Source of the DNA: a virus
Taxonomy: Duplodnaviria > Caudoviricetes
Virus record (IMG/VR): IMGVR_UViG_3300010340_000454
Location: 1-64,000 of that record
Direction: 5' to 3' (one strand)
Length of the DNA stretch: 64,000 nt
Part shown: in pieces, positions 1-64,000 of the stretch
Layout: every line of letters begins with the position of its first letter
How positions within the stretch are numbered: the first letter of the stretch is position 1
The notes under the pieces: model-generated
What the model saw: only the letters and a program-made list of their open reading frames with translations
What the model was told of the DNA's origin: nothing
Databases searched by the model: none
Made by a program: the position numbers and the translations under genes

Positions 1-1020
1 AGTCTGTGCTATTTTGGAGTTAGGGTGTTCTTTAAGGTAGTCGCGCTGACGTTGCCGGCTTAATTTTTTGTACCAATCAGGCAGATTAGCCGCGGTTTCC
101 ACTAGTTTCAATTCTTTCATTCCTGAAATCTCCTGAGAGGACCATTTATTATTTAGCCAAGCCACTAACCCGTCTAGGTCTAGCTTTTGTTTTTGCATAA
201 AGTCTAATATGAAAGACAGGTCACGACGTGCGGTCTGATCTGTCTTGGAACTGTGTATACTGTTAGAAAAGTGGGTTCGGAAATCTTTTATGTAGTAGTC
301 GTGGCCTGTCAAATACTTATCTGCCAGACTCTTAGCGTACCTAGGCAATAACTCTCTCTTATTAGCAGGAGTTTTTATTAAAGACACGTAGTCAAACAAT
401 TGTGATTTTCTTCCTGCTCCAGAGTTCCTTGGGTACGTTTGTACGCCTTTGTTATCAGGAGAAGTTAGATACTCCATTAGTTGCATGATAGAGGAAGACT
501 TTTTCTTATTGTTTGTTTTTAAGTCTTTCTCATCACCATAAACGTAAACTGGTATATTGCGCGATTTTAGCGCCCTTAATACTTGAAAAATTTTATCTCG
601 GCCCGCTTGGTTAAGACTGGTTGTTTCTGGGTTATATAGTCTAACTTCCTTTATATAGGAGATAGCATTAGGAATTTCTGCTTTATTCAGTAGCAGGCGG
701 TCTTCTTGTTCGGTAAGGCCTTTATTAGCTTCTCTAAAGGAAGGCCCCCAGTAATCAACAGCATGGGCCTTATAGGTTTGTGCAAGCTTACGCCCGTCTA
801 GTTTAAGTATTACACTAAAAGCGCCTAGCATTTTTGTGTATGCGTTACTAGGGGTGCGAGAGGTGGAGAAGTAATAGTGGTAGCCTTTACTGATAGGGCC
901 TTCAGACTCCGTACCTATGACAGGGCTCGCTTGGAACTTATTAGATAAAATAATGTTTGCGAAAAAATTAAAGTTTGTGTAATGAAACACTTCTGAGCTA
1001 ATGCCGGATAATTCTATCAT
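1..1020 (-). CDS. Putative ADP-ribosyltransferase-fold protein (3' end runs off the window; absent from the ORF track)
   Basis: Manual translation from ATG 1020 (AGGTGA RBS) is open to base 1: MIELSGISSEVFHYT...YYFSTSRT...VILKLDG...VDYWGP...TEQEDR. The H-x-T / S-T-S / E-x-E spacing is ART-like. Confidence 0.6.
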   Translation of the reverse strand, partial: MIELSGISSEVFHYTNFNFFANIILSNKFQASPVIGTESEGPISKGYHYYFSTSRTPSNAYTKMLGAFSVILKLDGRKLAQTYKAHAVDYWGPSFREANKGLTEQEDRLLLNKAEIPNAISYIKEVRLYNPETTSLNQAGRDKIFQVLRALKSRNIPVYVYGDEKDLKTNNKKKSSSIMQLMEYLTSPDNKGVQTYPRNSGAGRKSQLFDYVSLIKTPANKRELLPRYAKSLADKYLTGHDYYIKDFRTHFSNSIHSSKTDQTARRDLSFILDFMQKQKLDLDGLVAWLNNKWSSQEISGMKELKLVETAANLPDWYKKLSRQRQRDYLKEHPNSKIAQT

Positions 1021-1034
1021 AAGTCACCTAAGCT

Positions 1035-1062
1035 AAAAAAGGAAGGCCCTTTCGAGCCTTCC
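1035..1062 (-). terminator. Rho-independent terminator
   Basis: GGAAGGC stem (1041-1047/1056-1062) followed by T6 on the minus strand, just after the 1074-1499 ORF. Confidence 0.8.
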
Positions 1063-1073
1063 ACGTTTTTGTA

Positions 1074-1499
1074 TTAACGGCCTTGGGCAGTGTCTAGTGC
1101 GTTGTTAGCCACTTCGCTAACGTTCGCTAGGCCAATAGTCCCGCCAACGCCTTCAAGTGCAGTGCCATTAGAGTTAACTGCGGCGATCAGGGCATTCAGT
1201 TTTGCAGTTAACGTGGCAATAGCATTAGCTGCGGTAGCAACGTCAGACACCGCGCCTACGGTATCGCCACCTGACGTACCTGTAGAGCTATCCGTTAACG
1301 CAACAACTGCGGCAGCTACAGCAGGGGAGCCTGTAGAGACAATAGCGGGATTCGGGCTAATATCAATGTAGCCAGCAGCCTGTGCATCTAACATCGCCTG
1401 TGTAACAAAGCTAACGTCACGAGTAGCGCCTGCGCGAATAGTAACGCGGCCAACGTTAACGTCGTTTGTGGCGCTATTATTTTTTACGGAAAATGTCAT
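1074..1499 (-). CDS. Head fibre/decoration-like virion protein
   Basis: Ala/Thr/Gly-rich, with an ALTDSSTG...AIATLTAKLNALIAA short coiled-coil typical of head fibres; GGAG RBS. Confidence 0.5.
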   Translation of the reverse strand: MTFSVKNNSATNDVNVGRVTIRAGATRDVSFVTQAMLDAQAAGYIDISPNPAIVSTGSPAVAAAVVALTDSSTGTSGGDTVGAVSDVATAANAIATLTAKLNALIAAVNSNGTALEGVGGTIGLANVSEVANNALDTAQGR

Positions 1500-1539
1500 G
1501 TCATATACTCCAAGTTAAGGTTAAATATACCTTTCAAGC

Positions 1540-1854
1540 TTAGTGGCAAATGCCAGAAAACTTTAGGTGGTAGGTATTACCTTCGTCGTCATCGCATTCT
1601 ACTTTCTGAAGGTATAAGTGGAGATCCGCTTTCTGCGCTGCTGCCTTCAAGGCTATAATGCCGGACGCCATAGCTTCAATTCCAGTTTCCGAGTTAACAG
1701 CGACCTCCATGGTAAACTCGCCCGTATTATTATTGCTGTCACTTGTAAGCTCGCTATCGTTCTTTAGAAAGTCCTGAAAGAACTCCTGCATTGCATTAAA
1801 TTTCTTTGGGTCAGCGCCAGCAACTTCTCGGGCACGTACAAGTTTATAAGTCAT
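1540..1854 (-). CDS. Hypothetical protein
   Basis: ORF with AGGAGA RBS inside the operon. Confidence 0.7.
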   Translation of the reverse strand: MTYKLVRAREVAGADPKKFNAMQEFFQDFLKNDSELTSDSNNNTGEFTMEVAVNSETGIEAMASGIIALKAAAQKADLHLYLQKVECDDDEGNTYHLKFSGICH

Positions 1855-1874
1855 TTGGTATCTCCTGCTTAAAT

Positions 1875-2144
1875 TTATTTACGGTATTCGTCTAATGCCA
1901 TATCGCGCTTTTTCACTTCGAGTTCTAGAATTTTTATAGACTCATAGTAAGCGGCACTTATTTGGTCATCGGCTGTTTCTCTAGTTACATCAGATAAAGG
2001 CAGCCTAGGCTTAACGAAACTAGGAGGAGGTTTTACTTTACCTGGAACTACTACCTGTACTTCCTTATACACAATTTTTTCTCGAACAAACAGGTCGCAC
2101 CCAGGCAAGAAAAGGCAAAGCACTACAACAAGTATAATCTTCAT
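1875..2144 (-). CDS. o-spanin (Rz1-like outer-membrane lipoprotein)
   Basis: Signal peptide with lipobox LPGC, Pro-rich segment; start overlaps the i-spanin stop (ATGA). Confidence 0.8.
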   Translation of the reverse strand: MKIILVVVLCLFLPGCDLFVREKIVYKEVQVVVPGKVKPPPSFVKPRLPLSDVTRETADDQISAAYYESIKILELEVKKRDMALDEYRK

Positions 2145-2584
2145 GGCTTAACCTCCCCGTATTCTTCTATTGCTCGTTGTCTTAGCCAATCCATCGCGCC
2201 TGAACACTCTTTGGGAATAGGCTTGCGTTTCAAAAGTATGTTTATCTGTGTTCTAAGACTAGAATCCATGACGGTGTATTCGTGCTGCAATTTACTAAGA
2301 CGAAATTCTAGGTCGTCTGCCTGCGCTAGGTATTCTTGTATCGAGGAATTCTGTTTATCAATTAGGTCGTTTGCTATTGTAAGCTGACCTTGTAACTGCT
2401 TTTTCTCTTGAGTTAACGCACCTATTTCAGTGTCTTTTTTAGAAATAGTTTCCGCTTTATTTTTTATGGAAACGTTCATAAAGAAAATTACCACTAGCAG
2501 TAAACCTATGACAACTCTATTTTTGTGCTTCCATAAGAAGCCAAAAAACTTTCCTATAGAGGCGAGGGCTGTTGCTGGATCCAT
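2141..2584 (-). CDS. i-spanin (Rz-like)
   Basis: Single N-terminal TM helix, long coiled-coil, C-terminal Cys; directly upstream of a lipoprotein gene. Confidence 0.8.
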   Translation of the reverse strand: MDPATALASIGKFFGFLWKHKNRVVIGLLLVVIFFMNVSIKNKAETISKKDTEIGALTQEKKQLQGQLTIANDLIDKQNSSIQEYLAQADDLEFRLSKLQHEYTVMDSSLRTQINILLKRKPIPKECSGAMDWLRQRAIEEYGEVKP

Positions 2585-2595
2585 GATTACCTCGA

Positions 2596-2904
2596 TTACT
2601 CGGTCATTTCAAATAAACAAACCACTACAAGTTTGTTGCTATCGAAAGCTACGCCTAGTGATCTAAACGACATTAACCCAGGGTAGTGGGCAGCAAAGAA
2701 ACGAACAATGTTCCGTTTTACGCTAGCTAACGCGTCTTCCGAAATAATGGATTTTTTTAGATAAACCATTATAGAAAATTTATCATCATCCAGGGAGGTG
2801 TCGATGCTGGCAATTTCGTATTGTAGTAAGGCTTTTATCAAGTCTCTTTTTATACTAGCTTCATCGAAGGCGTTTTTGTCTAGTACGATCTGTTCTCTTC
2901 GCAT
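2596..2904 (-). CDS. Hypothetical protein between PAS gene and spanins
   Basis: Start lies 2 nt after the PAS gene stop; tightly packed. Confidence 0.7.
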   Translation of the reverse strand: MRREQIVLDKNAFDEASIKRDLIKALLQYEIASIDTSLDDDKFSIMVYLKKSIISEDALASVKRNIVRFFAAHYPGLMSFRSLGVAFDSNKLVVVCLFEMTE

Positions 2905-2906
2905 TT

Positions 2907-3713
2907 TTAGTGGCTCTCTATGTTTCTCTTTACAGCTATATAGTAAGAAGGGACTTCAGGATCTTTATTCATAATAGGAGTGATGACGGTGTAGTCCTCT
3001 AGAATCTTGCCATCTTTAGACTCATTGAAGATTACTCCTACCCACGCCTTTTTAGCTTTCAGTTCTGCCCACATGTGTATGTACGTAGCGTTAGGGGTTA
3101 TTTCAGATCCTAGAAAACTTGGGTCCCGCCCTAAAGCCTCTTCTTTGCTATAGCCTGTGTGCAGAGTAAAAGCTTTATTAACGAAAAGTATTTTGTTTTC
3201 TTTGTTGGTTACCATTATAACATCTGAGGTAGCATCCAACGCTTGGGATAAAATTCTTATGTCCGCTTCATTCTGCAAGTCTCTGGTTATGTCTCTAACC
3301 AAAAACACGTAGTCGTTACCTGCTACGGTTACCGACGTGGAGACGGTTATAATGCGGCCTAGCATTGTTTGTACCTGATGCTCGAAGGGCTGTGTGTCTC
3401 TTCCAATCAGAACAGACCAATCATCTAGGAAAAGAGTGTTGACAGTTTTGCCTAGAATAAATTCTGCTGAAGTAGAAAACATTTTGCAGGCCGCCGCATT
3501 AAAGTCTACAATCAGGCCTTGCTGATTAACTTTAATGTAGGCATCCGACAAAATTTCGATTATTTGTCCGAGCAGCAGAGAATCCTTTTTCCACTGCATA
3601 ACCTTTTGCACGAAGTCATTAACTTCATCAGTTAATGCCGATACCGAAGCCTGTAGTGCTCGGCGTCCTGTTTTGTCAATCTTGAAATCAAAGTGACTTA
3701 CTTGAGCGTTCAT
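2907..3713 (-). CDS. Stand-alone tandem PAS-domain protein (PAS-B is NifL/Aer-like)
   Basis: PAS-A: LSDAYIKVNQQGLIVDFNAAACKMF...ILGK...FLVRDIT. PAS-B: ILFVNKAFTLHTGYSKEEALGRDPSFLGS...YIHMW...W.G...N.SKDG...ITPI...YIAVKRNI. No output domain. Confidence 0.85.
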   Translation of the reverse strand: MNAQVSHFDFKIDKTGRRALQASVSALTDEVNDFVQKVMQWKKDSLLLGQIIEILSDAYIKVNQQGLIVDFNAAACKMFSTSAEFILGKTVNTLFLDDWSVLIGRDTQPFEHQVQTMLGRIITVSTSVTVAGNDYVFLVRDITRDLQNEADIRILSQALDATSDVIMVTNKENKILFVNKAFTLHTGYSKEEALGRDPSFLGSEITPNATYIHMWAELKAKKAWVGVIFNESKDGKILEDYTVITPIMNKDPEVPSYYIAVKRNIESH

Positions 3714-3728
3714 CCTCGCTACCTCGTG

Positions 3729-4100
3729 CTAGTGTTTCATCATCCTGGAACTAACAATTATCTTAACTTCAACTAAGGCTATTCTTAGCTCTGTTAAGGC
3801 TCGTGCAGTATCTTTGGCGCTTTCATTGTATTCGGTGTTAATATCCTTAAGAGATTCAACGTATTGAGAAGTTAATTCCTGTAGCTGTTGTTGGGAAGCT
3901 TCTAAAGCATCAGATTGTTTAGCTAGTTGGGCCTGGTATTGTTTTTCTCTAATATATAAAGCTCGGCATAGGAACCAAATAGCGACCCCCATTCCTACAA
4001 TCACCAGTAATAAAATAGCTACAACGGCGTCTGACGCGGCTCCAGTAAATACATTATCTATGACGGAACCAAGATAATGTGTCAGTTTCGAGTCGCTCAT
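3729..4100 (-). CDS. Single-TM coiled-coil membrane protein (holin/antiholin-like candidate)
   Basis: TM helix VVAILLLVIVGMGVAIWFLC followed by a Gln-rich coiled-coil; AGGAGA RBS. Confidence 0.55.
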   Translation of the reverse strand: MSDSKLTHYLGSVIDNVFTGAASDAVVAILLLVIVGMGVAIWFLCRALYIREKQYQAQLAKQSDALEASQQQLQELTSQYVESLKDINTEYNESAKDTARALTELRIALVEVKIIVSSRMMKH

Positions 4101-4115
4101 GCCTTCTCCTATTTT

Positions 4116-5309
4116 TCAGAATCTAGGAAGTAACGTTGTCAAAGCCTGGCCTTGACTGTTTTGTTGCCTTAGAGGCAAGTGCCTATAGATTTCGTAAGGC
4201 TGAACTAAACGCGCATTAACTTCCCATCCATGAACGTTGGCGTTTCTATCTTTGAAGTCTGTATTATCCAATACACGCCAATATCTAGGAGACGACCTGT
4301 CGTGCAGGTCTACTATTATGTCCCACGGTTGAACGTTGTAAACTTTAGGGCTTACTAAGATTTGGACATTGCCTACTGCGTCAAGGACGTTCAAGTCACC
4401 GGTCTTAGTAAAGTGCGGATACTCTAAGTAAGTTGTTTCGCCAGTAAGATTAAACTGTATTTCCACGTGTGTAAATTGGGCACATCCGGATATGCGAATA
4501 ACTACAGGAGTTCCTATGCAATGTGCAAGCAAGGAAGCTTTGTCTAGTGGAACTAACCCGGTTGTTGTCTGGCCTATTTGCGCGGTTACTCCACTCAGTA
4601 AGGTTTGGTTATTCCAAAAGTTTAAAGCGTCTAACCTAGTAGCACCGAACGGCAGAGTAACTCGGAAGTCAACATAACCCGAAGGATCGTTCTGGCTAAA
4701 GCTGTGCGGTGTTACCATCTGGTCTACTGTGTATCCGAAAGCATTGTGTTCACTTACGCTAGAAAAAACTAAGCGCATTCCGTTGTGAACGTTAAATCCG
4801 CCTACAAAGCCTGTACCAAAACAGATACCGCACTTTCCTGTAGTAGCGCGGTCAGGTTCTAATTCGAGAAATGAAGAATTTAGATCGGCTTCGACCTCGG
4901 TAGATAATGGATTACCTAGGTCAACGTCAGGCTGAAAGGATTTCTTTTTGGTGTTGTTAGAGTCAACAGTGAAAACTTTTCCGGCGCGTTCCTGATTAGG
5001 GCGAATACCATAGTCCTCAATACCGAAGCCTGAATCCATTAACATGCTTTGTATATGGTCAGGTGCGGCATTTCCTTTATCATCCAACAGTGGAAGAACT
5101 GGTGAACTTTCTCTTCCTAAAGTACAGCTACACTTAACTCCAGTGTACATCTTATTGTACACAACACAAGGAAAGCCGTTTACTTGGAAAGCATTGTGGT
5201 AGCGTTCCTGCACAATAGGTGCAACTGTCTTTATCCTATCAATTGCAACAGGTACCGCCTTGGTATTTTTGTCGTGGAGGCGTCTGTTGCTTGGAAATTT
5301 AAATGCCAT
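4116..5309 (-). CDS. Neck/head-closure-like virion protein with Zn-binding insert
   Basis: Start reassigned to ATG 5309 (GGAGG RBS). CSC...CGICFGTGFVGGF motif and C-terminal DIIVD...WRV beta-barrel as in large-phage neck proteins. Confidence 0.5.
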   Translation of the reverse strand: MAFKFPSNRRLHDKNTKAVPVAIDRIKTVAPIVQERYHNAFQVNGFPCVVYNKMYTGVKCSCTLGRESSPVLPLLDDKGNAAPDHIQSMLMDSGFGIEDYGIRPNQERAGKVFTVDSNNTKKKSFQPDVDLGNPLSTEVEADLNSSFLELEPDRATTGKCGICFGTGFVGGFNVHNGMRLVFSSVSEHNAFGYTVDQMVTPHSFSQNDPSGYVDFRVTLPFGATRLDALNFWNNQTLLSGVTAQIGQTTTGLVPLDKASLLAHCIGTPVVIRISGCAQFTHVEIQFNLTGETTYLEYPHFTKTGDLNVLDAVGNVQILVSPKVYNVQPWDIIVDLHDRSSPRYWRVLDNTDFKDRNANVHGWEVNARLVQPYEIYRHLPLRQQNSQGQALTTLLPRF

Positions 5310-5345
5310 TTGATACCTCCAGACACTGCTGCCCACAGTGGTAAA

Positions 5346-5355
5346 CTGTAAAGTG
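5346..5355 (+). promoter_or_regulatory. CTGTAAAGTR motif (phage promoter/regulatory element)
   Basis: CTGTAAAGTG upstream of ruvC; recurs at 5 other intergenic sites. Confidence 0.55.
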
Positions 5356-5393
5356 ACAGTAGTAATCAACTTTGTAAAATTGCCTTTTTATTG

Positions 5394-5403
5394 CTAATTT
5401 CAT
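5394..5403 (+). promoter_or_regulatory. Putative late promoter CTAATTTCAT
   Basis: Matches the recurring CTAATTTHAT motif; upstream of ruvC. Confidence 0.6.
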
Positions 5404-5432
5404 ATTAGAGGTGAGACTTCACTCTTGCTAGT

Positions 5433-5442
5433 ATAAAATTAG
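5433..5442 (-). promoter_or_regulatory. Putative late promoter CTAATTTTAT driving the neck-PAS-spanin operon
   Basis: Reverse-strand motif copy upstream of ATG 5309. Confidence 0.65.
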
Positions 5443-5451
5443 TGAGGACGC

Positions 5452-6015
5452 ATGATAACAATTTTAGGTATTGACCCTGGCTCAGTTAACGCAGGGTATG
5501 CAATTCTGCGAGCTAGGGTTAAAAATAAGAAAATCCAATATAAGTTAGAAGAGTGTGGTAAGTTAAATAACCTTCTAAAGGATTTAAAGCATCCTCACAA
5601 GAAAGTATTAAAGGCGCATGTCAGAGAAGTAAAAAGCCTAGTAAATAAGTATAAGGCAGATTACGTGTTAACCGAACGGTATATGACAAGAGGTATCAAG
5701 GGTTCCACCATAGAAGCCGTCAACCAAATGTTAGGTGCCTTGGATATAGGGTTGTCGCAGGAAATAACGCAAATACCTGCCGCTACTTGGAAGAATCAGG
5801 TAAACAGAATCTTTGACTTAAAAGAATTTTACAAGAGCGTGAGGGTAGAGCCTCACGAAGTAGATGCGGTGTTGCAGGCATTTTGGTTAGCAGGTAAAAA
5901 ATTAAACGTAAACCTGTTAACTATTTTTAAAAGTAAGAAAACCATAAACCAGTTGCGTAAGGTAATAGAGTGCAAAACAACGAGCCAGCTAAAGAAAGAG
6001 AAAGCGAAAAAATAG
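5452..6015 (+). CDS. ruvC: RuvC-like Holliday junction resolvase
   Basis: ILGIDPGSVNAGYA, internal E (VLTERY), PAATWK and C-terminal HEVDA acidic motif. Confidence 0.85.
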   Translation: MITILGIDPGSVNAGYAILRARVKNKKIQYKLEECGKLNNLLKDLKHPHKKVLKAHVREVKSLVNKYKADYVLTERYMTRGIKGSTIEAVNQMLGALDIGLSQEITQIPAATWKNQVNRIFDLKEFYKSVRVEPHEVDAVLQAFWLAGKKLNVNLLTIFKSKKTINQLRKVIECKTTSQLKKEKAKK

Positions 6016-6539
6016 CTATAGTTTGTCCTTTAACTATGTCTTTAATAGGCGGCCAATGCTTAGTAAAAACTTGCATGTGGAACTCGGAAGGAAATTGCAT
6101 TTATAAGCCAGAAGCTTCCGAACTAGACTTAGGTGAAGGTAAAGGCCTAAGCATAAGCAAGTGCCTTCTAGAGACTAGAAAGGCAAAAGCTAACATAACT
6201 AGAATACTTATTTTAGACAAGTACGTTAGTTGGACAGTAGAAAAATATCCAGAAAAAAGTAAGTACAGCCGTAGATTGCTAAAAAATAGTTTTGTTCTAG
6301 AAGCAAAGGAAGCGTCTAAATTAAATAACGAGGCTTTCAATGTTTCATTATACCACTTTTGCCTTCTATGTAGAGGAAGAGTGTTTAAAAAATTTATTGA
6401 GAACTTTCCTGATCTAAAAAGAAACAAATTACCTTCGATATTAGGTATAAGGGAAAACACAATAAGTAAGGTTAACCGACAGTATAAGAAGGTTTCCACT
6501 CGAAAGAGTAAGTCAAAATCAACCAATACCAACCAATGA
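5970..6539 (+). CDS. Hypothetical basic protein with N-terminal Cys cluster
   Basis: CPL...C...C.W...C motif; start codon uncertain. Confidence 0.6.
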   Translation: MQNNEPAKERESEKIAIVCPLTMSLIGGQCLVKTCMWNSEGNCIYKPEASELDLGEGKGLSISKCLLETRKAKANITRILILDKYVSWTVEKYPEKSKYSRRLLKNSFVLEAKEASKLNNEAFNVSLYHFCLLCRGRVFKKFIENFPDLKRNKLPSILGIRENTISKVNRQYKKVSTRKSKSKSTNTNQ

Positions 6540-6549
6540 GGTAATCAAC

Positions 6550-7203
6550 ATGCAGAGCATGGACACCAGCCCGAGAAAAACCGTACTTACCCTGAATGAC
6601 CTTGAGAACAGGACAAAGGGTTCTATCTACGTTCTGAATAATACGCGGCAGCCTGAGCAAGGCGAAGTTAGTTTTACTGTGCCTAAGCTAGGACAGAGTG
6701 GTGTTGACAACGTTGTGGTGCCGAGTACATTTATTCCTATCGACCTCATGGAACAAGTAAGCCGTAAGCAGCTTATGGAGAGTTCGGAGTTCAAGAAGGC
6801 GGTGAGAGGTAAAGTACTGCTGCTAATCACCGATGAATACGCTAGGGAATTGTTGTCGGAAGAGGATGCTACCTACGAGCAAGAGAGACTCTTCAACCAG
6901 AGCCAAGCCACTATGAATATGGCGCAGTCGATGGAAGGTATGCAGACAGGCGATATGCTTCACCCAGAGCTGGCTCGCCGCCAGGTTAGCAATGCCGATA
7001 ATGACGTTATTGAAGGAATTTCTCCTAAGGTCGCTGCGGTACTTAGCACCCTTGAGGAATCTAACGATGAACGCGGTGCTATCAGTTCGTTGCGTACTGT
7101 AGAATCTACGCTTACCGATAAGGACTTTGCTTACGTGGTTAAGCAGTGCGGGAGCAAGTACAGCATCCTGAAAGAGTGGGCACGTAAGCGCTTGCAGGCG
7201 TAA
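6550..7203 (+). CDS. Hypothetical protein
   Basis: GAGG RBS; followed by a terminator. Confidence 0.8.
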   Translation: MQSMDTSPRKTVLTLNDLENRTKGSIYVLNNTRQPEQGEVSFTVPKLGQSGVDNVVVPSTFIPIDLMEQVSRKQLMESSEFKKAVRGKVLLLITDEYARELLSEEDATYEQERLFNQSQATMNMAQSMEGMQTGDMLHPELARRQVSNADNDVIEGISPKVAAVLSTLEESNDERGAISSLRTVESTLTDKDFAYVVKQCGSKYSILKEWARKRLQA

Positions 7204-7216
7204 CCTTTAAGGCAAT

Positions 7217-7258
7217 AAAAAAGGGGGACTTGGATTTTTATTCCAAGTCCCCCTTTTT
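7217..7258. terminator. Bidirectional Rho-independent terminator
   Basis: A6-GGGGGACTTGGA-loop-TCCAAGTCCCCC-T5 between convergent genes. Confidence 0.9.
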
Positions 7259-7266
7259 GTTATCCG

Positions 7267-8364
7267 CTATGCAACATTTTTCATAGAAGATAATTTAGAA
7301 CGCAACTTATTAACAAACTTTATGCCCGACTCTTCCGGAACTTCCAAGAATGCCAAGGCTGTTTGCATATATGTTTTGAAGTCTACCCTCCCAAAGTAAT
7401 CATCATTCTCGTACCGAACTTTTCGGGCTTTCAAGTATTCAGAAAATTCCTTGTCAAACTCCCCACTAAGAAGCTTTATGAAGTGCCTCTTCTTCCCGCT
7501 GTACTTAGATGTTACCCTTTCAACACTGATCCGTGTAGTAAAGGAGTCATAGGACTTTCCATCAATATGGGTACCGTTCTCATCCGTCGCCAAAAAATCT
7601 TTAGCTTCAGGGGATGACATAGGTATTACTACGCGAGAGTCCTCGTTAGGCTTAGCTCCGCTCCTCAGACGGCCTCTGCCTTTTGTTGTATACTTCTCGA
7701 TATAGTTTATGCCAGAGTTATGCGCGGTACGCTTAACTATATTCATAAGGTGTTCCATGGATTCTATCCTAGGATACATGAACATTGCAGCCTGTAGGCT
7801 GTCGGCAGTCAGTTCCTTACAAATATCATCTGGATCTTGCCCGTGCATTTCGTAAATGAAACGCATCTTACGATACACAAACTTTCTAACAAACGCTACG
7901 TAGTCCTTGTGCATAGCTACGTATGCCAGAGCAGAATCAAACTCCAGTAAGGTTTTATTTTTGTACCCTTTCTTAACCATGTCTGCAAGCATCTTCTTGG
8001 AGGCGTCATCTAAAACTTTATGAATGTCCGCATCCATAGACTTTACGCCGTAGGACTTCAAAACCATTTTTGTTACGTGTGGCTTTTCTTTATACCAAAA
8101 GTACAGCCATAGCTTAAGGTTTTTCAGAAAGTAGCCTTTGCTTAACAACAAAGTGCGTCGTAACTCTATAACTCGAAAGTCTTTGTTTCCTATCGTCTCC
8201 CTAACTAAAGATGTAAATTTGGAAGCGGAAATTGCCTTAAACAAATACTGGATGCAATAGTTTATCAGCAACTTCTGGTCTCGGACAGGCAGAGAGCCAT
8301 AATCCAAATAGTACTTGCGTATTACTCGCTCTACAGAGTTTCCAGACTTTGTGAAACGAAGCAT
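7267..8364 (-). CDS. Putative phage sigma-factor-like protein
   Basis: FVRKFVYRKMRFIYEMHGQDPDDICKEL...AAMFMYPR...LMNIVKRTAHNSGINYIEK resembles sigma70/ECF region 2; the C-terminal helical segment could be region 4. Confidence 0.45.
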   Translation of the reverse strand: MLRFTKSGNSVERVIRKYYLDYGSLPVRDQKLLINYCIQYLFKAISASKFTSLVRETIGNKDFRVIELRRTLLLSKGYFLKNLKLWLYFWYKEKPHVTKMVLKSYGVKSMDADIHKVLDDASKKMLADMVKKGYKNKTLLEFDSALAYVAMHKDYVAFVRKFVYRKMRFIYEMHGQDPDDICKELTADSLQAAMFMYPRIESMEHLMNIVKRTAHNSGINYIEKYTTKGRGRLRSGAKPNEDSRVVIPMSSPEAKDFLATDENGTHIDGKSYDSFTTRISVERVTSKYSGKKRHFIKLLSGEFDKEFSEYLKARKVRYENDDYFGRVDFKTYMQTALAFLEVPEESGIKFVNKLRSKLSSMKNVA

Positions 8365-8367
8365 ATC

Positions 8368-9171
8368 TCACCAGGCTTTTTCGTTAGATTTTTTTGCAAA
8401 CCTTTTACGGTTGGATTCAATTACGAAAGGCTTGCTGCGGTCCTGAGTGCTAAAGAAAACGCCCTTAGGCTTCTTCTTTTTCTTGCGCTTGCCCTCTGTT
8501 GAGGCTTCATAAACGTTTAGCCACTCAGCAGGTGCGGTATCAATCGTTGGTGGTTCATAATCAATTTTGAATTGTTCGACATGAGGCACGCGGCCTTTCT
8601 TGTCTAAGAGTTCGGCAATAGGAAGCTTGCCAAAGCGCTTGCGCTCTTCTTCAGACATAAAGACCTTGCCTTCCTCTAGCAAGGAAGACTCCAAGGTTTT
8701 GTACTCGGAACGTGTTAAGACCGATGCCCTCAGCAGAGTCAAAGATGTATTATCTTTGGCTTTCTTGAGTTTTGACACCACGTAGACATGGTCTTCGGAA
8801 GCGCTTACAACATACCCTTTAAAATAATGGGATACGTAGTCTACGCCTAAGGAGAAATATACAGGCTGACCAAATTTCAGTTTTACTTTTGCGAGAGAAC
8901 CTCCCTGTCGTGCCAGAATGAATGAAAGAATACGAGCCTGTTTAGGTGTGAAATTCCTAATAAGGTTACCAAGAGTTTTAAGAAGCTCTGGATCTTCTAT
9001 GTCTTTAAGCTTAAAAACATCTGGAGTGTAACAATCTGGTGCGCGACTCCTAGCATCCACACCTATCTCTGCACATATCTTTTCAAATTTTGCTGGTCCT
9101 GTTTCAAAATGGACACAGTCGGCGCAGGTCATACCGAGACTTACCTTGTTGAATGAATCCTTTTTCAGCAT
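8368..9171 (-). CDS. Hypothetical protein with CxxCxH...C...C cluster
   Basis: ATG 9171 with AAGGA RBS preferred over TTG 9189; basic C-terminus. Confidence 0.7.
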   Translation of the reverse strand: MLKKDSFNKVSLGMTCADCVHFETGPAKFEKICAEIGVDARSRAPDCYTPDVFKLKDIEDPELLKTLGNLIRNFTPKQARILSFILARQGGSLAKVKLKFGQPVYFSLGVDYVSHYFKGYVVSASEDHVYVVSKLKKAKDNTSLTLLRASVLTRSEYKTLESSLLEEGKVFMSEEERKRFGKLPIAELLDKKGRVPHVEQFKIDYEPPTIDTAPAEWLNVYEASTEGKRKKKKKPKGVFFSTQDRSKPFVIESNRKRFAKKSNEKAW

Positions 9172-9207
9172 GATTTCTTTTTCCTTCAAGGAGGGCTGAT
9201 GGCATTT

Positions 9208-9663
9208 TTAGAAGGTTTGCTTCGCCAGCATCTGTAGAGCGTAGCGAACTAGCTCACCTTGACTCTTCTTCCCATAGTATCTCTGCAAGCTAACAAGCAA
9301 TTCGTGTTCCTCATAGGAAAAGGTATCACTATACTTAAACTTTTTGTTCAAGTTACCTTGAGACTCCAAGGCTGATTGCGCTCTACAAATTACTTGGGCG
9401 AGGTATAAACATCTGGCTCTACGATCTTCCTCTCGGTAAGGAAGATTAACAACTCCACGATAGAGCTTTGTTGCGGAATCATGTACTTTTGTGTGGCACC
9501 CATCGCACAAGGAAACGACTGGGCCGTTTGTACCTCCTAAATGACATGGAACTACATGGTGTTCCTCAAACGTCGTAAAGCCATCACGTTGTACGTGGCA
9601 CACCCAGCAGTGATCTAGGTATAGCGTAGATGTAATAGGCGAAACAACATAAGGTTTGACCAT
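9208..9663 (-). CDS. HNH endonuclease with C-terminal ribbon-helix-helix-like domain
   Basis: CWVC...EEHHVVP..LGG.N....LCDGCH; C-terminus FKYSDTFSYEEHELL...KSQGELVRYALQML. ATG 9663 has a GAGG RBS. Confidence 0.75.
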   Translation of the reverse strand: MVKPYVVSPITSTLYLDHCWVCHVQRDGFTTFEEHHVVPCHLGGTNGPVVSLCDGCHTKVHDSATKLYRGVVNLPYREEDRRARCLYLAQVICRAQSALESQGNLNKKFKYSDTFSYEEHELLVSLQRYYGKKSQGELVRYALQMLAKQTF

Positions 9664-9684
9664 AAGGAGCCTCAAATGAAACTA

Positions 9685-9710
9685 GCGGTGTTAGGGAAGC
9701 CTAACACCGC
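9685..9710 (-). terminator. Perfect 11-bp hairpin, probable terminator/processing site
   Basis: GCGGTGTTAGG-4 nt-CCTAACACCGC just downstream of the histone-like gene. Confidence 0.65.
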
Positions 9711-9729
9711 TTAGTTTGGTTTTGTGCTT

Positions 9730-10083
9730 TTAAGCGAACGCTGCCAGAACCGCAGCAGCAGCAGCCTTAGCAGCCTTCTTTGCAAGACCCTTGACTTCAC
9801 GCTCGGTCAGCCCAGCACCCTTTGCAGCCTTAGGAGCTTTCGCTGCCTTGGGAGCCTTGGGGGCCTTCACAACCTTAGCCTTGGATTCCTTCTTGGCTTT
9901 CTTGTCTGCCTTCTTTTCAGACTTTTCGGCCTTCACCTTCTTGTCTGCCTTCTTTTCAGACTTGTCTTTCTTAGCCTTCTTATCAGCCTTCTTGTCAGAC
10001 TTGTCCTTAGACTTTACCTTCTTTACCTTCTTTTCTTCTTCGCTCGAAGCGGAAACTTCCTTCGACTTGGACGACTTGGCCAT
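9730..10083 (-). CDS. Histone H1-like Lys/Ala-rich DNA-binding protein
   Basis: KKADKK and KAPKA repeats; AGGA RBS; sigma70 promoter upstream. Confidence 0.75.
   Translation of the reverse strand: MAKSSKSKEVSASSEEEKKVKKVKSKDKSDKKADKKAKKDKSEKKADKKVKAEKSEKKADKKAKKESKAKVVKAPKAPKAAKAPKAAKGAGLTEREVKGLAKKAAKAAAAAVLAAFA
9901..9963. repeat. 24-bp direct repeat inside the histone-like gene
   Basis: CTTGTCTGCCTTCTTTTCAGACTT at 9901-9924 and 9940-9963. Confidence 0.85.
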
Positions 10084-10188
10084 TTTGTCTTTTTCCTATA
10101 TAGGTTTATGGTACATTGTTAAAGCACCCTAGAGTTAGAGTGCATCAGTATGACTATCAGAAACAGATAGAATACACTGCGTATAAGC

Positions 10189-10217
10189 ATTATATCATAG
10201 TATTTCTGATAGTGCAA
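10189..10217 (-). promoter_or_regulatory. sigma70 promoter with extended -10
   Basis: TTGCAC-17 nt-TATAAT with TG at the extended position. Confidence 0.8.
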
Positions 10218-10239
10218 GTCTGATTCTTTACTGTCTACT

Positions 10240-10249
10240 TACTTTACAG
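10240..10249 (-). promoter_or_regulatory. CTGTAAAGTA motif
   Basis: Reverse-strand copy 22 nt upstream of the -35 box. Confidence 0.6.
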
Positions 10250-10271
10250 TTTTAGTAAACAGTCAAACCTG

Positions 10272-10817
10272 TTACAGCGTCGGTTGTTGTATGTTAATGG
10301 TTTGGCTATTAGAGTCATCAATAGGAAAAGAACCTGTTGAAGAGTGTATAGTTTCACCGGAAAACCGAATCAATCTGTCTTTATGCTTAGTAGAAAAGTC
10401 TTGAATGACTTGGTTAACCCACCAGCGATTCCTAATAGTAGAGTTAGGAATGTCAAAAGCAAGCGCTATGTGTGGAGAGTACTCGGCGTATGCCGACTTG
10501 GATCCACTGGCTTCTAAAACCTCGTTTCTTCTAGCTTCCAGTTCAGGAGAATCCAGAAGAATGATAAGGTCTTTTATACCAGCAACAGGATCCCACCAAA
10601 TCTGGGCGCCTTTAATGAATGCGGAGTAGACTTGCTCAGGCCTAGTAGGTATACCTGCTAGCGACCTATCAGCAAACAATATAGAAGCGTACATTTCCTC
10701 AGGGCGTACTGCGCGGTATGGGCAGGATACCAAATAAGGTGTAAATAAGAATCTAGTTTCTTGCTCCAAAGGTGTAACGAATAGATGGTTATTAGGGATA
10801 AACTTTATATTATCCAC
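10272..10817 (-). CDS. Acb1/T4 gp57B-like 2H-phosphoesterase-fold protein, degenerate active site
   Basis: VRPEEMYASILFA...IWW...LIILLDSPELEARR...SGSKSAYAEYSPHIALAFD aligns by eye with 57B; the two HxT motifs read YAS and HIA. Confidence 0.65.
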   Translation of the reverse strand: MDNIKFIPNNHLFVTPLEQETRFLFTPYLVSCPYRAVRPEEMYASILFADRSLAGIPTRPEQVYSAFIKGAQIWWDPVAGIKDLIILLDSPELEARRNEVLEASGSKSAYAEYSPHIALAFDIPNSTIRNRWWVNQVIQDFSTKHKDRLIRFSGETIHSSTGSFPIDDSNSQTINIQQPTL

Positions 10818-10828
10818 GAGTCACCTCA

Positions 10829-11770
10829 TTATTTAAACGCAAAATGCCATTGCTTAATGGTAAGAGGCTTATGCGTTCTATTTCGGAATCGGTCTACGTT
10901 CTGCTCCGGAACAAGCCAGTAATAGATGTAGCCTGAGTTCTTATACCCCATAGGCTTCCCTATAACAACTAACCGCTTGCCTAATTCTCGCTGGAGCTTT
11001 TCGATTACATAGGTTTTAAATGTCTCAGGGTCAACCTTCTTGGTCTTTAGGCGGTTCGCGTGAATGCCCAATACAAGCTGGTTTTCAAGAACTGAGTAAA
11101 AACCAATTGGCTTAACAGTGAAGCCGCCTTTCTCGAAGTCTTGAGGAGTTGCAATAGTTTCGGTCATAGCAACGATAGGCATTTTTTGCAGGATAAAGTC
11201 TCCCATTCTAAGGGAGTCTGCCTCTGTTGCAGGAAGCTGCCTAGCGTACTTCTGGTATTCGCTAATAGCGCCTTCGGATTTATTGATAACCTCTAAAACA
11301 CTATCTGTCCTTTCAGGCTTTCCATCATTGTAGTTTTTGCTGCTGTAGTAGTCAAAAACACCGGCAGCGCTTTCTAGCTGTTTGTTTTTCGATTGTTCCT
11401 TCTTTGCCCGGGCCTCTACAAGTGCCTTAAAGTTTTTTACTAACTTACTGGAGCGACTAGATGCCTTACTTAAGTAGGATGCAATTTCTTTGCGGTCTAC
11501 ATCATCGCGGGAAATTAGGTCTACCATACTGATGGTGCTATTATAAACTTTATCTAGGCGCAGAATTGCATCATCGCGTAGAGAGGACTTTGGAAAGTCG
11601 TCCTTCAACAGGTCTCGTGCTTTTTCAAGTGTAGCGCATACCAACCTAAGACTAGCCAGAGCGTTTACGTCCTGTTCGGCTAACTTGGACGCCTGCACGG
11701 AGGCAATCACCTTTTTAGCCTTACGCAAAGCTTCTTCAGAGGTCAGGGATTTTGCAGTCAACATACTCAT
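10829..11770 (-). CDS. Hypothetical protein (possible internal head protein)
   Basis: AGGAGA RBS, late-motif promoter, LESAA putative cleavage site. Confidence 0.7.
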   Translation of the reverse strand: MSMLTAKSLTSEEALRKAKKVIASVQASKLAEQDVNALASLRLVCATLEKARDLLKDDFPKSSLRDDAILRLDKVYNSTISMVDLISRDDVDRKEIASYLSKASSRSSKLVKNFKALVEARAKKEQSKNKQLESAAGVFDYYSSKNYNDGKPERTDSVLEVINKSEGAISEYQKYARQLPATEADSLRMGDFILQKMPIVAMTETIATPQDFEKGGFTVKPIGFYSVLENQLVLGIHANRLKTKKVDPETFKTYVIEKLQRELGKRLVVIGKPMGYKNSGYIYYWLVPEQNVDRFRNRTHKPLTIKQWHFAFK

Positions 11771-11792
11771 AACTCTTCTCCTGAAGTATGCT

Positions 11793-11824
11793 ATGAAATT
11801 AGTGAGGTTACAGTTACTTTACAG
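11793..11824 (-). promoter_or_regulatory. Tandem CTGTAAAGTA (11815-11824) and CTAATTTCAT (11793-11802) motifs
   Basis: Both recurring motifs occur in a 57-nt intergenic gap. Confidence 0.65.
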
Positions 11825-11827
11825 AGT

Positions 11828-13246
11828 TCACGCTAGCTTTAAGAAACCGTCCAGTTGGTTGGATACGTAGTTCCTGGGGTTCTTGGTTCTAGCTTTAAGC
11901 CCACTTCTTTCTTTTTCAACTTCGGCAATTTGGTTAACTAGGTTCTTATCTTCCAGCTTTCTCAACTGGCGTACTTTAAGGTCTAGGATTTTGTTAGCCT
12001 CATCTTCCGTTATCTTGAGACTCTTAGCAATAAACTTTACCAGTTCCTCTTCGGAGCAGTCCTTATCCAAGGCTTTGATAATCAAAGCTCGGTTTGCTAC
12101 TGCCTTACGGAGCAAGTTTAGGTAAGCAATTTTTTCATCTGCCTTACCGATCCAGTAATTGCACGCTTTTACCTCAAGCGCTATTCTGTAGTCAATCCAG
12201 TCCTGTAAGATTTGAGGCACAGTACTATTTGAAAGCTCTACTTTGGCATTCCCTTTCTTATCTAATGTTCTGGTTGTAACCTTAATGTCGAAGTTCTCAT
12301 TAGTAGAAAAGATATTCATTACCTTGTCTACCACTTTCTCCAGCTCTTTTCCTTTCAAGGATTTTTTTAGTTCTACCTTAACGGTAGCATATTTATCCTT
12401 CTTACCTGAGGCGTCATTCGGCTTAACTACTTCTTTCAGGTCAGCGCACTTCTCCAAGGCACGTTCTAGTGAGGTAATAGGAGCAAACTGGGTGATAACA
12501 ACGCAGTTTTTCTTAAGGTCTATTGTGTGGACAGACTTGAAAGGAATCTTTCCTTTGCCTGTCTTATAAAGTTGTTTAAGTACGGCTTTATCAGGAGTCG
12601 CCACACCACCATACTTCGTGGTAAATTCTAACTTCCGGCAAAGCTTGTAATCCAGCTTCTCTCCAGATAACGCTGCCTTCAATACTTTTACCACAGACGA
12701 AACGGTATAACTTGGAACGTAGGTGGACACGCCTACACCGATACCGAAAGTGCCATTAAGCAGAAGGTTAGGTAGCAGTGCAGGCAAGTTCAAAGGTTCT
12801 ACGTCAGACCCATCATAGTTATCAATGTATTCAATAGTAGGTAGATAAAACTTGTCGAAGAAAATCTTCTCTGAAAACTTATTCAACCTGGCTTCCGTAT
12901 ATCGCATTGCCGCAGGCGTAGTTTCAGAAAGGTTGCCCCAGTTGCCTTGACCCTCAAAAAGAGGAATAGGGCTGTTAACCAAGGTAACAAGACCTGAGTA
13001 AGTACCTGCGTCACCGTGAGGGTGAAACTTACCCATCGTCTCACCTACGACGCGTGCGGCTTTAACAAGCTTAGAGCCTGAGGTAGAACCCATCTTGTAG
13101 GCAGCCCATAGAAGCTTTCGGGTTACAGGCTTCAGGCCGTCAATCTTGCCAGGTACTGAGCGATCCTCGTTGACTGCTGTACCGTACTCTTTATAGAGTT
13201 CACACGCAATGTCGTCTAGCAAGGCGGTTTGTATTTTCGCACTCAT
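11828..13246 (-). CDS. gyrA: Type IIA topoisomerase subunit A (GyrA/ParC-like, no C-terminal pinwheel)
   Basis: DGLKPV.R, KAARVVGETMGKFHPHGD, AAMRYTEARL catalytic Tyr; only 472 aa. Confidence 0.92.
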   Translation of the reverse strand: MSAKIQTALLDDIACELYKEYGTAVNEDRSVPGKIDGLKPVTRKLLWAAYKMGSTSGSKLVKAARVVGETMGKFHPHGDAGTYSGLVTLVNSPIPLFEGQGNWGNLSETTPAAMRYTEARLNKFSEKIFFDKFYLPTIEYIDNYDGSDVEPLNLPALLPNLLLNGTFGIGVGVSTYVPSYTVSSVVKVLKAALSGEKLDYKLCRKLEFTTKYGGVATPDKAVLKQLYKTGKGKIPFKSVHTIDLKKNCVVITQFAPITSLERALEKCADLKEVVKPNDASGKKDKYATVKVELKKSLKGKELEKVVDKVMNIFSTNENFDIKVTTRTLDKKGNAKVELSNSTVPQILQDWIDYRIALEVKACNYWIGKADEKIAYLNLLRKAVANRALIIKALDKDCSEEELVKFIAKSLKITEDEANKILDLKVRQLRKLEDKNLVNQIAEVEKERSGLKARTKNPRNYVSNQLDGFLKLA

Positions 13247-15114
13247 TATGCAACCCCCATCAATTCTTTACGGAATTGGGCGCTCTTGCCCATCAAGCGT
13301 TCAAAACGCAAGCTACCATTCTTGTCTTTCGGCGGAAGGACCTGGATAAGCTTGCGAGAGTTAACATCGAAGGCAATATCCGCAAGGTCGTCTGCATTGA
13401 TTTCGCCCCACCCTTTAATATGCTGAATGTCCAGCTTCTTGGTGCCTGCTTGCTTGTAGATTTCATCCTTGGTATCGCCAAAATACATCTTGCCTTTGTA
13501 GCGAGACATATACTCGGGAGAGGCGAGTAGATAAACCTTGCCTGCTTTGAAGGCGCTTGGAACAAATTTCCACAATACGGTTAGAACAAGAGTGGAAATG
13601 TGGCTGCCGTCAACGTCTGGGTCAGCAAGAGAAATAATTTTGCCGTATCGAATTTCGGCGCTTCCTTTCTTTTCATCAAGGTCTAACCCTAGGCCTGCTA
13701 GAATAGAGGCGATCTCTGCATTAGCATTAACCTTATCCATTGTAGTTTCCATCACGTTCAAAGGCTTGCCTTTCAAACTGAAGACAGCCTGGAACGACCT
13801 ATCGCGGGCTCGCTTTGCAGTACCGCCGGCAGAATCACCTTCGACCAAGTAGAGTTCGCGCTTATCAATAGGCGTCTTCCCGTCCACGTCAGCTAATTTA
13901 GCAGGAAGCTTTGCTTTGGCTGCTTTCACATTCTTAATCAGCTTCTTGGACTTCAGGAATTCCGAAGTTTTCTTTCTAAGCAAAGCGGCTCGACTAACAA
14001 CCGACTTCGCCATTGCTTTGTTCTTCTTCCAGAAAGCTTCCAACTCCGAAAGAATTTCCTTGAAAGCAGGCTCGTACACTCGGTCATCAATAAGCTTTTC
14101 TTTGACTTGGTTGTTAAACTTAGGCGCAGCGATTTTGAAGTTTACAAGGCCAACCAAACCTTCACAAATATCGTTAGCAGTGAAAGGGTCTTTGCCTGCA
14201 TAGGGCTTCAGAGACTTGTGGAGCGCATCGACCAGCGCCTTATTGTGTTCACCGCCGCCACTGTTCAGCAGGCCGTTCGTGTAAGAATCTACCTGGTAGC
14301 CTTCTGCATCTGAGAACTGAATGGCTACGTCTAGGTTCTTAGTGCTGCAAACAAAAAGTTTGTCAGTAAGAGTAACTCCGAGCTTCTCTGCCTTCTCTGT
14401 GATGTAGGCAGCAGGGCCTTCCTTGGAGTAAAACTTTTTGGTCTTGCCCTTCGCATTCGTGAACAGAACAGTCAGCTTAGGCACAAGGTAAGACGTTAGT
14501 TTACACCAGTCTGTTACTACTTCTTTTTCAATGGCAGAGCCTTTCTCGAAAAGAGGCAGATCAGGCTGGAAGCAAACTACTGTGCCCTTAGTGGCTTTCA
14601 AGCCGTGAGGCAGTTTCGGCGCGGTAGATTTAGAAACATCTTTTACAACTTTACCTTGCGAGTACTCAATGCAGTGCCAGCTCTTATCGCGGTATGTCCA
14701 TACTTTGAAAAACTTAGACAGCGCATTAGTTGCCTTGAGTCCAATACCATGAGTACCGCGCGAGGCTTCTTCCGAGCCGAAGTTTTTGCCAGCGTGTGTA
14801 AGACCTGTCACCACATAAAGAGTAGACAACTTTTCTTTACGACCGCGCTCATCCTCAAACTCTTTCTTACCTACCGGAATACCGTCCCCATGGTCAAGGA
14901 CCCAGTAAGTATTAGGCTTGCTATCAATAACTAGGTGAACGGTATCGTTAGCGCCAGCTAGCGCGCGGTCAACACCATTATCGGCAGGCTCACGGAAAAT
15001 CGTCCACAAACCTTCACTGGTCATAGGCCCAACGTACATGCTGGGCTTTTTTCTAACGCCCGCTAGACCAGCAAAGCGTTCAATGTCCTTTTCATCATAC
15101 GTCTTCTTGGCCAC
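13246..15114 (-). CDS. gyrB: Type IIA topoisomerase subunit B (GyrB/ParE-like)
   Basis: VRKKPSMYVG, EPADN, D.G.GIP, GTHGIG, LVEGDSAGG, DPDVDGSHI, KGWGE. Confidence 0.95.
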   Translation of the reverse strand: MAKKTYDEKDIERFAGLAGVRKKPSMYVGPMTSEGLWTIFREPADNGVDRALAGANDTVHLVIDSKPNTYWVLDHGDGIPVGKKEFEDERGRKEKLSTLYVVTGLTHAGKNFGSEEASRGTHGIGLKATNALSKFFKVWTYRDKSWHCIEYSQGKVVKDVSKSTAPKLPHGLKATKGTVVCFQPDLPLFEKGSAIEKEVVTDWCKLTSYLVPKLTVLFTNAKGKTKKFYSKEGPAAYITEKAEKLGVTLTDKLFVCSTKNLDVAIQFSDAEGYQVDSYTNGLLNSGGGEHNKALVDALHKSLKPYAGKDPFTANDICEGLVGLVNFKIAAPKFNNQVKEKLIDDRVYEPAFKEILSELEAFWKKNKAMAKSVVSRAALLRKKTSEFLKSKKLIKNVKAAKAKLPAKLADVDGKTPIDKRELYLVEGDSAGGTAKRARDRSFQAVFSLKGKPLNVMETTMDKVNANAEIASILAGLGLDLDEKKGSAEIRYGKIISLADPDVDGSHISTLVLTVLWKFVPSAFKAGKVYLLASPEYMSRYKGKMYFGDTKDEIYKQAGTKKLDIQHIKGWGEINADDLADIAFDVNSRKLIQVLPPKDKNGSLRFERLMGKSAQFRKELMGVA

Positions 15115-15125
15115 AATGGTTGTCC

Positions 15126-15383
15126 TCAGTCTTTGTCGAATTCCTGTCTGCGCTCTGTGTAGTCCGAAGTAACCAACTCAATGGTTTGAATGTCCTTGTA
15201 GTAGATAAGGCCACCTAGCTCGTCCCACCCATCAAAAGCAGAAGATCCTACGTCCGTAACAATTTTAGTTATTTCTATATTTAAAGAGTACAGGTAGGAT
15301 AAAGCTAACGCTATATCTGTGCTGTGTTGAAAAAGGATAACTATTTTTTCATTGTTAGGTGTAGCCTTTACAATGGTGTACAT
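15126..15383 (-). CDS. Hypothetical protein
   Basis: ATG 15383 with GGAG RBS. Confidence 0.65.
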   Translation of the reverse strand: MYTIVKATPNNEKIVILFQHSTDIALALSYLYSLNIEITKIVTDVGSSAFDGWDELGGLIYYKDIQTIELVTSDYTERRQEFDKD

Positions 15384-15458
15384 AGGTAACTCCAAAAGGT
15401 TTAGAAATGCAAAGAGAGGCTACCAACTATAAAAATTGGGCCTCTCTTCAATGTTGCA

Positions 15459-15995
15459 TTAGCTGTTGTGTTCTGCCAGAAGCTTTGCGTAGCGAGCGAG
15501 TACCTTTTCAACTTCGTCCTGGTCTTGCCTATTAAGGCGCGCCATAAGGCTTGCCATTGTCGCGGCGTCACCTTTAATGTGGGCGTCAAACAAGCGATTA
15601 GAAATAGTTTCATACGGAAGCATGACAACCACTTTAATCTCTTGCGCTGGGCAGCTATCATTACCCTTGCTGTAGTGGCAATCTGAATACGCCTTCTTAC
15701 CAATAGTCGGGCAGAGGTGTACGCAATTCAGGCACTTTTTGGAGTATACATACAAATTGCCTTTGACTACAGACTCTTCAGGTTCTTGCTGATTAGATTC
15801 CTCAGGAGAATTGGGTTCGGCTTCCTTTTCAGGTTCGCCGATAACTTCAGCAAGTTGCTTCGCAATGGAGTGAGTAACTTCGCTAAGATCGAAGTTACTA
15901 TCCTCATTGGAAGAGGAGGAAGAGGCACTCGACTTTGAGGATTTTTCTTCGTGTCGCTTCTTGTCTCTTTTTTCTTTACGGTCAGACTTACTCAT
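15459..15995 (-). CDS. Hypothetical protein (basic/Ser-rich N-terminus, CxxCxH..C..C cluster)
   Basis: AAGGAG RBS. Confidence 0.75.
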   Translation of the reverse strand: MSKSDRKEKRDKKRHEEKSSKSSASSSSSNEDSNFDLSEVTHSIAKQLAEVIGEPEKEAEPNSPEESNQQEPEESVVKGNLYVYSKKCLNCVHLCPTIGKKAYSDCHYSKGNDSCPAQEIKVVVMLPYETISNRLFDAHIKGDAATMASLMARLNRQDQDEVEKVLARYAKLLAEHNS

Positions 15996-16019
15996 TTGAA
16001 ACTCCTTATAGTTAGGTAA

Positions 16020-16037
16020 GGGCTACGTGAGTAGCCC
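16020..16037. terminator. 7-bp hairpin after the histone-like gene
   Basis: GGGCTAC-GTGA-GTAGCCC; weak U-tract. Confidence 0.4.
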
Positions 16038-16057
16038 CTATGTTTAGCTTAAGGTTA

Positions 16058-16645
16058 TTAGCCGCGCCATTCGTCGTCGCTGCCGCCGCTGTCTGCGCTG
16101 CTGGCAGACGAGGAGGAAGCCGAAGCGGAAGAGCTGGAGCCACTAGCACTGCTGGAAGAACCACTGCCGCTCTTCTTATCGCTACCAGAAGAATTGCTGC
16201 CGGAACCGCTGGAAGCAGAACCCGAGGCAGAACCGGAACCGGAACCAGAAGCTGCGGAGACTTCCGCGTTACCAATAGTGGATTCAGCACCGATGCTGAT
16301 GGAGACAGAGAAAGTTGCGTTAGACACAACCACGGTCTTGTCGCCGTAGGTGAGAATCACGTTACCATCGCGCATTTCAACGCGATCAGGAGTAGCTGCC
16401 AGGTTCAGGTTTCCGGTTGCAGCTTCAGCAGCCTTGCGGCGACCACGCTTGGGAGCAACTGCCTTTTCCGCCTTGGCCATCCGTGTACGCTTGGCCTTAG
16501 GCTCTTTCTCTACCTTTTCTTTTGCAGCTTTCTTGCCCCGAGGAGCCTTCTCAGCCTTGCCCTTAGCGCCCTTCTTCACCTTAACTTCCTTCTCAGCCTT
16601 GGCGCCCTTCTTACCAGCCTTCTTTTCGCCTTTCTTGATAGCCAT
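16058..16645 (-). CDS. Histone H1-like basic protein with small beta domain and Ser/Gly-rich acidic tail
   Basis: ATG 16645 with GGAGA RBS (MAIKKGEKK...); tail ...SSASSADSGGSDDEWRG. Confidence 0.75.
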   Translation of the reverse strand: MAIKKGEKKAGKKGAKAEKEVKVKKGAKGKAEKAPRGKKAAKEKVEKEPKAKRTRMAKAEKAVAPKRGRRKAAEAATGNLNLAATPDRVEMRDGNVILTYGDKTVVVSNATFSVSISIGAESTIGNAEVSAASGSGSGSASGSASSGSGSNSSGSDKKSGSGSSSSASGSSSSASASSSSASSADSGGSDDEWRG

Positions 16646-16668
16646 TTGTTTCTCCAACAATTGTTGTT

Positions 16669-16719
16669 CTGCACTAAGATTTATATGGAAGCTTCTACCA
16701 GTGCAGTAAACATAGAAGC
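16669..16719 (-). promoter_or_regulatory. Predicted H-type RNA pseudoknot in the 5' leader
   Basis: S1 GCUUCUA(16719-13)/UAGAAGC(16697-91) crossed by S2 CUGCACU(16706-00)/AGUGCAG(16675-69). Confidence 0.65.
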
Positions 16720-16915
16720 CGCCCGCGGGTTGAACCCTGTTTGCTCAAGTGTGTTACTTAACAGTTTTACCTTTCGTGCTAGGAAGCCGCACATTAGGTT
16801 AGCTGTTTTGGTAAAGCAGTCGTTAGGAGTCAAACTTTATACATGCTAACAGGCTACTCTTCCGAATACGCTCAAACTTTATAGTCTCCCTTTTCTAGAG
16901 TTTGCTCGCTTTGTC

Positions 16916-16944
16916 AGTATATCATACTTTTATATATGATGCAA
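16916..16944 (-). promoter_or_regulatory. sigma70 promoter with extended -10
   Basis: TTGCAT-17 nt-TATACT; shares TATGATATA with the 10189 promoter. Confidence 0.8.
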
Positions 16945-16969
16945 TCTTTAGAACTGTACATATAGACAG

Positions 16970-16979
16970 TACTTTACAG
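16970..16979 (-). promoter_or_regulatory. CTGTAAAGTA motif
   Basis: Reverse-strand copy 25 nt upstream of the -35 box. Confidence 0.6.
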
Positions 16980-17010
16980 CTATATAAAGCCTGTTATAGA
17001 GGCATAAAGT

Positions 17011-17826
17011 TTAGCTTTTTATGATCCTTAAGTTTGGCTTTTGATCTTCCCCAAACAAGCAGCTTAGGTCTGTCATAGGATTATCCACTATGGGCAGGTC
17101 TGCCGTATTAAAAAATTGGAAGTTAAATAGCTGAGCCATGAAATCTAGCGTTCCTGATAGGATATCCTTATCTAAAGGAAGGTCGCTAAACTCTGTTCCG
17201 TATATCTCGTCAAGGAGAAAATCTAATACCGAATCTAAATTAGTCTTTCCTGCTAGTAAAAGCCCAAACAACTTGTGAACGTCATAGCAAGTAATTAGGT
17301 AGCAGGCCGTTATGGTAATAAAAGTGTTGTTGTTGTGATTTAGAAAAACGGTCAGCGCTTTTTCCGTTAAGTCTAACTCTTCAGAAGGTTCCAGGTCGCC
17401 GTGAACTATTCGGTATACCTTTTCTGCGTTCTCGGGGAACACACTGCGTATGGCCTTTAGTGGGTCAGACGTTTGATGCCCGGCAGATGACATTTTTATA
17501 AGCACCATTTGGCTTACACGCTGTACCTCTTGTAACAGGGCCTTATTTTCCTCAGGAGTATTATTCCACTCTAAGTTAGATTGGTCCACTTCGTCTTCTA
17601 GGAAATCTAAATCGGTATCACCATCCTCAAAATCATCATCTTCTATAGAATTTATAGTTAATGAGGAATTTATGTCTAATTTAGAAAGCTCGGTTTTAGC
17701 ATCTAACATAATCTGGTTAATCTTTCGCTGAACCTCAATAGGCACAAGCTCAGTGCCTAGTGGGCTAACTCTCAGCACGTAATTTGTTTGCATCACTTGT
17801 GCCTTTGTGTGCTCGTTTACATTCAC
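17011..17826 (-). CDS. Hypothetical protein
   Basis: 271-aa ORF; start uncertain (GTG 17826 or ATG 17793). Confidence 0.7.
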   Translation of the reverse strand: MNVNEHTKAQVMQTNYVLRVSPLGTELVPIEVQRKINQIMLDAKTELSKLDINSSLTINSIEDDDFEDGDTDLDFLEDEVDQSNLEWNNTPEENKALLQEVQRVSQMVLIKMSSAGHQTSDPLKAIRSVFPENAEKVYRIVHGDLEPSEELDLTEKALTVFLNHNNNTFITITACYLITCYDVHKLFGLLLAGKTNLDSVLDFLLDEIYGTEFSDLPLDKDILSGTLDFMAQLFNFQFFNTADLPIVDNPMTDLSCLFGEDQKPNLRIIKS

Positions 17827-17965
17827 TTAACAGTTTTCTTTTATAGGACTTTAACTTATAGGTTTCTTTGTCGCTAGATTGGTCTGACGATATTGCCACG
17901 GATCCTGTTGAGGCATCATCTGAAGCGTATACAGGTTTCATTGATGTAACCTATCTGGTTTAATG

Positions 17966-20107
17966 TTAAGCAACTTTGTTCTGTCTTAAATAACTACGCC
18001 TTTCCTTAAGTTCCAAATTTAACTTATCCATGTTTTTCCTAATCTTGATTGCTTCCTTATCTTCGGGAGACAGCTTCTTGTATTGGTACCGTAAAGAGTT
18101 GTAGTCGTACAGGGTAGCCTTATAAATGGCATCCTTTAAGTAGTCGTTACTAGTCTTCTTCTTGGATTCCTTTTTACGCTTTAATGCTACTTCTTTTTTC
18201 TCTTTGATTACCTCATCTTTTTCCTTGTACCTCTTTTTACCTAAGTAGTAAGAGTGGAGGTAAGCATCTAAAGATGTTAGCGTAGGATTACCTTGAAAAG
18301 CTCGGTGTAACGCTTCTGCCTCTTTCTTGGAAAATACGTATAGTAAAACTTTTTTGGTATTATCTATTTTTCGGATTCGGGTTCTAGTCACACCTTGCAG
18401 AATCGTGTGAGTGGAAAGAATAGAAGTATCAAAATTAGGCAAAAGAAAATCGTAGAATGCCATTACATGGGGTTGCATATTCAGCGCGGCTAAACTTACA
18501 AACACGTTTCTCTTGGAAAATGAGTTAAGTCCGTGCGAGCGTGTTCTAAGCCATTCAAAACCTTTGTGTATAGGAACCATTAAGTCTACATGTTGTGTCT
18601 TGCCAAATCTATTTTGAATAACCTTTCCTAAGTTAGCAATAACTAGAGGTTTTTCTACTACCTCGAAGCCTTCAGTTACTCTCTTTTTCAAGTCTTTCCT
18701 TATTAGTGATTGGATAGCCTTGTGGGCAGGCTTCAGTTTTTCTGCTATGTAATCGAAGCGGTCGAAATCCTTTTCCTTTAAGCGCTTCTCCATAATAGTC
18801 AAAACGCGGCTATTGGGCTCTTTAACAATGTGTTCAACTAGGACTTTAGTGGCTTCCTTATCTTCCAACATTAGTTCGTTAGAGATCAAGGGGACATACC
18901 TGTCTAGGAACTTTAGGTAGTAGTCCTCCCTTCCTTCCTTAACGTGTACAGCATTCTCCAAAAAGTTTTTAGACAACGGCCTATTAAAGTCAAACAGGTA
19001 AATAATCTCTAAGTTCCTGTATCCTTGGTATATAGCTTTTTCTCGTTCCGTATCTACAAGGTGGTTCACATTCCTAAGTTCGTAGGAATTTTGGAGAATT
19101 TTAAACATTAAGGATTCTTCAAAGAAGGCAGATAACAAAGTTACTTTATCGTACCCATGAAAGATTCCGTTTGGTGTTACGAAATCAAAAAAGTGGTAAG
19201 TGTGTTTATTCTTTACTCTTTCTTCTTTGACGAATACCGAAAATTGATCCTGACTTGCCTTCTGGATAAGTTCAACTAACTTATGGTTTTTAGTAATGTC
19301 AGCAAAGTTTTTATACCTATCGGAGTAAGAAGAAGAATCCTCAAGACAGCGAAGCCTATAATAAGGCTGGTATTCACGGTCAATTATGCTTTGCGTAAGT
19401 ACCTCAGCAGGCTCAATCCCTATATTAGGGAATATCTGGAAAGCTACCATGCTATTGAGCAACGCCACAGACTTCTGGTCTATCTGCATTTTATCTGGGC
19501 TTATCTGCATTTCAGCAGCTTCATCAAAAATTACGTGGTAGCGGCCTTTCCTAAGATAGTCTTTTATGGATAGGAAAGTTGCGTGGGTTAAAAACAGGCA
19601 ACTTCCTGGGGTCATTCTTTCCATAATAGTTGAGGCATAATATGTCATCGGTCTAAGTTCCGACATATCCCTAAATCCCGTATACTGGGACAGTTCCTTA
19701 TCTTCCTGTACACCTCTAAATGTAATGCTTAACTTGGTATTTTCGGTTAGTTTAAATACCCTTTTAGTATCTAAGAATACCTGTTTTAGGAGCAGCGTAG
19801 TAGGAGCGCAATATACGATGATTTCCTTCCTGCTTCTTGAGTTGGCTGCAATATAGTCAATAGCCCATTTAGTCTTTCCTACTCCAGGTGGTACTGATAT
19901 GTAGTCCAATACCTTTTTGGTTTCTGGTTCCTTATCTAAAACCAAGTAATTTCGGTTACCAGGAAGGGTAGAACAACCGTACTTAAATAACTTACTACCG
20001 TCAGAAGTTACTAGCTTGGTTTTTCTCTTAACATAAGAAACGGAATGAGGGGAATATACTGACTTGGGTATAGAAACAGTGTAATTAGGGAGATAAACAG
20101 GCTTCAT
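17966..20107 (-). CDS. SF2 helicase / putative replication-origin-binding protein
   Basis: Walker A PPGVGKT, Ia CAPT, II IFDEA, III LLSA, VI QGVTRTRIR; GGAGG RBS. Confidence 0.75.
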   Translation of the reverse strand: MKPVYLPNYTVSIPKSVYSPHSVSYVKRKTKLVTSDGSKLFKYGCSTLPGNRNYLVLDKEPETKKVLDYISVPPGVGKTKWAIDYIAANSRSRKEIIVYCAPTTLLLKQVFLDTKRVFKLTENTKLSITFRGVQEDKELSQYTGFRDMSELRPMTYYASTIMERMTPGSCLFLTHATFLSIKDYLRKGRYHVIFDEAAEMQISPDKMQIDQKSVALLNSMVAFQIFPNIGIEPAEVLTQSIIDREYQPYYRLRCLEDSSSYSDRYKNFADITKNHKLVELIQKASQDQFSVFVKEERVKNKHTYHFFDFVTPNGIFHGYDKVTLLSAFFEESLMFKILQNSYELRNVNHLVDTEREKAIYQGYRNLEIIYLFDFNRPLSKNFLENAVHVKEGREDYYLKFLDRYVPLISNELMLEDKEATKVLVEHIVKEPNSRVLTIMEKRLKEKDFDRFDYIAEKLKPAHKAIQSLIRKDLKKRVTEGFEVVEKPLVIANLGKVIQNRFGKTQHVDLMVPIHKGFEWLRTRSHGLNSFSKRNVFVSLAALNMQPHVMAFYDFLLPNFDTSILSTHTILQGVTRTRIRKIDNTKKVLLYVFSKKEAEALHRAFQGNPTLTSLDAYLHSYYLGKKRYKEKDEVIKEKKEVALKRKKESKKKTSNDYLKDAIYKATLYDYNSLRYQYKKLSPEDKEAIKIRKNMDKLNLELKERRSYLRQNKVA

Positions 20108-20139
20108 AGAAGTGCCCTCCTATATGCGTTTTCTATAGA

Positions 20140-20149
20140 TACTTTACAG
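20140..20149 (-). promoter_or_regulatory. CTGTAAAGTA motif
   Basis: 32 nt upstream of the helicase ATG. Confidence 0.6.
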
Positions 20150-20281
20150 AAAAATTAGCTTGTAAAAATGCTATTTATAGCAAAATTTACTAGTGGAAAA
20201 CAGGTGAAAAACAGCGAATTTTGATGCCTCAAAAACAAGCGGTTTTTTGGAGAAATCGGCTGTAGAGCACCATTGTCCAAA

Positions 20282-20504
20282 TTCATATAGAACTATATAT
20301 TATATATATATAAGAGATAGAGTTATATGAAAATCTTCTGTGAGTGGAGCCCGGAGGGCGGAGCGAGCAGGCTGAGCCGTAGGCGAAGCACATAAGAATC
20401 CGACTGCGGGTGATAAAGTGAGGAAAGCCAACCCTTCCTAAATCGTCTGCTCGCTTCGCTCTCAGACGGCCACTCGCTGCGCTCGCTGGACTAACGTCAC
20501 AGAA
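20282..20504. other. Putative replication origin: AT-rich palindrome plus nested GC-rich stem-loop
   Basis: TTCATATA...TATATGAA (20282-20331). Nested inverted repeats 20336-43/20497-504, 20342-47/20470-75 and 20358-70/20447-59, in the largest non-coding gap at the strand switch. Confidence 0.5.
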
Positions 20505-20810
20505 AACGAAAACCGCTGATTAGTGGCCAACACCTTTTTCTTAGCCACCTTAACTTAGTCTTTAGGCACCTAAACAGAAACTTAGTAAACCGCGATTTTG
20601 TGCTACGCACTATTCCGCACCTTACGCTAACTTACCAAATTCCTATCCTTAATTACATACCTAAATAGTATACTAGGCGCGACGCGCACCTATACAATTA
20701 GGTACCCTAAAGTTAACTACCGTAAAGTTAACCAAAAACATGTTTTAGGCTAACTTCGTTCACAGAAAAAGTACCTAAAAACGAATGCTGCATAATTTGG
20801 ACTGATCTTA

Positions 20811-20820
20811 CTAATTTTAT
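20811..20820 (+). promoter_or_regulatory. Putative late promoter CTAATTTTAT
   Basis: Upstream of the head operon. Confidence 0.7.
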
Positions 20821-20882
20821 ATCAGAGAACGCGAAGTTAGCTTCGTACTCTCAAAATCCATCTACCAAAGTTGGAGTTTATT

Positions 20883-22343
20883 ATGACAAAGAAAGCCCAT
20901 CTAGTTAAGGCGAGTGTTCTTAACGGACACAGCGCCGAATCTAGCGGTGCTCTACTCTTTGTATATGCCAGCCCAACACCGTCGGTTGATAAGAGCGCGG
21001 AACTCTCTGCTTATAAGTGCGGCAAATGTAATACTGAATTTGCAGCCCTGGCAAAGACGGAACCGTTCTGCATTACCTGCGGTGATGAGGACGTGTATGA
21101 AGATAACGAGCAGGTCCTTGACGTTGAAGAGTACGAAGATCCTGATGAGGAATTAGCAAGTATTCCTTGTTCGGATTGCCATACCAAAAACATCGTTAAG
21201 CTGACCACTGCTAGCGTGCTTGGTGCGCAGGTACATTGCGTAACTTGCGGTTCTGCTATTAACTTCCAAGCCCCTGTAGTCGCCGAAGCTGAAGGCGATA
21301 GCGGAATGGACGAAGAAACGAATGATGCTCTACATGATTCGTTTGAAGACACGCTGGAAGAAGATGACCTGACTGGCTCCGAAGAAATTGAAGGCGCTGA
21401 CGAACTGGAAGAAGCCAACGGTGACGAAGGCTCCGAAAGTGAATCTGATGATGCTGGTGAACCGGAAGGTTCTGAAAGCAACGAAGCTGAAGGTGAGGAA
21501 GAAGGCGAAGAGGAAGATGGGTTGGAAGAAACCGACTATGAAGAGGAAACTCTTGCTAAGTTGGTGGGCAACGGTACTCTGACTCTGGACCGCGTTGGTG
21601 ACGTTTTGGTGGCTAGCGTTAATAACCTGCCAGTAGCTACTCTGGCGCGTGACGATGCTGCTGAATACGCTAACGTTTTCCATGGTGCTGAATTTGCTAC
21701 CGCAATTCGCCACACCGTTAAGCAAGTAGGCGTAGAAAAAGGTTTGTCGCAATATGGTTTCGCGTTTGCCTCCGTCAAAGTTCCTGTGAAGGATATTGTG
21801 ACTAAGCGCGTTACTGCTAAAGTGCAGGCCGAAATCGCTACGCTTAATTCTCGCGCTGAAACCTTAGCTGCCGATCTTGAACAGGCTTTTGGTATTGCTC
21901 TTGCTGCTCTTAACAAGAACTTCTTTAAGGGTGAAACCAATCCTCTCAAGACCGCTTTCGTCGATATGCTTACCACTGCTAACGTCCGTAACCCTGCACG
22001 TCAGGTGGACAACGTGTTCAAGGCTCATGGTGACGCCATGAACCGAGCAGCGTTTGAGCTAGCGAAGAAACTCCTCGGTAAATCTGTGGCACACCGTAAT
22101 GAAATTGCAGCCTCTGTGCTGGATGCTAATTACCAAGTGATTGCTTCGGATGAGAATGAGGAGGAAGAAGAGGTGGATGATACTTCTTTGGAACAACGTT
22201 TGGAAGGCGCAGGCCTGAGAAGCGTTGGTAAGAAGAAGGAACATGCGGGCACCGTTACCCAAAAACCTGCTGCTGTGCTTGAAGTGAGTTCGGTCCTGGA
22301 TCGCGCTCGTAAGCTAGGCGGCGGTCGAATCTTCCATAAGTAA
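20883..22343 (+). CDS. Prohead scaffold/core-like protein with Zn-ribbon motifs
   Basis: Four CxxC pairs, a very acidic linker and coiled-coil; first gene of the capsid operon; ATG 20883 with GGAG RBS. Confidence 0.55.
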   Translation: MTKKAHLVKASVLNGHSAESSGALLFVYASPTPSVDKSAELSAYKCGKCNTEFAALAKTEPFCITCGDEDVYEDNEQVLDVEEYEDPDEELASIPCSDCHTKNIVKLTTASVLGAQVHCVTCGSAINFQAPVVAEAEGDSGMDEETNDALHDSFEDTLEEDDLTGSEEIEGADELEEANGDEGSESESDDAGEPEGSESNEAEGEEEGEEEDGLEETDYEEETLAKLVGNGTLTLDRVGDVLVASVNNLPVATLARDDAAEYANVFHGAEFATAIRHTVKQVGVEKGLSQYGFAFASVKVPVKDIVTKRVTAKVQAEIATLNSRAETLAADLEQAFGIALAALNKNFFKGETNPLKTAFVDMLTTANVRNPARQVDNVFKAHGDAMNRAAFELAKKLLGKSVAHRNEIAASVLDANYQVIASDENEEEEEVDDTSLEQRLEGAGLRSVGKKKEHAGTVTQKPAAVLEVSSVLDRARKLGGGRIFHK

Positions 22344-22358
22344 TCAGGAGAATCAAAA

Positions 22359-23066
22359 ATGCTTGACTTCACTCGTACCCGAGTTGTTGAATCTAATGTG
22401 TTCAAGGTGCAGGATGGTTATACCATTACTGCTGAAGGCATGCCTCTGGTGGCTGACTATACCGGTGGTGTGTTTGGTGTGCGCGAAGGCACTGGTGGTG
22501 CAACCGAGAAGTTCCTCGGTGTTAGCATCTCCCAGCAGATGACCCTGCTGTCGATTCCGCGCATTCAGACTGTTGCCGTTCCTACTGGCACTACTCCGAT
22601 CGTCATTACGCTGGATCGTGAACCGCTGGCCGGTTCGCTGTTCATTTATGACGAAACGGCTGCTGTCGTGGTGGCTGCTGGTTCTTCGGCTAACGCCAAT
22701 GAATACAGCATCACTGACAAGGCAGTTTCGCTGAATACGGCTCAGGGTGGTCACACTCTGCGTGTCCAGTATCGCTTTGCCCCGACCACTATCGAAGCAC
22801 GTACCATCCAGGGCGATATTCCTCCTGGCGGCGCTGCTGACCTGACTCTGGGCACCATGGGTACTATCGTTAAGGGCGTTGTTGCTACGACCATGTTCGA
22901 CACTTCTGTGAACTGGAACGTTGCTGCTCCTGTGCTGACGATTGGCTCCAACGGCCTGTTCACTCTGGGTGGTAGCACGCCTGTTCCGGGTGCTGTGATC
23001 CTGAATGTGCCGGCTTCTGGTTCCGTGTCTGATCTGAGCGCTGTGCTCGTTGTTGAGCTTTCGTAA
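22359..23066 (+). CDS. Capsid accessory/decoration protein
   Basis: Beta-rich, strong high-expression codon bias, immediately before the major capsid gene. Confidence 0.55.
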   Translation: MLDFTRTRVVESNVFKVQDGYTITAEGMPLVADYTGGVFGVREGTGGATEKFLGVSISQQMTLLSIPRIQTVAVPTGTTPIVITLDREPLAGSLFIYDETAAVVVAAGSSANANEYSITDKAVSLNTAQGGHTLRVQYRFAPTTIEARTIQGDIPPGGAADLTLGTMGTIVKGVVATTMFDTSVNWNVAAPVLTIGSNGLFTLGGSTPVPGAVILNVPASGSVSDLSAVLVVELS

Positions 23067-23091
23067 TACCTAACCAATCAGGAGACAAATC

Positions 23092-24168
23092 ATGATTAAA
23101 ACCCCTGGTCTGAACTTCCGTACCCCGGTAGTTGCTACTGACCTTCGCTATGGCCGTGAGACCCGCCTGATCGGTGCCGGTGGCGAAGTTAACGCTAGTG
23201 ACAAGATGGACTTGGCTCGCCAGATTGCCAAGCTGATGGAAATGGCTTCTGCTCAGGAAGTTGTGACGGAAGATGAATACACCCGTCGCGCTGAAGTTGC
23301 CAAGACCCACACCGACATGATCCTGGCTGCTTTCCAGAGCCCGGAAGCCCACAAGGAAGTTGGTGCTGCTATTGCTGACGACCTGTATGTGTCGGCTAAC
23401 CGTGAAGGCTTCATGCGTCGTATGCTGGGCCGTCTGGACCTGTCGCAGGGTAACATTCCTCGCGTCAAGATGCGTATGAAGAACACCGTGGCTACCGCTG
23501 CTGGTGGTCCCGTGCAGGTTCGTTCGCAGATCGCCCGCGACAACACCTACTACCCGCCGGAGTTTTACATTCAGTCGCGTATCTTCGTTGAAGAGCGCGA
23601 AATCCAGCAGTCCATCTCTGATGTTCTGCAGGAAAAGTTTGTTGAAGCTCAGGAAGGTATCATGGTGGTGGAAGACCGTACCTGGTACGCAATGGCTACT
23701 GCAACTGTTGGTATCGACAACGAATTTACCACTATCGTTGGCACGATGAACCCGACCGCTCTTGGTGCACTGAAGACCAAGGTGACTCAGTGGAACATTC
23801 CTGCTGACAAGTGGCTGATCGCTACTGACATTTGGACCGACATTGTTGGTGACACCCAGTTCGCTGGTATCATCGACCCTGTGTCCAAGCATGAGTTGCT
23901 GCTGACTGGCCAGCTGGGCACCATCCTCGGCATGACCGTTCTGACTGACGCTTTCCGTCATCCGCAGCACAAGGTGTTGAACCGTGGTGAAATGTTCATC
24001 GTTGGTGATGAAATCAACCACGGCATCTACACTGACCGCGGCGGTGTGACCTCTGTTCCGACGGACGTGTCGCATGAAATGGTTCCGGGTCGTGGCTGGG
24101 CACTGGCTGAACTTATGTCCATGGTTATCGCTAACTCTCGCTCGGTTGCTAAGGCACGCCGCGTGTAA
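23092..24168 (+). CDS. Major capsid protein
   Basis: 358 aa, strongest codon bias, HK97-like pattern (EDRTWY; GQLGTILGMTVLTD; ARRV end); AGGAGA RBS. Confidence 0.75.
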   Translation: MIKTPGLNFRTPVVATDLRYGRETRLIGAGGEVNASDKMDLARQIAKLMEMASAQEVVTEDEYTRRAEVAKTHTDMILAAFQSPEAHKEVGAAIADDLYVSANREGFMRRMLGRLDLSQGNIPRVKMRMKNTVATAAGGPVQVRSQIARDNTYYPPEFYIQSRIFVEEREIQQSISDVLQEKFVEAQEGIMVVEDRTWYAMATATVGIDNEFTTIVGTMNPTALGALKTKVTQWNIPADKWLIATDIWTDIVGDTQFAGIIDPVSKHELLLTGQLGTILGMTVLTDAFRHPQHKVLNRGEMFIVGDEINHGIYTDRGGVTSVPTDVSHEMVPGRGWALAELMSMVIANSRSVAKARRV

Positions 24169-24173
24169 TTGGA

Positions 24174-24200
24174 TAGGGGGGGTAGAAATACCCCCTCTTT
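24174..24200 (+). terminator. Hairpin/attenuator after the major capsid gene
   Basis: GGGGGTA-GAAA-TACCCCC followed by pyrimidines. Confidence 0.6.
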
Positions 24201-24223
24201 CTCTTAAAAGGAGGATAACCATC

Positions 24224-24673
24224 ATGGCAAAAGTTCGTCTCACTGCTTTAGACTACATTATTGTTGCTAGCCATTACGTCGCTACGGGCAAGAGAAAGGA
24301 AGCCCTAAAGATGCTTGAGCAGGCTGCTGCCGAGGAAGACTTTGAAGACACCTTGACCACCCTTGATTCTGCTAATGAGGAAGGTTTTGATGACGGAGAA
24401 GACGACCTAAGCGATGACGATTTGGATTTGGATACTGATGCCGAAGAAGAATTGTCTGTGGCCGTTGCTAACCTGCAGCGGGCACGTCGCCGTCGTCCTG
24501 CACTTGCTGCTGATGCAGACGAAGTTTCCGATTCTGACTCGGACGCTGATGAAGGCGATTACGAAGAAGAAGCTGAAGATGAGGAAGAAGCTGACGATGT
24601 TGAGGAAGTTTCGACCTTACGCAGTGGCCGTCGTGCACGCAATCTGAAATCGCTTGCTCGTTTAAGCCGGTAA
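24224..24673 (+). CDS. Highly acidic head-associated protein
   Basis: Start reassigned to ATG 24224 (AGGAGG RBS); D/E-rich with Arg patches. Confidence 0.7.
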   Translation: MAKVRLTALDYIIVASHYVATGKRKEALKMLEQAAAEEDFEDTLTTLDSANEEGFDDGEDDLSDDDLDLDTDAEEELSVAVANLQRARRRRPALAADADEVSDSDSDADEGDYEEEAEDEEEADDVEEVSTLRSGRRARNLKSLARLSR

Positions 24674-24677
24674 TACC

Positions 24678-24710
24678 AAAAAGGGCGCTCTTTGCGCCCT
24701 TTTTCTTTTT
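24678..24710 (+). terminator. Rho-independent terminator
   Basis: AAAAAGGGCGC-TCTTT-GCGCCCTTTTT. Confidence 0.85.
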
Positions 24711-24720
24711 CTGGTTCAGA

Positions 24721-24730
24721 CTAATTTCAT
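24721..24730 (+). promoter_or_regulatory. Putative late promoter CTAATTTCAT
   Basis: Sits directly after a terminator and before the next operon. Confidence 0.7.
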
Positions 24731-24758
24731 TATACAGAATGAAGTAAAAGAGGTAGCT

Positions 24759-25580
24759 ATGGATATTGGTTCCATTGAAACATTGGGAGTCTTCCATGGC
24801 TTCCCTGCCTTATTTTCTAAAAGATTTTCACCTATACTAAGAGGAAGAAGAAGTGAAACTCCTTTAGCCTTGAACGTTCTGTGGATTTCTTCTAATGATA
24901 TTTGGGCTAACATAACTGAAATTCAAAAACAAACAAATAACCAAGATTATTCTTTCCCATATTGCTTTCTGAAGCTAATGGCTATAAAAGCCATTGATGC
25001 TTCCGACAACCTAAACTTCCTAGCTAGAAACTTGTACAGAATGGGAATACCCGGTAAGGTAGATGCTACCAACTCTTCCTATATTATGCACAAGTTTATA
25101 ACAGCCGATTTCGAGGTAGAAGTTACCTTCGTTACTGATGATTACGACGAAGTAAAAAAATTCATCAATAAATGGAACTTCGTCTCAGTCGAAAAAAGGT
25201 TGAACACCAACTGGGTTTATGACGGTATAAGCCTATCAGTCAGAGTTGAACTAGACGGAAACATTTCGATTCCCGAAAAAGATAACTCAGTTGACGCCAT
25301 TAACTACTATGAAGTTAAGGCCAACTTAGTGATTCGTGGTTTTATGTCAGAAAGCGATCCTGATTTTGAACCCGAAAGGATATCCGTAATAAAGCAATTA
25401 AATATAAGGTATTCTTTGTATGACCCTGCCTTTGAAACCCTGGCTGACCAAGTAGACAGCATCCAAGCAGGCCTTACTGAACCGGAATACGTAACCATTC
25501 CAGGAACCAATAGGATAGAAGAAATAGTAGTCTTAATTGACGACGAAGGTAATGCAACCCTACAGGAAAACATACCATGA
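24759..25580 (+). CDS. Tail completion/terminator-like protein (T4 gp15-like)
   Basis: YSFPYCFL...FEVEVTFVT...YEVKANLVIRGF pattern and position. Confidence 0.45.
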   Translation: MDIGSIETLGVFHGFPALFSKRFSPILRGRRSETPLALNVLWISSNDIWANITEIQKQTNNQDYSFPYCFLKLMAIKAIDASDNLNFLARNLYRMGIPGKVDATNSSYIMHKFITADFEVEVTFVTDDYDEVKKFINKWNFVSVEKRLNTNWVYDGISLSVRVELDGNISIPEKDNSVDAINYYEVKANLVIRGFMSESDPDFEPERISVIKQLNIRYSLYDPAFETLADQVDSIQAGLTEPEYVTIPGTNRIEEIVVLIDDEGNATLQENIP

Positions 25581-26245
25581 GCGCTAACAGTCTTGTTTTT
25601 GATTTAAAACTATTTTCCGCCGACGTTAAGCTTCGCAAGAATCTACTTAGTGCAAGGACTGCCGTTACTAGGGATCCTGCTCACTTGAAAGAGGACGGCC
25701 TCTCCTTAGCACCCGGAGAACTAACTTCTTTGCCAACAGTAGACAATACAAACGCCCTTTGTTTGTATTCTACTGTACCTGTTAAGGTAACTACGCGAGT
25801 AGACAACAACATTTCTAATACTATATTTGAAAACCAAACGTTACTGGTTATCACCTCTAACGTATCTAGCATTGTTATTGAAAATACTAGCCTACAAAAG
25901 GCAACAATTTTTGTTGCTCGCTTAGCCTTGTATAACCCATCTACTCCTATTCAGCCTATTGTACGCCAGCTTATTACTTTCTCTGCCCTATCTAGGATTA
26001 CGGCACTGCCGCAGGCAATTACTAACATTGGAAACGTTACCGTGGAAGACGTTACCTTGTTTGTGTTTACTAACGACCAAGTTACTGCTCCTGCTGTGGG
26101 CGGCGCTGCTTCAAACAAGTTTAGAATCTGTAATTCTGACGGGACGCCTAATGTTAATGGTGCTTACATTATGATTCTCGACGACCTAATCACTCAACAA
26201 AACTTCTCTGGAACTTTGCAGTTCTGGATTGAAGAAACCGCATAA
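25577..26245 (+). CDS. Hypothetical virion protein
   Basis: ATGA-coupled, beta-rich. Confidence 0.65.
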   Translation: MSANSLVFDLKLFSADVKLRKNLLSARTAVTRDPAHLKEDGLSLAPGELTSLPTVDNTNALCLYSTVPVKVTTRVDNNISNTIFENQTLLVITSNVSSIVIENTSLQKATIFVARLALYNPSTPIQPIVRQLITFSALSRITALPQAITNIGNVTVEDVTLFVFTNDQVTAPAVGGAASNKFRICNSDGTPNVNGAYIMILDDLITQQNFSGTLQFWIEETA

Positions 26246-26256
26246 AGAGGTGTAAC

Positions 26257-26835
26257 ATGCCAGAAGCAATCACTTATTACGTAAGCCATGCTGGAAACTT
26301 TGCCGAGTTCGGAGAGTCTATTACTCTCGCAGGTGAAGGCACCCTTTCCCCTTCTCTTACTATTACTAAAGGCGATGCCCCCCGCGCTTTGACCTATCTT
26401 AGCAAAGCCGTTTGGCAAGCTTACCGCGCAGGCGCTATCTCCATCACTCCGAACCCAGATAACATCGGGTTTGACGGCGACATTAGCAGCCCTCTACACG
26501 GTAACCGCGCGTCTAGCGATGTTATTACTTCCGATTACACTGTCACTAAAGATGACTGCGGTAAGGTGAAAGAGTTAAGCCAAGATTACATCTCGATAAC
26601 GCTGCCTAACGCTGTAGACTTTATTTCAGGCGCTAATGGCAAATTCTATGTAACTTTCCTAGCCAGAAACGACAGTTGCGTTTTCTATCCAGGCGATGGT
26701 GCCATTATTGAAAACACTAACACCGCGATTGTGAAAAACAGTGCAGTAACTGCTTTCCTTCACGTTAAAGGCGACGGTGACATGACTGAGGCTGTTTGGG
26801 GTATCTACGGCGGTTTGATTGAAGCGATGACCTAA
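26257..26835 (+). CDS. Hypothetical virion protein
   Basis: GAGG RBS; C-terminal YTVT..D.GK...ITLP fibre-like module. Confidence 0.65.
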   Translation: MPEAITYYVSHAGNFAEFGESITLAGEGTLSPSLTITKGDAPRALTYLSKAVWQAYRAGAISITPNPDNIGFDGDISSPLHGNRASSDVITSDYTVTKDDCGKVKELSQDYISITLPNAVDFISGANGKFYVTFLARNDSCVFYPGDGAIIENTNTAIVKNSAVTAFLHVKGDGDMTEAVWGIYGGLIEAMT

Positions 26836-26946
26836 AACTTAGTTTTGCAATAGGCAAGAGGCTAACTGCTGGAGCCTATTGCCTCTTTACTTAAAGGCTC
26901 CTTATAAAGTAGGCGCAGTCTTAATACCTGTAGGTAGGAGATCGCT

Positions 26947-27384
26947 ATGGCAGAGTATAATTTAGATCAGCTATACGAAGCAGTACAACAATTCAAAACT
27001 TATGTTCAACAGAATTTTCCTTACAAACAAACAATTTTTGAAGGGGTGATAGATCCTTCAGTCGAAGGCTTTAACGCCAATCCTGCCTCGTTGTTTTTTC
27101 AAAAAGATTTATCTGGAAACCTAATAAACATTTGGATAAAAACAACTTATACGTTAACAGACTGGGAACTTTTATTTCCAATATCCCCAGGTTTATACCA
27201 CGAACACGTACAAAGTACACCTGAGGCTACTTGGTTAGTTAATCACAATTTTGGAAAATTTCCTGTGGTATCTGTTTTAACTCCTGGTGGTTTAGAAGTA
27301 GATGCTGAAGTGGCAAATTTATCTAGCAATACCGCTGAGATTAGATTTGCTTCCCCCCAAAATGGCAGAGCAATTTTTAAATAA
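26947..27384 (+). CDS. Fibre-associated protein, QQNFPYK N-terminal family (paralog 1)
   Basis: N-terminus shared with 31056 and 34730; C-terminal W.VNHNFGKFP.V.V module. Confidence 0.7.
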   Translation: MAEYNLDQLYEAVQQFKTYVQQNFPYKQTIFEGVIDPSVEGFNANPASLFFQKDLSGNLINIWIKTTYTLTDWELLFPISPGLYHEHVQSTPEATWLVNHNFGKFPVVSVLTPGGLEVDAEVANLSSNTAEIRFASPQNGRAIFK

Positions 27385-27397
27385 TGAGGTTTGAACC

Positions 27398-28189
27398 ATG
27401 TCCAAATTAGTAAAGACCGATTTAGATTTTGAAAACGTAGCCAGGATTAAAAATCTACCTAATGCAGTAGACGCTCAAGATCCTGTCACTAAAGCCCAAC
27501 TTGACTCTGCGGTTGAAGGGACTGCGTGGAAAGACTCAGCTAGGGTTGCTACTACAGGAAATATAAACGTTTCGGCACCGAGCGCTACAGTAGACGGCGT
27601 TACAATGGCAATGAGTGACCGCGTTTTGGTAATGGGTCAAACTACATTATCCGAGAATGGCATTTATATATGGAACGGTGCTGCTGTTCCTATGACTAGA
27701 GCCTTAGACGCATCAACGTTTGCCGAACTAGAGCAAGCCATTCTTACAGTAGAAGAAGGTACGAGCGCCTCTACTACATGGAGACAGACCCAGGTAAATG
27801 GTACTATTGGAGTATCTGACGTTTTATGGACTGCCTTCGGTGCCGCCACTCCATTAGCTACAGACTCCGTCTCTGGTACCATTAAGAAAGCAACCCAGAT
27901 TCAGGTGGATACCGGTATCCTTAATGACACCGCTATTACACCAGAGACACTAGCAGGTTGGTCTGGGCGATTGAAGCGCTACTCGTCTACGTTTGGGGAT
28001 GGGGTTGCAAACCAGTATACCCTAACTCATAATTTAAATACTCAGGATATTTCCGTAACTGTCCGGCAAACAGGCGGTGCGCTAGCAGAAGTTATCTGTG
28101 AATGGGAAGCAACCTCATTAAACTCTATAACTCTGAAGTTTGCTGCGTCTGTACCCCTTAATAGCCTGAGAGCAACCATCCTGGGGTGA
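27398..28189 (+). CDS. Fibre/virion structural protein
   Basis: WKDSARVATT.N...DRVLV.GQT..SENGIY and THNLNT modules common in phage fibres. Confidence 0.7.
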   Translation: MSKLVKTDLDFENVARIKNLPNAVDAQDPVTKAQLDSAVEGTAWKDSARVATTGNINVSAPSATVDGVTMAMSDRVLVMGQTTLSENGIYIWNGAAVPMTRALDASTFAELEQAILTVEEGTSASTTWRQTQVNGTIGVSDVLWTAFGAATPLATDSVSGTIKKATQIQVDTGILNDTAITPETLAGWSGRLKRYSSTFGDGVANQYTLTHNLNTQDISVTVRQTGGALAEVICEWEATSLNSITLKFAASVPLNSLRATILG

Positions 28190-28193
28190 CGAC

Positions 28194-28613
28194 ATGGTTA
28201 TGAAAACCTTGAGCTACGTCCAGCCTACTGTAATAACCGCAATAGATGGGGATACCTCGCCGAATCCGGGAGAAGTTGGAGTAACCTGTTATTCTACCGC
28301 AGGGTACTTAGTATTTTGGGATTCTACAAAATGGGTTAAGCTTAGTACTTCTACAGTATCCTCTAATAAAGAGACAGCCGTAGTTACACTACAGGACGAA
28401 CCTCAAAGCGTGGTTGTGCCTGCTACCTGGGCTACAGCTTTGACTGATTTTTCCTTCAGCTTCGTTAATCCTGATCCTTACCCTGATGAGTTGTTATTGG
28501 CTAACCCTGTGGCTATTGTAGAATCAATTGATCCTGGCGTCAGTGTAATTGTTCGCGTTATGAATAACGACGGCATCACTGGCGATGTAAACATGATTGT
28601 GTATGAGAGGTAA
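28194..28613 (+). CDS. Hypothetical virion protein
   Basis: Tightly packed within the fibre cluster. Confidence 0.65.
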   Translation: MVMKTLSYVQPTVITAIDGDTSPNPGEVGVTCYSTAGYLVFWDSTKWVKLSTSTVSSNKETAVVTLQDEPQSVVVPATWATALTDFSFSFVNPDPYPDELLLANPVAIVESIDPGVSVIVRVMNNDGITGDVNMIVYER

Positions 28614-28618
28614 CTAAA

Positions 28619-30025
28619 ATGACAGGCGGCGTAAGGATTCTAGACTCTTCCGGTAATTCTGTAGGTACTACAGGTGACAACCTTAAAGTTACACTTCCCT
28701 CTATACAGCAAGCAGGCTTTACTGGTCTTGCTGGCATGAATGACCCAGCGGGTAACGTTCGCATACCTATTGCGGGTTCAAGCCAAGGCTTACTTGGCAT
28801 GGCTGAAGTCAACGTAGACTTTGAGGAAGCTTTTGTCGGTAACTCTATTTCCCTTACTAAGTGGAAATATCTAGCAACTACCATGACGATAGGCTTCAAC
28901 AATAACCTAGTAATTATGAATGCTGGTAACTCTGTTGCGTCGGGCACCAACGCAACTATTCAGTCTTACAAGGTGTTAGAGTTCGTTCGTGGAGCAGATC
29001 GTGTAATTGCTTGGCGCGCTAGAATTACCGCAGTTGTTACAGGTGTTGTTGTTGAAATCGGGGCTTTGGTTAATACAACAGGCACAGCAGCTCCTACAGG
29101 AGGCGCCTTCTTTAGACTTAATGCTGCTGGTGAACTGCGAGGCGTGGTAGTTACCGTAGCAGGTAGTGAAATCGAAACCGCACCTATAGATATACCGTCT
29201 GTATTCGCCTTGCACGATTGGATGATCGTAGTAACCACTACAGGCGTTTATTTCCAAATTGATAACGTAGTTGTAGGCAGTATTGCGGCTGATAGTTTAT
29301 CCCCTGCTCCTGTAGTAGCTGAGTGGGCCTTTGCCGCAGTGCGCCTATATAACAATACCGCAGTCTCTCAGGCGGTTCAAGTGCAGGTTGCTAGATGTGT
29401 TACCGCGTATTTCGGCGGCTCTTATCAGCATCGTGGTGAGTTCCTAGCAGCTTTGGCAGGCGATGTGGGATCTCAGGCGATCCCTGGTGTAGCAGGTAGC
29501 TATTTAGCTAACTGGGCGAATAGTGCTGTACCTGCTCCTATTTCCCTATCTAACACAGGTACTGGGTACACAAATCTAGGAGGTCAGTTTATTTTTTCCG
29601 CTGTAGCCGCAGCGGAAACAGACTATAATGCTTTTACCTTTCAAGTACCTGCAGGTTCAGTTACATCTAAACCTTCAACCTTATTAATCCACGGTATCAC
29701 TATTGATACTTTCGTGGTAGGGGCTGCTGTAGGAACAACCACCATTTTTCAATGGGGTATAGGTTATGGAGGTACTCAAGTTTCTCTCGCTGCTGCTGAC
29801 GGTAATACAGCTAAAGCAGTTAGACGTGTACCTGTAGGAATTCAGTCGCTTGCTGCTGGGGCGGCAATCGGCGCAATGGCTGTCCCTATCAGTAGAACAT
29901 TCACGCAGCCTCTGCCAGTGAACCCTGGTGAATACTTCAATCTAATTCTCAAGATGCCTACAGGTGCAGCTACAGCTTCCTTATCCTTCCGCGGCTTAGT
30001 CGGCATTGACGCTACTTGGGTGTAA
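28619..30025 (+). CDS. Fibre protein with lectin (ConA)-like domain
   Basis: Beta-rich; GAFFRL...H.W.I....VYFQIDNVVVG pattern; followed by a chaperone gene. Confidence 0.55.
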   Translation: MTGGVRILDSSGNSVGTTGDNLKVTLPSIQQAGFTGLAGMNDPAGNVRIPIAGSSQGLLGMAEVNVDFEEAFVGNSISLTKWKYLATTMTIGFNNNLVIMNAGNSVASGTNATIQSYKVLEFVRGADRVIAWRARITAVVTGVVVEIGALVNTTGTAAPTGGAFFRLNAAGELRGVVVTVAGSEIETAPIDIPSVFALHDWMIVVTTTGVYFQIDNVVVGSIAADSLSPAPVVAEWAFAAVRLYNNTAVSQAVQVQVARCVTAYFGGSYQHRGEFLAALAGDVGSQAIPGVAGSYLANWANSAVPAPISLSNTGTGYTNLGGQFIFSAVAAAETDYNAFTFQVPAGSVTSKPSTLLIHGITIDTFVVGAAVGTTTIFQWGIGYGGTQVSLAAADGNTAKAVRRVPVGIQSLAAGAAIGAMAVPISRTFTQPLPVNPGEYFNLILKMPTGAATASLSFRGLVGIDATWV

Positions 30026-30028
30026 CCG

Positions 30029-30601
30029 ATGTATCTCTTTCTGAGTGATAGCGGTCATGTATTGGCCGCTTCAGAAACCCAAAAATTTGGCTACGTTTAT
30101 GTTGACTCTACGTTAGTAAGCGCGTTGCCCAATCCAGTTACCCAATACCGTTATACAGAAGAATCTTTTATACACTCGCCTAGACCTTCATTCACTCATG
30201 TCTGGATAAATGGTGAATGGACCTATTCCGATAATCCTGTTTATCTTAATATTACTAGAGGCGTTCTTTCCACAGCTATAAAAGAGAAACGAGACGCTAG
30301 AAAGCTAGGAGGAGTAAAGGTTGGATCCAATTGGTTCCACTCGGACGACCCTTCTAGAGTACAGCATCTTGGTCTACTTCGTTTAGGAGAAGCCATTCCA
30401 TCTGATCTTATGTGGAAGACGATGCAAGGTACCTTTGTTGTAATGACCAAGACTTTATCGGAAAGCATTTTTAATGCAATGCTTTTTCACGACATGAATA
30501 CCTTTGCTATAGCAGAGTTGCATATAGCTTGCATGACAGAGTACGCTAATCCTTACGAATATGATTACTCAGGTAAATGGCCTGTCATATATGGAGAATA
30601 A
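30029..30601 (+). CDS. DUF4376-like tail fibre assembly protein
   Basis: IKEKRDARKLGGVKVG..WFHSD..SR...WKTM.G.FV...YDYSGKWP..Y. Confidence 0.75.
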   Translation: MYLFLSDSGHVLAASETQKFGYVYVDSTLVSALPNPVTQYRYTEESFIHSPRPSFTHVWINGEWTYSDNPVYLNITRGVLSTAIKEKRDARKLGGVKVGSNWFHSDDPSRVQHLGLLRLGEAIPSDLMWKTMQGTFVVMTKTLSESIFNAMLFHDMNTFAIAELHIACMTEYANPYEYDYSGKWPVIYGE

Positions 30602-30602
30602 G

Positions 30603-31046
30603 ATGGAACAGGTAGTAGTAGCTTTCTCAAGGTCTAAGAAGATTTTCAGCAAGTTAGTCTGCCTAGTTACCTGGTCTAAGTGGTCTCATGTTGCGCTGGT
30701 CCATAACAATTCCGTTATAGAGGCAGTTGGTGACGGTGTAAGGCAGGTCTCTTTTCGTAAGTTTGAGCAAGACAAGAAAGAGGTTGTTTTAGTTATTTTT
30801 TACGTTAAGAGTAAAGAAGACACGTTGAATTTTGCCCTTTCCCAACTAGGAAAAAGTTATGATTTCTCCGCGCTCGCCGGTATCTTTTTTAAGCGGAGAT
30901 GGGAAGAACCTACTAAATGGTTTTGTAGCGAACTAGTAGCAGCTTCTCTTATGAAAGGAGGGTCGTCACCCTTCAGAGAAGGATTTACCGGAAGGATAAC
31001 TCCAAATGATTTGTGGATGGTTAACCCTAATAGAATTAGCTTATAG
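30603..31046 (+). CDS. Permuted papain-like (YiiX/YebB, NlpC/P60) protein
   Basis: WSHVAL...IEA...QLGKSYD...KWFCSELVA...ITP.DL; ATG 30603 with GGAG RBS. Confidence 0.85.
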   Translation: MEQVVVAFSRSKKIFSKLVCLVTWSKWSHVALVHNNSVIEAVGDGVRQVSFRKFEQDKKEVVLVIFYVKSKEDTLNFALSQLGKSYDFSALAGIFFKRRWEEPTKWFCSELVAASLMKGGSSPFREGFTGRITPNDLWMVNPNRISL

Positions 31047-31055
31047 GAGATAATT

Positions 31056-34000
31056 GTGGCTACTACTGACGAACTATATAACGCAATACAGCAGTTCAAA
31101 CTCTATATTCAGCAGAATTTTCCTTTTAAGCATACCGTTTTTGAAGGTACTGCTGACCCTACTGTAGGGGCAGGCATAATTGCTCCTATCGGCGCATTTT
31201 ACGCACAGAAAGACGGAAGCGGTAACGTATTGAAATTGTGGCTTAAAAAGACTGCTGTAGCCACTAGTTGGGAAGACGTAAGTGCAGGCGGAGCAGGCAG
31301 CGGCGTACTGCTTTGGCAGCCTAATACTGCTTATACTACCTTTGCTGACTCAGGCGTGCCCGCACTTATTTGGGAGACAGATTCCGCTAAATTCTACTAT
31401 AACACGGCAGATTTTACGTCTGAGGCTACATTTGCAGCAGATCAACTTCTAGGACGTTGGACGGAGCTTTCCGCAGGCGGCGCTAACCCAATGTTACCTA
31501 TCAACACTTGGGACATGACCGGGGCAATTACACCGGCCACTTTATCCGCAGCCGTATTCCCTCCAGAAATTCCTATACCTAATGACGTAGTTATAGTAGA
31601 CTCCACTTTCTCTGTGTCTGCCTCAGAGCCTACGGTAAAATACGGCGTAGCAGACTTAGGAGAAATCCTACCTTCTACTGGTAAGTTCTACATATTTTGG
31701 TCTCCAGGTGAGATCGTAGGAGGCACTGTTACTACAGCGTTTAACCTGCTATTTATAGGAAACATATTTGAGACGCCTGATGCTATACTTGCACTATCTG
31801 AAGTATTTGGTTTAGGCATAGAAGTTCAAGGAGGTACTTACTACATTGATCCTGCGTTTGTGCCAGGAGATGTTGCTGCAATTGAGTTTGACTTAGACAC
31901 AGGGACCGTAGGTATTGCTACATCTAACGTATACATTGCTGACATACTAACGCTCGATCCTTTAAACCCAAATTTAAGTTGCGCTGCCTGGGGAGGTAAA
32001 CAAATATCAGGGGCCGTAGTAGTTCAGACCGACACAAGTGATCCTACCACGCTATCTTCTAGACTGTCTTCGTCAGATAATTTTGGACTAACTTATACTC
32101 CTCCTGTAGGTTATATCGGGTATGGTTCTGTTGGGGACGCGGTTCCTCCTGCCGGTGTTGAAGACGGTAACCGTTTCCGAGTTACTGCTCCAGGCACTTA
32201 CGCAGGAAATGCAGCCCAGACAAACGACTTGGTAGAATTTCGTAACAGTACCGCAAACATTTTTGTCTACAAGCATTCTTCTAGTGTGGTTACCCCAGAA
32301 ACTCTTGCCGCTGGCCTTATTGAAGTGGAATCTAAGATTGACTCTAAACTCTCGATTACTCGGGTGCAGAACATTTATAACTCGTCCGCTGACCAACCTG
32401 CCTGGACTGCTACAGACGTTGGTTTGTACTTCTTAGTAGGAACTATCCCGACTGGAGACTTTTCTACCGCTACTTTCGGCCAACTAGCTAAGGTTATATC
32501 TGTTACTTCAGGTACACCTACTTTTACGTTTATTTCTCCGTTAGAAAATGATAGAATTTTTTACGTTCCGTTTGGCGTTAGTTACGTGTATGACCCTAAC
32601 GACGCCTATCTCCCCTCCGTTGCAGATTCTCTTACAGAACTAAAGTGGATACATGATTCTTCTCACCCTAAATATCAAGGGTTAGAACGCTGGAATGCCA
32701 CGTCTCCTTATAGTGTACTGGTAGATGACGAAAATCCCAACAATCAAGTTTATTTAACTAATACAGCCCAGTATCATAGAGTAGACCTTGTAGCAAATAA
32801 TACCTCTTTAAGTGCGAACGTTCAGCTTTATCTTAATACAACCTTCTTATTTATGACAGATAACGCTCCTACCACCGGAACAATAGAAATTGAAGTAAGC
32901 GGTGGAGGCAACCAGCCTTTAACGTTGACTGTACCCTCTTCCGGTGGAGGAACCATACCAACTAAAGGTTTCACTGTATATACCTTTGATCTAGACCCTC
33001 CTAATTTTAATTCCTATCAAGCTTTGCTGTTGGAATACAAGATTACTAATGGGACTCTTGCTCTTGAGCAAATATATCCTACTCCAGCTCCAAATATTCC
33101 GGTAGTTACCACCGATTACAATGGCCTAATGTCTGTGCAGGATAAAAGAAAACTTGATAACCTTGATGACTCCGTAGGCTTTGGATCTTATGTTACTACA
33201 AACTTGCCAAACTTACCTCTGATATGGTCTGACTCTTTCAGCACACCTTTTACTAAGTCTACCAACGACGAGATAATTTTTACCTACCAGAGTAACGGGT
33301 CTTCTTGGGCAACCTCCTATATAAATAGAAGCTCTCTTCTAGAATCCTCAAATCCAACATGGACTACCTATACTTTAGGGTCACAACTCGTTAAAAGTCT
33401 AGCCTATTCACCTTTACTGGACATGGCTATAGGTATAAGTATATTAGGAAACTCCTTAACAAAATTTAGCGGTTTTAATAATAACTATCTCAGTACTCCT
33501 AGTATTCCTTCTATACCTGGTATATCGCAGTTGAAAGGAATTATATGGTCAGACGTATTCAAAGCTTTTATAGCTTACTCAGACGCCAGCAATTTTGGGA
33601 ATAAAGTTTTATACTCTACAGACGGCGATACTTGGCTATCTGCTACTGGTTTTACTTCTCATAGGTATCTTGGAATAGTACCTACTGAAGAAGGCGTTAT
33701 CTGTTTGATGTATAACGGTTTTAACGTTAGTTTGTATAAAAACGCCGCAGTTAACTGGCAGTCTTCGTTCCCTGGCTCCTCTTTGGCTATCACTAACCTG
33801 TCAAGGGCAAATAGCGACCACTGCCTTGCCATTAATAAATATGGAACTGTGGTAGCTACCGATGGCTATTTCTTTTACGCAGGTGTTTCTGACCAATACA
33901 CCTTCTATAAAGAAGTTTTCATCCCTGCAAACATTAATAACCTCGTTTACTCTAAGGATCTTAACTGTTTTATTGGGGTATCTACAGGTAGTTTTGATAC

Positions 34001-34592
34001 GATGTTTATGTCCCCTGATGGATTAGACTGGACTTCCATTAGTGTGGGAGATGGAACTGCCACAAACGCAGGCTTTGCTGTTCACATTCAAGGCACGCCT
34101 TACGTAGCTAAATGGACAGCACCTGCTTTAACCCTTAATACCTTTAAGTATGGCCCAACGTTACTAACAAAGAAAGCAGACCTGCGAGCTAACCAAGCTA
34201 TCTCTCCTGTATTGAAATTGCTGGATGCTCCTTTAGAGCAAGTTAACCTAATGACTTCTAAGGATGGGTGGCTAAATATGACCCTAGTAAATTCTTGGAT
34301 AGGACCTATCGCAGCTACCAGAAAAAATGGGAACCGAGTGGACTTTGTTCTGGACATTAATTCAGGTACTACAGGGGGGATAGGTTCTGTACCAGTAAAT
34401 TGCAGGCCTACCTATAGTATCCGACTGCCTGCTGTTGTAAGCAACTCAAATTCAGGGCTACTCTATCATGGACACATCTATATTGATGCAACTGATGGTG
34501 GTGTCCAATTAATAACTAACCCCGGCGACTTCATTCCTACTGATATTGCTGTTCAACTTAACGCCACTTACTTTATTCTTCCTACTGCTTAA
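31056..34592 (+). CDS. Large multidomain fibre/receptor-binding protein (QQNFPxK paralog 2)
   Basis: Shared N-terminal module, SPRY-like insert, GLMS..DK.KLD repeat and S.DG..W (Asp-box-like) motifs. Confidence 0.7.
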   Translation: MATTDELYNAIQQFKLYIQQNFPFKHTVFEGTADPTVGAGIIAPIGAFYAQKDGSGNVLKLWLKKTAVATSWEDVSAGGAGSGVLLWQPNTAYTTFADSGVPALIWETDSAKFYYNTADFTSEATFAADQLLGRWTELSAGGANPMLPINTWDMTGAITPATLSAAVFPPEIPIPNDVVIVDSTFSVSASEPTVKYGVADLGEILPSTGKFYIFWSPGEIVGGTVTTAFNLLFIGNIFETPDAILALSEVFGLGIEVQGGTYYIDPAFVPGDVAAIEFDLDTGTVGIATSNVYIADILTLDPLNPNLSCAAWGGKQISGAVVVQTDTSDPTTLSSRLSSSDNFGLTYTPPVGYIGYGSVGDAVPPAGVEDGNRFRVTAPGTYAGNAAQTNDLVEFRNSTANIFVYKHSSSVVTPETLAAGLIEVESKIDSKLSITRVQNIYNSSADQPAWTATDVGLYFLVGTIPTGDFSTATFGQLAKVISVTSGTPTFTFISPLENDRIFYVPFGVSYVYDPNDAYLPSVADSLTELKWIHDSSHPKYQGLERWNATSPYSVLVDDENPNNQVYLTNTAQYHRVDLVANNTSLSANVQLYLNTTFLFMTDNAPTTGTIEIEVSGGGNQPLTLTVPSSGGGTIPTKGFTVYTFDLDPPNFNSYQALLLEYKITNGTLALEQIYPTPAPNIPVVTTDYNGLMSVQDKRKLDNLDDSVGFGSYVTTNLPNLPLIWSDSFSTPFTKSTNDEIIFTYQSNGSSWATSYINRSSLLESSNPTWTTYTLGSQLVKSLAYSPLLDMAIGISILGNSLTKFSGFNNNYLSTPSIPSIPGISQLKGIIWSDVFKAFIAYSDASNFGNKVLYSTDGDTWLSATGFTSHRYLGIVPTEEGVICLMYNGFNVSLYKNAAVNWQSSFPGSSLAITNLSRANSDHCLAINKYGTVVATDGYFFYAGVSDQYTFYKEVFIPANINNLVYSKDLNCFIGVSTGSFDTMFMSPDGLDWTSISVGDGTATNAGFAVHIQGTPYVAKWTAPALTLNTFKYGPTLLTKKADLRANQAISPVLKLLDAPLEQVNLMTSKDGWLNMTLVNSWIGPIAATRKNGNRVDFVLDINSGTTGGIGSVPVNCRPTYSIRLPAVVSNSNSGLLYHGHIYIDATDGGVQLITNPGDFIPTDIAVQLNATYFILPTA

Positions 34593-34701
34593 TCTTTGGC
34601 GAAACACCGCTAAACACCGCATTATTGTATTTTTCCTCTAGGCAACGTTTAAACTTGCCGAGCTTTAGGAACTCTTGGTGGAGTTAGCATTGTCTACTTT
34701 T

Positions 34702-34711
34702 TTAATTTTAT
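34702..34711 (+). promoter_or_regulatory. Late promoter variant TTAATTTTAT
   Basis: One mismatch to the motif; intergenic, upstream of ATG 34730. Confidence 0.45.
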
Positions 34712-34729
34712 CTTCTAATAGGAGTTAAT

Positions 34730-35716
34730 ATGGCTACACCTACACCAGAAGAAATCTACCTTGGAGTTCAGAGGCTAAAGCTATATTTCCAGCAAAACTT
34801 TCCGTATAAGCATACGTACTACGAAGGTAGTGTCGATCCTCTAACGTCTGGGTACGCTGCACCTGTAGGCGCGGTATACGCACAGAAAGACGGCTTAGGT
34901 GACGTTGTTAACCTTTGGCTAAAAACGTCTACTGGAAATAATAGTTGGAAACCTTTAGACGCAACCGAGGCACCTCCTGCCATTGCTGCGTGGTCCCCTA
35001 ATACTGCATACTCTTCGTTTGCAGATACAAGCGCCCCAACAATTGTTTGGGAACCTATATCGTCTACTCTGTACTATAATACGCAGGACTTTACGTCCTC
35101 AGCAACGTTTGCAGAAGATCAATTATTAAACAGATGGTTAGAGGTAGCACCGGAGCCTGCACCTCCTACTCCTGTAGACACAACTATTCCATATTGGGAC
35201 ATGTCTTCCTTAGTAGGGGACGCTACACCGCCTGTTGATGCTACCGACGGTAAAATGTACAGGGCTAACCCAGGTGGAACTTTTGCGGGTAAAACAGTAT
35301 TACCTAATTCTTTAGTCGTTTTTAAAAATGCTATCTCCCAGATTGATGTATACGTCGAACAGCAAGACTTACCTGCACCCTACACTGGACTAGATGTAGT
35401 TACTACCATAGCTAGTGCGTCCGGAATCCTTACTATAGATTTATCCTTAGGCAAGCTTTTCCAGACCACTCTTTATGAAGACGTTACTTCCGTTTTAGTT
35501 TTAAATCCACCACCAGCGGGTTTCGGCACTACATTTGTTCTTTGGATTACACAAGATGCCGTTACGCCCAAAACTTTTGCTATGCCAGCTTTCTTTACAT
35601 GGGACAATGGGTTGGAAGAAGACATATCCACTGCGTTAGGCGCTACCGACATGATTGCAGCCACTACTCGTAACGGAACAACATTCGACGTTACTCTGAG
35701 TCGAGGTAGGGCATAA
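34730..35716 (+). CDS. Fibre adaptor protein (QQNFPYK paralog 3)
   Basis: Shares its N-terminal modules with 31056 and its C-terminal domain with 59295. Confidence 0.7.
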   Translation: MATPTPEEIYLGVQRLKLYFQQNFPYKHTYYEGSVDPLTSGYAAPVGAVYAQKDGLGDVVNLWLKTSTGNNSWKPLDATEAPPAIAAWSPNTAYSSFADTSAPTIVWEPISSTLYYNTQDFTSSATFAEDQLLNRWLEVAPEPAPPTPVDTTIPYWDMSSLVGDATPPVDATDGKMYRANPGGTFAGKTVLPNSLVVFKNAISQIDVYVEQQDLPAPYTGLDVVTTIASASGILTIDLSLGKLFQTTLYEDVTSVLVLNPPPAGFGTTFVLWITQDAVTPKTFAMPAFFTWDNGLEEDISTALGATDMIAATTRNGTTFDVTLSRGRA

Positions 35717-36807
35717 TGTCTGCCCTGCTTGGTCACTACGGCTTGCTATTGCAGAAGAGAGCCATACCACCTCTGTACACTATGGCACCAATACTAGGAA
35801 CTACCTATTACAAATTCTTTGAAAAAGCTGCTATAGCTAGAGGCCCATTGTCTTACGGTAGTACGCCTGAGGATTTCGACTACTGCTTATGGACAGCATA
35901 TCAGAGCGGCACAGACGTAGTGGTAGAAAGGTTTGACGGGTCAGCTTGGGTAGACTTAACCGTTATCGCCTCAGGTATAGTAGGAACTATCCACCACATA
36001 TCATTAACCTTCGATCAGCTAGGCAACCCTATATGTTCGTGGGAAATAGATGGAACCATATACCTACGTTGGTACGATCCTCTAATACCTGCCATGACTA
36101 CTACTAATCTTGGAGCAGGCAAGTCTCCTTTTATTACAATGTCTTGCTTCAATTCTTTCTTAGGGAATCGACAAATCTATTTGGTTTATGTAAAGCCTAA
36201 CATGGATCTTGTGTACAGGCTACAAGACGACAGGTATACAGTAGAATACCTAGTTCAATCTAGCGTAGATGACATTCTTGCTTTTGGTGTAACGCCTTAC
36301 AACAACCTTAAAATTATTCTGACGTATAGAGTTGGAGGCACAACTCAGGTAATAGATAATAAGGCAACCGTTCGTAAAGGTTTATGGCAGGGAGATAGCA
36401 CACCACAAACAGTAACGCCTGAGGTGCAGCGGCTAGAGATTGTTGACGTATCTAAAATTATTAGTGACGTTACAGACCCGGTGCTATCAGATAAGGCTAC
36501 GGTAGACTCTTCGGGAACCGTAGTTAGTATAGGTTTAGCACTAGCTGTCATAACTATAGACAGTACCTCACAGCCTAATCTTACAGACCTAGCGACCGTA
36601 GACTCCTCAGGCACCGTGACTTTTATTGAACTGAAGAATGTAACAATACATAACTCACAGGAAGAGCCTATACCAGCAGCACTATCAAGTACAATGTCAG
36701 ACTTTATTGTAGGAATTGAGGAGGCTTTGATACAAACTTCACAGGAAGAGCCTATACCTGCTGCGCTTAGTAGCTCCATTTCTAATTTCAGCCTTACTGT
36801 AGTCTAA
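35716..36807 (+). CDS. Virion/tail-tip protein with internal duplications
   Basis: ISLTFDQ...LRWYDP...YRLQDDRY; repeats ATVDSSGTV x2 and SQEEPIPAALSS x2. Confidence 0.65.
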   Translation: MSALLGHYGLLLQKRAIPPLYTMAPILGTTYYKFFEKAAIARGPLSYGSTPEDFDYCLWTAYQSGTDVVVERFDGSAWVDLTVIASGIVGTIHHISLTFDQLGNPICSWEIDGTIYLRWYDPLIPAMTTTNLGAGKSPFITMSCFNSFLGNRQIYLVYVKPNMDLVYRLQDDRYTVEYLVQSSVDDILAFGVTPYNNLKIILTYRVGGTTQVIDNKATVRKGLWQGDSTPQTVTPEVQRLEIVDVSKIISDVTDPVLSDKATVDSSGTVVSIGLALAVITIDSTSQPNLTDLATVDSSGTVTFIELKNVTIHNSQEEPIPAALSSTMSDFIVGIEEALIQTSQEEPIPAALSSSISNFSLTVV

Positions 36808-36828
36808 GGTATTTCAAAGGAGTTTTAT

Positions 36829-37809
36829 ATGATAGACATTACAACCAGACTTAGCCCAGCGAAAGGCGTAATAGGTTTGCAGGTACTCAAAGCTGATGGG
36901 ACAGAAGTCCCTGAGAAAAGTAGGGAGTTTGAGCAAGTTTTTACTGATTATGGTTTTAAGACTTTGTATAGTGGCGCCAGCTTTGTAACCACTGGAGGTG
37001 GTGGCAGCTACTATGGTCTTTTTCGTATCTGCCGAGTAGGAACAGGCACAGTAGAAAGAACTTTCACCGATGTTGGTTTAGGTTCTATACTACCAGCGAA
37101 TGCGTTTGCCGAAACCATACCTGACGCTATCTGTTCTTTAGAAGTGCATGGTGGAAAAAATTACATAAAAACTGTAAGAAAGTACGCATTTGATTTAGGT
37201 TCGATTGTAGCAACAATATCAGAAGTTGGAATTTTTAATGGTATCAGCAATAATACCGTAATGATGGCAGGTCAGCTTATTAAGGATATAGGAGGGACTC
37301 CAACTACACTAACTCTGCTAGCAGATGAGCAGCTAATTGTAACCTACACTTTTTATGTAGAAACTTTAGTTGTAGGAACTGGGACACTCAATAGAGCGGC
37401 CCTGACGCAAATATCATCGGGGAGCGTTAATGTGAATGGCGTACCCTATGACTACACCATAAACTTTGGTAATGCCATTTATCAGGGAGGCACCTCAGGT
37501 ACAACTGGATACCATCACATCGCTGGGTTCGGACCTACCGCAATGCAAGACCCTTATAGATCCGCTGGAACCGTTTCAGTAACGGCATCTACTAAAACTT
37601 TTACTACGGTGTACTTCTCTAATAAGGTAGAAATTTCTGCGAACATAGTTATTCCTCCTAGCTCTGGAACTTTTTCCACACCAGATATAGATGTACGCGA
37701 TTCGTCAGGTAGAACAGCATACGTCATTACGTTCTCGCCGAATCTGCCTAAAACTAATACACAAACACTGAATCTTTCTTTCAAACACACTATTCAGTGG
37801 AGAGCCTAA
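36829..37809 (+). CDS. Virion structural protein, tandem paralog A
   Basis: C.VGTG...F.LG.I.ATISEVG...EQLIVTY pattern. Confidence 0.7.
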   Translation: MIDITTRLSPAKGVIGLQVLKADGTEVPEKSREFEQVFTDYGFKTLYSGASFVTTGGGGSYYGLFRICRVGTGTVERTFTDVGLGSILPANAFAETIPDAICSLEVHGGKNYIKTVRKYAFDLGSIVATISEVGIFNGISNNTVMMAGQLIKDIGGTPTTLTLLADEQLIVTYTFYVETLVVGTGTLNRAALTQISSGSVNVNGVPYDYTINFGNAIYQGGTSGTTGYHHIAGFGPTAMQDPYRSAGTVSVTASTKTFTTVYFSNKVEISANIVIPPSSGTFSTPDIDVRDSSGRTAYVITFSPNLPKTNTQTLNLSFKHTIQWRA

Positions 37810-37810
37810 A

Positions 37811-38794
37811 ATGAAGTTAAAAGCTAAGACCCATATTGGATGTTTAGGTGAAGTAACTTGCGTTGTTCGCCATAAAGATGGCACGGAGACTGTTTATCCA
37901 ACAGAGCAGAACACGCACACTTACACATGGTTTAACTGGGCCACAAGTAATAACACATTGAGTCAGTTCTCAAACCCATTCGCTCCCACAGCAATTGATT
38001 ACTGCTATGTTGGAACTGGAAATACTCCGATAACTAAAACTAGCACGCGCCTGCAAACACCTTTATCAGCGGTTGCTTCAGGTACAATTGGAACTTTTAT
38101 AAACGACCAGGATATAGGGGGTATACTGTACTCAGGAGTTGAGAATCAATACATTTTTACTTTTGGTGTGATAAACGCAACTATTACAGAAATTGGCCTT
38201 CATAAAACTCCGGGAAATACAAGCGGATTACATTGCGGCTTAGTCTTGAATACTCCGGTGATTGTAACATCAGAAGATCAATTGATAGTTAGATACAAAA
38301 GGCTGTATTCTGGTAATTGTATAGGATGGCTCGCATCAGATCTGGCTGGGTGGAACGCTATGCCAAATTCAGATTCTGGCTCTTTTGTTTACGCAGGGAA
38401 TACTTATAATTATACGCTAAAGGTAGCACATCTAATTAAAGGTGGATCAATTGCAGCCCCTACTTCCATACAGACCATGGGAGGAGGAGCCTCTACAGTA
38501 TTTATATGGGATGGAACGGCGTCTACTACAGGAGGCACTACAGTTACCTCGCCAACTATTACTCATACTTTACTTACTCCAAATACAACACAAAGAGATT
38601 TTGTTTCTTACAGTACATCTCTCCTGATACCTCCTACGTCTGGAACTTACCCTATAGGTAGACTCGGCTTTGGTGGGCCAACAGGAAGTGTGTATTGGGC
38701 TATTACTATGCTGCTATCATTCGATCCTCCTCTACCCAAAACAAATCAGTTAAAATTTCAAGTAACTATCGAACACACAATATCGTGGAGCTAA
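37811..38794 (+). CDS. Virion structural protein, tandem paralog B
   Basis: CYVGTGNTP...FTFGVINATITEIG...EDQLIVRY...LPKTN. Confidence 0.7.
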   Translation: MKLKAKTHIGCLGEVTCVVRHKDGTETVYPTEQNTHTYTWFNWATSNNTLSQFSNPFAPTAIDYCYVGTGNTPITKTSTRLQTPLSAVASGTIGTFINDQDIGGILYSGVENQYIFTFGVINATITEIGLHKTPGNTSGLHCGLVLNTPVIVTSEDQLIVRYKRLYSGNCIGWLASDLAGWNAMPNSDSGSFVYAGNTYNYTLKVAHLIKGGSIAAPTSIQTMGGGASTVFIWDGTASTTGGTTVTSPTITHTLLTPNTTQRDFVSYSTSLLIPPTSGTYPIGRLGFGGPTGSVYWAITMLLSFDPPLPKTNQLKFQVTIEHTISWS

Positions 38795-38798
38795 TCCG

Positions 38799-39701
38799 AT
38801 GACCACGAAAGTAATTGAGGCCAGTATTAAGCTACCAAAGCCTAAAGGGACTATAAGCATACAGGTAGGTAATAAGAGCTATCAAGAAGAAAACTTGTTC
38901 ACTGTATATGGTATGGGTCGTCTTACTACATCCAACGCCATCGTAATGAATACCACAGGGGGCATCTTCATAAATTGCAAGGTAGGCTCAGGCACAACAC
39001 CTATAACCATTAATTCTACCGCGCTGAGTGCAGCCTATGCTGCAAACTCTACTAGGTCTAACACTGTACTTAACTACGTTACTTCTGCCGGTCAACGCTA
39101 CGCCCAGTTGACCTCAACTTTTAGTTTCCCAACAGGCTCCATTGTCGGGAACATTACAGAAATTATGCTTTGCCCGGCAGCATCCAACGCTAATATGTTG
39201 TGTGGTAAGTTATTGGACGTTGCTGTTCCTGTTATCGCATCAGAACAAGTAGTCATTGTCTATACGGTGCGCGTCCCAATCGTTTCAACATTCACACAGA
39301 TAGCGTCTGGCAATGTAACACTAAATGGAACTAATACAAACTACGTCCTAGAGGCGCAACTCCACTCTGAGTCAGCCACTTCGCTAATTTCTCAATTTCC
39401 ATTTCCTACTGCACGTACTTCCGCAAATTACTCAGACTTCTATGTCAATTCAGCTTCGCTAGGGGCTAGCAACGGCTCGTATGAGTGTGTGAAAACGGTA
39501 AATGGTCTGCAAATAGAATACTTATTAAAATGTGACATTTTAGGTTTTGTGCCATCTACGCCTATAACTGTATTTGGATTTGGCTCGTATTACCAAGGAG
39601 CAACTTATAGCTTGCGCTTTGTATTTGACATACCTTTTACCAAGCCCCTAAACTTAAACTTCAGAACCTATGTCAAACTAACTATTTTATGGGAGGCATA
39701 A
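38799..39701 (+). CDS. Virion structural protein, tandem paralog C
   Basis: CKVGSGTTP...FPTGSIVGNITEI...EQVVIVY. Confidence 0.7.
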   Translation: MTTKVIEASIKLPKPKGTISIQVGNKSYQEENLFTVYGMGRLTTSNAIVMNTTGGIFINCKVGSGTTPITINSTALSAAYAANSTRSNTVLNYVTSAGQRYAQLTSTFSFPTGSIVGNITEIMLCPAASNANMLCGKLLDVAVPVIASEQVVIVYTVRVPIVSTFTQIASGNVTLNGTNTNYVLEAQLHSESATSLISQFPFPTARTSANYSDFYVNSASLGASNGSYECVKTVNGLQIEYLLKCDILGFVPSTPITVFGFGSYYQGATYSLRFVFDIPFTKPLNLNFRTYVKLTILWEA

Positions 39702-39702
39702 T

Positions 39703-39966
39703 ATGTCATTTACAACAACAGAACCTGCAGGCATTATTGGATACCCACTGAAGCAAACACAAACAGAATTTATAAGTTCCGCAGGTACACCAGGAACTCC
39801 AGAAACACCTATTACAGGGGATAGAATTTTACCAGGAACTACGGCCGAAACCTCGCAATTTACTGCTCCTAATTCAATAAGGCCTATAATTACCTCTACA
39901 GCCGTGCGGGCCTCTAGGACTACAACGGATAAAATTGCGGTAGTTACTATCGCACAAGACCTTTAA
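39703..39966 (+). CDS. Small Thr/Pro-rich protein
   Basis: GGAGG RBS, tightly packed. Confidence 0.6.
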   Translation: MSFTTTEPAGIIGYPLKQTQTEFISSAGTPGTPETPITGDRILPGTTAETSQFTAPNSIRPIITSTAVRASRTTTDKIAVVTIAQDL

Positions 39967-39978
39967 AGGAGAACAAAA

Positions 39979-40629
39979 ATGTTTAAGATAACCAAAGAAC
40001 TATTTAAGGTTGCTGCACCTACATGTAAAACGCCTGACGTTTTTGTTGACTTGTTGAACGAACACTTACCTAAGTTCGGTATAGATACAAGATTAGAGGT
40101 AGTACACTTTTTGGCCCAGTACTCGCATGAGACTTCGGACTTTAACAAATTTATTGAGAATACAAACTACACATCTCCTGAAAGGCTAGTGGCCATCTTT
40201 GGTAAGTACTTCTACTTAAATACCAAAACTCCTCGTAAGTATGATGCTAGGCAGTATGCAGGGAAGCCCGAAGCTATTGCTAACATTGTTTACGCTAACC
40301 GAAACGGTAATGGAGGGCCTGAAACAGGCCATGGGTTTAAGTACAGAGGAAGAGGCGCTTGTCATTTAACCTTTCTAGATAACTATAAGGCATTTCAAAA
40401 AGACATGGGCAAACTCTTCCCAAAGTCAGTAGTTGAGGCTCCTGAACAAATAGAGCAACCTTTTGGTAGCGTGATGGCAGGAATTTGGTACTGGAACTAT
40501 AGGAAAATTAACATTGCAGCTACAAAGAACTCTGTCGAAGCGGTATCTCGTTTAGTAAATGGAGGTACTAACGGACTATCTGATAGAATAGCTAGAACAA
40601 ACAAGCTATTATCCTACACGAAAACCTGA
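39979..40629 (+). CDS. Endolysin, glycoside hydrolase family 19
   Basis: HFLAQYSHETS...ENTNY...IANIVYANRNGNG...G.KYRGRG..HLT..DNY...VNGG.NGL.DR. Confidence 0.9.
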   Translation: MFKITKELFKVAAPTCKTPDVFVDLLNEHLPKFGIDTRLEVVHFLAQYSHETSDFNKFIENTNYTSPERLVAIFGKYFYLNTKTPRKYDARQYAGKPEAIANIVYANRNGNGGPETGHGFKYRGRGACHLTFLDNYKAFQKDMGKLFPKSVVEAPEQIEQPFGSVMAGIWYWNYRKINIAATKNSVEAVSRLVNGGTNGLSDRIARTNKLLSYTKT

Positions 40630-40637
40630 GGCTATTT

Positions 40638-40979
40638 ATGGAAATAATTTATGAGACTAAGACTGTTTTTCTTCTAGGTATAGTGTTTATAATAGGCCTA
40701 GTCACTGGTATGACATTGGCTACCCGTAAGCAAATAAACTTATTAGATTTGGTAGTTGGAAAAGATGGTAAATTATCTGCGGCAAGGCTTTGGGAGAACA
40801 TTGCTCTAGCAGTAGGTGTCTGGGCTTTTGTATATAGCGTGTACACCAGAATAATAACAGAGGCCATATGGTTAATCTTCCTAGCGTCTTATACAGGTAA
40901 TAAACTTTTAGGTAATCTTATACATGCCAAATATACAGGCAACAGCGAATCCAACAAAAACGATTCTAGCTCTGCCTGA
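40638..40979 (+). CDS. Holin candidate (about 3 TM helices)
   Basis: Small, multi-TM, adjacent to the endolysin; DL....DGKLS..RLW motif. Confidence 0.65.
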   Translation: MEIIYETKTVFLLGIVFIIGLVTGMTLATRKQINLLDLVVGKDGKLSAARLWENIALAVGVWAFVYSVYTRIITEAIWLIFLASYTGNKLLGNLIHAKYTGNSESNKNDSSSA

Positions 40980-40989
40980 CTAATTTAAT
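40980..40989 (+). promoter_or_regulatory. Putative late promoter CTAATTTAAT
   Basis: Upstream of the sheath operon. Confidence 0.65.
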
Positions 40990-40998
40990 ACTGACAAT

Positions 40999-41250
40999 AT
41001 GAGGGATTCCTCCATGTACCAAATGATTGCAAATACGCACGATTTTCAGATTAACCTTTTGGTAAATACCGCAAACGGAGAGACTAGGAGTGTCGCTCTC
41101 CCTCCTAAGCAGCGTGGCCGTCTTAATGAAGGCGAAACTGTTTCTGAGCAATCTTTGAGGGATTACCCTAAGTTAAAAGTAGCAGAAATTCCTGACACAC
41201 CACCTGTTCAAGGTAATCCGGCTAACAACGACAATGAGGTGCCTGAATAA
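40999..41250 (+). CDS. Small protein preceding the sheath gene
   Basis: Stop overlaps the sheath ATG (TAATG); the start may be the downstream ATG near 41014. Confidence 0.6.
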   Translation: MRDSSMYQMIANTHDFQINLLVNTANGETRSVALPPKQRGRLNEGETVSEQSLRDYPKLKVAEIPDTPPVQGNPANNDNEVPE

Positions 41251-43166
41251 TGGCAAACTATGGAGCCGCTGACGTATACGTTGTAGAACGTGACCTCAGC
41301 CAAGAGATCGAAGCAACCGCTACTAGCGTAGGCGCTAGCTTAGTTTACGCCGACAAAGGTGAAATAGGTAAGCCTATCCTTGTCACTTCTCCTCAAGATT
41401 ATATTGATCGCTTCGGTACGCCTAAGCCTTCTAATGGTTATGGTGGTTACGCTGCCTTAGCGTTCCTTAATGTTAGCAACCAGCTTTACGTTTCGCGTGT
41501 TGTTGCAGGCAGCTACGCACATGCAGGTGTAAAAATTGGTGTTGCTGCAGGCGTGCCTACGGGAACAGGCCAAGGCGAAAAAGACCCCGAAGGTATTACC
41601 ATGGCAGTTAGTGATGCTTTCTATATCTACCGTAGTGGCCCTGGCGAAGAAGGCGATAACTTCTCCGTTAGCATTGACTCCCAGAACATGAGCGTGCCTA
41701 CTGGTGTAACTGCGACCGCTTCTACTTCAGGCGGTACGCTAGCTGCAGGTGCTAAGAATTACCGTGTAGTTGCTTTTAACTCTTTAGGAACTACCGCACT
41801 CAGCACCGCAGCGGCTGCTACTACTACTGGTTCTACGTCGTCTGTAACTATAAAATTTGGACGTGTTCCAGGTGCTGCAGGGTATAAGCTTTATGGTAGA
41901 GCAGGTACTGGGACTGACCAGCTGCTGGCAGTTATTTCCCAAGCAGATACCTCCACTATTAGCTACGTGGACACCGGAGCAGCCGCATACGATTCTTTAA
42001 ACACCGCAGCAGGCATTACTGCCTACACTGCAACTGAAGAATTTACTGTTAACATTTTTGATAACAGTCAGTCCTTGTCGCAGCCTGTAGAATCTTGGAA
42101 CGTTACGCTGGAACAATCTGTGGACGGCTTTGGGCAGCAACAGAAAATCGACGAAAAGATTAACGTCTATTCCAGATACGTTAAAGTCTACGTGAACGAA
42201 CTGTACACAGGATCGTTAAACCTTCAGCCCATGGATAAGACCGACTTCTCTGGCGGCGCTAACGGCGACGTTTACTCCGGAACAGGCGGGCCTTTGCTAT
42301 CTGATTCTGCCTACATCAATACCTGGAATCAGTATCTCGATAAGGAAAGCGTCACTGTTCGATTGCTTATTGAAGGCGGGCGTGGTTCTGCCGCAGTTCA
42401 ACTCAATATGGACAACGTGGCCAAGAAGCGCCAAGATTGCGTGGCAATTCTTGACGTGCCTTCTTCTGCACAGGAAGCCACTCGCGCCGTTGACTACAGA
42501 AATTTAACGCTCAACCTTAACTCTAACCGTTCTACGCTGTATACGCCTGACGTTCAGATTCAAGACCCCTACAACGACCTTGTGCTTTACATTCCACCGT
42601 CTGGTTACATTGCATCTGTTTATGCTTACACTGATGCGGTAACCAATGCCTGGTGGGCACCTGCAGGTCTTAACCGGGGTCTGCTGAATGTGTTAGGCTT
42701 ACGCTACAAATACGATGCAGGCCAGCGCGACATTCTGTCCAACGCTCGCATTAACTATATCCGCAACTTCCCTGGATTAGGTATTGCAGTCTGGGAAAGC
42801 TGGACACTACAGAGCAAACTGTCTGCATTTAGCTTCGTGAACGTGCGCCGTTTGTTTGACCTTATTGGTGTTTCCGTTTCGCGTGCCCTGCTGTTCTCTG
42901 AGTTTGAGCCTAATGACGATTTTGTTAAGCGTCAGGTGGTGAACCTTATTGCACAGTTCCTAGATACTATCCAGAACGCCCGCGGTATTAACCAATACCA
43001 GGTTGTTTGCGATAGCAGCAATAACACTGGGATAGACGCTGCTAAGGGTCAGTTGAACATTGACGTATACATTCAGCCTACGCTTCCGGTCAGAGTGATT
43101 CAGCTTAAACTTATTGCTACCAAGCAAGGCGTTTCGGTCGCTGAATTTATCGGACAAGCCGCTTAA
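41250..43166 (+). CDS. Tail sheath protein
   Basis: YVVERDLS, FGTP, PPSG..A, WWAPAGLNRG, VNVRRL, FEPND, V.CD.SNNT. Confidence 0.95.
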   Translation: MANYGAADVYVVERDLSQEIEATATSVGASLVYADKGEIGKPILVTSPQDYIDRFGTPKPSNGYGGYAALAFLNVSNQLYVSRVVAGSYAHAGVKIGVAAGVPTGTGQGEKDPEGITMAVSDAFYIYRSGPGEEGDNFSVSIDSQNMSVPTGVTATASTSGGTLAAGAKNYRVVAFNSLGTTALSTAAAATTTGSTSSVTIKFGRVPGAAGYKLYGRAGTGTDQLLAVISQADTSTISYVDTGAAAYDSLNTAAGITAYTATEEFTVNIFDNSQSLSQPVESWNVTLEQSVDGFGQQQKIDEKINVYSRYVKVYVNELYTGSLNLQPMDKTDFSGGANGDVYSGTGGPLLSDSAYINTWNQYLDKESVTVRLLIEGGRGSAAVQLNMDNVAKKRQDCVAILDVPSSAQEATRAVDYRNLTLNLNSNRSTLYTPDVQIQDPYNDLVLYIPPSGYIASVYAYTDAVTNAWWAPAGLNRGLLNVLGLRYKYDAGQRDILSNARINYIRNFPGLGIAVWESWTLQSKLSAFSFVNVRRLFDLIGVSVSRALLFSEFEPNDDFVKRQVVNLIAQFLDTIQNARGINQYQVVCDSSNNTGIDAAKGQLNIDVYIQPTLPVRVIQLKLIATKQGVSVAEFIGQAA

Positions 43167-43184
43167 TTAAGAGGAAAATAAATC

Positions 43185-43691
43185 ATGGCAAAACCAGGTT
43201 TAGCGGATCTCCGGTCGCTTCCAGATCCCTTACAAACACAAAACTTTGCACTTTTCGTTAACGTACCTAGTCCTAATGGTAACGCTCGTCGCCTTACTTT
43301 GCAGTGCCAGAGCGTGCCTCTGTCTGGCATTAGCAACGACCAGCTAACTGTAGGCCTGCACGGCGTTGAAGCAATGTACCAAGGTCGTCCTATGTACGAA
43401 AAAACCTTGTCTACTAGCTTCGTTGAAACCCGTGACATGGTTATTCGTAATACCATACGTAACTGGATTGAGTATGCGCGTAACGCTAGAAACAATACCG
43501 GTGCTTACAAGGCAGAGTACGAATCTACAGGCGATCTAGTGTTGTACGACGACCGTTATCGTCCTATCAAAACCGTTCGCCACTTTGGTTTCTACCCTAA
43601 CAACCTGTCTGAGCTTTCTTTAGATGGTTCTTCGTCAGGTGTAGCTATTATCCAAGTTACCTGGCTATACGATTTTACGGTGGACGCCTAA
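43185..43691 (+). CDS. Tail tube protein (T4 gp19-like)
   Basis: 168 aa directly after the sheath; ..YP..LSELSLD....I.VTW.YD C-terminus. Confidence 0.85.
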   Translation: MAKPGLADLRSLPDPLQTQNFALFVNVPSPNGNARRLTLQCQSVPLSGISNDQLTVGLHGVEAMYQGRPMYEKTLSTSFVETRDMVIRNTIRNWIEYARNARNNTGAYKAEYESTGDLVLYDDRYRPIKTVRHFGFYPNNLSELSLDGSSSGVAIIQVTWLYDFTVDA

Positions 43692-43742
43692 CTTTGGCAT
43701 AAGGTAAGTGGGCGTCTGTTCACTTACCTTTTTGTCTTTTTA

Positions 43743-43752
43743 CTGTAAAGTA
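43743..43752 (+). promoter_or_regulatory. CTGTAAAGTA motif
   Basis: Directly precedes the RBS of 43764. Confidence 0.55.
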
Positions 43753-43763
43753 GGAGTGATAAC

Positions 43764-45155
43764 ATGTCAAAACTACCTACACTAGTTAAAGCGTTTCTCG
43801 GTGAGAAAATTAGGGTAGACTCTAATGAGAACGCACAACCTACAATAACTGGCGCTGACGGAATAAGTGATGTTCCTCCAGTTTCCTCTACTGCCGCATT
43901 TGAAGGCGTTGGGGGCAGTGTCAATCAGCGTTCTGGCACTACTTCTTCAGGCGACCCCGTTTCAGGTGTACAAGCTGTTGGCGCCGTTACAGTAGGCGCT
44001 GCTGCTGGCGGTTTAATGCAAAGCGGGGCTTTAGGGGACTCTGACTCTACTAAAGAAACTATAAAAGCCGTAGGACAAGAGATACTGCAAAATTATGGAA
44101 TTTCTTCCAGGACAGCTAATGATATAGTTGAAGCTGCCTCTGGAAATAAGAATGCCCAAGTAGATTTAGGTATCCAAGCCGTTAGCGCTTTAAGTAAGGG
44201 CTTTATAACGGAAGATGCAGGAAGAACCGTAGTAGGAGCTTTAGAGGGAGACAAAGCTGCCCAACAGAAGCTAGTGCTTAAGGCAGTTGACGTTCTAAGT
44301 AATAACCCTACCGCAGCCCCCGTAATTAAGGCAGCAGGCGAACTAGGTCAAAAAGCTATTGATACCATACTCCCAAGAGGTTCTCCTCTTCGTGGGGTAG
44401 TATCTGACTTCTTAGGAAAAGAGTACAACAAGTTAGCTAACAATGCGCCTTTAGATAACGCTCCTCCTAGAATAGCTGCATCTACAGGAGTCTCGCGCCT
44501 ACAGAAACTTAGGCAGCGAAGGGATCCACTACTAAATTTTGATTGGAAAGTTGAGCTTCCAGATATAGGCAACGCGGGCGTAAATGTTACAGGTGACACC
44601 TTTAATTTTTACGCTGAAGAAGTTACTATAGCTCTTCCGTATTACCAATCTAACGACGTGTTCCGTTGTGGCTCCCGAAAAAATTATCCTGGATTTTCGG
44701 ATGTTGGTTCTATTACTGTTACTCTGTATGAAGATAATCAGATGACAGCCTCAGCGTACCTTAATCACTGGCATTCTTTAATACAAAATAAGGCAGGCGC
44801 TTACTATAACTTGCCTAGTGTCTACAAGAAAACCTTCTACGTTTATTGCTATGACGTTAAGGGGAACACTGTGGGATTGTTTAAAGTAACCGATGCCTGG
44901 CCACTACAGCGAGGTAACTATAGCTTGCAATCTTCCTCCTCTGATCGTGTAATACTCTCCGCAGAATTTGCAACGGATGGTATCTTCTTCCAAAGAGTAG
45001 AGAACGGCGCTCCGGTAGAACAAGCTGTGCCTGTGTCTTCCCTAGCAAAAGCAGATTATTCGGGCAAAATAAGCAGTATGCTACAATCGGTTGGCCTTAG
45101 TAGTAAAATCGCAGGCCCCGTGTCCAAAGTAGCTAATTCTTTTATACCAACGTAG
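43764..45155 (+). CDS. Tube-fold baseplate/tube initiator protein with N-terminal extension
   Basis: C-terminal half is tube-like (DPLLNFDW.V...ITVTLYED...WPL). Confidence 0.6.
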   Translation: MSKLPTLVKAFLGEKIRVDSNENAQPTITGADGISDVPPVSSTAAFEGVGGSVNQRSGTTSSGDPVSGVQAVGAVTVGAAAGGLMQSGALGDSDSTKETIKAVGQEILQNYGISSRTANDIVEAASGNKNAQVDLGIQAVSALSKGFITEDAGRTVVGALEGDKAAQQKLVLKAVDVLSNNPTAAPVIKAAGELGQKAIDTILPRGSPLRGVVSDFLGKEYNKLANNAPLDNAPPRIAASTGVSRLQKLRQRRDPLLNFDWKVELPDIGNAGVNVTGDTFNFYAEEVTIALPYYQSNDVFRCGSRKNYPGFSDVGSITVTLYEDNQMTASAYLNHWHSLIQNKAGAYYNLPSVYKKTFYVYCYDVKGNTVGLFKVTDAWPLQRGNYSLQSSSSDRVILSAEFATDGIFFQRVENGAPVEQAVPVSSLAKADYSGKISSMLQSVGLSSKIAGPVSKVANSFIPT

Positions 45156-45183
45156 TAAACTTGTTATTTAATCGAGGTCACGT

Positions 45184-46290
45184 ATGAGTGAAGACAAAGA
45201 TTTGAAACCGTCTCTTGAGGAAGCCCCAGAATTTCCACACGGAGGGCACCAGCTAACACCAGTAGAAGCTAAGCTGGAAGAGGCTGCAAGAATAAAGCCT
45301 CAAGTGACCATCATTGACGAAAACGGCGCTACCAATGTAACTGGTAGAAAAATCGTTTCTCAGGAGCAAATAGAAAAACGGTTTAGTGATGATTCTGCAC
45401 CATACTCCGAAAAGAATCCAGAGTTTGTTAACATCGCTGGAGACATTCCTTCAAGCATGGCATTCTACCCAGGGAATAGCCTTTGCATCCGCACTTTCAA
45501 ATCCTCGCATATTATTAAGCTAATCGACGGTATGGAGCTAGAAGACCTAGGTGTAATAGTAGATACCGTATCTGCTGTTTTAGAGCCTAGCTTCTCTGCC
45601 TTAGACCTAACCCCAGAAGATTTTTTCTACTGCCTTTATTGGCTGAAAATCAATAGCTTCAAGAAACACCCTTACGAAATAGAGTTTATCTGCACGAATG
45701 TAAAACACCATGAAGACGTTCTAACTAAGAAACTTCCTCAGGAAACTTTGCGTAATAAAACCTTAGTAAAGCAAGTAGGCCAACTTACTATTGACAAAAT
45801 AACTGAAAATAGTCTTGCGGTAAGCACCAAACTTCTCCAAGAGATAAAGGAAAATTATGGGGTTGACGTTTTCGCCATGCGTATGCGCGACTACGTAGAC
45901 TTGCAAGGGTATTTGAAGCGCTCTGCAATGTTCGCTGTGAAAATAGCGGAGTTTGAGGAAGCCGGAACGTTTGATTCTCCTGAGCTGGAAGAACTAAAAG
46001 CCAAAAAGAGAGAGCTGGATGCAATGTACGCGATGAAAGACTACGCTCCGTATATTTGCTTGCCCGACCCTAAAGCAACAATAGCAGACAAGATCAATTA
46101 CTTGAATAGCCTTGACCTTGATCCAGATTTCTTCATTGACTTGGACGCTTTTATCCAGTCGCTCGCCCATGGTGTAAGAGAAACCGCAGTGGTTCACTGC
46201 CAGGAGTGCAAGGCTAAGGTAGAGGTTCCAGTCTCTATCGAAGCCTTGCATTTCTTTCCCGAAATTATCCGAAGGAGATTTGCTCAATAG
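45184..46290 (+). CDS. Tail/baseplate hub assembly chaperone (T4 gp26-like)
   Basis: PS...FY, DL...DF.Y.LYWL..NS, C.EC and HFFP terminus; located before the tape measure gene. Confidence 0.65.
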   Translation: MSEDKDLKPSLEEAPEFPHGGHQLTPVEAKLEEAARIKPQVTIIDENGATNVTGRKIVSQEQIEKRFSDDSAPYSEKNPEFVNIAGDIPSSMAFYPGNSLCIRTFKSSHIIKLIDGMELEDLGVIVDTVSAVLEPSFSALDLTPEDFFYCLYWLKINSFKKHPYEIEFICTNVKHHEDVLTKKLPQETLRNKTLVKQVGQLTIDKITENSLAVSTKLLQEIKENYGVDVFAMRMRDYVDLQGYLKRSAMFAVKIAEFEEAGTFDSPELEELKAKKRELDAMYAMKDYAPYICLPDPKATIADKINYLNSLDLDPDFFIDLDAFIQSLAHGVRETAVVHCQECKAKVEVPVSIEALHFFPEIIRRRFAQ

Positions 46291-46411
46291 GCTGTCAAAC
46301 TATCATATATGGACACACATTGACCTGTACGAAAACTACGACTACAGGCAAATTGTCCATCTGACAGACTTGTTACAAGCAGACCTTCGGGAGAAAGGAC
46401 TAATTAAGTGA
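46255..46411 (+). other. Predicted +1 programmed frameshift (TTT CCC G) and 50-codon extension
   Basis: The +1 frame is open from 46223 to TGA 46409-11 with no usable start: PKLSEGDLLNRLSNYHIWTHIDLYENYDYRQIVHLTDLLQADLREKGLIK. Confidence 0.6.
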
Positions 46412-46418
46412 GGTAAGT

Positions 46419-48494
46419 ATGGCAAACTCAGGACGCAAGGCTAGTAAAATGCTCCAAGAGTTTATGAAAACTGCCGTAAAAGCTAAAGCCGACTTCAAGA
46501 AAACAGGCTCGGATTCAAAGGCTTCAAATGCAGCCTTTGAATCTGTTATTGACAAGTTAGAGAACCTTTTTTCTACTATGGAAAAAGGTCAAGAGGGCAA
46601 CCGCTCTAACTTAGAAAAAAGCCAGATGAAAGACCTTACGCATGTTACTGCCTCACTGCTAGCTATTCTTAGGTCTAAAGATAAATCTATAAACTCCTTA
46701 CAGGATACTTTAGCTAACTTCCAAGAAAGTACGCTACGACTAGCTGAAACTTTAGGCGGGGAAAACCGAATAGAGGATACTAAAAACATTAACGCTAGGA
46801 TGCTTAAGGAAGTCCAAGCAGGCCTAACTTCTGATATTGCCGAGGCTTTCGCAAAGTCGCAAGGCAAAATAGAAAAAGCCTCTAAAGTTGCCTCTAAGTC
46901 AGGCTTATACGGAACTATAGCTGACGCTTTTGCTGGAGGCATCTTCGGTCCCGCAGGGAAAGATATATCAGAAATGTTCGGCCTTGAGGATAGGGTCGAA
47001 AAGATGTTTACTAAGACAGCTGGTCACTGGAGTAGAAAAAAGAGGAGGGCAGGTGCTGCTGGTGTACAAGGGTTATCCGCAACGGCTGCTACGGGAACCG
47101 ACGCTTTGTCTAACAAGCAAGCCCGAACAGATGCGGCGCTAGCAGCAGACGCTAACGCTGACTTCATGCGGAATAGTCTAGAATCCAATAAAGATGTTGT
47201 AAGGGAATTAAAAGGTATAAAGTCCGGCTTCAGTGTAGGCGGAATGATGGGGTCTTTGTTTAAGATGTTCTTAGGCGGAGGCTCTACTATCGTAAGGGTA
47301 CTAGGTGCAATTGCATCTGGTATCATGGGTTTAATGGGCTTGAAATCTTTGCTACCTGGAGGTATGCCGGACATAGATGTAGACTTGCCTGGAGGTGGAG
47401 ATGGTGACATAGGTCCTGATGGTAAGCCTAAACCTAAGCCGAAGCCGAAGCCGAAGGGGGGTAGGCTCAAAAACATTCTTAAAGGCGCTAAGGGTCTTGG
47501 AGGGCGGGCTCTTTCTATGGGGGGCCGTGCACTTCCTTGGTTAGGCCGAGCTGGTATGGGGTTGCTCTCATCACCCGCTGCGGCAGTAGCAGGTGCAGGC
47601 GCTACTGGGTACGCTGTAGGCACCGAACTAAACAATCAGTTTGATCTATCTACAAAGCTTGTTGACGGCGTAATGGCTGCTCAATCTGGCGTTAGCAGTG
47701 CTTGGGACAAAGCCAAAACCTTTATGTCAGGCGGCGAGTCTGTATCTGATATTCTTAAGAAAGCTGCTGACAGGACAGGTGTGGATTATGGAATTCTCAT
47801 GTCTGTGGCAAAACAAGAATCTGGCTTTAATCCTAACGCAAAGGCGGGGGGCAAATCCTCTGCTAAAGGCCTATTTCAATTCGTAGATAAGACCTGGGCC
47901 GGCATGGTAAAACAGTACGGTGCGGCTTATGGCATCGGAATCGGAGACGTGATGGACCCTCTAGCTAACGCTACAATGGGCGCACTCTACCTTAAAGATA
48001 ATATGAGGATACTAAAAAATGCAAAGGTTCCCATTAACGGAACGTCTTTGTACGCCGCGCACTTTATGGGGCCTTACGCGGCAGCAAAATTATTTAGCGC
48101 AGACCCTTCGGCTGAAATAACTTCTGTCAAAGGAATTCCTGGCCTTTCTGACCCTACTAATTCTAACATATATTATAGGGACGGTAAGAAAATGTCGCAA
48201 CCTAAGACTGTTGCTGAGGTGCAGCAGACCTTATTCGATAAAGTAGGAAAAAGCGCAGACGCTTTTGCAGCGCACGCCAACGCCCAAGGCTCTTCTGTGG
48301 CTCCGCCTACAGTTGCGAGGTCCAAAGGCGGCGACAACATTCCTCAAACCATTGCTGCTCCTCAAGGTTCTTCTGGGCCTGTTTCCTCCAGTAATACTGG
48401 AGCTAATGGTGCGCCTGCTGCTACCATTGATGAAATACCTATGTTTGTTAATGATATGGGCCTAGTACTAACCACAGCTGGCGCTATTCTTTAA
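46419..48494 (+). CDS. Tape-measure-like protein with lytic transglycosylase (SLT) domain
   Basis: Helical N-terminus, Gly-rich hydrophobic region, AKQESGFNP.A...SSAKGLFQF...TW...LYAAHFMG. Confidence 0.8.
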   Translation: MANSGRKASKMLQEFMKTAVKAKADFKKTGSDSKASNAAFESVIDKLENLFSTMEKGQEGNRSNLEKSQMKDLTHVTASLLAILRSKDKSINSLQDTLANFQESTLRLAETLGGENRIEDTKNINARMLKEVQAGLTSDIAEAFAKSQGKIEKASKVASKSGLYGTIADAFAGGIFGPAGKDISEMFGLEDRVEKMFTKTAGHWSRKKRRAGAAGVQGLSATAATGTDALSNKQARTDAALAADANADFMRNSLESNKDVVRELKGIKSGFSVGGMMGSLFKMFLGGGSTIVRVLGAIASGIMGLMGLKSLLPGGMPDIDVDLPGGGDGDIGPDGKPKPKPKPKPKGGRLKNILKGAKGLGGRALSMGGRALPWLGRAGMGLLSSPAAAVAGAGATGYAVGTELNNQFDLSTKLVDGVMAAQSGVSSAWDKAKTFMSGGESVSDILKKAADRTGVDYGILMSVAKQESGFNPNAKAGGKSSAKGLFQFVDKTWAGMVKQYGAAYGIGIGDVMDPLANATMGALYLKDNMRILKNAKVPINGTSLYAAHFMGPYAAAKLFSADPSAEITSVKGIPGLSDPTNSNIYYRDGKKMSQPKTVAEVQQTLFDKVGKSADAFAAHANAQGSSVAPPTVARSKGGDNIPQTIAAPQGSSGPVSSSNTGANGAPAATIDEIPMFVNDMGLVLTTAGAIL

Positions 48495-48504
48495 GAGGTG
48501 AAAC

Positions 48505-49548
48505 ATGGTAGGAAAATTATCAGATTTCGCTAATACCTTCGTGCCTACTATTAAAGAAGGCCAAGGCCCTAGCACTAGGTCCTACACACCTATAAGTGCG
48601 CCTGCAGGCACCGCAGAAGCTGCCCAGCAAGGGGCAGTTGCTAAGTCTGAGGCTACTTTTCGAGAATCTCTCCAGCATAAATACCAGATACATATAGCAT
48701 CTATAACATCAAACGTAGAGAATCCAGTTATTTCGGTAACTGGTTTTCTTCCTGAAGACATAAGCATAGATATTAGTGCCGAGTACACTCCCGCCTTTGG
48801 CGAAGGCTTGTTCGACCCTAGCGCAGGGTTAGTCCAAAAGGCAGTTCGACTTGCAGGCTTCTCCGGTATATCTCAAGAAATGTCTGTAAAAATATGGGAG
48901 TCTACTCAAGGCATAAACATATCCATACCTATTACATTTGTTGCTGGTGAAATTATAGGCGGTAAACCTGTAAACAACATTATGGATCCTATAATGGATC
49001 TAATGAGTCTGTGCACACCTAGTAAAACTAAGGGTGACTGGTTCTTAACCCCGCCCGGGCCTACAGTGGTAGCCGATTTTGCTATGATCGGTAGGGTTCT
49101 TAAAGACTCTGCCGCACTTAGCGCTTCCTTCGCGTCAGAGGTTGTAGAGGAAATTCCTGTAGTAGGTAGTGTTGTGACAGCATTAAAAGCCGCCGCAACA
49201 GGAGCCGTAGACGTTGTTAACAAAACTACAGGCGTAGATTTAAGTACGTACAACCTAGAAGGCGTAACTAAACAGGTAGACGACCTTAAGAAGTCGTGGG
49301 CTGGCTTGGACTTCAGCCAAGTGTTAAGGTTTAACAGTAAAATTTCCGTATTCATCGGTGACTTTCTCCACTTCGACAACGTTGTGGTTAACAGCGTTAG
49401 CCAGAATTACCAGATGATACTGGACGAAGTAGGTAACCCTATGCAGGCCACAGTAACGTTTAACTTTACTACAATGCTGTCGCCTACTATACAGGATTTG
49501 CGTAAGATATTCCTGCACCACTCTAAGAGAGGGGCCGCACAGAAATGA
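48505..49548 (+). CDS. Baseplate tube-cap/initiator-like protein
   Basis: IG.FLHFDNVVVNSVS....G.PMQATVT..FTT motif. Confidence 0.6.
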   Translation: MVGKLSDFANTFVPTIKEGQGPSTRSYTPISAPAGTAEAAQQGAVAKSEATFRESLQHKYQIHIASITSNVENPVISVTGFLPEDISIDISAEYTPAFGEGLFDPSAGLVQKAVRLAGFSGISQEMSVKIWESTQGINISIPITFVAGEIIGGKPVNNIMDPIMDLMSLCTPSKTKGDWFLTPPGPTVVADFAMIGRVLKDSAALSASFASEVVEEIPVVGSVVTALKAAATGAVDVVNKTTGVDLSTYNLEGVTKQVDDLKKSWAGLDFSQVLRFNSKISVFIGDFLHFDNVVVNSVSQNYQMILDEVGNPMQATVTFNFTTMLSPTIQDLRKIFLHHSKRGAAQK

Positions 49549-49913
49549 CTTCACAATATGAGAGAACAGAATACATTCCTATAAAAGCCTTGTCCGCTGG
49601 CATTTCTAGGGAACCTAAGTTGTATCTAGATTACCTAAATGCAAAGTACTTGCCTATTGTGCAGCAAATAGGCATCTACACTGAGTACCAAGTAACTTCG
49701 TCTATGGAGGCTCGGTTAGATTTAATAAGCAACCTATTTTACCAGACACCTACTCTGTGGTGGTTTATAGGTATGTACAATGGCATAACTAACCCTATAT
49801 TTGAGGTTACTACAGGAAGAAAATTAAAAATTCCTGACAGAAATAGCTTGGATTCTGTGCTGCAAGTTGCCGTAGAGCCTAGCTCGAACAAAGGCGTAGT
49901 GGAGTTACAATAA
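49545..49913 (+). CDS. Baseplate wedge LysM-like protein (gp53/tail X-like)
   Basis: RLDLIS..FY.TPTLWW.I..YNGI.NP....G..LKIP. Confidence 0.8.
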   Translation: MTSQYERTEYIPIKALSAGISREPKLYLDYLNAKYLPIVQQIGIYTEYQVTSSMEARLDLISNLFYQTPTLWWFIGMYNGITNPIFEVTTGRKLKIPDRNSLDSVLQVAVEPSSNKGVVELQ

Positions 49914-51079
49914 TGCTTCGTGTGTCTGATAGATTCTATATTTCCGTTAAGATAGACGGGAAAGAGCTACCGTTAGAAAAGCTGGCGTTTAGGTCTTTTC
50001 AGGCGCATAGCAGCGTAAACTTTTACCAGCCAATGGCAAACCTTTCTGTTGTAGATAACCAAAGATACTTCGACACTAACCCAGTAGGCGATGGCGTTAA
50101 GTTTGAAGTGTATACAGGAACTACGAAAGACATAGCAAAAGCCAAAATATATAAGTTTAGGCACTTTAAAACAGACAAGTCTCCTATTGGCGGCAACATA
50201 CAGGCTTACAACTTTCGCCTAGTTTTTGACGCCCCTCGTTTCCTAAATGAAAATCTGGTAAGTTCCATAAAAGGCACCTCAAGCGAAGTAATTAAAAAAC
50301 TCGCCGCACAAGTTCCTATAAACAAAGTTGTTGCCGACCCTAGTTCTGACTCTATGTCTTGGCTGCCTTTCGGAATGAAGCGGTGCGAGTTTGCTAGGCA
50401 GGTATGTAATCACGCTTACGCTAACGCTTCAAGTTGCTTTATGTTAGGCATTCGCCTCGACGGCTCCTTGCACTTCAGAAATGTTTCCACAATTGATTTG
50501 TCAAAGTCCAACACCTTGATGGTTAGAGGTACGTCTAAGCTAAGTGATTCTATTAAAATAATAGGGTACCGAGAAGTAGCCGCATCCGGATTATCTAATC
50601 TTGTTACAGGCTACAAGATGGAAACAATAGAACAAGGTACTGGCGAAGATAAGTCTTACACTAAAGTGTCTGCACCTACTACATCGCCTAGTGTTCTGAT
50701 AAATTCAAACATTAGCTTAGGGATAGAAGGCTCTAAAATAGTAAACACGCCTATAGCAAGTTCTAACACACACCCTAACTACCAGAATGCGTTACACCAG
50801 AACAAGCGCATACGAAATACCTTTATGCTATCCACTTTCGTTGCTACTGACCACATGACTGATCTTGACCTGTTTGATACAGCAAAATTCATGCTAGTGG
50901 AGCAAGGCCAAGGCAAAACCCAATTAAATGAAAAAATCTCCGGCTCCTACCTAATTGTAGCTAAGACTATATATGCAACAAAAGATGGAATGTATTATGA
51001 AAAGTTTCAATTGCAGAGGCAAGGCTATAATGCTAATACCATAAGCTCCTCGCAGATGAAGGCCTTGGAGGCAAAATGA
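49913..51079 (+). CDS. Baseplate hub protein (gp27/gpD-like)
   Basis: Size, position between LysM and spike genes, SG.YLI motif. Confidence 0.6.
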   Translation: MLRVSDRFYISVKIDGKELPLEKLAFRSFQAHSSVNFYQPMANLSVVDNQRYFDTNPVGDGVKFEVYTGTTKDIAKAKIYKFRHFKTDKSPIGGNIQAYNFRLVFDAPRFLNENLVSSIKGTSSEVIKKLAAQVPINKVVADPSSDSMSWLPFGMKRCEFARQVCNHAYANASSCFMLGIRLDGSLHFRNVSTIDLSKSNTLMVRGTSKLSDSIKIIGYREVAASGLSNLVTGYKMETIEQGTGEDKSYTKVSAPTTSPSVLINSNISLGIEGSKIVNTPIASSNTHPNYQNALHQNKRIRNTFMLSTFVATDHMTDLDLFDTAKFMLVEQGQGKTQLNEKISGSYLIVAKTIYATKDGMYYEKFQLQRQGYNANTISSSQMKALEAK

Positions 51080-51654
51080 GCGAAAGCATTCTTAATATGA
51101 GGCCGCAAGACCTCAAAGACCTACTTTTTATTGCGACTGTAGTAAGTGCTTCGGACCCAGAAAGAGAGGCGGAAGTACAAATTAGAATACCAAAGCGCAT
51201 GGACGCTATTCCAGACGAAGACCTTCCTTGGGCCCGTCCTAAACTACAAGGCGCGTTCTTCAAAGTTCCAGACGTGGGTGAGAAAATATATGTAGAATTC
51301 CAGCAAGGCAGCATATATCATCCAATGTACTATGCTAGGGCAATTGCTCCAAACGGCGTTAACGTTTTCTCTGACGATTACCCTAATACTTGGGGTATAT
51401 CTGACGGTAAGAACTATATCCGCATAAATAAAAACACGAACATAATGGAATTTGTTAACGACGAAGGTGTTAAGGTAACGATGGGCGCAGGTACTATGGC
51501 TGTAGACGTTCCTTCAACTTACACTCTGGATGCAGGGGATAACGTTGTTATTAACGTAGGCCTGAATGCGTCGATTACTGCATTAACCGCAGACGTTACC
51601 ACAACAGGCCCTGCTACAATTACAGGTGTCCCTATCCTACTGAACAACGGGTGA
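51076..51654 (+). CDS. Baseplate central spike (gp5/gpV OB-fold)
   Basis: DP.....V.IRIP...LPWA.P...VP.VG..IYVEF.QG...HP.Y, then beta-helix repeats. Confidence 0.85.
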   Translation: MSESILNMRPQDLKDLLFIATVVSASDPEREAEVQIRIPKRMDAIPDEDLPWARPKLQGAFFKVPDVGEKIYVEFQQGSIYHPMYYARAIAPNGVNVFSDDYPNTWGISDGKNYIRINKNTNIMEFVNDEGVKVTMGAGTMAVDVPSTYTLDAGDNVVINVGLNASITALTADVTTTGPATITGVPILLNNG

Positions 51655-51657
51655 ACT

Positions 51658-51963
51658 ATGACAGGTATAGCTAGACTGAATGACATAGGAATTGGAGTCT
51701 GCCCAGGACACCCTGTACCAGTTCCCTTCACAGCAGTAATCATACAAGGCTGCACAATGACAATATCTGAAGGAATGCCCGTATCTAACTCAAACTCCAT
51801 ATTGATGTGTACCTGCGGCCACACCGCAATACCTACTATGTTTTCATCTAACGTAATAGCAGAAGGTGGCGGTGTCCACCGACTAGGAGACCTAGGTGTT
51901 AACAACGCAGGCGGTACTTACGTAATTTCATTAGCAGGCGCTACCGTAATAGCCGGAGGTTAA
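51658..51963 (+). CDS. PAAR-like spike tip protein
   Basis: IARLND, C.GH, CGH, VHRLGD. Confidence 0.8.
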   Translation: MTGIARLNDIGIGVCPGHPVPVPFTAVIIQGCTMTISEGMPVSNSNSILMCTCGHTAIPTMFSSNVIAEGGGVHRLGDLGVNNAGGTYVISLAGATVIAGG

Positions 51964-51964
51964 C

Positions 51965-52843
51965 ATGGGGGTTCACGTAGATTCTGTCATTCCTACTTGG
52001 ATAAATACGTATCACCCTACTTTTTACACTTCTCTAACAGATAAGGAGGAGTACACCTACAATACTTACCCTTCCTACAAGTCTCAGTGGATAACCGAAT
52101 TCACTAATTTAAGTACAGCAATGAATAACTGGAAAAACGTGTCTAGAGAAACCTCAGTGTCCGGTTTACTCAGTAGCATACACACTTACATCCAGCTGTA
52201 CTTAAACTTTGGAACTAGCAGCGCAGCATTAGCTTCCATGCAGGCTTACACTATCTTTAACATTAACGGTTTTATATCTTCTACACTGGCTAGGCCTATT
52301 GGTTACTACAATGATATGACCTCGGTAGCGCCTTACAACTCTGCCAAGGTAGACGCCGACATTGCCGCAATAAATACTATGGCTACAGAAACTTCTAGCA
52401 TAACCACAGCGCAGAACAACTCAAAAGCGGTGGTTACGCCTTTTGTAGCTAACGCATTATTCGTGGATGTTTCTCCTGTAGGGCCTGCGGGGGCAACTCA
52501 GGTCACATTGCCAGGCTCAGGCTACACGGATGGCATTTACACAAACATTGCTTTATCCACTGTTTCAGGAACAGGTTCCGGCGCACAAGCAGGCACTATA
52601 CAGGTGACAGGCGGAGAGGTTGTTCTATGTGTTGTAGGGGCTACCAAAGGCTCTGCCTATAAGCCAGGCACAATAGTAACCGCTGCGTTACCTGGTGGTT
52701 CTGGTTTCCAAGCCAAAATTGTTGCTGTCATTGGTGCGAGCAAACAAAACGTTGGAGAGTTTATTTTCAACAATATGAATTACAGGAAAGTGTACGAGAA
52801 CTTGAACGTAGGAAGCTTAACGTTGCCTCCGTACATTACCTAA
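51965..52843 (+). CDS. Hypothetical baseplate-region protein
   Basis: Helical N-terminus; C-terminal GSGYT.G...G.G.GA.....V.GG.V module. Confidence 0.65.
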   Translation: MGVHVDSVIPTWINTYHPTFYTSLTDKEEYTYNTYPSYKSQWITEFTNLSTAMNNWKNVSRETSVSGLLSSIHTYIQLYLNFGTSSAALASMQAYTIFNINGFISSTLARPIGYYNDMTSVAPYNSAKVDADIAAINTMATETSSITTAQNNSKAVVTPFVANALFVDVSPVGPAGATQVTLPGSGYTDGIYTNIALSTVSGTGSGAQAGTIQVTGGEVVLCVVGATKGSAYKPGTIVTAALPGGSGFQAKIVAVIGASKQNVGEFIFNNMNYRKVYENLNVGSLTLPPYIT

Positions 52844-52853
52844 GAGGTAGAAT

Positions 52854-53261
52854 ATGATTCTGACATACCCTACTGCAAAGTTAGAAGGCGCTACCTATAT
52901 TGACTTAAACAATTTGCTAGGCGTTAACCTAGATCCAAACCTGATCACCGACGTTAAAGCTATTAGAGGCTCTATCTACAATATACTAATGACCCCTCTA
53001 GGTACACGCTACAGGCTTCCTGAGTTTGGTTCTGCTCTTCTATGGTTGTTGCAAGAGCCTAGAGACCTTAGTACTGCCTTTAAAATAAAAAATGCAGTGT
53101 TAACAGCAATTGACCGATGGGAGCCTAGGGTGGAAATAGATACACCTCAATCTAAAGTCGATCTGTTTGGAATGGATGGGTACTCCATGAGCCTTGTTTT
53201 TTACATGCCTAGATTCAGTCAGACAGCCTCTTTCTCAATGAACATTCGGAGACCTAACTAA
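52854..53261 (+). CDS. Baseplate wedge protein gp25-like
   Basis: AI..SI.NIL.TP.G.R...PEFGS.L..LL.EP...AI.RWEPRV. Confidence 0.9.
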   Translation: MILTYPTAKLEGATYIDLNNLLGVNLDPNLITDVKAIRGSIYNILMTPLGTRYRLPEFGSALLWLLQEPRDLSTAFKIKNAVLTAIDRWEPRVEIDTPQSKVDLFGMDGYSMSLVFYMPRFSQTASFSMNIRRPN

Positions 53262-55252
53262 TGACTGACCGCGTTAAGTCATTATCGACAATCCATCCAG
53301 ATTTCGACTACCTGGTAACCCAGCTCAGTAGCTACCTTAGCACTCGCCCTGTTTGGAAAGACCAACTGCGCTCGTCTACGGGCCAGTTTACGCTAGAGGT
53401 AGCAGCCGCTATTGGTGAATTAGATCAGTACTCTTTGGAACGCATCATGCAGGACGCTTTTCCGGAAACAGCAAAACTGGATAGCGCTGTATATGCTGCA
53501 ATGAAATCCTTGGGTACAAGATTAGGAAGAAAAAAGCCAGGTACTACTGTATTACCTCTGGCCGAAGTTACTACTCCTAACGGCCCTCCTGTTGGGTTTA
53601 CTCGTTTAAAAAGAACTACTAACGGCGCACCTCTGATTATTCCTCCAATGACGCAGTTCTCTACGTCTTTGGGTCTAATGTTCAATCGTAAAACTATTAG
53701 ATTCGACTCTGGTTCTTTTTTCGGGTATCAGGTTCCTGATTCTTCTATAGGAAAAGAAGCGATTGAGTTATACGAGGGTAGAGTAGAGACGCGCTACTTC
53801 TCTATGACAGGCGAAGATTTTGCCTCTATCTTTTCGGGCGAAGACAACTTTGTAATTTCGGATACTGACGTTTCTATTACGCTAGGGGCTGGCGGCACCT
53901 CAGCAGGCCCTATACCAAGACAGACCGTTGGCCTGTGGAACAATAAAAATAACTTACCAGGTTGGCAAGACATTACTACCTCAGATGGCAGACTACACGT
54001 ATTGTTTGGCAGTAGCGTTTACGGTACCATACCGGCAGCCAATCAGCTAGTAATCATGTCGTATGCTGTAACGAAAGGCGCTTCTGGTGATGGCGTTTTT
54101 CCAACGTATAAAGTAGCGTGCGAGGCTTTTCCTCAAATCGACTCTTCATACGACGTATTCGTAAGTACACCTACTCTGGCAGGGCCTGTTAATATCTCTG
54201 CAACCTCTATCTCCGGAGGTGTGAATGAGGTCTCCGCTTCCCAGTATAAAAAACTTGGTTCCCAGATTTTTGCTGCTGACCAAGGCAATAGGGCAGTACA
54301 ACAACAGGATTATGCTGCGGTAGTTAAGAGTTTCACCGGAGTATCTGACGCTTTGGTAATACCTCAGAGGGATCTAGACCCTAGCGACCTTAGATTTATG
54401 AATGTGGCAAAGATTGTTACGTATCCTAAAAATATGAACAATGCCGCATTCCAGCAGCTACTATCCTACGTAAATGCTCGTTCTATGATGAGCATGAATT
54501 TTTACAGGGAAGAACTCCCAGGAGGGGATCCGTTAGAGCCTTACATAAGACTAGTAGATTTAAAACTTAACGTGTACTGCGCCCAGAACGCCGACCTAGT
54601 TGGCATTAGAGACAACTACGTAGTACCTGCTATCCTTGGTCTTTTAGATAGGCAATGGACCGCGCTTAACCCGCGCCCGTCAGGCTCCTCGAAGATTAAC
54701 AGAAAAATAACAGTGTCGGACTTCACCACTGTTATAAAGAATGCTCACCCTAGCATAGACTATATTGTTTTGACGGAACCTAGCACAGATGTTTTGGCTA
54801 AGGTAGAAGCCCCTCTACCGACCCTAACCTTACTGAATACAGGATTAGGAACGTTCGGGAGTTTAGCTCAATTCTACTCCATTACAATAATAACTCCTAC
54901 AGGAGAAACTCTGCCTTCTCCTCCTGTCAGCATTTTCCTGGATGATTTAACAGACGAGGTTTCTATATCTGTAGACTTGCCTAGCAACTACATGAACACC
55001 TGGCTTGTCTTTAGAGTTTATAGAGGGCCTACTATTGATACTATGGCCCTAGTTAATCCTGCTCTAATTTCATGGAGCTACTCAGGAAATACAGGCACTG
55101 TACAGGATTCTGGCGTAGCGCTTACGGCAGCCACTCCACCTACTACTGATACTACAGGTGAATGGGTTATTAACTTGCCTAACAATTGGTCGCCTGTAGA
55201 TAAGGTATTTATGTTTAATTCTGAGCGCACACTAAGACTGCCTGGGACTTAA
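53261..55252 (+). CDS. Baseplate wedge protein gp6/J-like
   Basis: PDFD, E.AK..S.VY, V.FG..VYG.IP, GG...E, RAV...DY. Confidence 0.85.
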   Translation: MTDRVKSLSTIHPDFDYLVTQLSSYLSTRPVWKDQLRSSTGQFTLEVAAAIGELDQYSLERIMQDAFPETAKLDSAVYAAMKSLGTRLGRKKPGTTVLPLAEVTTPNGPPVGFTRLKRTTNGAPLIIPPMTQFSTSLGLMFNRKTIRFDSGSFFGYQVPDSSIGKEAIELYEGRVETRYFSMTGEDFASIFSGEDNFVISDTDVSITLGAGGTSAGPIPRQTVGLWNNKNNLPGWQDITTSDGRLHVLFGSSVYGTIPAANQLVIMSYAVTKGASGDGVFPTYKVACEAFPQIDSSYDVFVSTPTLAGPVNISATSISGGVNEVSASQYKKLGSQIFAADQGNRAVQQQDYAAVVKSFTGVSDALVIPQRDLDPSDLRFMNVAKIVTYPKNMNNAAFQQLLSYVNARSMMSMNFYREELPGGDPLEPYIRLVDLKLNVYCAQNADLVGIRDNYVVPAILGLLDRQWTALNPRPSGSSKINRKITVSDFTTVIKNAHPSIDYIVLTEPSTDVLAKVEAPLPTLTLLNTGLGTFGSLAQFYSITIITPTGETLPSPPVSIFLDDLTDEVSISVDLPSNYMNTWLVFRVYRGPTIDTMALVNPALISWSYSGNTGTVQDSGVALTAATPPTTDTTGEWVINLPNNWSPVDKVFMFNSERTLRLPGT

Positions 55253-55254
55253 TT

Positions 55255-56568
55255 ATGGCTAGATATAAGCTTATGCCTCCAAACTTCCAGGACTTAGAGT
55301 TCTGGAAGGAGTTCTGTGATGCTATCGACTACGTTTGGAAAAATGAAGTAGATAATCCTCAAAAGGCTTTCAGGCTGTTGCGTGACACCTATGCAATGAC
55401 CTTTGTGCCTTATGGCGAAAGCCCCGATAGCAGCTACCCAAATAACGAGTACGACCCATTAGAAGGCACAAAAGTATTCGATATTAACAATTTTTTCGAC
55501 TTCTCTAGGCAAGCAGAATCCGCAGAGTTTACGCTGGCTTCTCCAGAAAGTGTTATAAATTTAGCGTCTTACGGTGCCACTAACGTACAAACAGGTTACC
55601 CACAAACATTAGTAATTGTGTATAAGTGGAATGGGTCAAAGTGGTCTCAAATACCTCCTAGCCAATACGTTGCTACCTCACCGATAGAATTAACTTTTAG
55701 CTATGTTTTACCCTCAGGTACAAAGCTAAAGCTTGTAGAACGAATCTCTTCTCCAGAATTATCCTCACAGCTTAGGTATTTAGGGTTTCAATTTCCTAAT
55801 ACTGAATTTATTTCTAGGGCGTCTAGTGTATTAAAGTCACCCGCTTTGCAGGTTCTAGCATCCAATTATGGCAATTACTTAGCAGCTACTAAAGGAACGC
55901 CCCAGTTTTTTGATTTCTTTGGATTTTGCCTAGCTTCCGAATTTAGTGTTCGTAGGTTATGGGCTGAAGTTCCATACGCGCCTGCTTCAGTAAGCTATCA
56001 GGCTCAAGGCGCTCCTTATAAATACGATACTTCGCTAACGTTTAAAAAAGTGGTTAACCCTCCGAGTGTTCCACAAAACGGCATAACGCTGTCTACAAAT
56101 ATAAGTATTGATATTTACCCTTACACAAAGTCTAATGTAGACCTTTACATAAAAGGCCCTACTGAAACCAGCTACACACTTGTTCCTGTTTCTGACTACG
56201 ATCCAACGCCGGGCATTGCTAGCTCTTTTAACGTACTAAATTTCGGATCACCCCTAGCCATAGGTACTGAAATACTTATAATGTATAAACGCTCTAAAAT
56301 ACCTTACGGCATTCTCAGAGAAGAAGGTGATCCACTTATAGGAACTCCTGTGTGGGCAGGTGGCAATTGGTTTCCTACTTCCCATGTTAACCTTAGGTAC
56401 AACTTGCTTAAATACGGTGGAAGCTTGGATAGCAATGAAATACGAAAGTTTTTTGATTACGTTGCTAACCTAAACTTGGTGCTAGACTCCGTGATCCTGA
56501 GTGAGTCCGGCTCTATAGCCCCAGCCAACGTAGGCCTAGCCGCAAAAATGAAAATTACGCAGTTGTAA
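55255..56568 (+). CDS. Baseplate wedge protein gp7/tail-I-like
   Basis: Follows gp6; LGF, KGT..F..F motifs. Confidence 0.55.
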   Translation: MARYKLMPPNFQDLEFWKEFCDAIDYVWKNEVDNPQKAFRLLRDTYAMTFVPYGESPDSSYPNNEYDPLEGTKVFDINNFFDFSRQAESAEFTLASPESVINLASYGATNVQTGYPQTLVIVYKWNGSKWSQIPPSQYVATSPIELTFSYVLPSGTKLKLVERISSPELSSQLRYLGFQFPNTEFISRASSVLKSPALQVLASNYGNYLAATKGTPQFFDFFGFCLASEFSVRRLWAEVPYAPASVSYQAQGAPYKYDTSLTFKKVVNPPSVPQNGITLSTNISIDIYPYTKSNVDLYIKGPTETSYTLVPVSDYDPTPGIASSFNVLNFGSPLAIGTEILIMYKRSKIPYGILREEGDPLIGTPVWAGGNWFPTSHVNLRYNLLKYGGSLDSNEIRKFFDYVANLNLVLDSVILSESGSIAPANVGLAAKMKITQL

Positions 56569-56588
56569 CGCTGCATAGAGAGGACAAC

Positions 56589-59282
56589 ATGATTTTCTAC
56601 ACAACTGACATAGGTATTCAAGCAGCAATTGATTTTGGCACGGGAGGGCCTGCTGTAAATTTAACGCATTTTCGAGTAGGTGCCGACTACGGATATGCGT
56701 TGCCCGCACCCGTACTACCTAGTAATACTCCTAACGGAACTTCAACTACTTCCATTAGCCCACCCGGCCTAGGTTTAGCAGGCGAGCTACCTATAATTGG
56801 GTATCGCGAAGTTGCTCCTGACACCGTAGAATATACGCTACGCATGGATGCAAACATAGGTACGTTTGACTTTGGCAATATTGGAATATATATGAGTACA
56901 GGCCAGCTATTCGCTATAGCTGTATTAGACGCTCCTGTACGCAAAGAAATTTTTGGCCCAGGTACCGCAGGTAACGTTGTAGAATTTGTTGTTCGCTTGG
57001 TGTTTGGCGGAGCTACTGTAACTATTGATTACGTAATTAACCCTGTTGTTAACGCTAACCTGCTAGAAGTTTCTTCTGTGGATCTTCTTACTACGCCTAC
57101 CCTAGCAGACTCGAACGCGTACTCGGTTAAAGGCTCTCTAGTTAACCCGATAGGCTTGACTGATAACTCTAACGCTTTTATAGCTTACAGCAAGGATAAC
57201 ACCTTCTGGAACTTTACCGAATACTCTAAGGTAATGTACACTGGTACTGTTACTACTTCTACCATTACGTCCCTGTCTGACTCCTCATTACCTGCGCTCC
57301 CTTGGGTTGCGGGGCGCTACCTAGTACAATTCACCTCTGGGGCGCACGCAGGCATTGTACGCGCAGTTACCGCAAGTCCAGCAGGAAGCTTAACTTGGCA
57401 TACGTCGACGGGTAGTCCTGTTGCAGCAGGCACTTCTTACGTGGTGTTGTGCTCCGATTACTTTGCTCGTAGCCTAGAAACATACCCAGAAGTAAACGAT
57501 TTGGCATTATTGCCTGTTGCTGAGGCCACTGCATCCAGAACCTATAGACTTACAAGGAATGAAGGCTTAGCTTCTAGCGGTGTAAATAGCTATTTGGTAT
57601 CTGCTGCTAAACTAAACTACGACAGTAAAGCCTATCAAAATAACGAGTGGATTCCTACCTCGCATAGCCTAGTTTGGTCCGCGAACGCTTTAAAGGTGCA
57701 GTCTGCTTCTGGTGGTGGGTTTACCTCCGATACTACTCATGTAGTTGTAGCACTACCCGTAACTACCCCACTGGCTTCTGCCTCTATACCATCTCCATAT
57801 AATAGCCTAGTTATAAGTTTTTTTGAATCAGGCGACAGCAACCAAGGCCTAATTCGTAACGTTACCAATGTATCTTCTAATGTGTCAGGCGGCACAGAAT
57901 ACGTAGAGTTTACTTTGAGCCAGCCTATACCAAACACACCTGGCGTTGGGGCTAGGTTTAAGTTGTGGTCACCTTCAGGTATAGGCGGGGGCGGATCTGG
58001 TGGAGGCGGTAGCGGTACAGGACAGAACGATTTTCACGAAGGGACTGCTACTGATTCCGGCGATGGTTTCCAATACATAATCGGTACAGGTACAGTCAGT
58101 GCCGCTAGCTGCCTTATGTTTGCCTCACCTGGCTACATACCAGAATCGTTATACACAGTAACAGGCACCAATCAAATCACACTTAGCGCAGGTAACGGTC
58201 TTCCGGTAGGCACTAAATACCAGTTTGTAGAACGCACTATATACGGAATACCTGGAGGTAATAGCAATCAGGTATTAGCAAAGCTCAGTAACGCTGACTA
58301 TGACTACGGTTGGGTTACATTAGCCCAGTCTACGCCTATGACTCAAGTTATACTCCGTTATCAAGGATCTTCTACTACGTTAAGGATGTTTCCAGTCCTA
58401 GGTGGTCAGATAGTTATTAACGGTACCGCATACCCTGTACCAGCATCCGTATCCTTAAACATTAGCGCCATGCCTATCAATGAACTTAGACTCGTTTACG
58501 CTTACTGGACAGGAACTAACCTCGCGTTAGAAATTTCTACCACGGACTACGCGATAGGTCCATTTAATACTATTAAGGCAGGTGATCCTACCAGAACCCT
58601 AGTGGGATTAGTAATTAAAACAGGCGCTACTACTGGAGCTACTCGCTCTTACTGGTGGGATAATTTAAACCAGTACAGTGGTTCAACTCTTCTTGACAGA
58701 AGGCCTTATAATAGAAGCTGGCTAACCGCACATCAGAATTGTTTGGTTACTGGAACAAACTCTGACGCTAACCTTGCGAATGGTGCTGCTCAAGTACCTA
58801 ACTTTGCAATGCTGCCTGTACTTCTATTTAAGAACGAACCCTTTAGAGTTAAGACCCGTATGCTATTTGGGTATGGCACTTACTCTGGAGGCGGTTATTT
58901 CGGTCGTATGGGAGTCGTTGACGCCTTACAGTCTAATCTTCTAGCTAGCTGGGCCTACGGAGACTCTGCAGGGGCAGGAGATGATAGGTTACCTAATGTT
59001 TACGTAAACGAAAGCTTCACCTATGATACGGGATCCTCTTTTAGTCAAGCTATGCTGTTAAGGCTTCACGCCTTTGCCTCGTCAGACCCTGACTCAGGAA
59101 ATAGAAGTATCATGTTTGCCACTGCGGACTATGGGTATCCGTTTTCACCAATGTCTGCGGGCTCCACCGTTGGGGCAGGCAGCTACGTAACACGTAGCCT
59201 TAATTCAAACCTGATGTTGGATTACTACACACAGATCCAGATAGAATATATAGGCTTCCCTAATTATTCGCACAACTTGTAA
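56589..59282 (+). CDS. Tail fibre protein (baseplate-attachment N-terminus)
   Basis: T..G..A....G...IGTFDFGNIGIY...GQLFA N-terminus; Gly linker; GG...QVL.K.S..DYD..W motif. Confidence 0.75.
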   Translation: MIFYTTDIGIQAAIDFGTGGPAVNLTHFRVGADYGYALPAPVLPSNTPNGTSTTSISPPGLGLAGELPIIGYREVAPDTVEYTLRMDANIGTFDFGNIGIYMSTGQLFAIAVLDAPVRKEIFGPGTAGNVVEFVVRLVFGGATVTIDYVINPVVNANLLEVSSVDLLTTPTLADSNAYSVKGSLVNPIGLTDNSNAFIAYSKDNTFWNFTEYSKVMYTGTVTTSTITSLSDSSLPALPWVAGRYLVQFTSGAHAGIVRAVTASPAGSLTWHTSTGSPVAAGTSYVVLCSDYFARSLETYPEVNDLALLPVAEATASRTYRLTRNEGLASSGVNSYLVSAAKLNYDSKAYQNNEWIPTSHSLVWSANALKVQSASGGGFTSDTTHVVVALPVTTPLASASIPSPYNSLVISFFESGDSNQGLIRNVTNVSSNVSGGTEYVEFTLSQPIPNTPGVGARFKLWSPSGIGGGGSGGGGSGTGQNDFHEGTATDSGDGFQYIIGTGTVSAASCLMFASPGYIPESLYTVTGTNQITLSAGNGLPVGTKYQFVERTIYGIPGGNSNQVLAKLSNADYDYGWVTLAQSTPMTQVILRYQGSSTTLRMFPVLGGQIVINGTAYPVPASVSLNISAMPINELRLVYAYWTGTNLALEISTTDYAIGPFNTIKAGDPTRTLVGLVIKTGATTGATRSYWWDNLNQYSGSTLLDRRPYNRSWLTAHQNCLVTGTNSDANLANGAAQVPNFAMLPVLLFKNEPFRVKTRMLFGYGTYSGGGYFGRMGVVDALQSNLLASWAYGDSAGAGDDRLPNVYVNESFTYDTGSSFSQAMLLRLHAFASSDPDSGNRSIMFATADYGYPFSPMSAGSTVGAGSYVTRSLNSNLMLDYYTQIQIEYIGFPNYSHNL

Positions 59283-59294
59283 TAGGAGATTATT

Positions 59295-60125
59295 ATGTTC
59301 CAACGACTGATTAAACTTATGGGAGGAGTGCCTACTCCATCTGCGTCAGGAAGGGTACTTCGCAGTTCTGGGACAGGTGGCGAGGACTACACGTGGAGTG
59401 ACCTAGATGCAGCAGACGTTAAGACAGGCACATTTGATATTGCTAGGATTCCTATTGCAGCTTTAGAGCGTTTGGTTGTAGTAGCAGACCAACCAGCTAG
59501 ATACGCCCTTACTACTGCATCCGTACAAAATGGTGATACGGTACTTCAAGTATCTCCTAATAACGAAATGTACTTCGTTGCAGATGACACCAACCTAGGC
59601 AATTCTGCTGGTTACCAAATGTATAATGCTACCGCAGTATGGTCTTCTGTACTTAATAAGCCTGTGCCTATAACAGATATTGCCGCAATCACGTCGCCTT
59701 CCGCGGACGATGTTATTCAGTATGTTGGTGGAGTGTGGACCAAACGAAGTATTTCCCAATTAAAAACTTCGTTAGCACTTAACCAAGTTGACATTGCCTT
59801 AGGTACTACAACAGTGTCTAGCGTATCTGGTGTGGTTACAATAGATACCGCAGCCTTAACCAATCATTATCAACTTACGCTTACAGAAAACGTTACGTCT
59901 TGGGTGTTTAACAATTTACCTAGTGCAGGTTACTACAGGGATATTTACGTTCATGTAATTCAGGGACCGGCTACGGATAGAACGGTAGTAAGTCCAGCAA
60001 CAGCAGGTAGAACAGCAGGGGGTGCCTGGGTAGTTAGTGCTACATTGTCCTCTAGAGAAACTCTCCGCCTTCGTATCTTTTCAGATGGTACTGTGCACCT
60101 ATTTCCTAGTGGGGTGATGGGATGA
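59295..60125 (+). CDS. Distal fibre/adaptor protein
   Basis: GTFDIARIP..ALERLVVV.D..AR..LT...VQNGD; C-terminal domain shared with 34730. Confidence 0.7.
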   Translation: MFQRLIKLMGGVPTPSASGRVLRSSGTGGEDYTWSDLDAADVKTGTFDIARIPIAALERLVVVADQPARYALTTASVQNGDTVLQVSPNNEMYFVADDTNLGNSAGYQMYNATAVWSSVLNKPVPITDIAAITSPSADDVIQYVGGVWTKRSISQLKTSLALNQVDIALGTTTVSSVSGVVTIDTAALTNHYQLTLTENVTSWVFNNLPSAGYYRDIYVHVIQGPATDRTVVSPATAGRTAGGAWVVSATLSSRETLRLRIFSDGTVHLFPSGVMG

Positions 60126-60341
60126 GTATGATGAACATACTAGGGGCTTCCGAAGCCTTCATGGGGTATGCTAGAGAACTTATTTAATTCCTAGTCCTAC
60201 TTCACCTTTCTTAGTGTTAACAACATAAAATTTAATCGAATGCGGGATCATGTACAACCTAATGGGAACCTAGTGTTGGAGCACCCCGGTAACCTAAATA
60301 ACCATAAAGTATGGGCAGACTTTTCCTTTTCTATTACCTAA
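60122..60341 (+). pseudogene. Possible decayed partner gene
   Basis: ATGA-coupled MSMMNILGA... stops after 21 codons; a second frame (60195-60341) ends ...WADFSFSIT* next to the following RBS. Confidence 0.3.
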
Positions 60342-60351
60342 GAGGTGCTGT

Positions 60352-60768
60352 ATGCAGGAGTTATCTGCAACAAAAACGAAAGATGAAATGTACCAGTACC
60401 TTAGAGATTCTTGGAGATTTCAAGTTCAACAAGGTAAAAAGTATGGAAGATTTCCTCAAATTAAGCCATCTAAAATCTATGTAGCCTTATTTGGAGCTTT
60501 GCCTTATTCTAAGGAAAATAAGGCATTACTGAAACAACTAGACTCGGAATTTGACTCCAAGCACGCGGAAGATTATCAGTTTGTTTTTAAATATAAAAGC
60601 GGAACTTACAGCGTACTAATTACTAACGTTTCCAACTACGAGGAAGCATTAAAGAAGGCGCTAGGTGCTTTGGTAAAAAAGTCTAACTTAGGTATACCCT
60701 CGTATCCACTAGCTAAACACCTAATGAATACGGGCGAACTAACTATGGATTTTACTAACATACAGTGA
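60352..60768 (+). CDS. Hypothetical protein (MQELSA N-terminus)
   Basis: GAGG RBS. Confidence 0.7.
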   Translation: MQELSATKTKDEMYQYLRDSWRFQVQQGKKYGRFPQIKPSKIYVALFGALPYSKENKALLKQLDSEFDSKHAEDYQFVFKYKSGTYSVLITNVSNYEEALKKALGALVKKSNLGIPSYPLAKHLMNTGELTMDFTNIQ

Positions 60769-60778
60769 CTAACTACCT

Positions 60779-60803
60779 AAAGGCTCCTTAATGGGGCCTT
60801 TGT
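60779..60803 (+). terminator. Rho-independent terminator
   Basis: AAAGGCTCC-TTAAT-GGGGCCTTT. Confidence 0.6.
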
Positions 60804-60839
60804 CATTTGGAGACCTTAACTCTATTTAGGTACTTTTCA

Positions 60840-60849
60840 CTAATTTAAT
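60840..60849 (+). promoter_or_regulatory. Putative late promoter CTAATTTAAT
   Basis: After a terminator, upstream of 60891. Confidence 0.65.
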
Positions 60850-60890
60850 AATAGCAATATACACTTGCAATTAACAAGAGGTTAACTCAA

Positions 60891-62180
60891 ATGGCTATCA
60901 AGAGTGTCCGTATTATAAATAGGTTGAGAGAGTTAGTTAACTCTTCCACAACGGACGTTGCCAACTTTAATTTCCGTTCCTTAGAAGAAGTGCAGCAATT
61001 CCTTAGAGGTGTGTCCGATAAAGCCAAAGACTATACCAAGCAATTAAATGACTTGGAAAAAGGCTTTGAGGAAGCCGCCATAAGAGGCGCCATATTTACA
61101 GTAGCCCCAAGGGCTAAAAGAGAACAATACAAACCGGGCAGCGTAAAGAAGGAAAAGCCCAACTTCGTCTTTGACGTTAAGAAGCTAGAAAAGGCTTTCA
61201 GTGTTGTCGATGAAATCCACGACAAAGTTGAAGCAATGGATGCTGTCATCAATAACTTGGCGCTAAACTTTAAAGGCGTTACAGGTTCCGCTAAGCTTAT
61301 ATCTGACGCCAAGAAAGTACGCGCCACATTGCAGGGTCAGTTAGATAAGGCGTATCGGTTCTTAACCGAAACTGCTACCAAGAACGAGCCTGAAAAGTTT
61401 TCTAAGATCGTTACAACTATCTTGGATGACATTCTTAAAACGTTTAGTGAAGACTACGAAAAATACAAGCAGACGGTTTACGTGGTACCTGCCGTTCGTA
61501 ACGGCGTTGACATGGTATTGTTTTCTAGGTATGTGGAATTTATCAATTTCACTAACGATGACGGTACTGTATACCCTAAGGTTTACTTAGTGTTCAATTG
61601 CTTGCTAGACGAGTTTGGAAATCAGACCTATAGCGTTAATTCCTTCCGTGAGTTCTCTCCTCCAGGTAAAGCCACTAGAGGCGCAGAATTTACTAACGCA
61701 GAATCTGGACGAGTTAAGGCTTACATAGAATTAGAACACCACAACTTTGCTACTATGATTGAACGTGTTCCTGTTCCAGCGGAAGGCCATGAACTGAAAG
61801 CCATAAACTGGGGCGTTCCCAAAGACTGGATTAAGTCTGTAAAAGTTGAGGACAATGTTATTGACTTCGCCTTTACGCAGAAGGTTACTTCCGCTAATAA
61901 AGACAAAGCTATTGCACAGGTAATGCTTGATCTAAAGACTTTCTTTTCTTCTCGCATTAAAGCAAGTATCGCCCCTAAGCCTTACAAAATAGGAAAGAAT
62001 TTCGGTGCAGAATTTATACTCACTCTGCCTGACAACAATGCTGTGAAACGTCAGATGCGTGCCGACGCACACTCCCTCCAGTACTTGCAAAACAAGTTAG
62101 GTTTGAGTGATAAACAAGCAGTAGGCCTAGTTAAATACCTCAACCAGCTGGCGGAAGACGAAGGAGGTCACCTGAAATGA
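60891..62180 (+). CDS. Hypothetical virion (possible internal head) protein
   Basis: 429 aa; late-motif promoter; EEAA candidate cleavage site. Confidence 0.75.
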   Translation: MAIKSVRIINRLRELVNSSTTDVANFNFRSLEEVQQFLRGVSDKAKDYTKQLNDLEKGFEEAAIRGAIFTVAPRAKREQYKPGSVKKEKPNFVFDVKKLEKAFSVVDEIHDKVEAMDAVINNLALNFKGVTGSAKLISDAKKVRATLQGQLDKAYRFLTETATKNEPEKFSKIVTTILDDILKTFSEDYEKYKQTVYVVPAVRNGVDMVLFSRYVEFINFTNDDGTVYPKVYLVFNCLLDEFGNQTYSVNSFREFSPPGKATRGAEFTNAESGRVKAYIELEHHNFATMIERVPVPAEGHELKAINWGVPKDWIKSVKVEDNVIDFAFTQKVTSANKDKAIAQVMLDLKTFFSSRIKASIAPKPYKIGKNFGAEFILTLPDNNAVKRQMRADAHSLQYLQNKLGLSDKQAVGLVKYLNQLAEDEGGHLK

Positions 62181-62533
62181 GAACCCTTAAGACAAAAGAA
62201 ACTGCCGCGTCCAGCATCGTTGGTCTGGTTGTAGGTTTGTGTAAAAAGAACAAGCTGGCAGTTAAGGCAGTTAGTCCTGCACTCGACGCACAAGACGAAG
62301 CCGTAACATTGATAGATATAGTGGTGAACGACAAACTTATGCTTGAAAGTGGATCCTACTTTCTTCCTATGCCTTTAGTCGTTGCCTTGAATAAGCTATC
62401 TTTTTCTACGAAAAAATTTATGTACACCACAGGGCACAACCCAAAAAATCCTCGCATTTTAACACTACTCGTTAATGAAGTTAGCAACACCATGGCACCT
62501 TATAAGGTAAATACAAACCAAGCAAACGTGTAA
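62177..62533 (+). CDS. Hypothetical protein (KETAA N-terminus)
   Basis: ATGA-coupled, AGGAGG RBS. Confidence 0.7.
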   Translation: MRTLKTKETAASSIVGLVVGLCKKNKLAVKAVSPALDAQDEAVTLIDIVVNDKLMLESGSYFLPMPLVVALNKLSFSTKKFMYTTGHNPKNPRILTLLVNEVSNTMAPYKVNTNQANV

Positions 62534-62556
62534 ATACACACACCCCGGAGTTTAAA

Positions 62557-63390
62557 ATGAAAAACGGTATTGATTTTAACAAAATGGCTGCTCGCGTTAA
62601 GAAGGCTACTGGCGCTGAGACTTTCGCAAAGCTTCACGACTTCGCTCCTGTGACTGCCTCAGTTGATGGCGTTACTCCTAGCGTTTTCAAGGTTGTGGTG
62701 ACTTTCTCGAAAGAGGCCAACAAGCAAGCTCTTCACCGCGCCGTTGCCGCTGCTACGCAGAACAAAGTTGCACCTGTCGAGGCTTCTTTCCGTCCTATCC
62801 CTGGCACCAAAGCTTTCGTCGGTTTTGTCGCCCGCAACGCCGAAGTCCGCGATTATGAAACGGCTGCTGTGGAAGGCATGAAAGTGATGGCTTCTAACCT
62901 GCTGATGGATGAGTCTGACAAGTCTCTGTGGGAAGTACGTTCTAATGGTGACGCCAAGTTCCTTACTCGTCATGCAGAAGATGACCTGAACGAACTGGTT
63001 GCGCTGGCTAACGTGCGTCTTGACAACCGTACTTTCGGTGTTCCTGTTCTGTCTAGCCTCGGTACCCCTGAAGCTGTTGTCAATGAAGCTGTGGTTTTCG
63101 TTAACCCGGAAACCGCGTGTGTCCAGCACGCAATCATTATCGCTGCCTGCGACGGTGAAATCGAAGCCATTGACATGGACTCTATGGAGCGTGTTAAGGT
63201 AGACCCTGAAACCGTTGTGGAAATGGCGTCGTTTGACGCTAAGGAAGTGGTTGCAGCTTTCCCCGAAGTCGCTGCCCCGGAGAACTTCAACGCTCCTACT
63301 ATGGAAGCCTACTACAAGCAGGTTTTTGGGTACGATGCTGCATATTGGGCAGAGTTCAAGAAAATCCTGGATAGCCGTGCAACCATCTAA
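62557..63390 (+). CDS. Abundant virion/prohead core-like protein
   Basis: Capsid-gene-like codon bias; many ExA/VxA motifs. Confidence 0.7.
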   Translation: MKNGIDFNKMAARVKKATGAETFAKLHDFAPVTASVDGVTPSVFKVVVTFSKEANKQALHRAVAAATQNKVAPVEASFRPIPGTKAFVGFVARNAEVRDYETAAVEGMKVMASNLLMDESDKSLWEVRSNGDAKFLTRHAEDDLNELVALANVRLDNRTFGVPVLSSLGTPEAVVNEAVVFVNPETACVQHAIIIAACDGEIEAIDMDSMERVKVDPETVVEMASFDAKEVVAAFPEVAAPENFNAPTMEAYYKQVFGYDAAYWAEFKKILDSRATI

Positions 63391-63400
63391 GTGAAACACG

Positions 63401-63429
63401 AGGAAAGGCTGCTTTTGTGGCCTTTCCTT
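63401..63429 (+). terminator. Hairpin terminator
   Basis: AGGAAAGGCTGC-TTTT-GTGGCCTTTCCT. Confidence 0.65.
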
Positions 63430-63453
63430 ACTTGTATCTGACAGGAGGTAAGC

Positions 63454-64000
63454 ATGGCAGGTTTTCTGAATAGCTTTAGCCCTATTGTTGCAGGTAGCTC
63501 AGGAACTACTGCAATTCAGTTTATACTGCCACCCGGCACGGATGCGTCCTTAGGCAGTATTACTTACAAGCTTCAAGACCCTGACGGTATTGTCTACGCA
63601 TCAGGTAACGCTATAGGGTATAGTGTGACTGCTGCTCCTAATGCTGTACAGGTTAACGGAACTATTGTGTTAGCTATTCCAGATAGCATACCAACTAACA
63701 CAGTAGGGACCGCTTACCAAGTCTCCATGACGCTAACACTACCTGGCCAGAACTCGGTTATGCAGAATGCCTTGGTTACGGTTCTGCCCAACACTATGGT
63801 TGCAACAGGTGCGTCCGATACTGTAATTATTCAAGGCAACTTGTCGGAACTAGAGTTAGTACTACCTAATGTAGAGGCTTACGTTACAGCAAACTTCTAC
63901 CGGGACAACGACATAATTAACCCTACGCCCCCGACAGTCACAGGGCCTGTAGCAACTTCTGACGGGTATAGGTACACCATCAGTGTTAACACTTCCCAGA
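63454..64000 (+). CDS. Virion structural protein, truncated by window end
   Basis: AGGAGG RBS; MAGFLNSFSPIVAG... appears open to the window end; beta-rich (Ig-like). Confidence 0.7.
   Translation, partial: MAGFLNSFSPIVAGSSGTTAIQFILPPGTDASLGSITYKLQDPDGIVYASGNAIGYSVTAAPNAVQVNGTIVLAIPDSIPTNTVGTAYQVSMTLTLPGQNSVMQNALVTVLPNTMVATGASDTVIIQGNLSELELVLPNVEAYVTANFYRDNDIINPTPPTVTGPVATSDGYRYTISVNTSQ

Follow-up and report, generated by a model that had tools for sequence, protein, structure and literature searches.

A stand-alone tandem-PAS protein with a NifL/MmoS-type domain, encoded near a spanin-like gene pair in uncultured jumbo myophages

One lineage of uncultured jumbo myophages encodes a conserved, stand-alone tandem-PAS protein whose second PAS domain belongs to the NifL/MmoS flavin clade, and its gene lies in an eight-gene unit, with a recurrent motif at one end and a terminator-like hairpin at the other, in which a spanin-like gene pair follows. 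The window analyzed is a 64,000-nucleotide stretch (positions 1 to 64,000 of IMG/VR record IMGVR_UViG_3300010340_000454). Our leading reading, which we hold tentatively, is that the protein is a cytoplasmic redox or energy sensor that would act by contact on a neighboring phage protein, with lysis timing as the leading target. Its cofactor, its partner, and its link to lysis are what we infer, and the position of the gene makes the last of these plausible.

RESULTS

A tandem-PAS protein specific to one phage lineage

The PAS gene (2907..3713, minus strand) encodes 268 amino acids. Its two PAS domains are recognized by Pfam in two matching stretches (PF00989, 64.3 bits, cut-off 22.6; PF13426, 59.6 bits, cut-off 27), and the Pfam result includes no kinase, GGDEF, EAL, or HTH domain, in agreement with the first-pass annotation, which had described an output-less tandem-PAS protein. 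The AF2 model places a helix at residues 14 to 55, PAS-A at residues 57 to 141 (3291..3545, minus strand), a second helix at residues 143 to 159, and PAS-B at residues 165 to 262 (2928..3221, minus strand); the C terminus is at residue 268, and the chain stops 4 to 6 residues past PAS-B. Each PAS unit is a five-stranded antiparallel sheet with flanking helices (core pLDDT about 80 to 89), and Foldseek matches the model to DosP, MmoS, NifL, FixL, and HIF/ARNT; a PDB sequence search and the alignment of a nine-member family give the same assignment. The nine relatives are 268 to 289 amino acids long, and an output domain is absent from all of them. PAS-B is the best-conserved part of the family, with 35 of 104 columns invariant across the nine relatives, and selection on the PAS gene, as judged from sequence, is strong and comparable to that on core genes.

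PAS sensors had been described as no standard part of phage lysis cassettes, and in our searches PAS proteins are rare in phages. No PHROG family was matched by the PAS protein, and 50,697 phage records searched by tblastn and blastn yielded no DNA match and only weak protein matches, to Aer/MCP cargo genes and to unannotated fragments of Listeria phages. IMG/VR scans with the protein and with the PAS alignment returned no relatives, and a scan of GTDB genomes found cellular multidomain PAS proteins alone (21 to 44% identity) and no stand-alone form. Two metagenome loci (L022 and L024) hold Campylobacterota-like PAS-PAS-GGDEF-EAL proteins and no stand-alone PAS, and a search of the 114-kb record for further PAS, HATPase_c, or GGDEF genes found none. 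The protein is peculiar to a single lineage of uncultured jumbo myophages.

Gene unit and neighbors of the PAS gene

Read from its promoter-like motif, CTAATTTTATA (5432..5442, minus strand), the minus-strand unit consists of genes for a 400-amino-acid protein (open reading frame 4116-5369), a membrane coiled-coil protein that we call TM-CC (3729-4100), the PAS protein (2907-3713), a 102-amino-acid orphan (2596-2904), an i-spanin-like protein (2141-2584), an o-spanin-like protein (1875-2144), and two further small proteins (104 amino acids and an Ala/Gly/Thr-rich 141 amino acids; ORF calls, 1074..1854, minus strand), and it is closed by a terminator-like GC hairpin with a T-run after it (1041..1062, minus strand). 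All the open reading frames listed by the first-pass annotation, from the 400-amino-acid protein to the o-spanin, are present at these coordinates on the minus strand. From the 400-amino-acid gene to the o-spanin gene, adjacent genes overlap or are separated by no more than 15 nt, and the gaps ahead of the last two genes do not exceed 40 nt; the PAS gene is, as previously described, on the same strand as the single-TM coiled-coil gene and the spanin-like pair and closely packed with them. A twin copy of the motif (5394-5404, plus strand) faces a divergent RuvC-like gene, and this divergent motif pair is also present in a relative, locus L020. The window has 6 exact CTAATTTNATA sites where 0.35 would be expected, every one of them lying between genes and facing a downstream gene. 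Other copies precede the tail-gene region, the RuvC-like gene, and the ATPase gene. The motif had been described as late-type: it does recur, but the word "late" is not upheld, as the RuvC-like and ATPase genes carry it too.

The first gene of the unit (4116..5309, minus strand) probably starts at ATG 5309, because the N terminus of a relative points there, giving a product of 397 amino acids with CxC and CGICxGxG motifs. This protein matches phrog_21298 and has homologues in phiRSL1, BcepSauron, and PaBG-type jumbo phages. Its earlier label of neck protein is not supported: phrog_21298 has no assigned function, and a profile of the protein found no relatives in the PDB. IMG/VR scans with the protein and with its alignment likewise found no relatives.

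The last named genes are a spanin-like pair of the two-component (Rz/Rz1) type, assigned as such on predicted architecture. The i-spanin-like protein (2141..2584, minus strand) has an N-terminal transmembrane domain (TMD; residues 24 to 42), a helical, coiled-coil-like remainder, and a conserved C-terminal DWLRQRAIE; the o-spanin-like lipoprotein (1875..2144, minus strand), whose start codon overlaps the i-spanin stop, has a signal peptide, a lipobox (LPGC; LCGC in L020), and a Pro-rich stretch. Profile matches to known spanins are weak (phrog_89, E 3.5e-4; TIGR03495 LysB, 18 bits against a cut-off of 92.75), and tblastn of the i-spanin against the 50,697 phage records gave no match. These are the only spanin candidates found in the window, and neither adjoins the endolysin gene (39979-40629, plus strand; 216 amino acids; phrog_181, E 1e-59), which is instead adjoined by the gene of a multi-TM membrane protein of 113 amino acids that is a holin candidate (40638-40979, plus strand; phrog_1322). 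Strictly, then, the first-pass term "lysis operon" does not fit the unit, which includes nonlysis genes and lies 36 kb from the endolysin and holin-like genes, on the other strand.

TM-CC (3729..4100, minus strand; 123 amino acids) has a conserved acidic N-terminal tail, one strong TMD (residues 26 to 44), and a C-terminal coiled coil. All five orthologues have 0 or 1 Lys and Arg before the TMD and 3 to 5 after it, and the positive-inside rule, our one guide to topology here, predicts an N-out/C-in protein with a cytoplasmic coiled coil. The coiled coil would thus share a compartment with the PAS protein, which makes physically possible the earlier idea that the two form a split, membrane-anchored sensor. 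Relatives of TM-CC are found only within the lineage: it has no Pfam family above cut-off, no relatives in a profile search of the PDB, and no tblastn match in the 50,697 phage records. Its weak PHROG matches are to i-spanins, whose topology is opposite, and hhalign rejects an i-spanin paralogue (probability of 1%). The Atlas lead to BhlA-type holins (0.89) is a resemblance of class only, namely, an N-terminal TMD plus coiled coil. Nor is TM-CC encoded beside the endolysin, as would be expected of a holin or antiholin (a small membrane protein that is lethal on induction): it lies 36 kb away, and the endolysin neighbor is a different protein. No fused TM-CC-PAS form was found with the PAS query in the "near" length range or with the TM-CC query in the "longer" range, a weak argument against a pairing of the two.

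On the other side of the PAS gene, the gene of the 102-amino-acid orphan (2596..2904, minus strand) starts 2 nt past the PAS stop codon; in L020 it overlaps that stop by 4 nt. The protein has just 2 representatives among 1.84 billion and is predicted to adopt a circularly permuted ferredoxin-like fold (alpha-beta-beta-alpha-beta-beta; pLDDT 83, pTM 0.73), for which the structural matches are generic (permuted ferredoxin-like domains such as S6 permutants and PilO/PulM C-domains).

The order TM-CC, PAS, 102-amino-acid orphan, i-spanin, o-spanin is retained in L020, as expected from the earlier suggestion of conserved TM-protein, PAS, and spanin synteny; as a specific signal, however, this is uninformative, because the flanking genes, and indeed the entire region, are collinear in L020, the one relative read. 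Identity between the window and L020 is 52% for the PAS protein, 58% for the RuvC-like protein, and 57% for the 400-amino-acid protein and just 22 to 38% for TM-CC, the 102-amino-acid protein, and the spanins. Among clusters of TM-CC and PAS homologues, two pairs have an equal longest contig (21,501 and 16,762 bp). None of the five genes adjoining the 400-amino-acid gene is found in distant cultured relatives (phiRSL1-like), which retain that gene. An insertion into a conserved module is not demonstrable, as in BCSR5 and phiRSL1 the homologue of the 400-amino-acid gene is followed by genes without homology to the ones downstream of it here.

These observations bear on a reading in which the PAS protein would sense or regulate some other phage process (transcription, replication, assembly, or dormancy) and its place two genes upstream of the spanins would be incidental. 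The unit does mix kinds of genes, among them those for the 400-amino-acid Zn-motif protein conserved in jumbo phages and for the Ala/Gly/Thr-rich 141-amino-acid protein, its motif is shared with tail, RuvC-like, and ATPase genes, and the L020 synteny is unspecific; but both immediate neighbors of the PAS gene are lineage specific and travel with it, one of them is membrane anchored and built in a way typical of small lysis or membrane proteins of phages, and the 114-kb record, in which the HATPase_c and GGDEF searches were empty, offers no evident DNA-binding or enzymatic partner. We regard an unrelated process as only slightly less probable than our leading reading.

PAS-B and the flavin question

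By sequence and fold, PAS-B belongs to the NifL/MmoS flavin clade, a likeness already noticed in the first pass. The PDB sequence search gives MmoS (3EWK, E 3.8e-22) and NifL PAS1 (2GJ3, E 3.5e-16), Foldseek superposes PAS-B on 2GJ3 with a TM score of 0.87 and an rmsd of 1.8 Å, and the NCBIfam NifL profile matches the PAS protein at 6.6e-21. PAS-A is short and lacks the flavin-clade signature.

As the alternative raised in the first pass, the protein might be a host-takeover decoy, which would heterodimerize with host PAS-containing kinases or c-di-GMP enzymes and so block or hijack their signaling; aerotaxis receptors would be a further target. Hybrid histidine kinases of the Shewanella/Oleispira type contain PAS domains like PAS-A, GGDEF-EAL proteins and NifL contain PAS domains like PAS-B (25 to 38% identity), and the structural neighbors are tandem PAS modules of hybrid histidine kinases or GGDEF-EAL-type enzymes. 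Identity to any cellular PAS is at most 38%, however, and it therefore appears that no specific host target is mimicked; moreover, the family is conserved inside the phage lineage and does not track a host gene, and the gene sits in a tightly packed, spanin-containing unit, which is not a typical early host-takeover cluster. We consider a decoy unlikely.

Within PAS-B, Trp215 aligns with W87 of NifL on helix F-alpha, and Asn230 aligns with N102 of NifL, the Asn that contacts the isoalloxazine ring; both are invariant in all nine relatives. MmoS PAS-B, which is not known to bind FAD, has a Gln at the position aligned to Trp215. Pro198, invariant in the PAS family, occupies the position of NifL Glu70, MmoS His132, and the LOV Cys, and the polar residue that stands beside flavin N5 elsewhere (E70 in NifL, H132 in MmoS, H53 in Aer) is thus a Pro in PAS-B. 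The role of the residue adjoining flavin N5 in PAS domains has been described (PMC9668731), and the F-alpha Trp and the Asn have been named as FAD determinants of cluster 4 PAS domains (PMC10468136). The PAS2 domain of the bacterial protein PA0285 shares this Trp/Asn pair, yet it showed no FAD binding in vitro (PMC10874727), and we therefore place flavin binding by the phage PAS-B, as predicted from these residues, at about even odds; it is not assured, because of both this counterexample and the replacement of the N5-side residue by Pro198.

Two other PAS chemistries were set aside. The LOV motif GxNCRFLQ reads GRDPSFLG here, and with Pro at the position of the photoactive Cys, LOV photochemistry is not expected. 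A heme PAS of the FixL/DosP type is rejected because the proximal F-alpha His is not conserved (His213 is present in just 2 of the 9 relatives).

Pro198 and the PA0285 result also lend something to the view that the PAS folds are a ligand-free dimerization or scaffold module, an adaptor between TM-CC and the 102-amino-acid protein or virion or membrane components, and many PAS domains, such as NifL PAS2 (PMC3466315), are ligand-free dimerization modules. Against this, the invariant residues of the family cluster in PAS-B, among them W215 and N230, which are pocket determinants, and the HTGY and KDG motifs. A retained ligand pocket would be expected to give this pattern, and we think a pure scaffold improbable, on a par with the decoy.

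DISCUSSION

In the reading we prefer, that of a sensor acting by contact, the phage would make a soluble cytoplasmic tandem-PAS protein, which, like many PAS proteins, may form dimers; its PAS-B would most likely hold FAD or some similar small ligand, and the protein would report on the infected cell's redox or energy state. Since it has no enzymatic or DNA-binding output domain, it would have to act through protein-protein contact, and the contact would be made by the beta-sheets of the PAS domains, the helix that links them, or the long helix at the N terminus. The likeliest partners would be the neighboring, lineage-specific TM-CC and/or the 102-amino-acid ferredoxin-like orphan, both putatively cotranscribed with it, and by this route it would influence some step of infection at the membrane; lysis timing is the leading candidate for this step, given that the spanin pair comes later in the eight-gene unit. 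A more specific version, in which a flavin redox sensor docks on the membrane-anchored phage protein and gates envelope disruption (spanin or holin) by respiratory or energy state, is unlikely; if true, it would be a sensor-coupled, cytoplasmic antiholin-like system without a described counterpart.

In textbook models, the timing of phage lysis is set by holin accumulation, and a few systems modulate it. One that does is T4 lysis inhibition, which involves the holin T, the periplasmic antiholin RI, and the cytoplasmic antiholin RIII. RIII is a cytoplasmic protein that tunes holin T by binding, and the phage PAS protein would act alike if our best explanation is right; the two have no relation in sequence or fold, however, the T4 system senses superinfection rather than redox, and no holin is adjacent to the PAS gene here. 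The literature searched yielded no account of a role for a PAS protein in phage lysis. If the leading reading holds, a redox sensor of the NifL/MmoS clade on a lytic jumbo phage would be a direct reading of host physiology, a view supported by selection at the level of core genes and by putative cotranscription with a membrane protein and spanins. Even without the lysis link, a viral stand-alone flavin-type PAS with two orphan candidate partners would offer a compact model of output-less PAS signaling.

A phage parallel in kind is VqmA of vibriophage VP882, a phage-encoded PAS receptor (PMC8284805). It, too, is a phage-borne PAS sensor and ties a cellular signal to a lysis decision, but it has an HTH output and acts transcriptionally in a temperate phage, whereas the protein described here is without a DNA-binding domain and belongs to a jumbo myophage.

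Among cellular proteins, the best PAS-B matches are NifL PAS1 (2GJ3) and MmoS PAS-A/PAS-B (3EWK), FAD redox sensors of cluster 4 (PMC10468136). The FAD-contacting F-alpha Trp and Asn are conserved in the phage domain, and the tandem-PAS module is common to MmoS and the phage protein. Unlike the latter, NifL and MmoS bear kinase-type output domains, and NifL has its flavin PAS first, whereas the phage protein has its flavin-type PAS last; an invariant Pro in the phage PAS-B also stands against Glu70 of NifL and His132 of MmoS.

A match in design is CetA/CetB of Campylobacter jejuni, a bipartite energy-taxis system (PMC2628428). In both cases, a PAS protein of the flavin clade stands alone beside a separate, membrane-anchored protein, cotranscribed in CetAB and putatively so here, whose helical domain is cytoplasmic in CetA and predicted to be so in TM-CC. 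The first-pass annotation had proposed such an arrangement for TM-CC and the PAS protein. CetA, however, has a two-helix hairpin, a HAMP domain, and a chemoreceptor signaling domain, whereas TM-CC has one TMD, a plain coiled coil, and no Pfam family, and the Che partners of CetAB-type signaling are absent here. By analogy, TM-CC and the PAS protein may work like CetAB, without being members of the CetA/CetB type.

Short LOV proteins (PpSB1-LOV, 3SW1; DsLOV, 4KUK), which are among the PDB sequence matches to the phage PAS protein, are likewise output-less flavin PAS proteins, and they signal through helical extensions and partner binding. They differ in having the photoactive Cys, where the phage protein has Pro, and the phage protein has two PAS domains.

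A conserved tandem-PAS gene in a large myophage

The source IMG/VR record (114,429 bp, of which the window is the first 64 kb; CheckV completeness, 45%) is from a large myophage, as its tail sheath, tail tube, baseplate, topoisomerase II, and endolysin genes indicate. No DNA-level match to the window was found among 50,697 phage records; the cultured phages closest to it, with a tail-sheath identity of only ~35%, are phiRSL1, Motura, and BcepSauron-type jumbo phages of Pseudomonadota. All open reading frames listed in the first-pass annotation were recovered on the minus strand, including that of the PAS protein (2907-3713, minus strand; 268 aa). Its reported composition, two PAS domains and no output domain, held up: Pfam returned PF00989 (64.3 bits) and PF13426 (59.6 bits) and nothing else. 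In an AlphaFold2 model with nine relatives as input, a long helix (residues 14 to 55) is followed by PAS-A (57 to 141), a linker helix (143 to 159), and PAS-B (165 to 262), with pLDDT values of 80 to 89 in the PAS cores, and the chain stops at residue 268; no transmembrane segment or signal peptide was found. PAS-A is short, has no flavin signature, and looks like the PAS domains found in hybrid histidine kinases. Bacteria commonly have stand-alone tandem-PAS proteins of similar size, and there is thus nothing new in the architecture as such.

Eight relatives (42 to 90% identity) were recovered from 5.8 billion proteins, all 268 to 289 aa long and none with an output domain. Conservation peaks in PAS-B (mean pairwise identity, 65%; 35 of 104 columns invariant) and is lowest in the N-terminal tail. 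Between the window and L020, a related 91-kb metagenome contig, identity is 52% for the PAS protein, 58% for the RuvC-like protein, and 57% for the 400-aa protein that begins the unit, and lower for the single-transmembrane coiled-coil protein (TM-CC; 30%), the 102-aa protein (38%), and the spanins (22 to 34%). Sequence comparison clearly points to purifying selection on the PAS gene, a genuine phage gene that is both well conserved and unusual. No PHROG family matched its product, and the sole weak PAS matches in phage records were Aer/MCP cargo genes of P1-like elements and unannotated fragments. VqmA of VP882, a known phage PAS receptor, has a helix-turn-helix output (PMC8284805), whereas the PAS protein of the window has none of any kind.

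PAS-B and flavin binding

The proposed likeness of PAS-B to the flavin sensors NifL and MmoS was borne out by both a sequence search of the PDB and Foldseek. The best matches among all PDB sequences were the FAD redox sensors MmoS (3EWK; E value, 3.8e-22) and NifL PAS1 (2GJ3; 3.5e-16), followed by LOV domains, with Aer weaker still; Foldseek placed PAS-B on 2GJ3 with a TM score of 0.87, an rmsd of 1.8 Å, and 32% identity, and NCBIfam ranked the PAS region of the DibA phosphodiesterase and NifL highest. For the NifL cluster, Xing et al. give two conserved FAD determinants, a Trp on Fα and, as the second contact, an Asn. In the HMMER alignment, W215 and N230 of PAS-B correspond to NifL W87 and N102 and are unchanged across the nine-member family. 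MmoS PAS-B, which is not known to carry FAD, has Gln where NifL has Trp. The residue adjacent to flavin N5 is Glu70 in NifL, and its equivalent in PAS-B is Pro198, invariant in the family. At the N5-side position MmoS has His132, Aer has His53, and LOV domains carry their photoactive Cys (PMC9668731). Pseudomonas PA0285 also carries this Trp/Asn pair, in its PAS2 domain, which nonetheless failed to bind FAD in vitro (PMC10874727). Because of this counterexample and the invariant Pro198, we consider it about an even call whether the PAS protein would bind flavin. LOV photochemistry was ruled out, as the photoactive Cys is absent, and heme binding was ruled out, as His213 is present in just 2 of 9 relatives.

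Campylobacterota-like PAS-PAS-GGDEF-EAL proteins at two metagenome loci (L022, 2817-5684; L024, 9135-12002) belong to the nearest cellular relatives of PAS-B (35 to 38% identity). They also have the "GxNP" variant, in which a Pro takes the place of NifL Glu70, suggesting a sizeable cellular PAS subfamily.

The transcription unit and its likely spanins

The window has six copies of the motif CTAATTTNATA (expected number, 0.35), which usually follows a CA, at 5394-5404, 20811-20821, 40980-40990, and 60840-60850 (plus strand) and at 5432-5442 and 11792-11802 (minus strand); the copies are always intergenic, each facing a gene. The copy at 5432-5442 lies upstream of the 400-aa gene and its twin faces the divergent RuvC-like gene, a pair kept in L020 at 8238 (plus) and 8274 (minus). 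The motif is probably a promoter element of this phage lineage's own. Besides the RuvC-like gene, it stands before a tail-gene region and an ATPase gene; its temporal class is therefore not readable from sequence, and the label "late" is unproven. Eight genes follow, encoding the 400-aa protein, TM-CC, the PAS protein, the 102-aa protein, the i-spanin-like and o-spanin-like proteins, and proteins of 104 and 141 aa, with gaps of ≤15 nt or overlaps up to the o-spanin gene and ≤40 nt ahead of the last two; a GC hairpin with a T-run (1062-1041, minus strand) closes the unit.

The ORF finder started the 400-aa gene at TTG 5369, probably 20 codons too far upstream; since the L020 protein begins at the Met equivalent to ATG 5309, the product probably has 397 aa (4116-5309, minus strand). 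It belongs to phrog_21298, which has no assigned function, and no PDB relative was found, leaving the earlier name "neck protein" unsupported. It carries CSC and CGICFGTGFVGG, zinc-ribbon-like motifs, and has conserved counterparts in phiRSL1, BcepSauron, PaBG, and Erwinia and Dickeya jumbo phages. Downstream of its homologue, the genes of BCSR5, phiRSL1, BcepSauron, and vB_VcorM_GR7B are different and unrelated, so on this comparison the five-gene block is specific to this phage lineage. The last product (1074-1499, minus strand; 141 aa), rich in Ala, Gly, and Thr, had a single weak match, to a PHROG without known function, and resembles a fibrous or decoration-type protein.

The i-spanin-like protein (2141-2584, minus strand; 147 aa) has a coiled coil after an N-terminal transmembrane domain, and the o-spanin-like protein (1875-2144, minus strand; 89 aa) has a signal peptide, a lipobox (LPGC; LCGC in L020), and a Pro-rich stretch; the o-spanin-like gene starts on the i-spanin-like stop codon, and C-terminal motifs are conserved in both proteins. 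Profile matches were weak; by architecture, the pair are likely the spanins of this phage, and no other candidate was found beside the endolysin or the 113-aa membrane protein. The endolysin (39979-40629, plus strand; phrog_181) and the 113-aa protein directly 3' of it (within 39979-40979, plus strand; phrog_1322), a multi-transmembrane protein in which two to three segments are hydrophobic, are likely a holin-endolysin pair.

Neighbors of the PAS protein

TM-CC (3729-4100, minus strand; 123 aa) has a conserved acidic N-terminal tail, one very hydrophobic transmembrane domain (residues 26 to 44), and a coiled coil. Within 15 residues of this domain, all five orthologues have 0 to 1 Lys/Arg before it and 3 to 5 after it, a bias opposite to that of i-spanins; the positive-inside rule thus predicts an N-out/C-in topology, which would place the coiled coil in the cytoplasm alongside the PAS protein. 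TM-CC is not related to the i-spanin-like protein, and an origin as its paralogue was rejected; neither a fused long form nor a PDB relative was found. By language-model features TM-CC resembles small viral transmembrane proteins, and a BhlA-type holin cluster is a subthreshold lead in the same comparison. For two of three close TM-CC homologue clusters, the longest contig matches in length that of a PAS-homologue cluster (21,501 and 16,762 bp).

The 102-aa protein (2596-2904, minus strand) is a lineage-restricted orphan with two representatives among 1.84 billion. Its model is a confident circularly permuted ferredoxin-like domain (pLDDT, 83) whose structural neighbors are all generic (S6 permutants, PilO/PulM C-domains). 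Its gene starts 2 nt from the PAS stop codon, which it overlaps in L020, suggesting that its translation is coupled to that of the PAS gene.

Possible functions of the PAS protein

Lacking an output domain and being strongly conserved, the PAS protein would have to act through protein contacts. We tentatively favor a cytoplasmic redox or energy sensor that would act on a neighboring phage protein and probably affect lysis. If the target were a lysis protein, the scheme would be comparable to that of phage T4, whose RIII protein is a cytoplasmic antiholin. The first-pass annotation, whose description was largely right, had proposed that TM-CC and the PAS protein form a split sensor controlling lysis, a plausible function drawn from gene position only; a full-text literature search turned up no published account of phage lysis control involving a PAS protein. 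The closest design precedent would be Campylobacter CetA/CetB, in which a stand-alone flavin-clade PAS protein and a separately encoded membrane protein work together (PMC2628428); TM-CC lacks the HAMP and chemoreceptor domains of that system, so the likeness is an analogy of function and does not extend to membership.

A sensor of this type might instead serve another phage process, a reading that we rate only slightly below the one just given. The unit described as a lysis operon does contain the likely spanins but is not a classical lysis cassette, the endolysin and 113-aa protein genes being 36 kb away on the plus strand. The synteny of TM protein, PAS, and spanins is kept in L020 (400 aa, TM-CC, PAS, 102 aa, i-spanin, o-spanin, two small genes), but flanking genes are collinear too, so the kept order says little about functional coupling. 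That the PAS protein is a decoy for host PAS signaling proteins seems improbable, and we give similarly little weight to a ligand-free scaffold.
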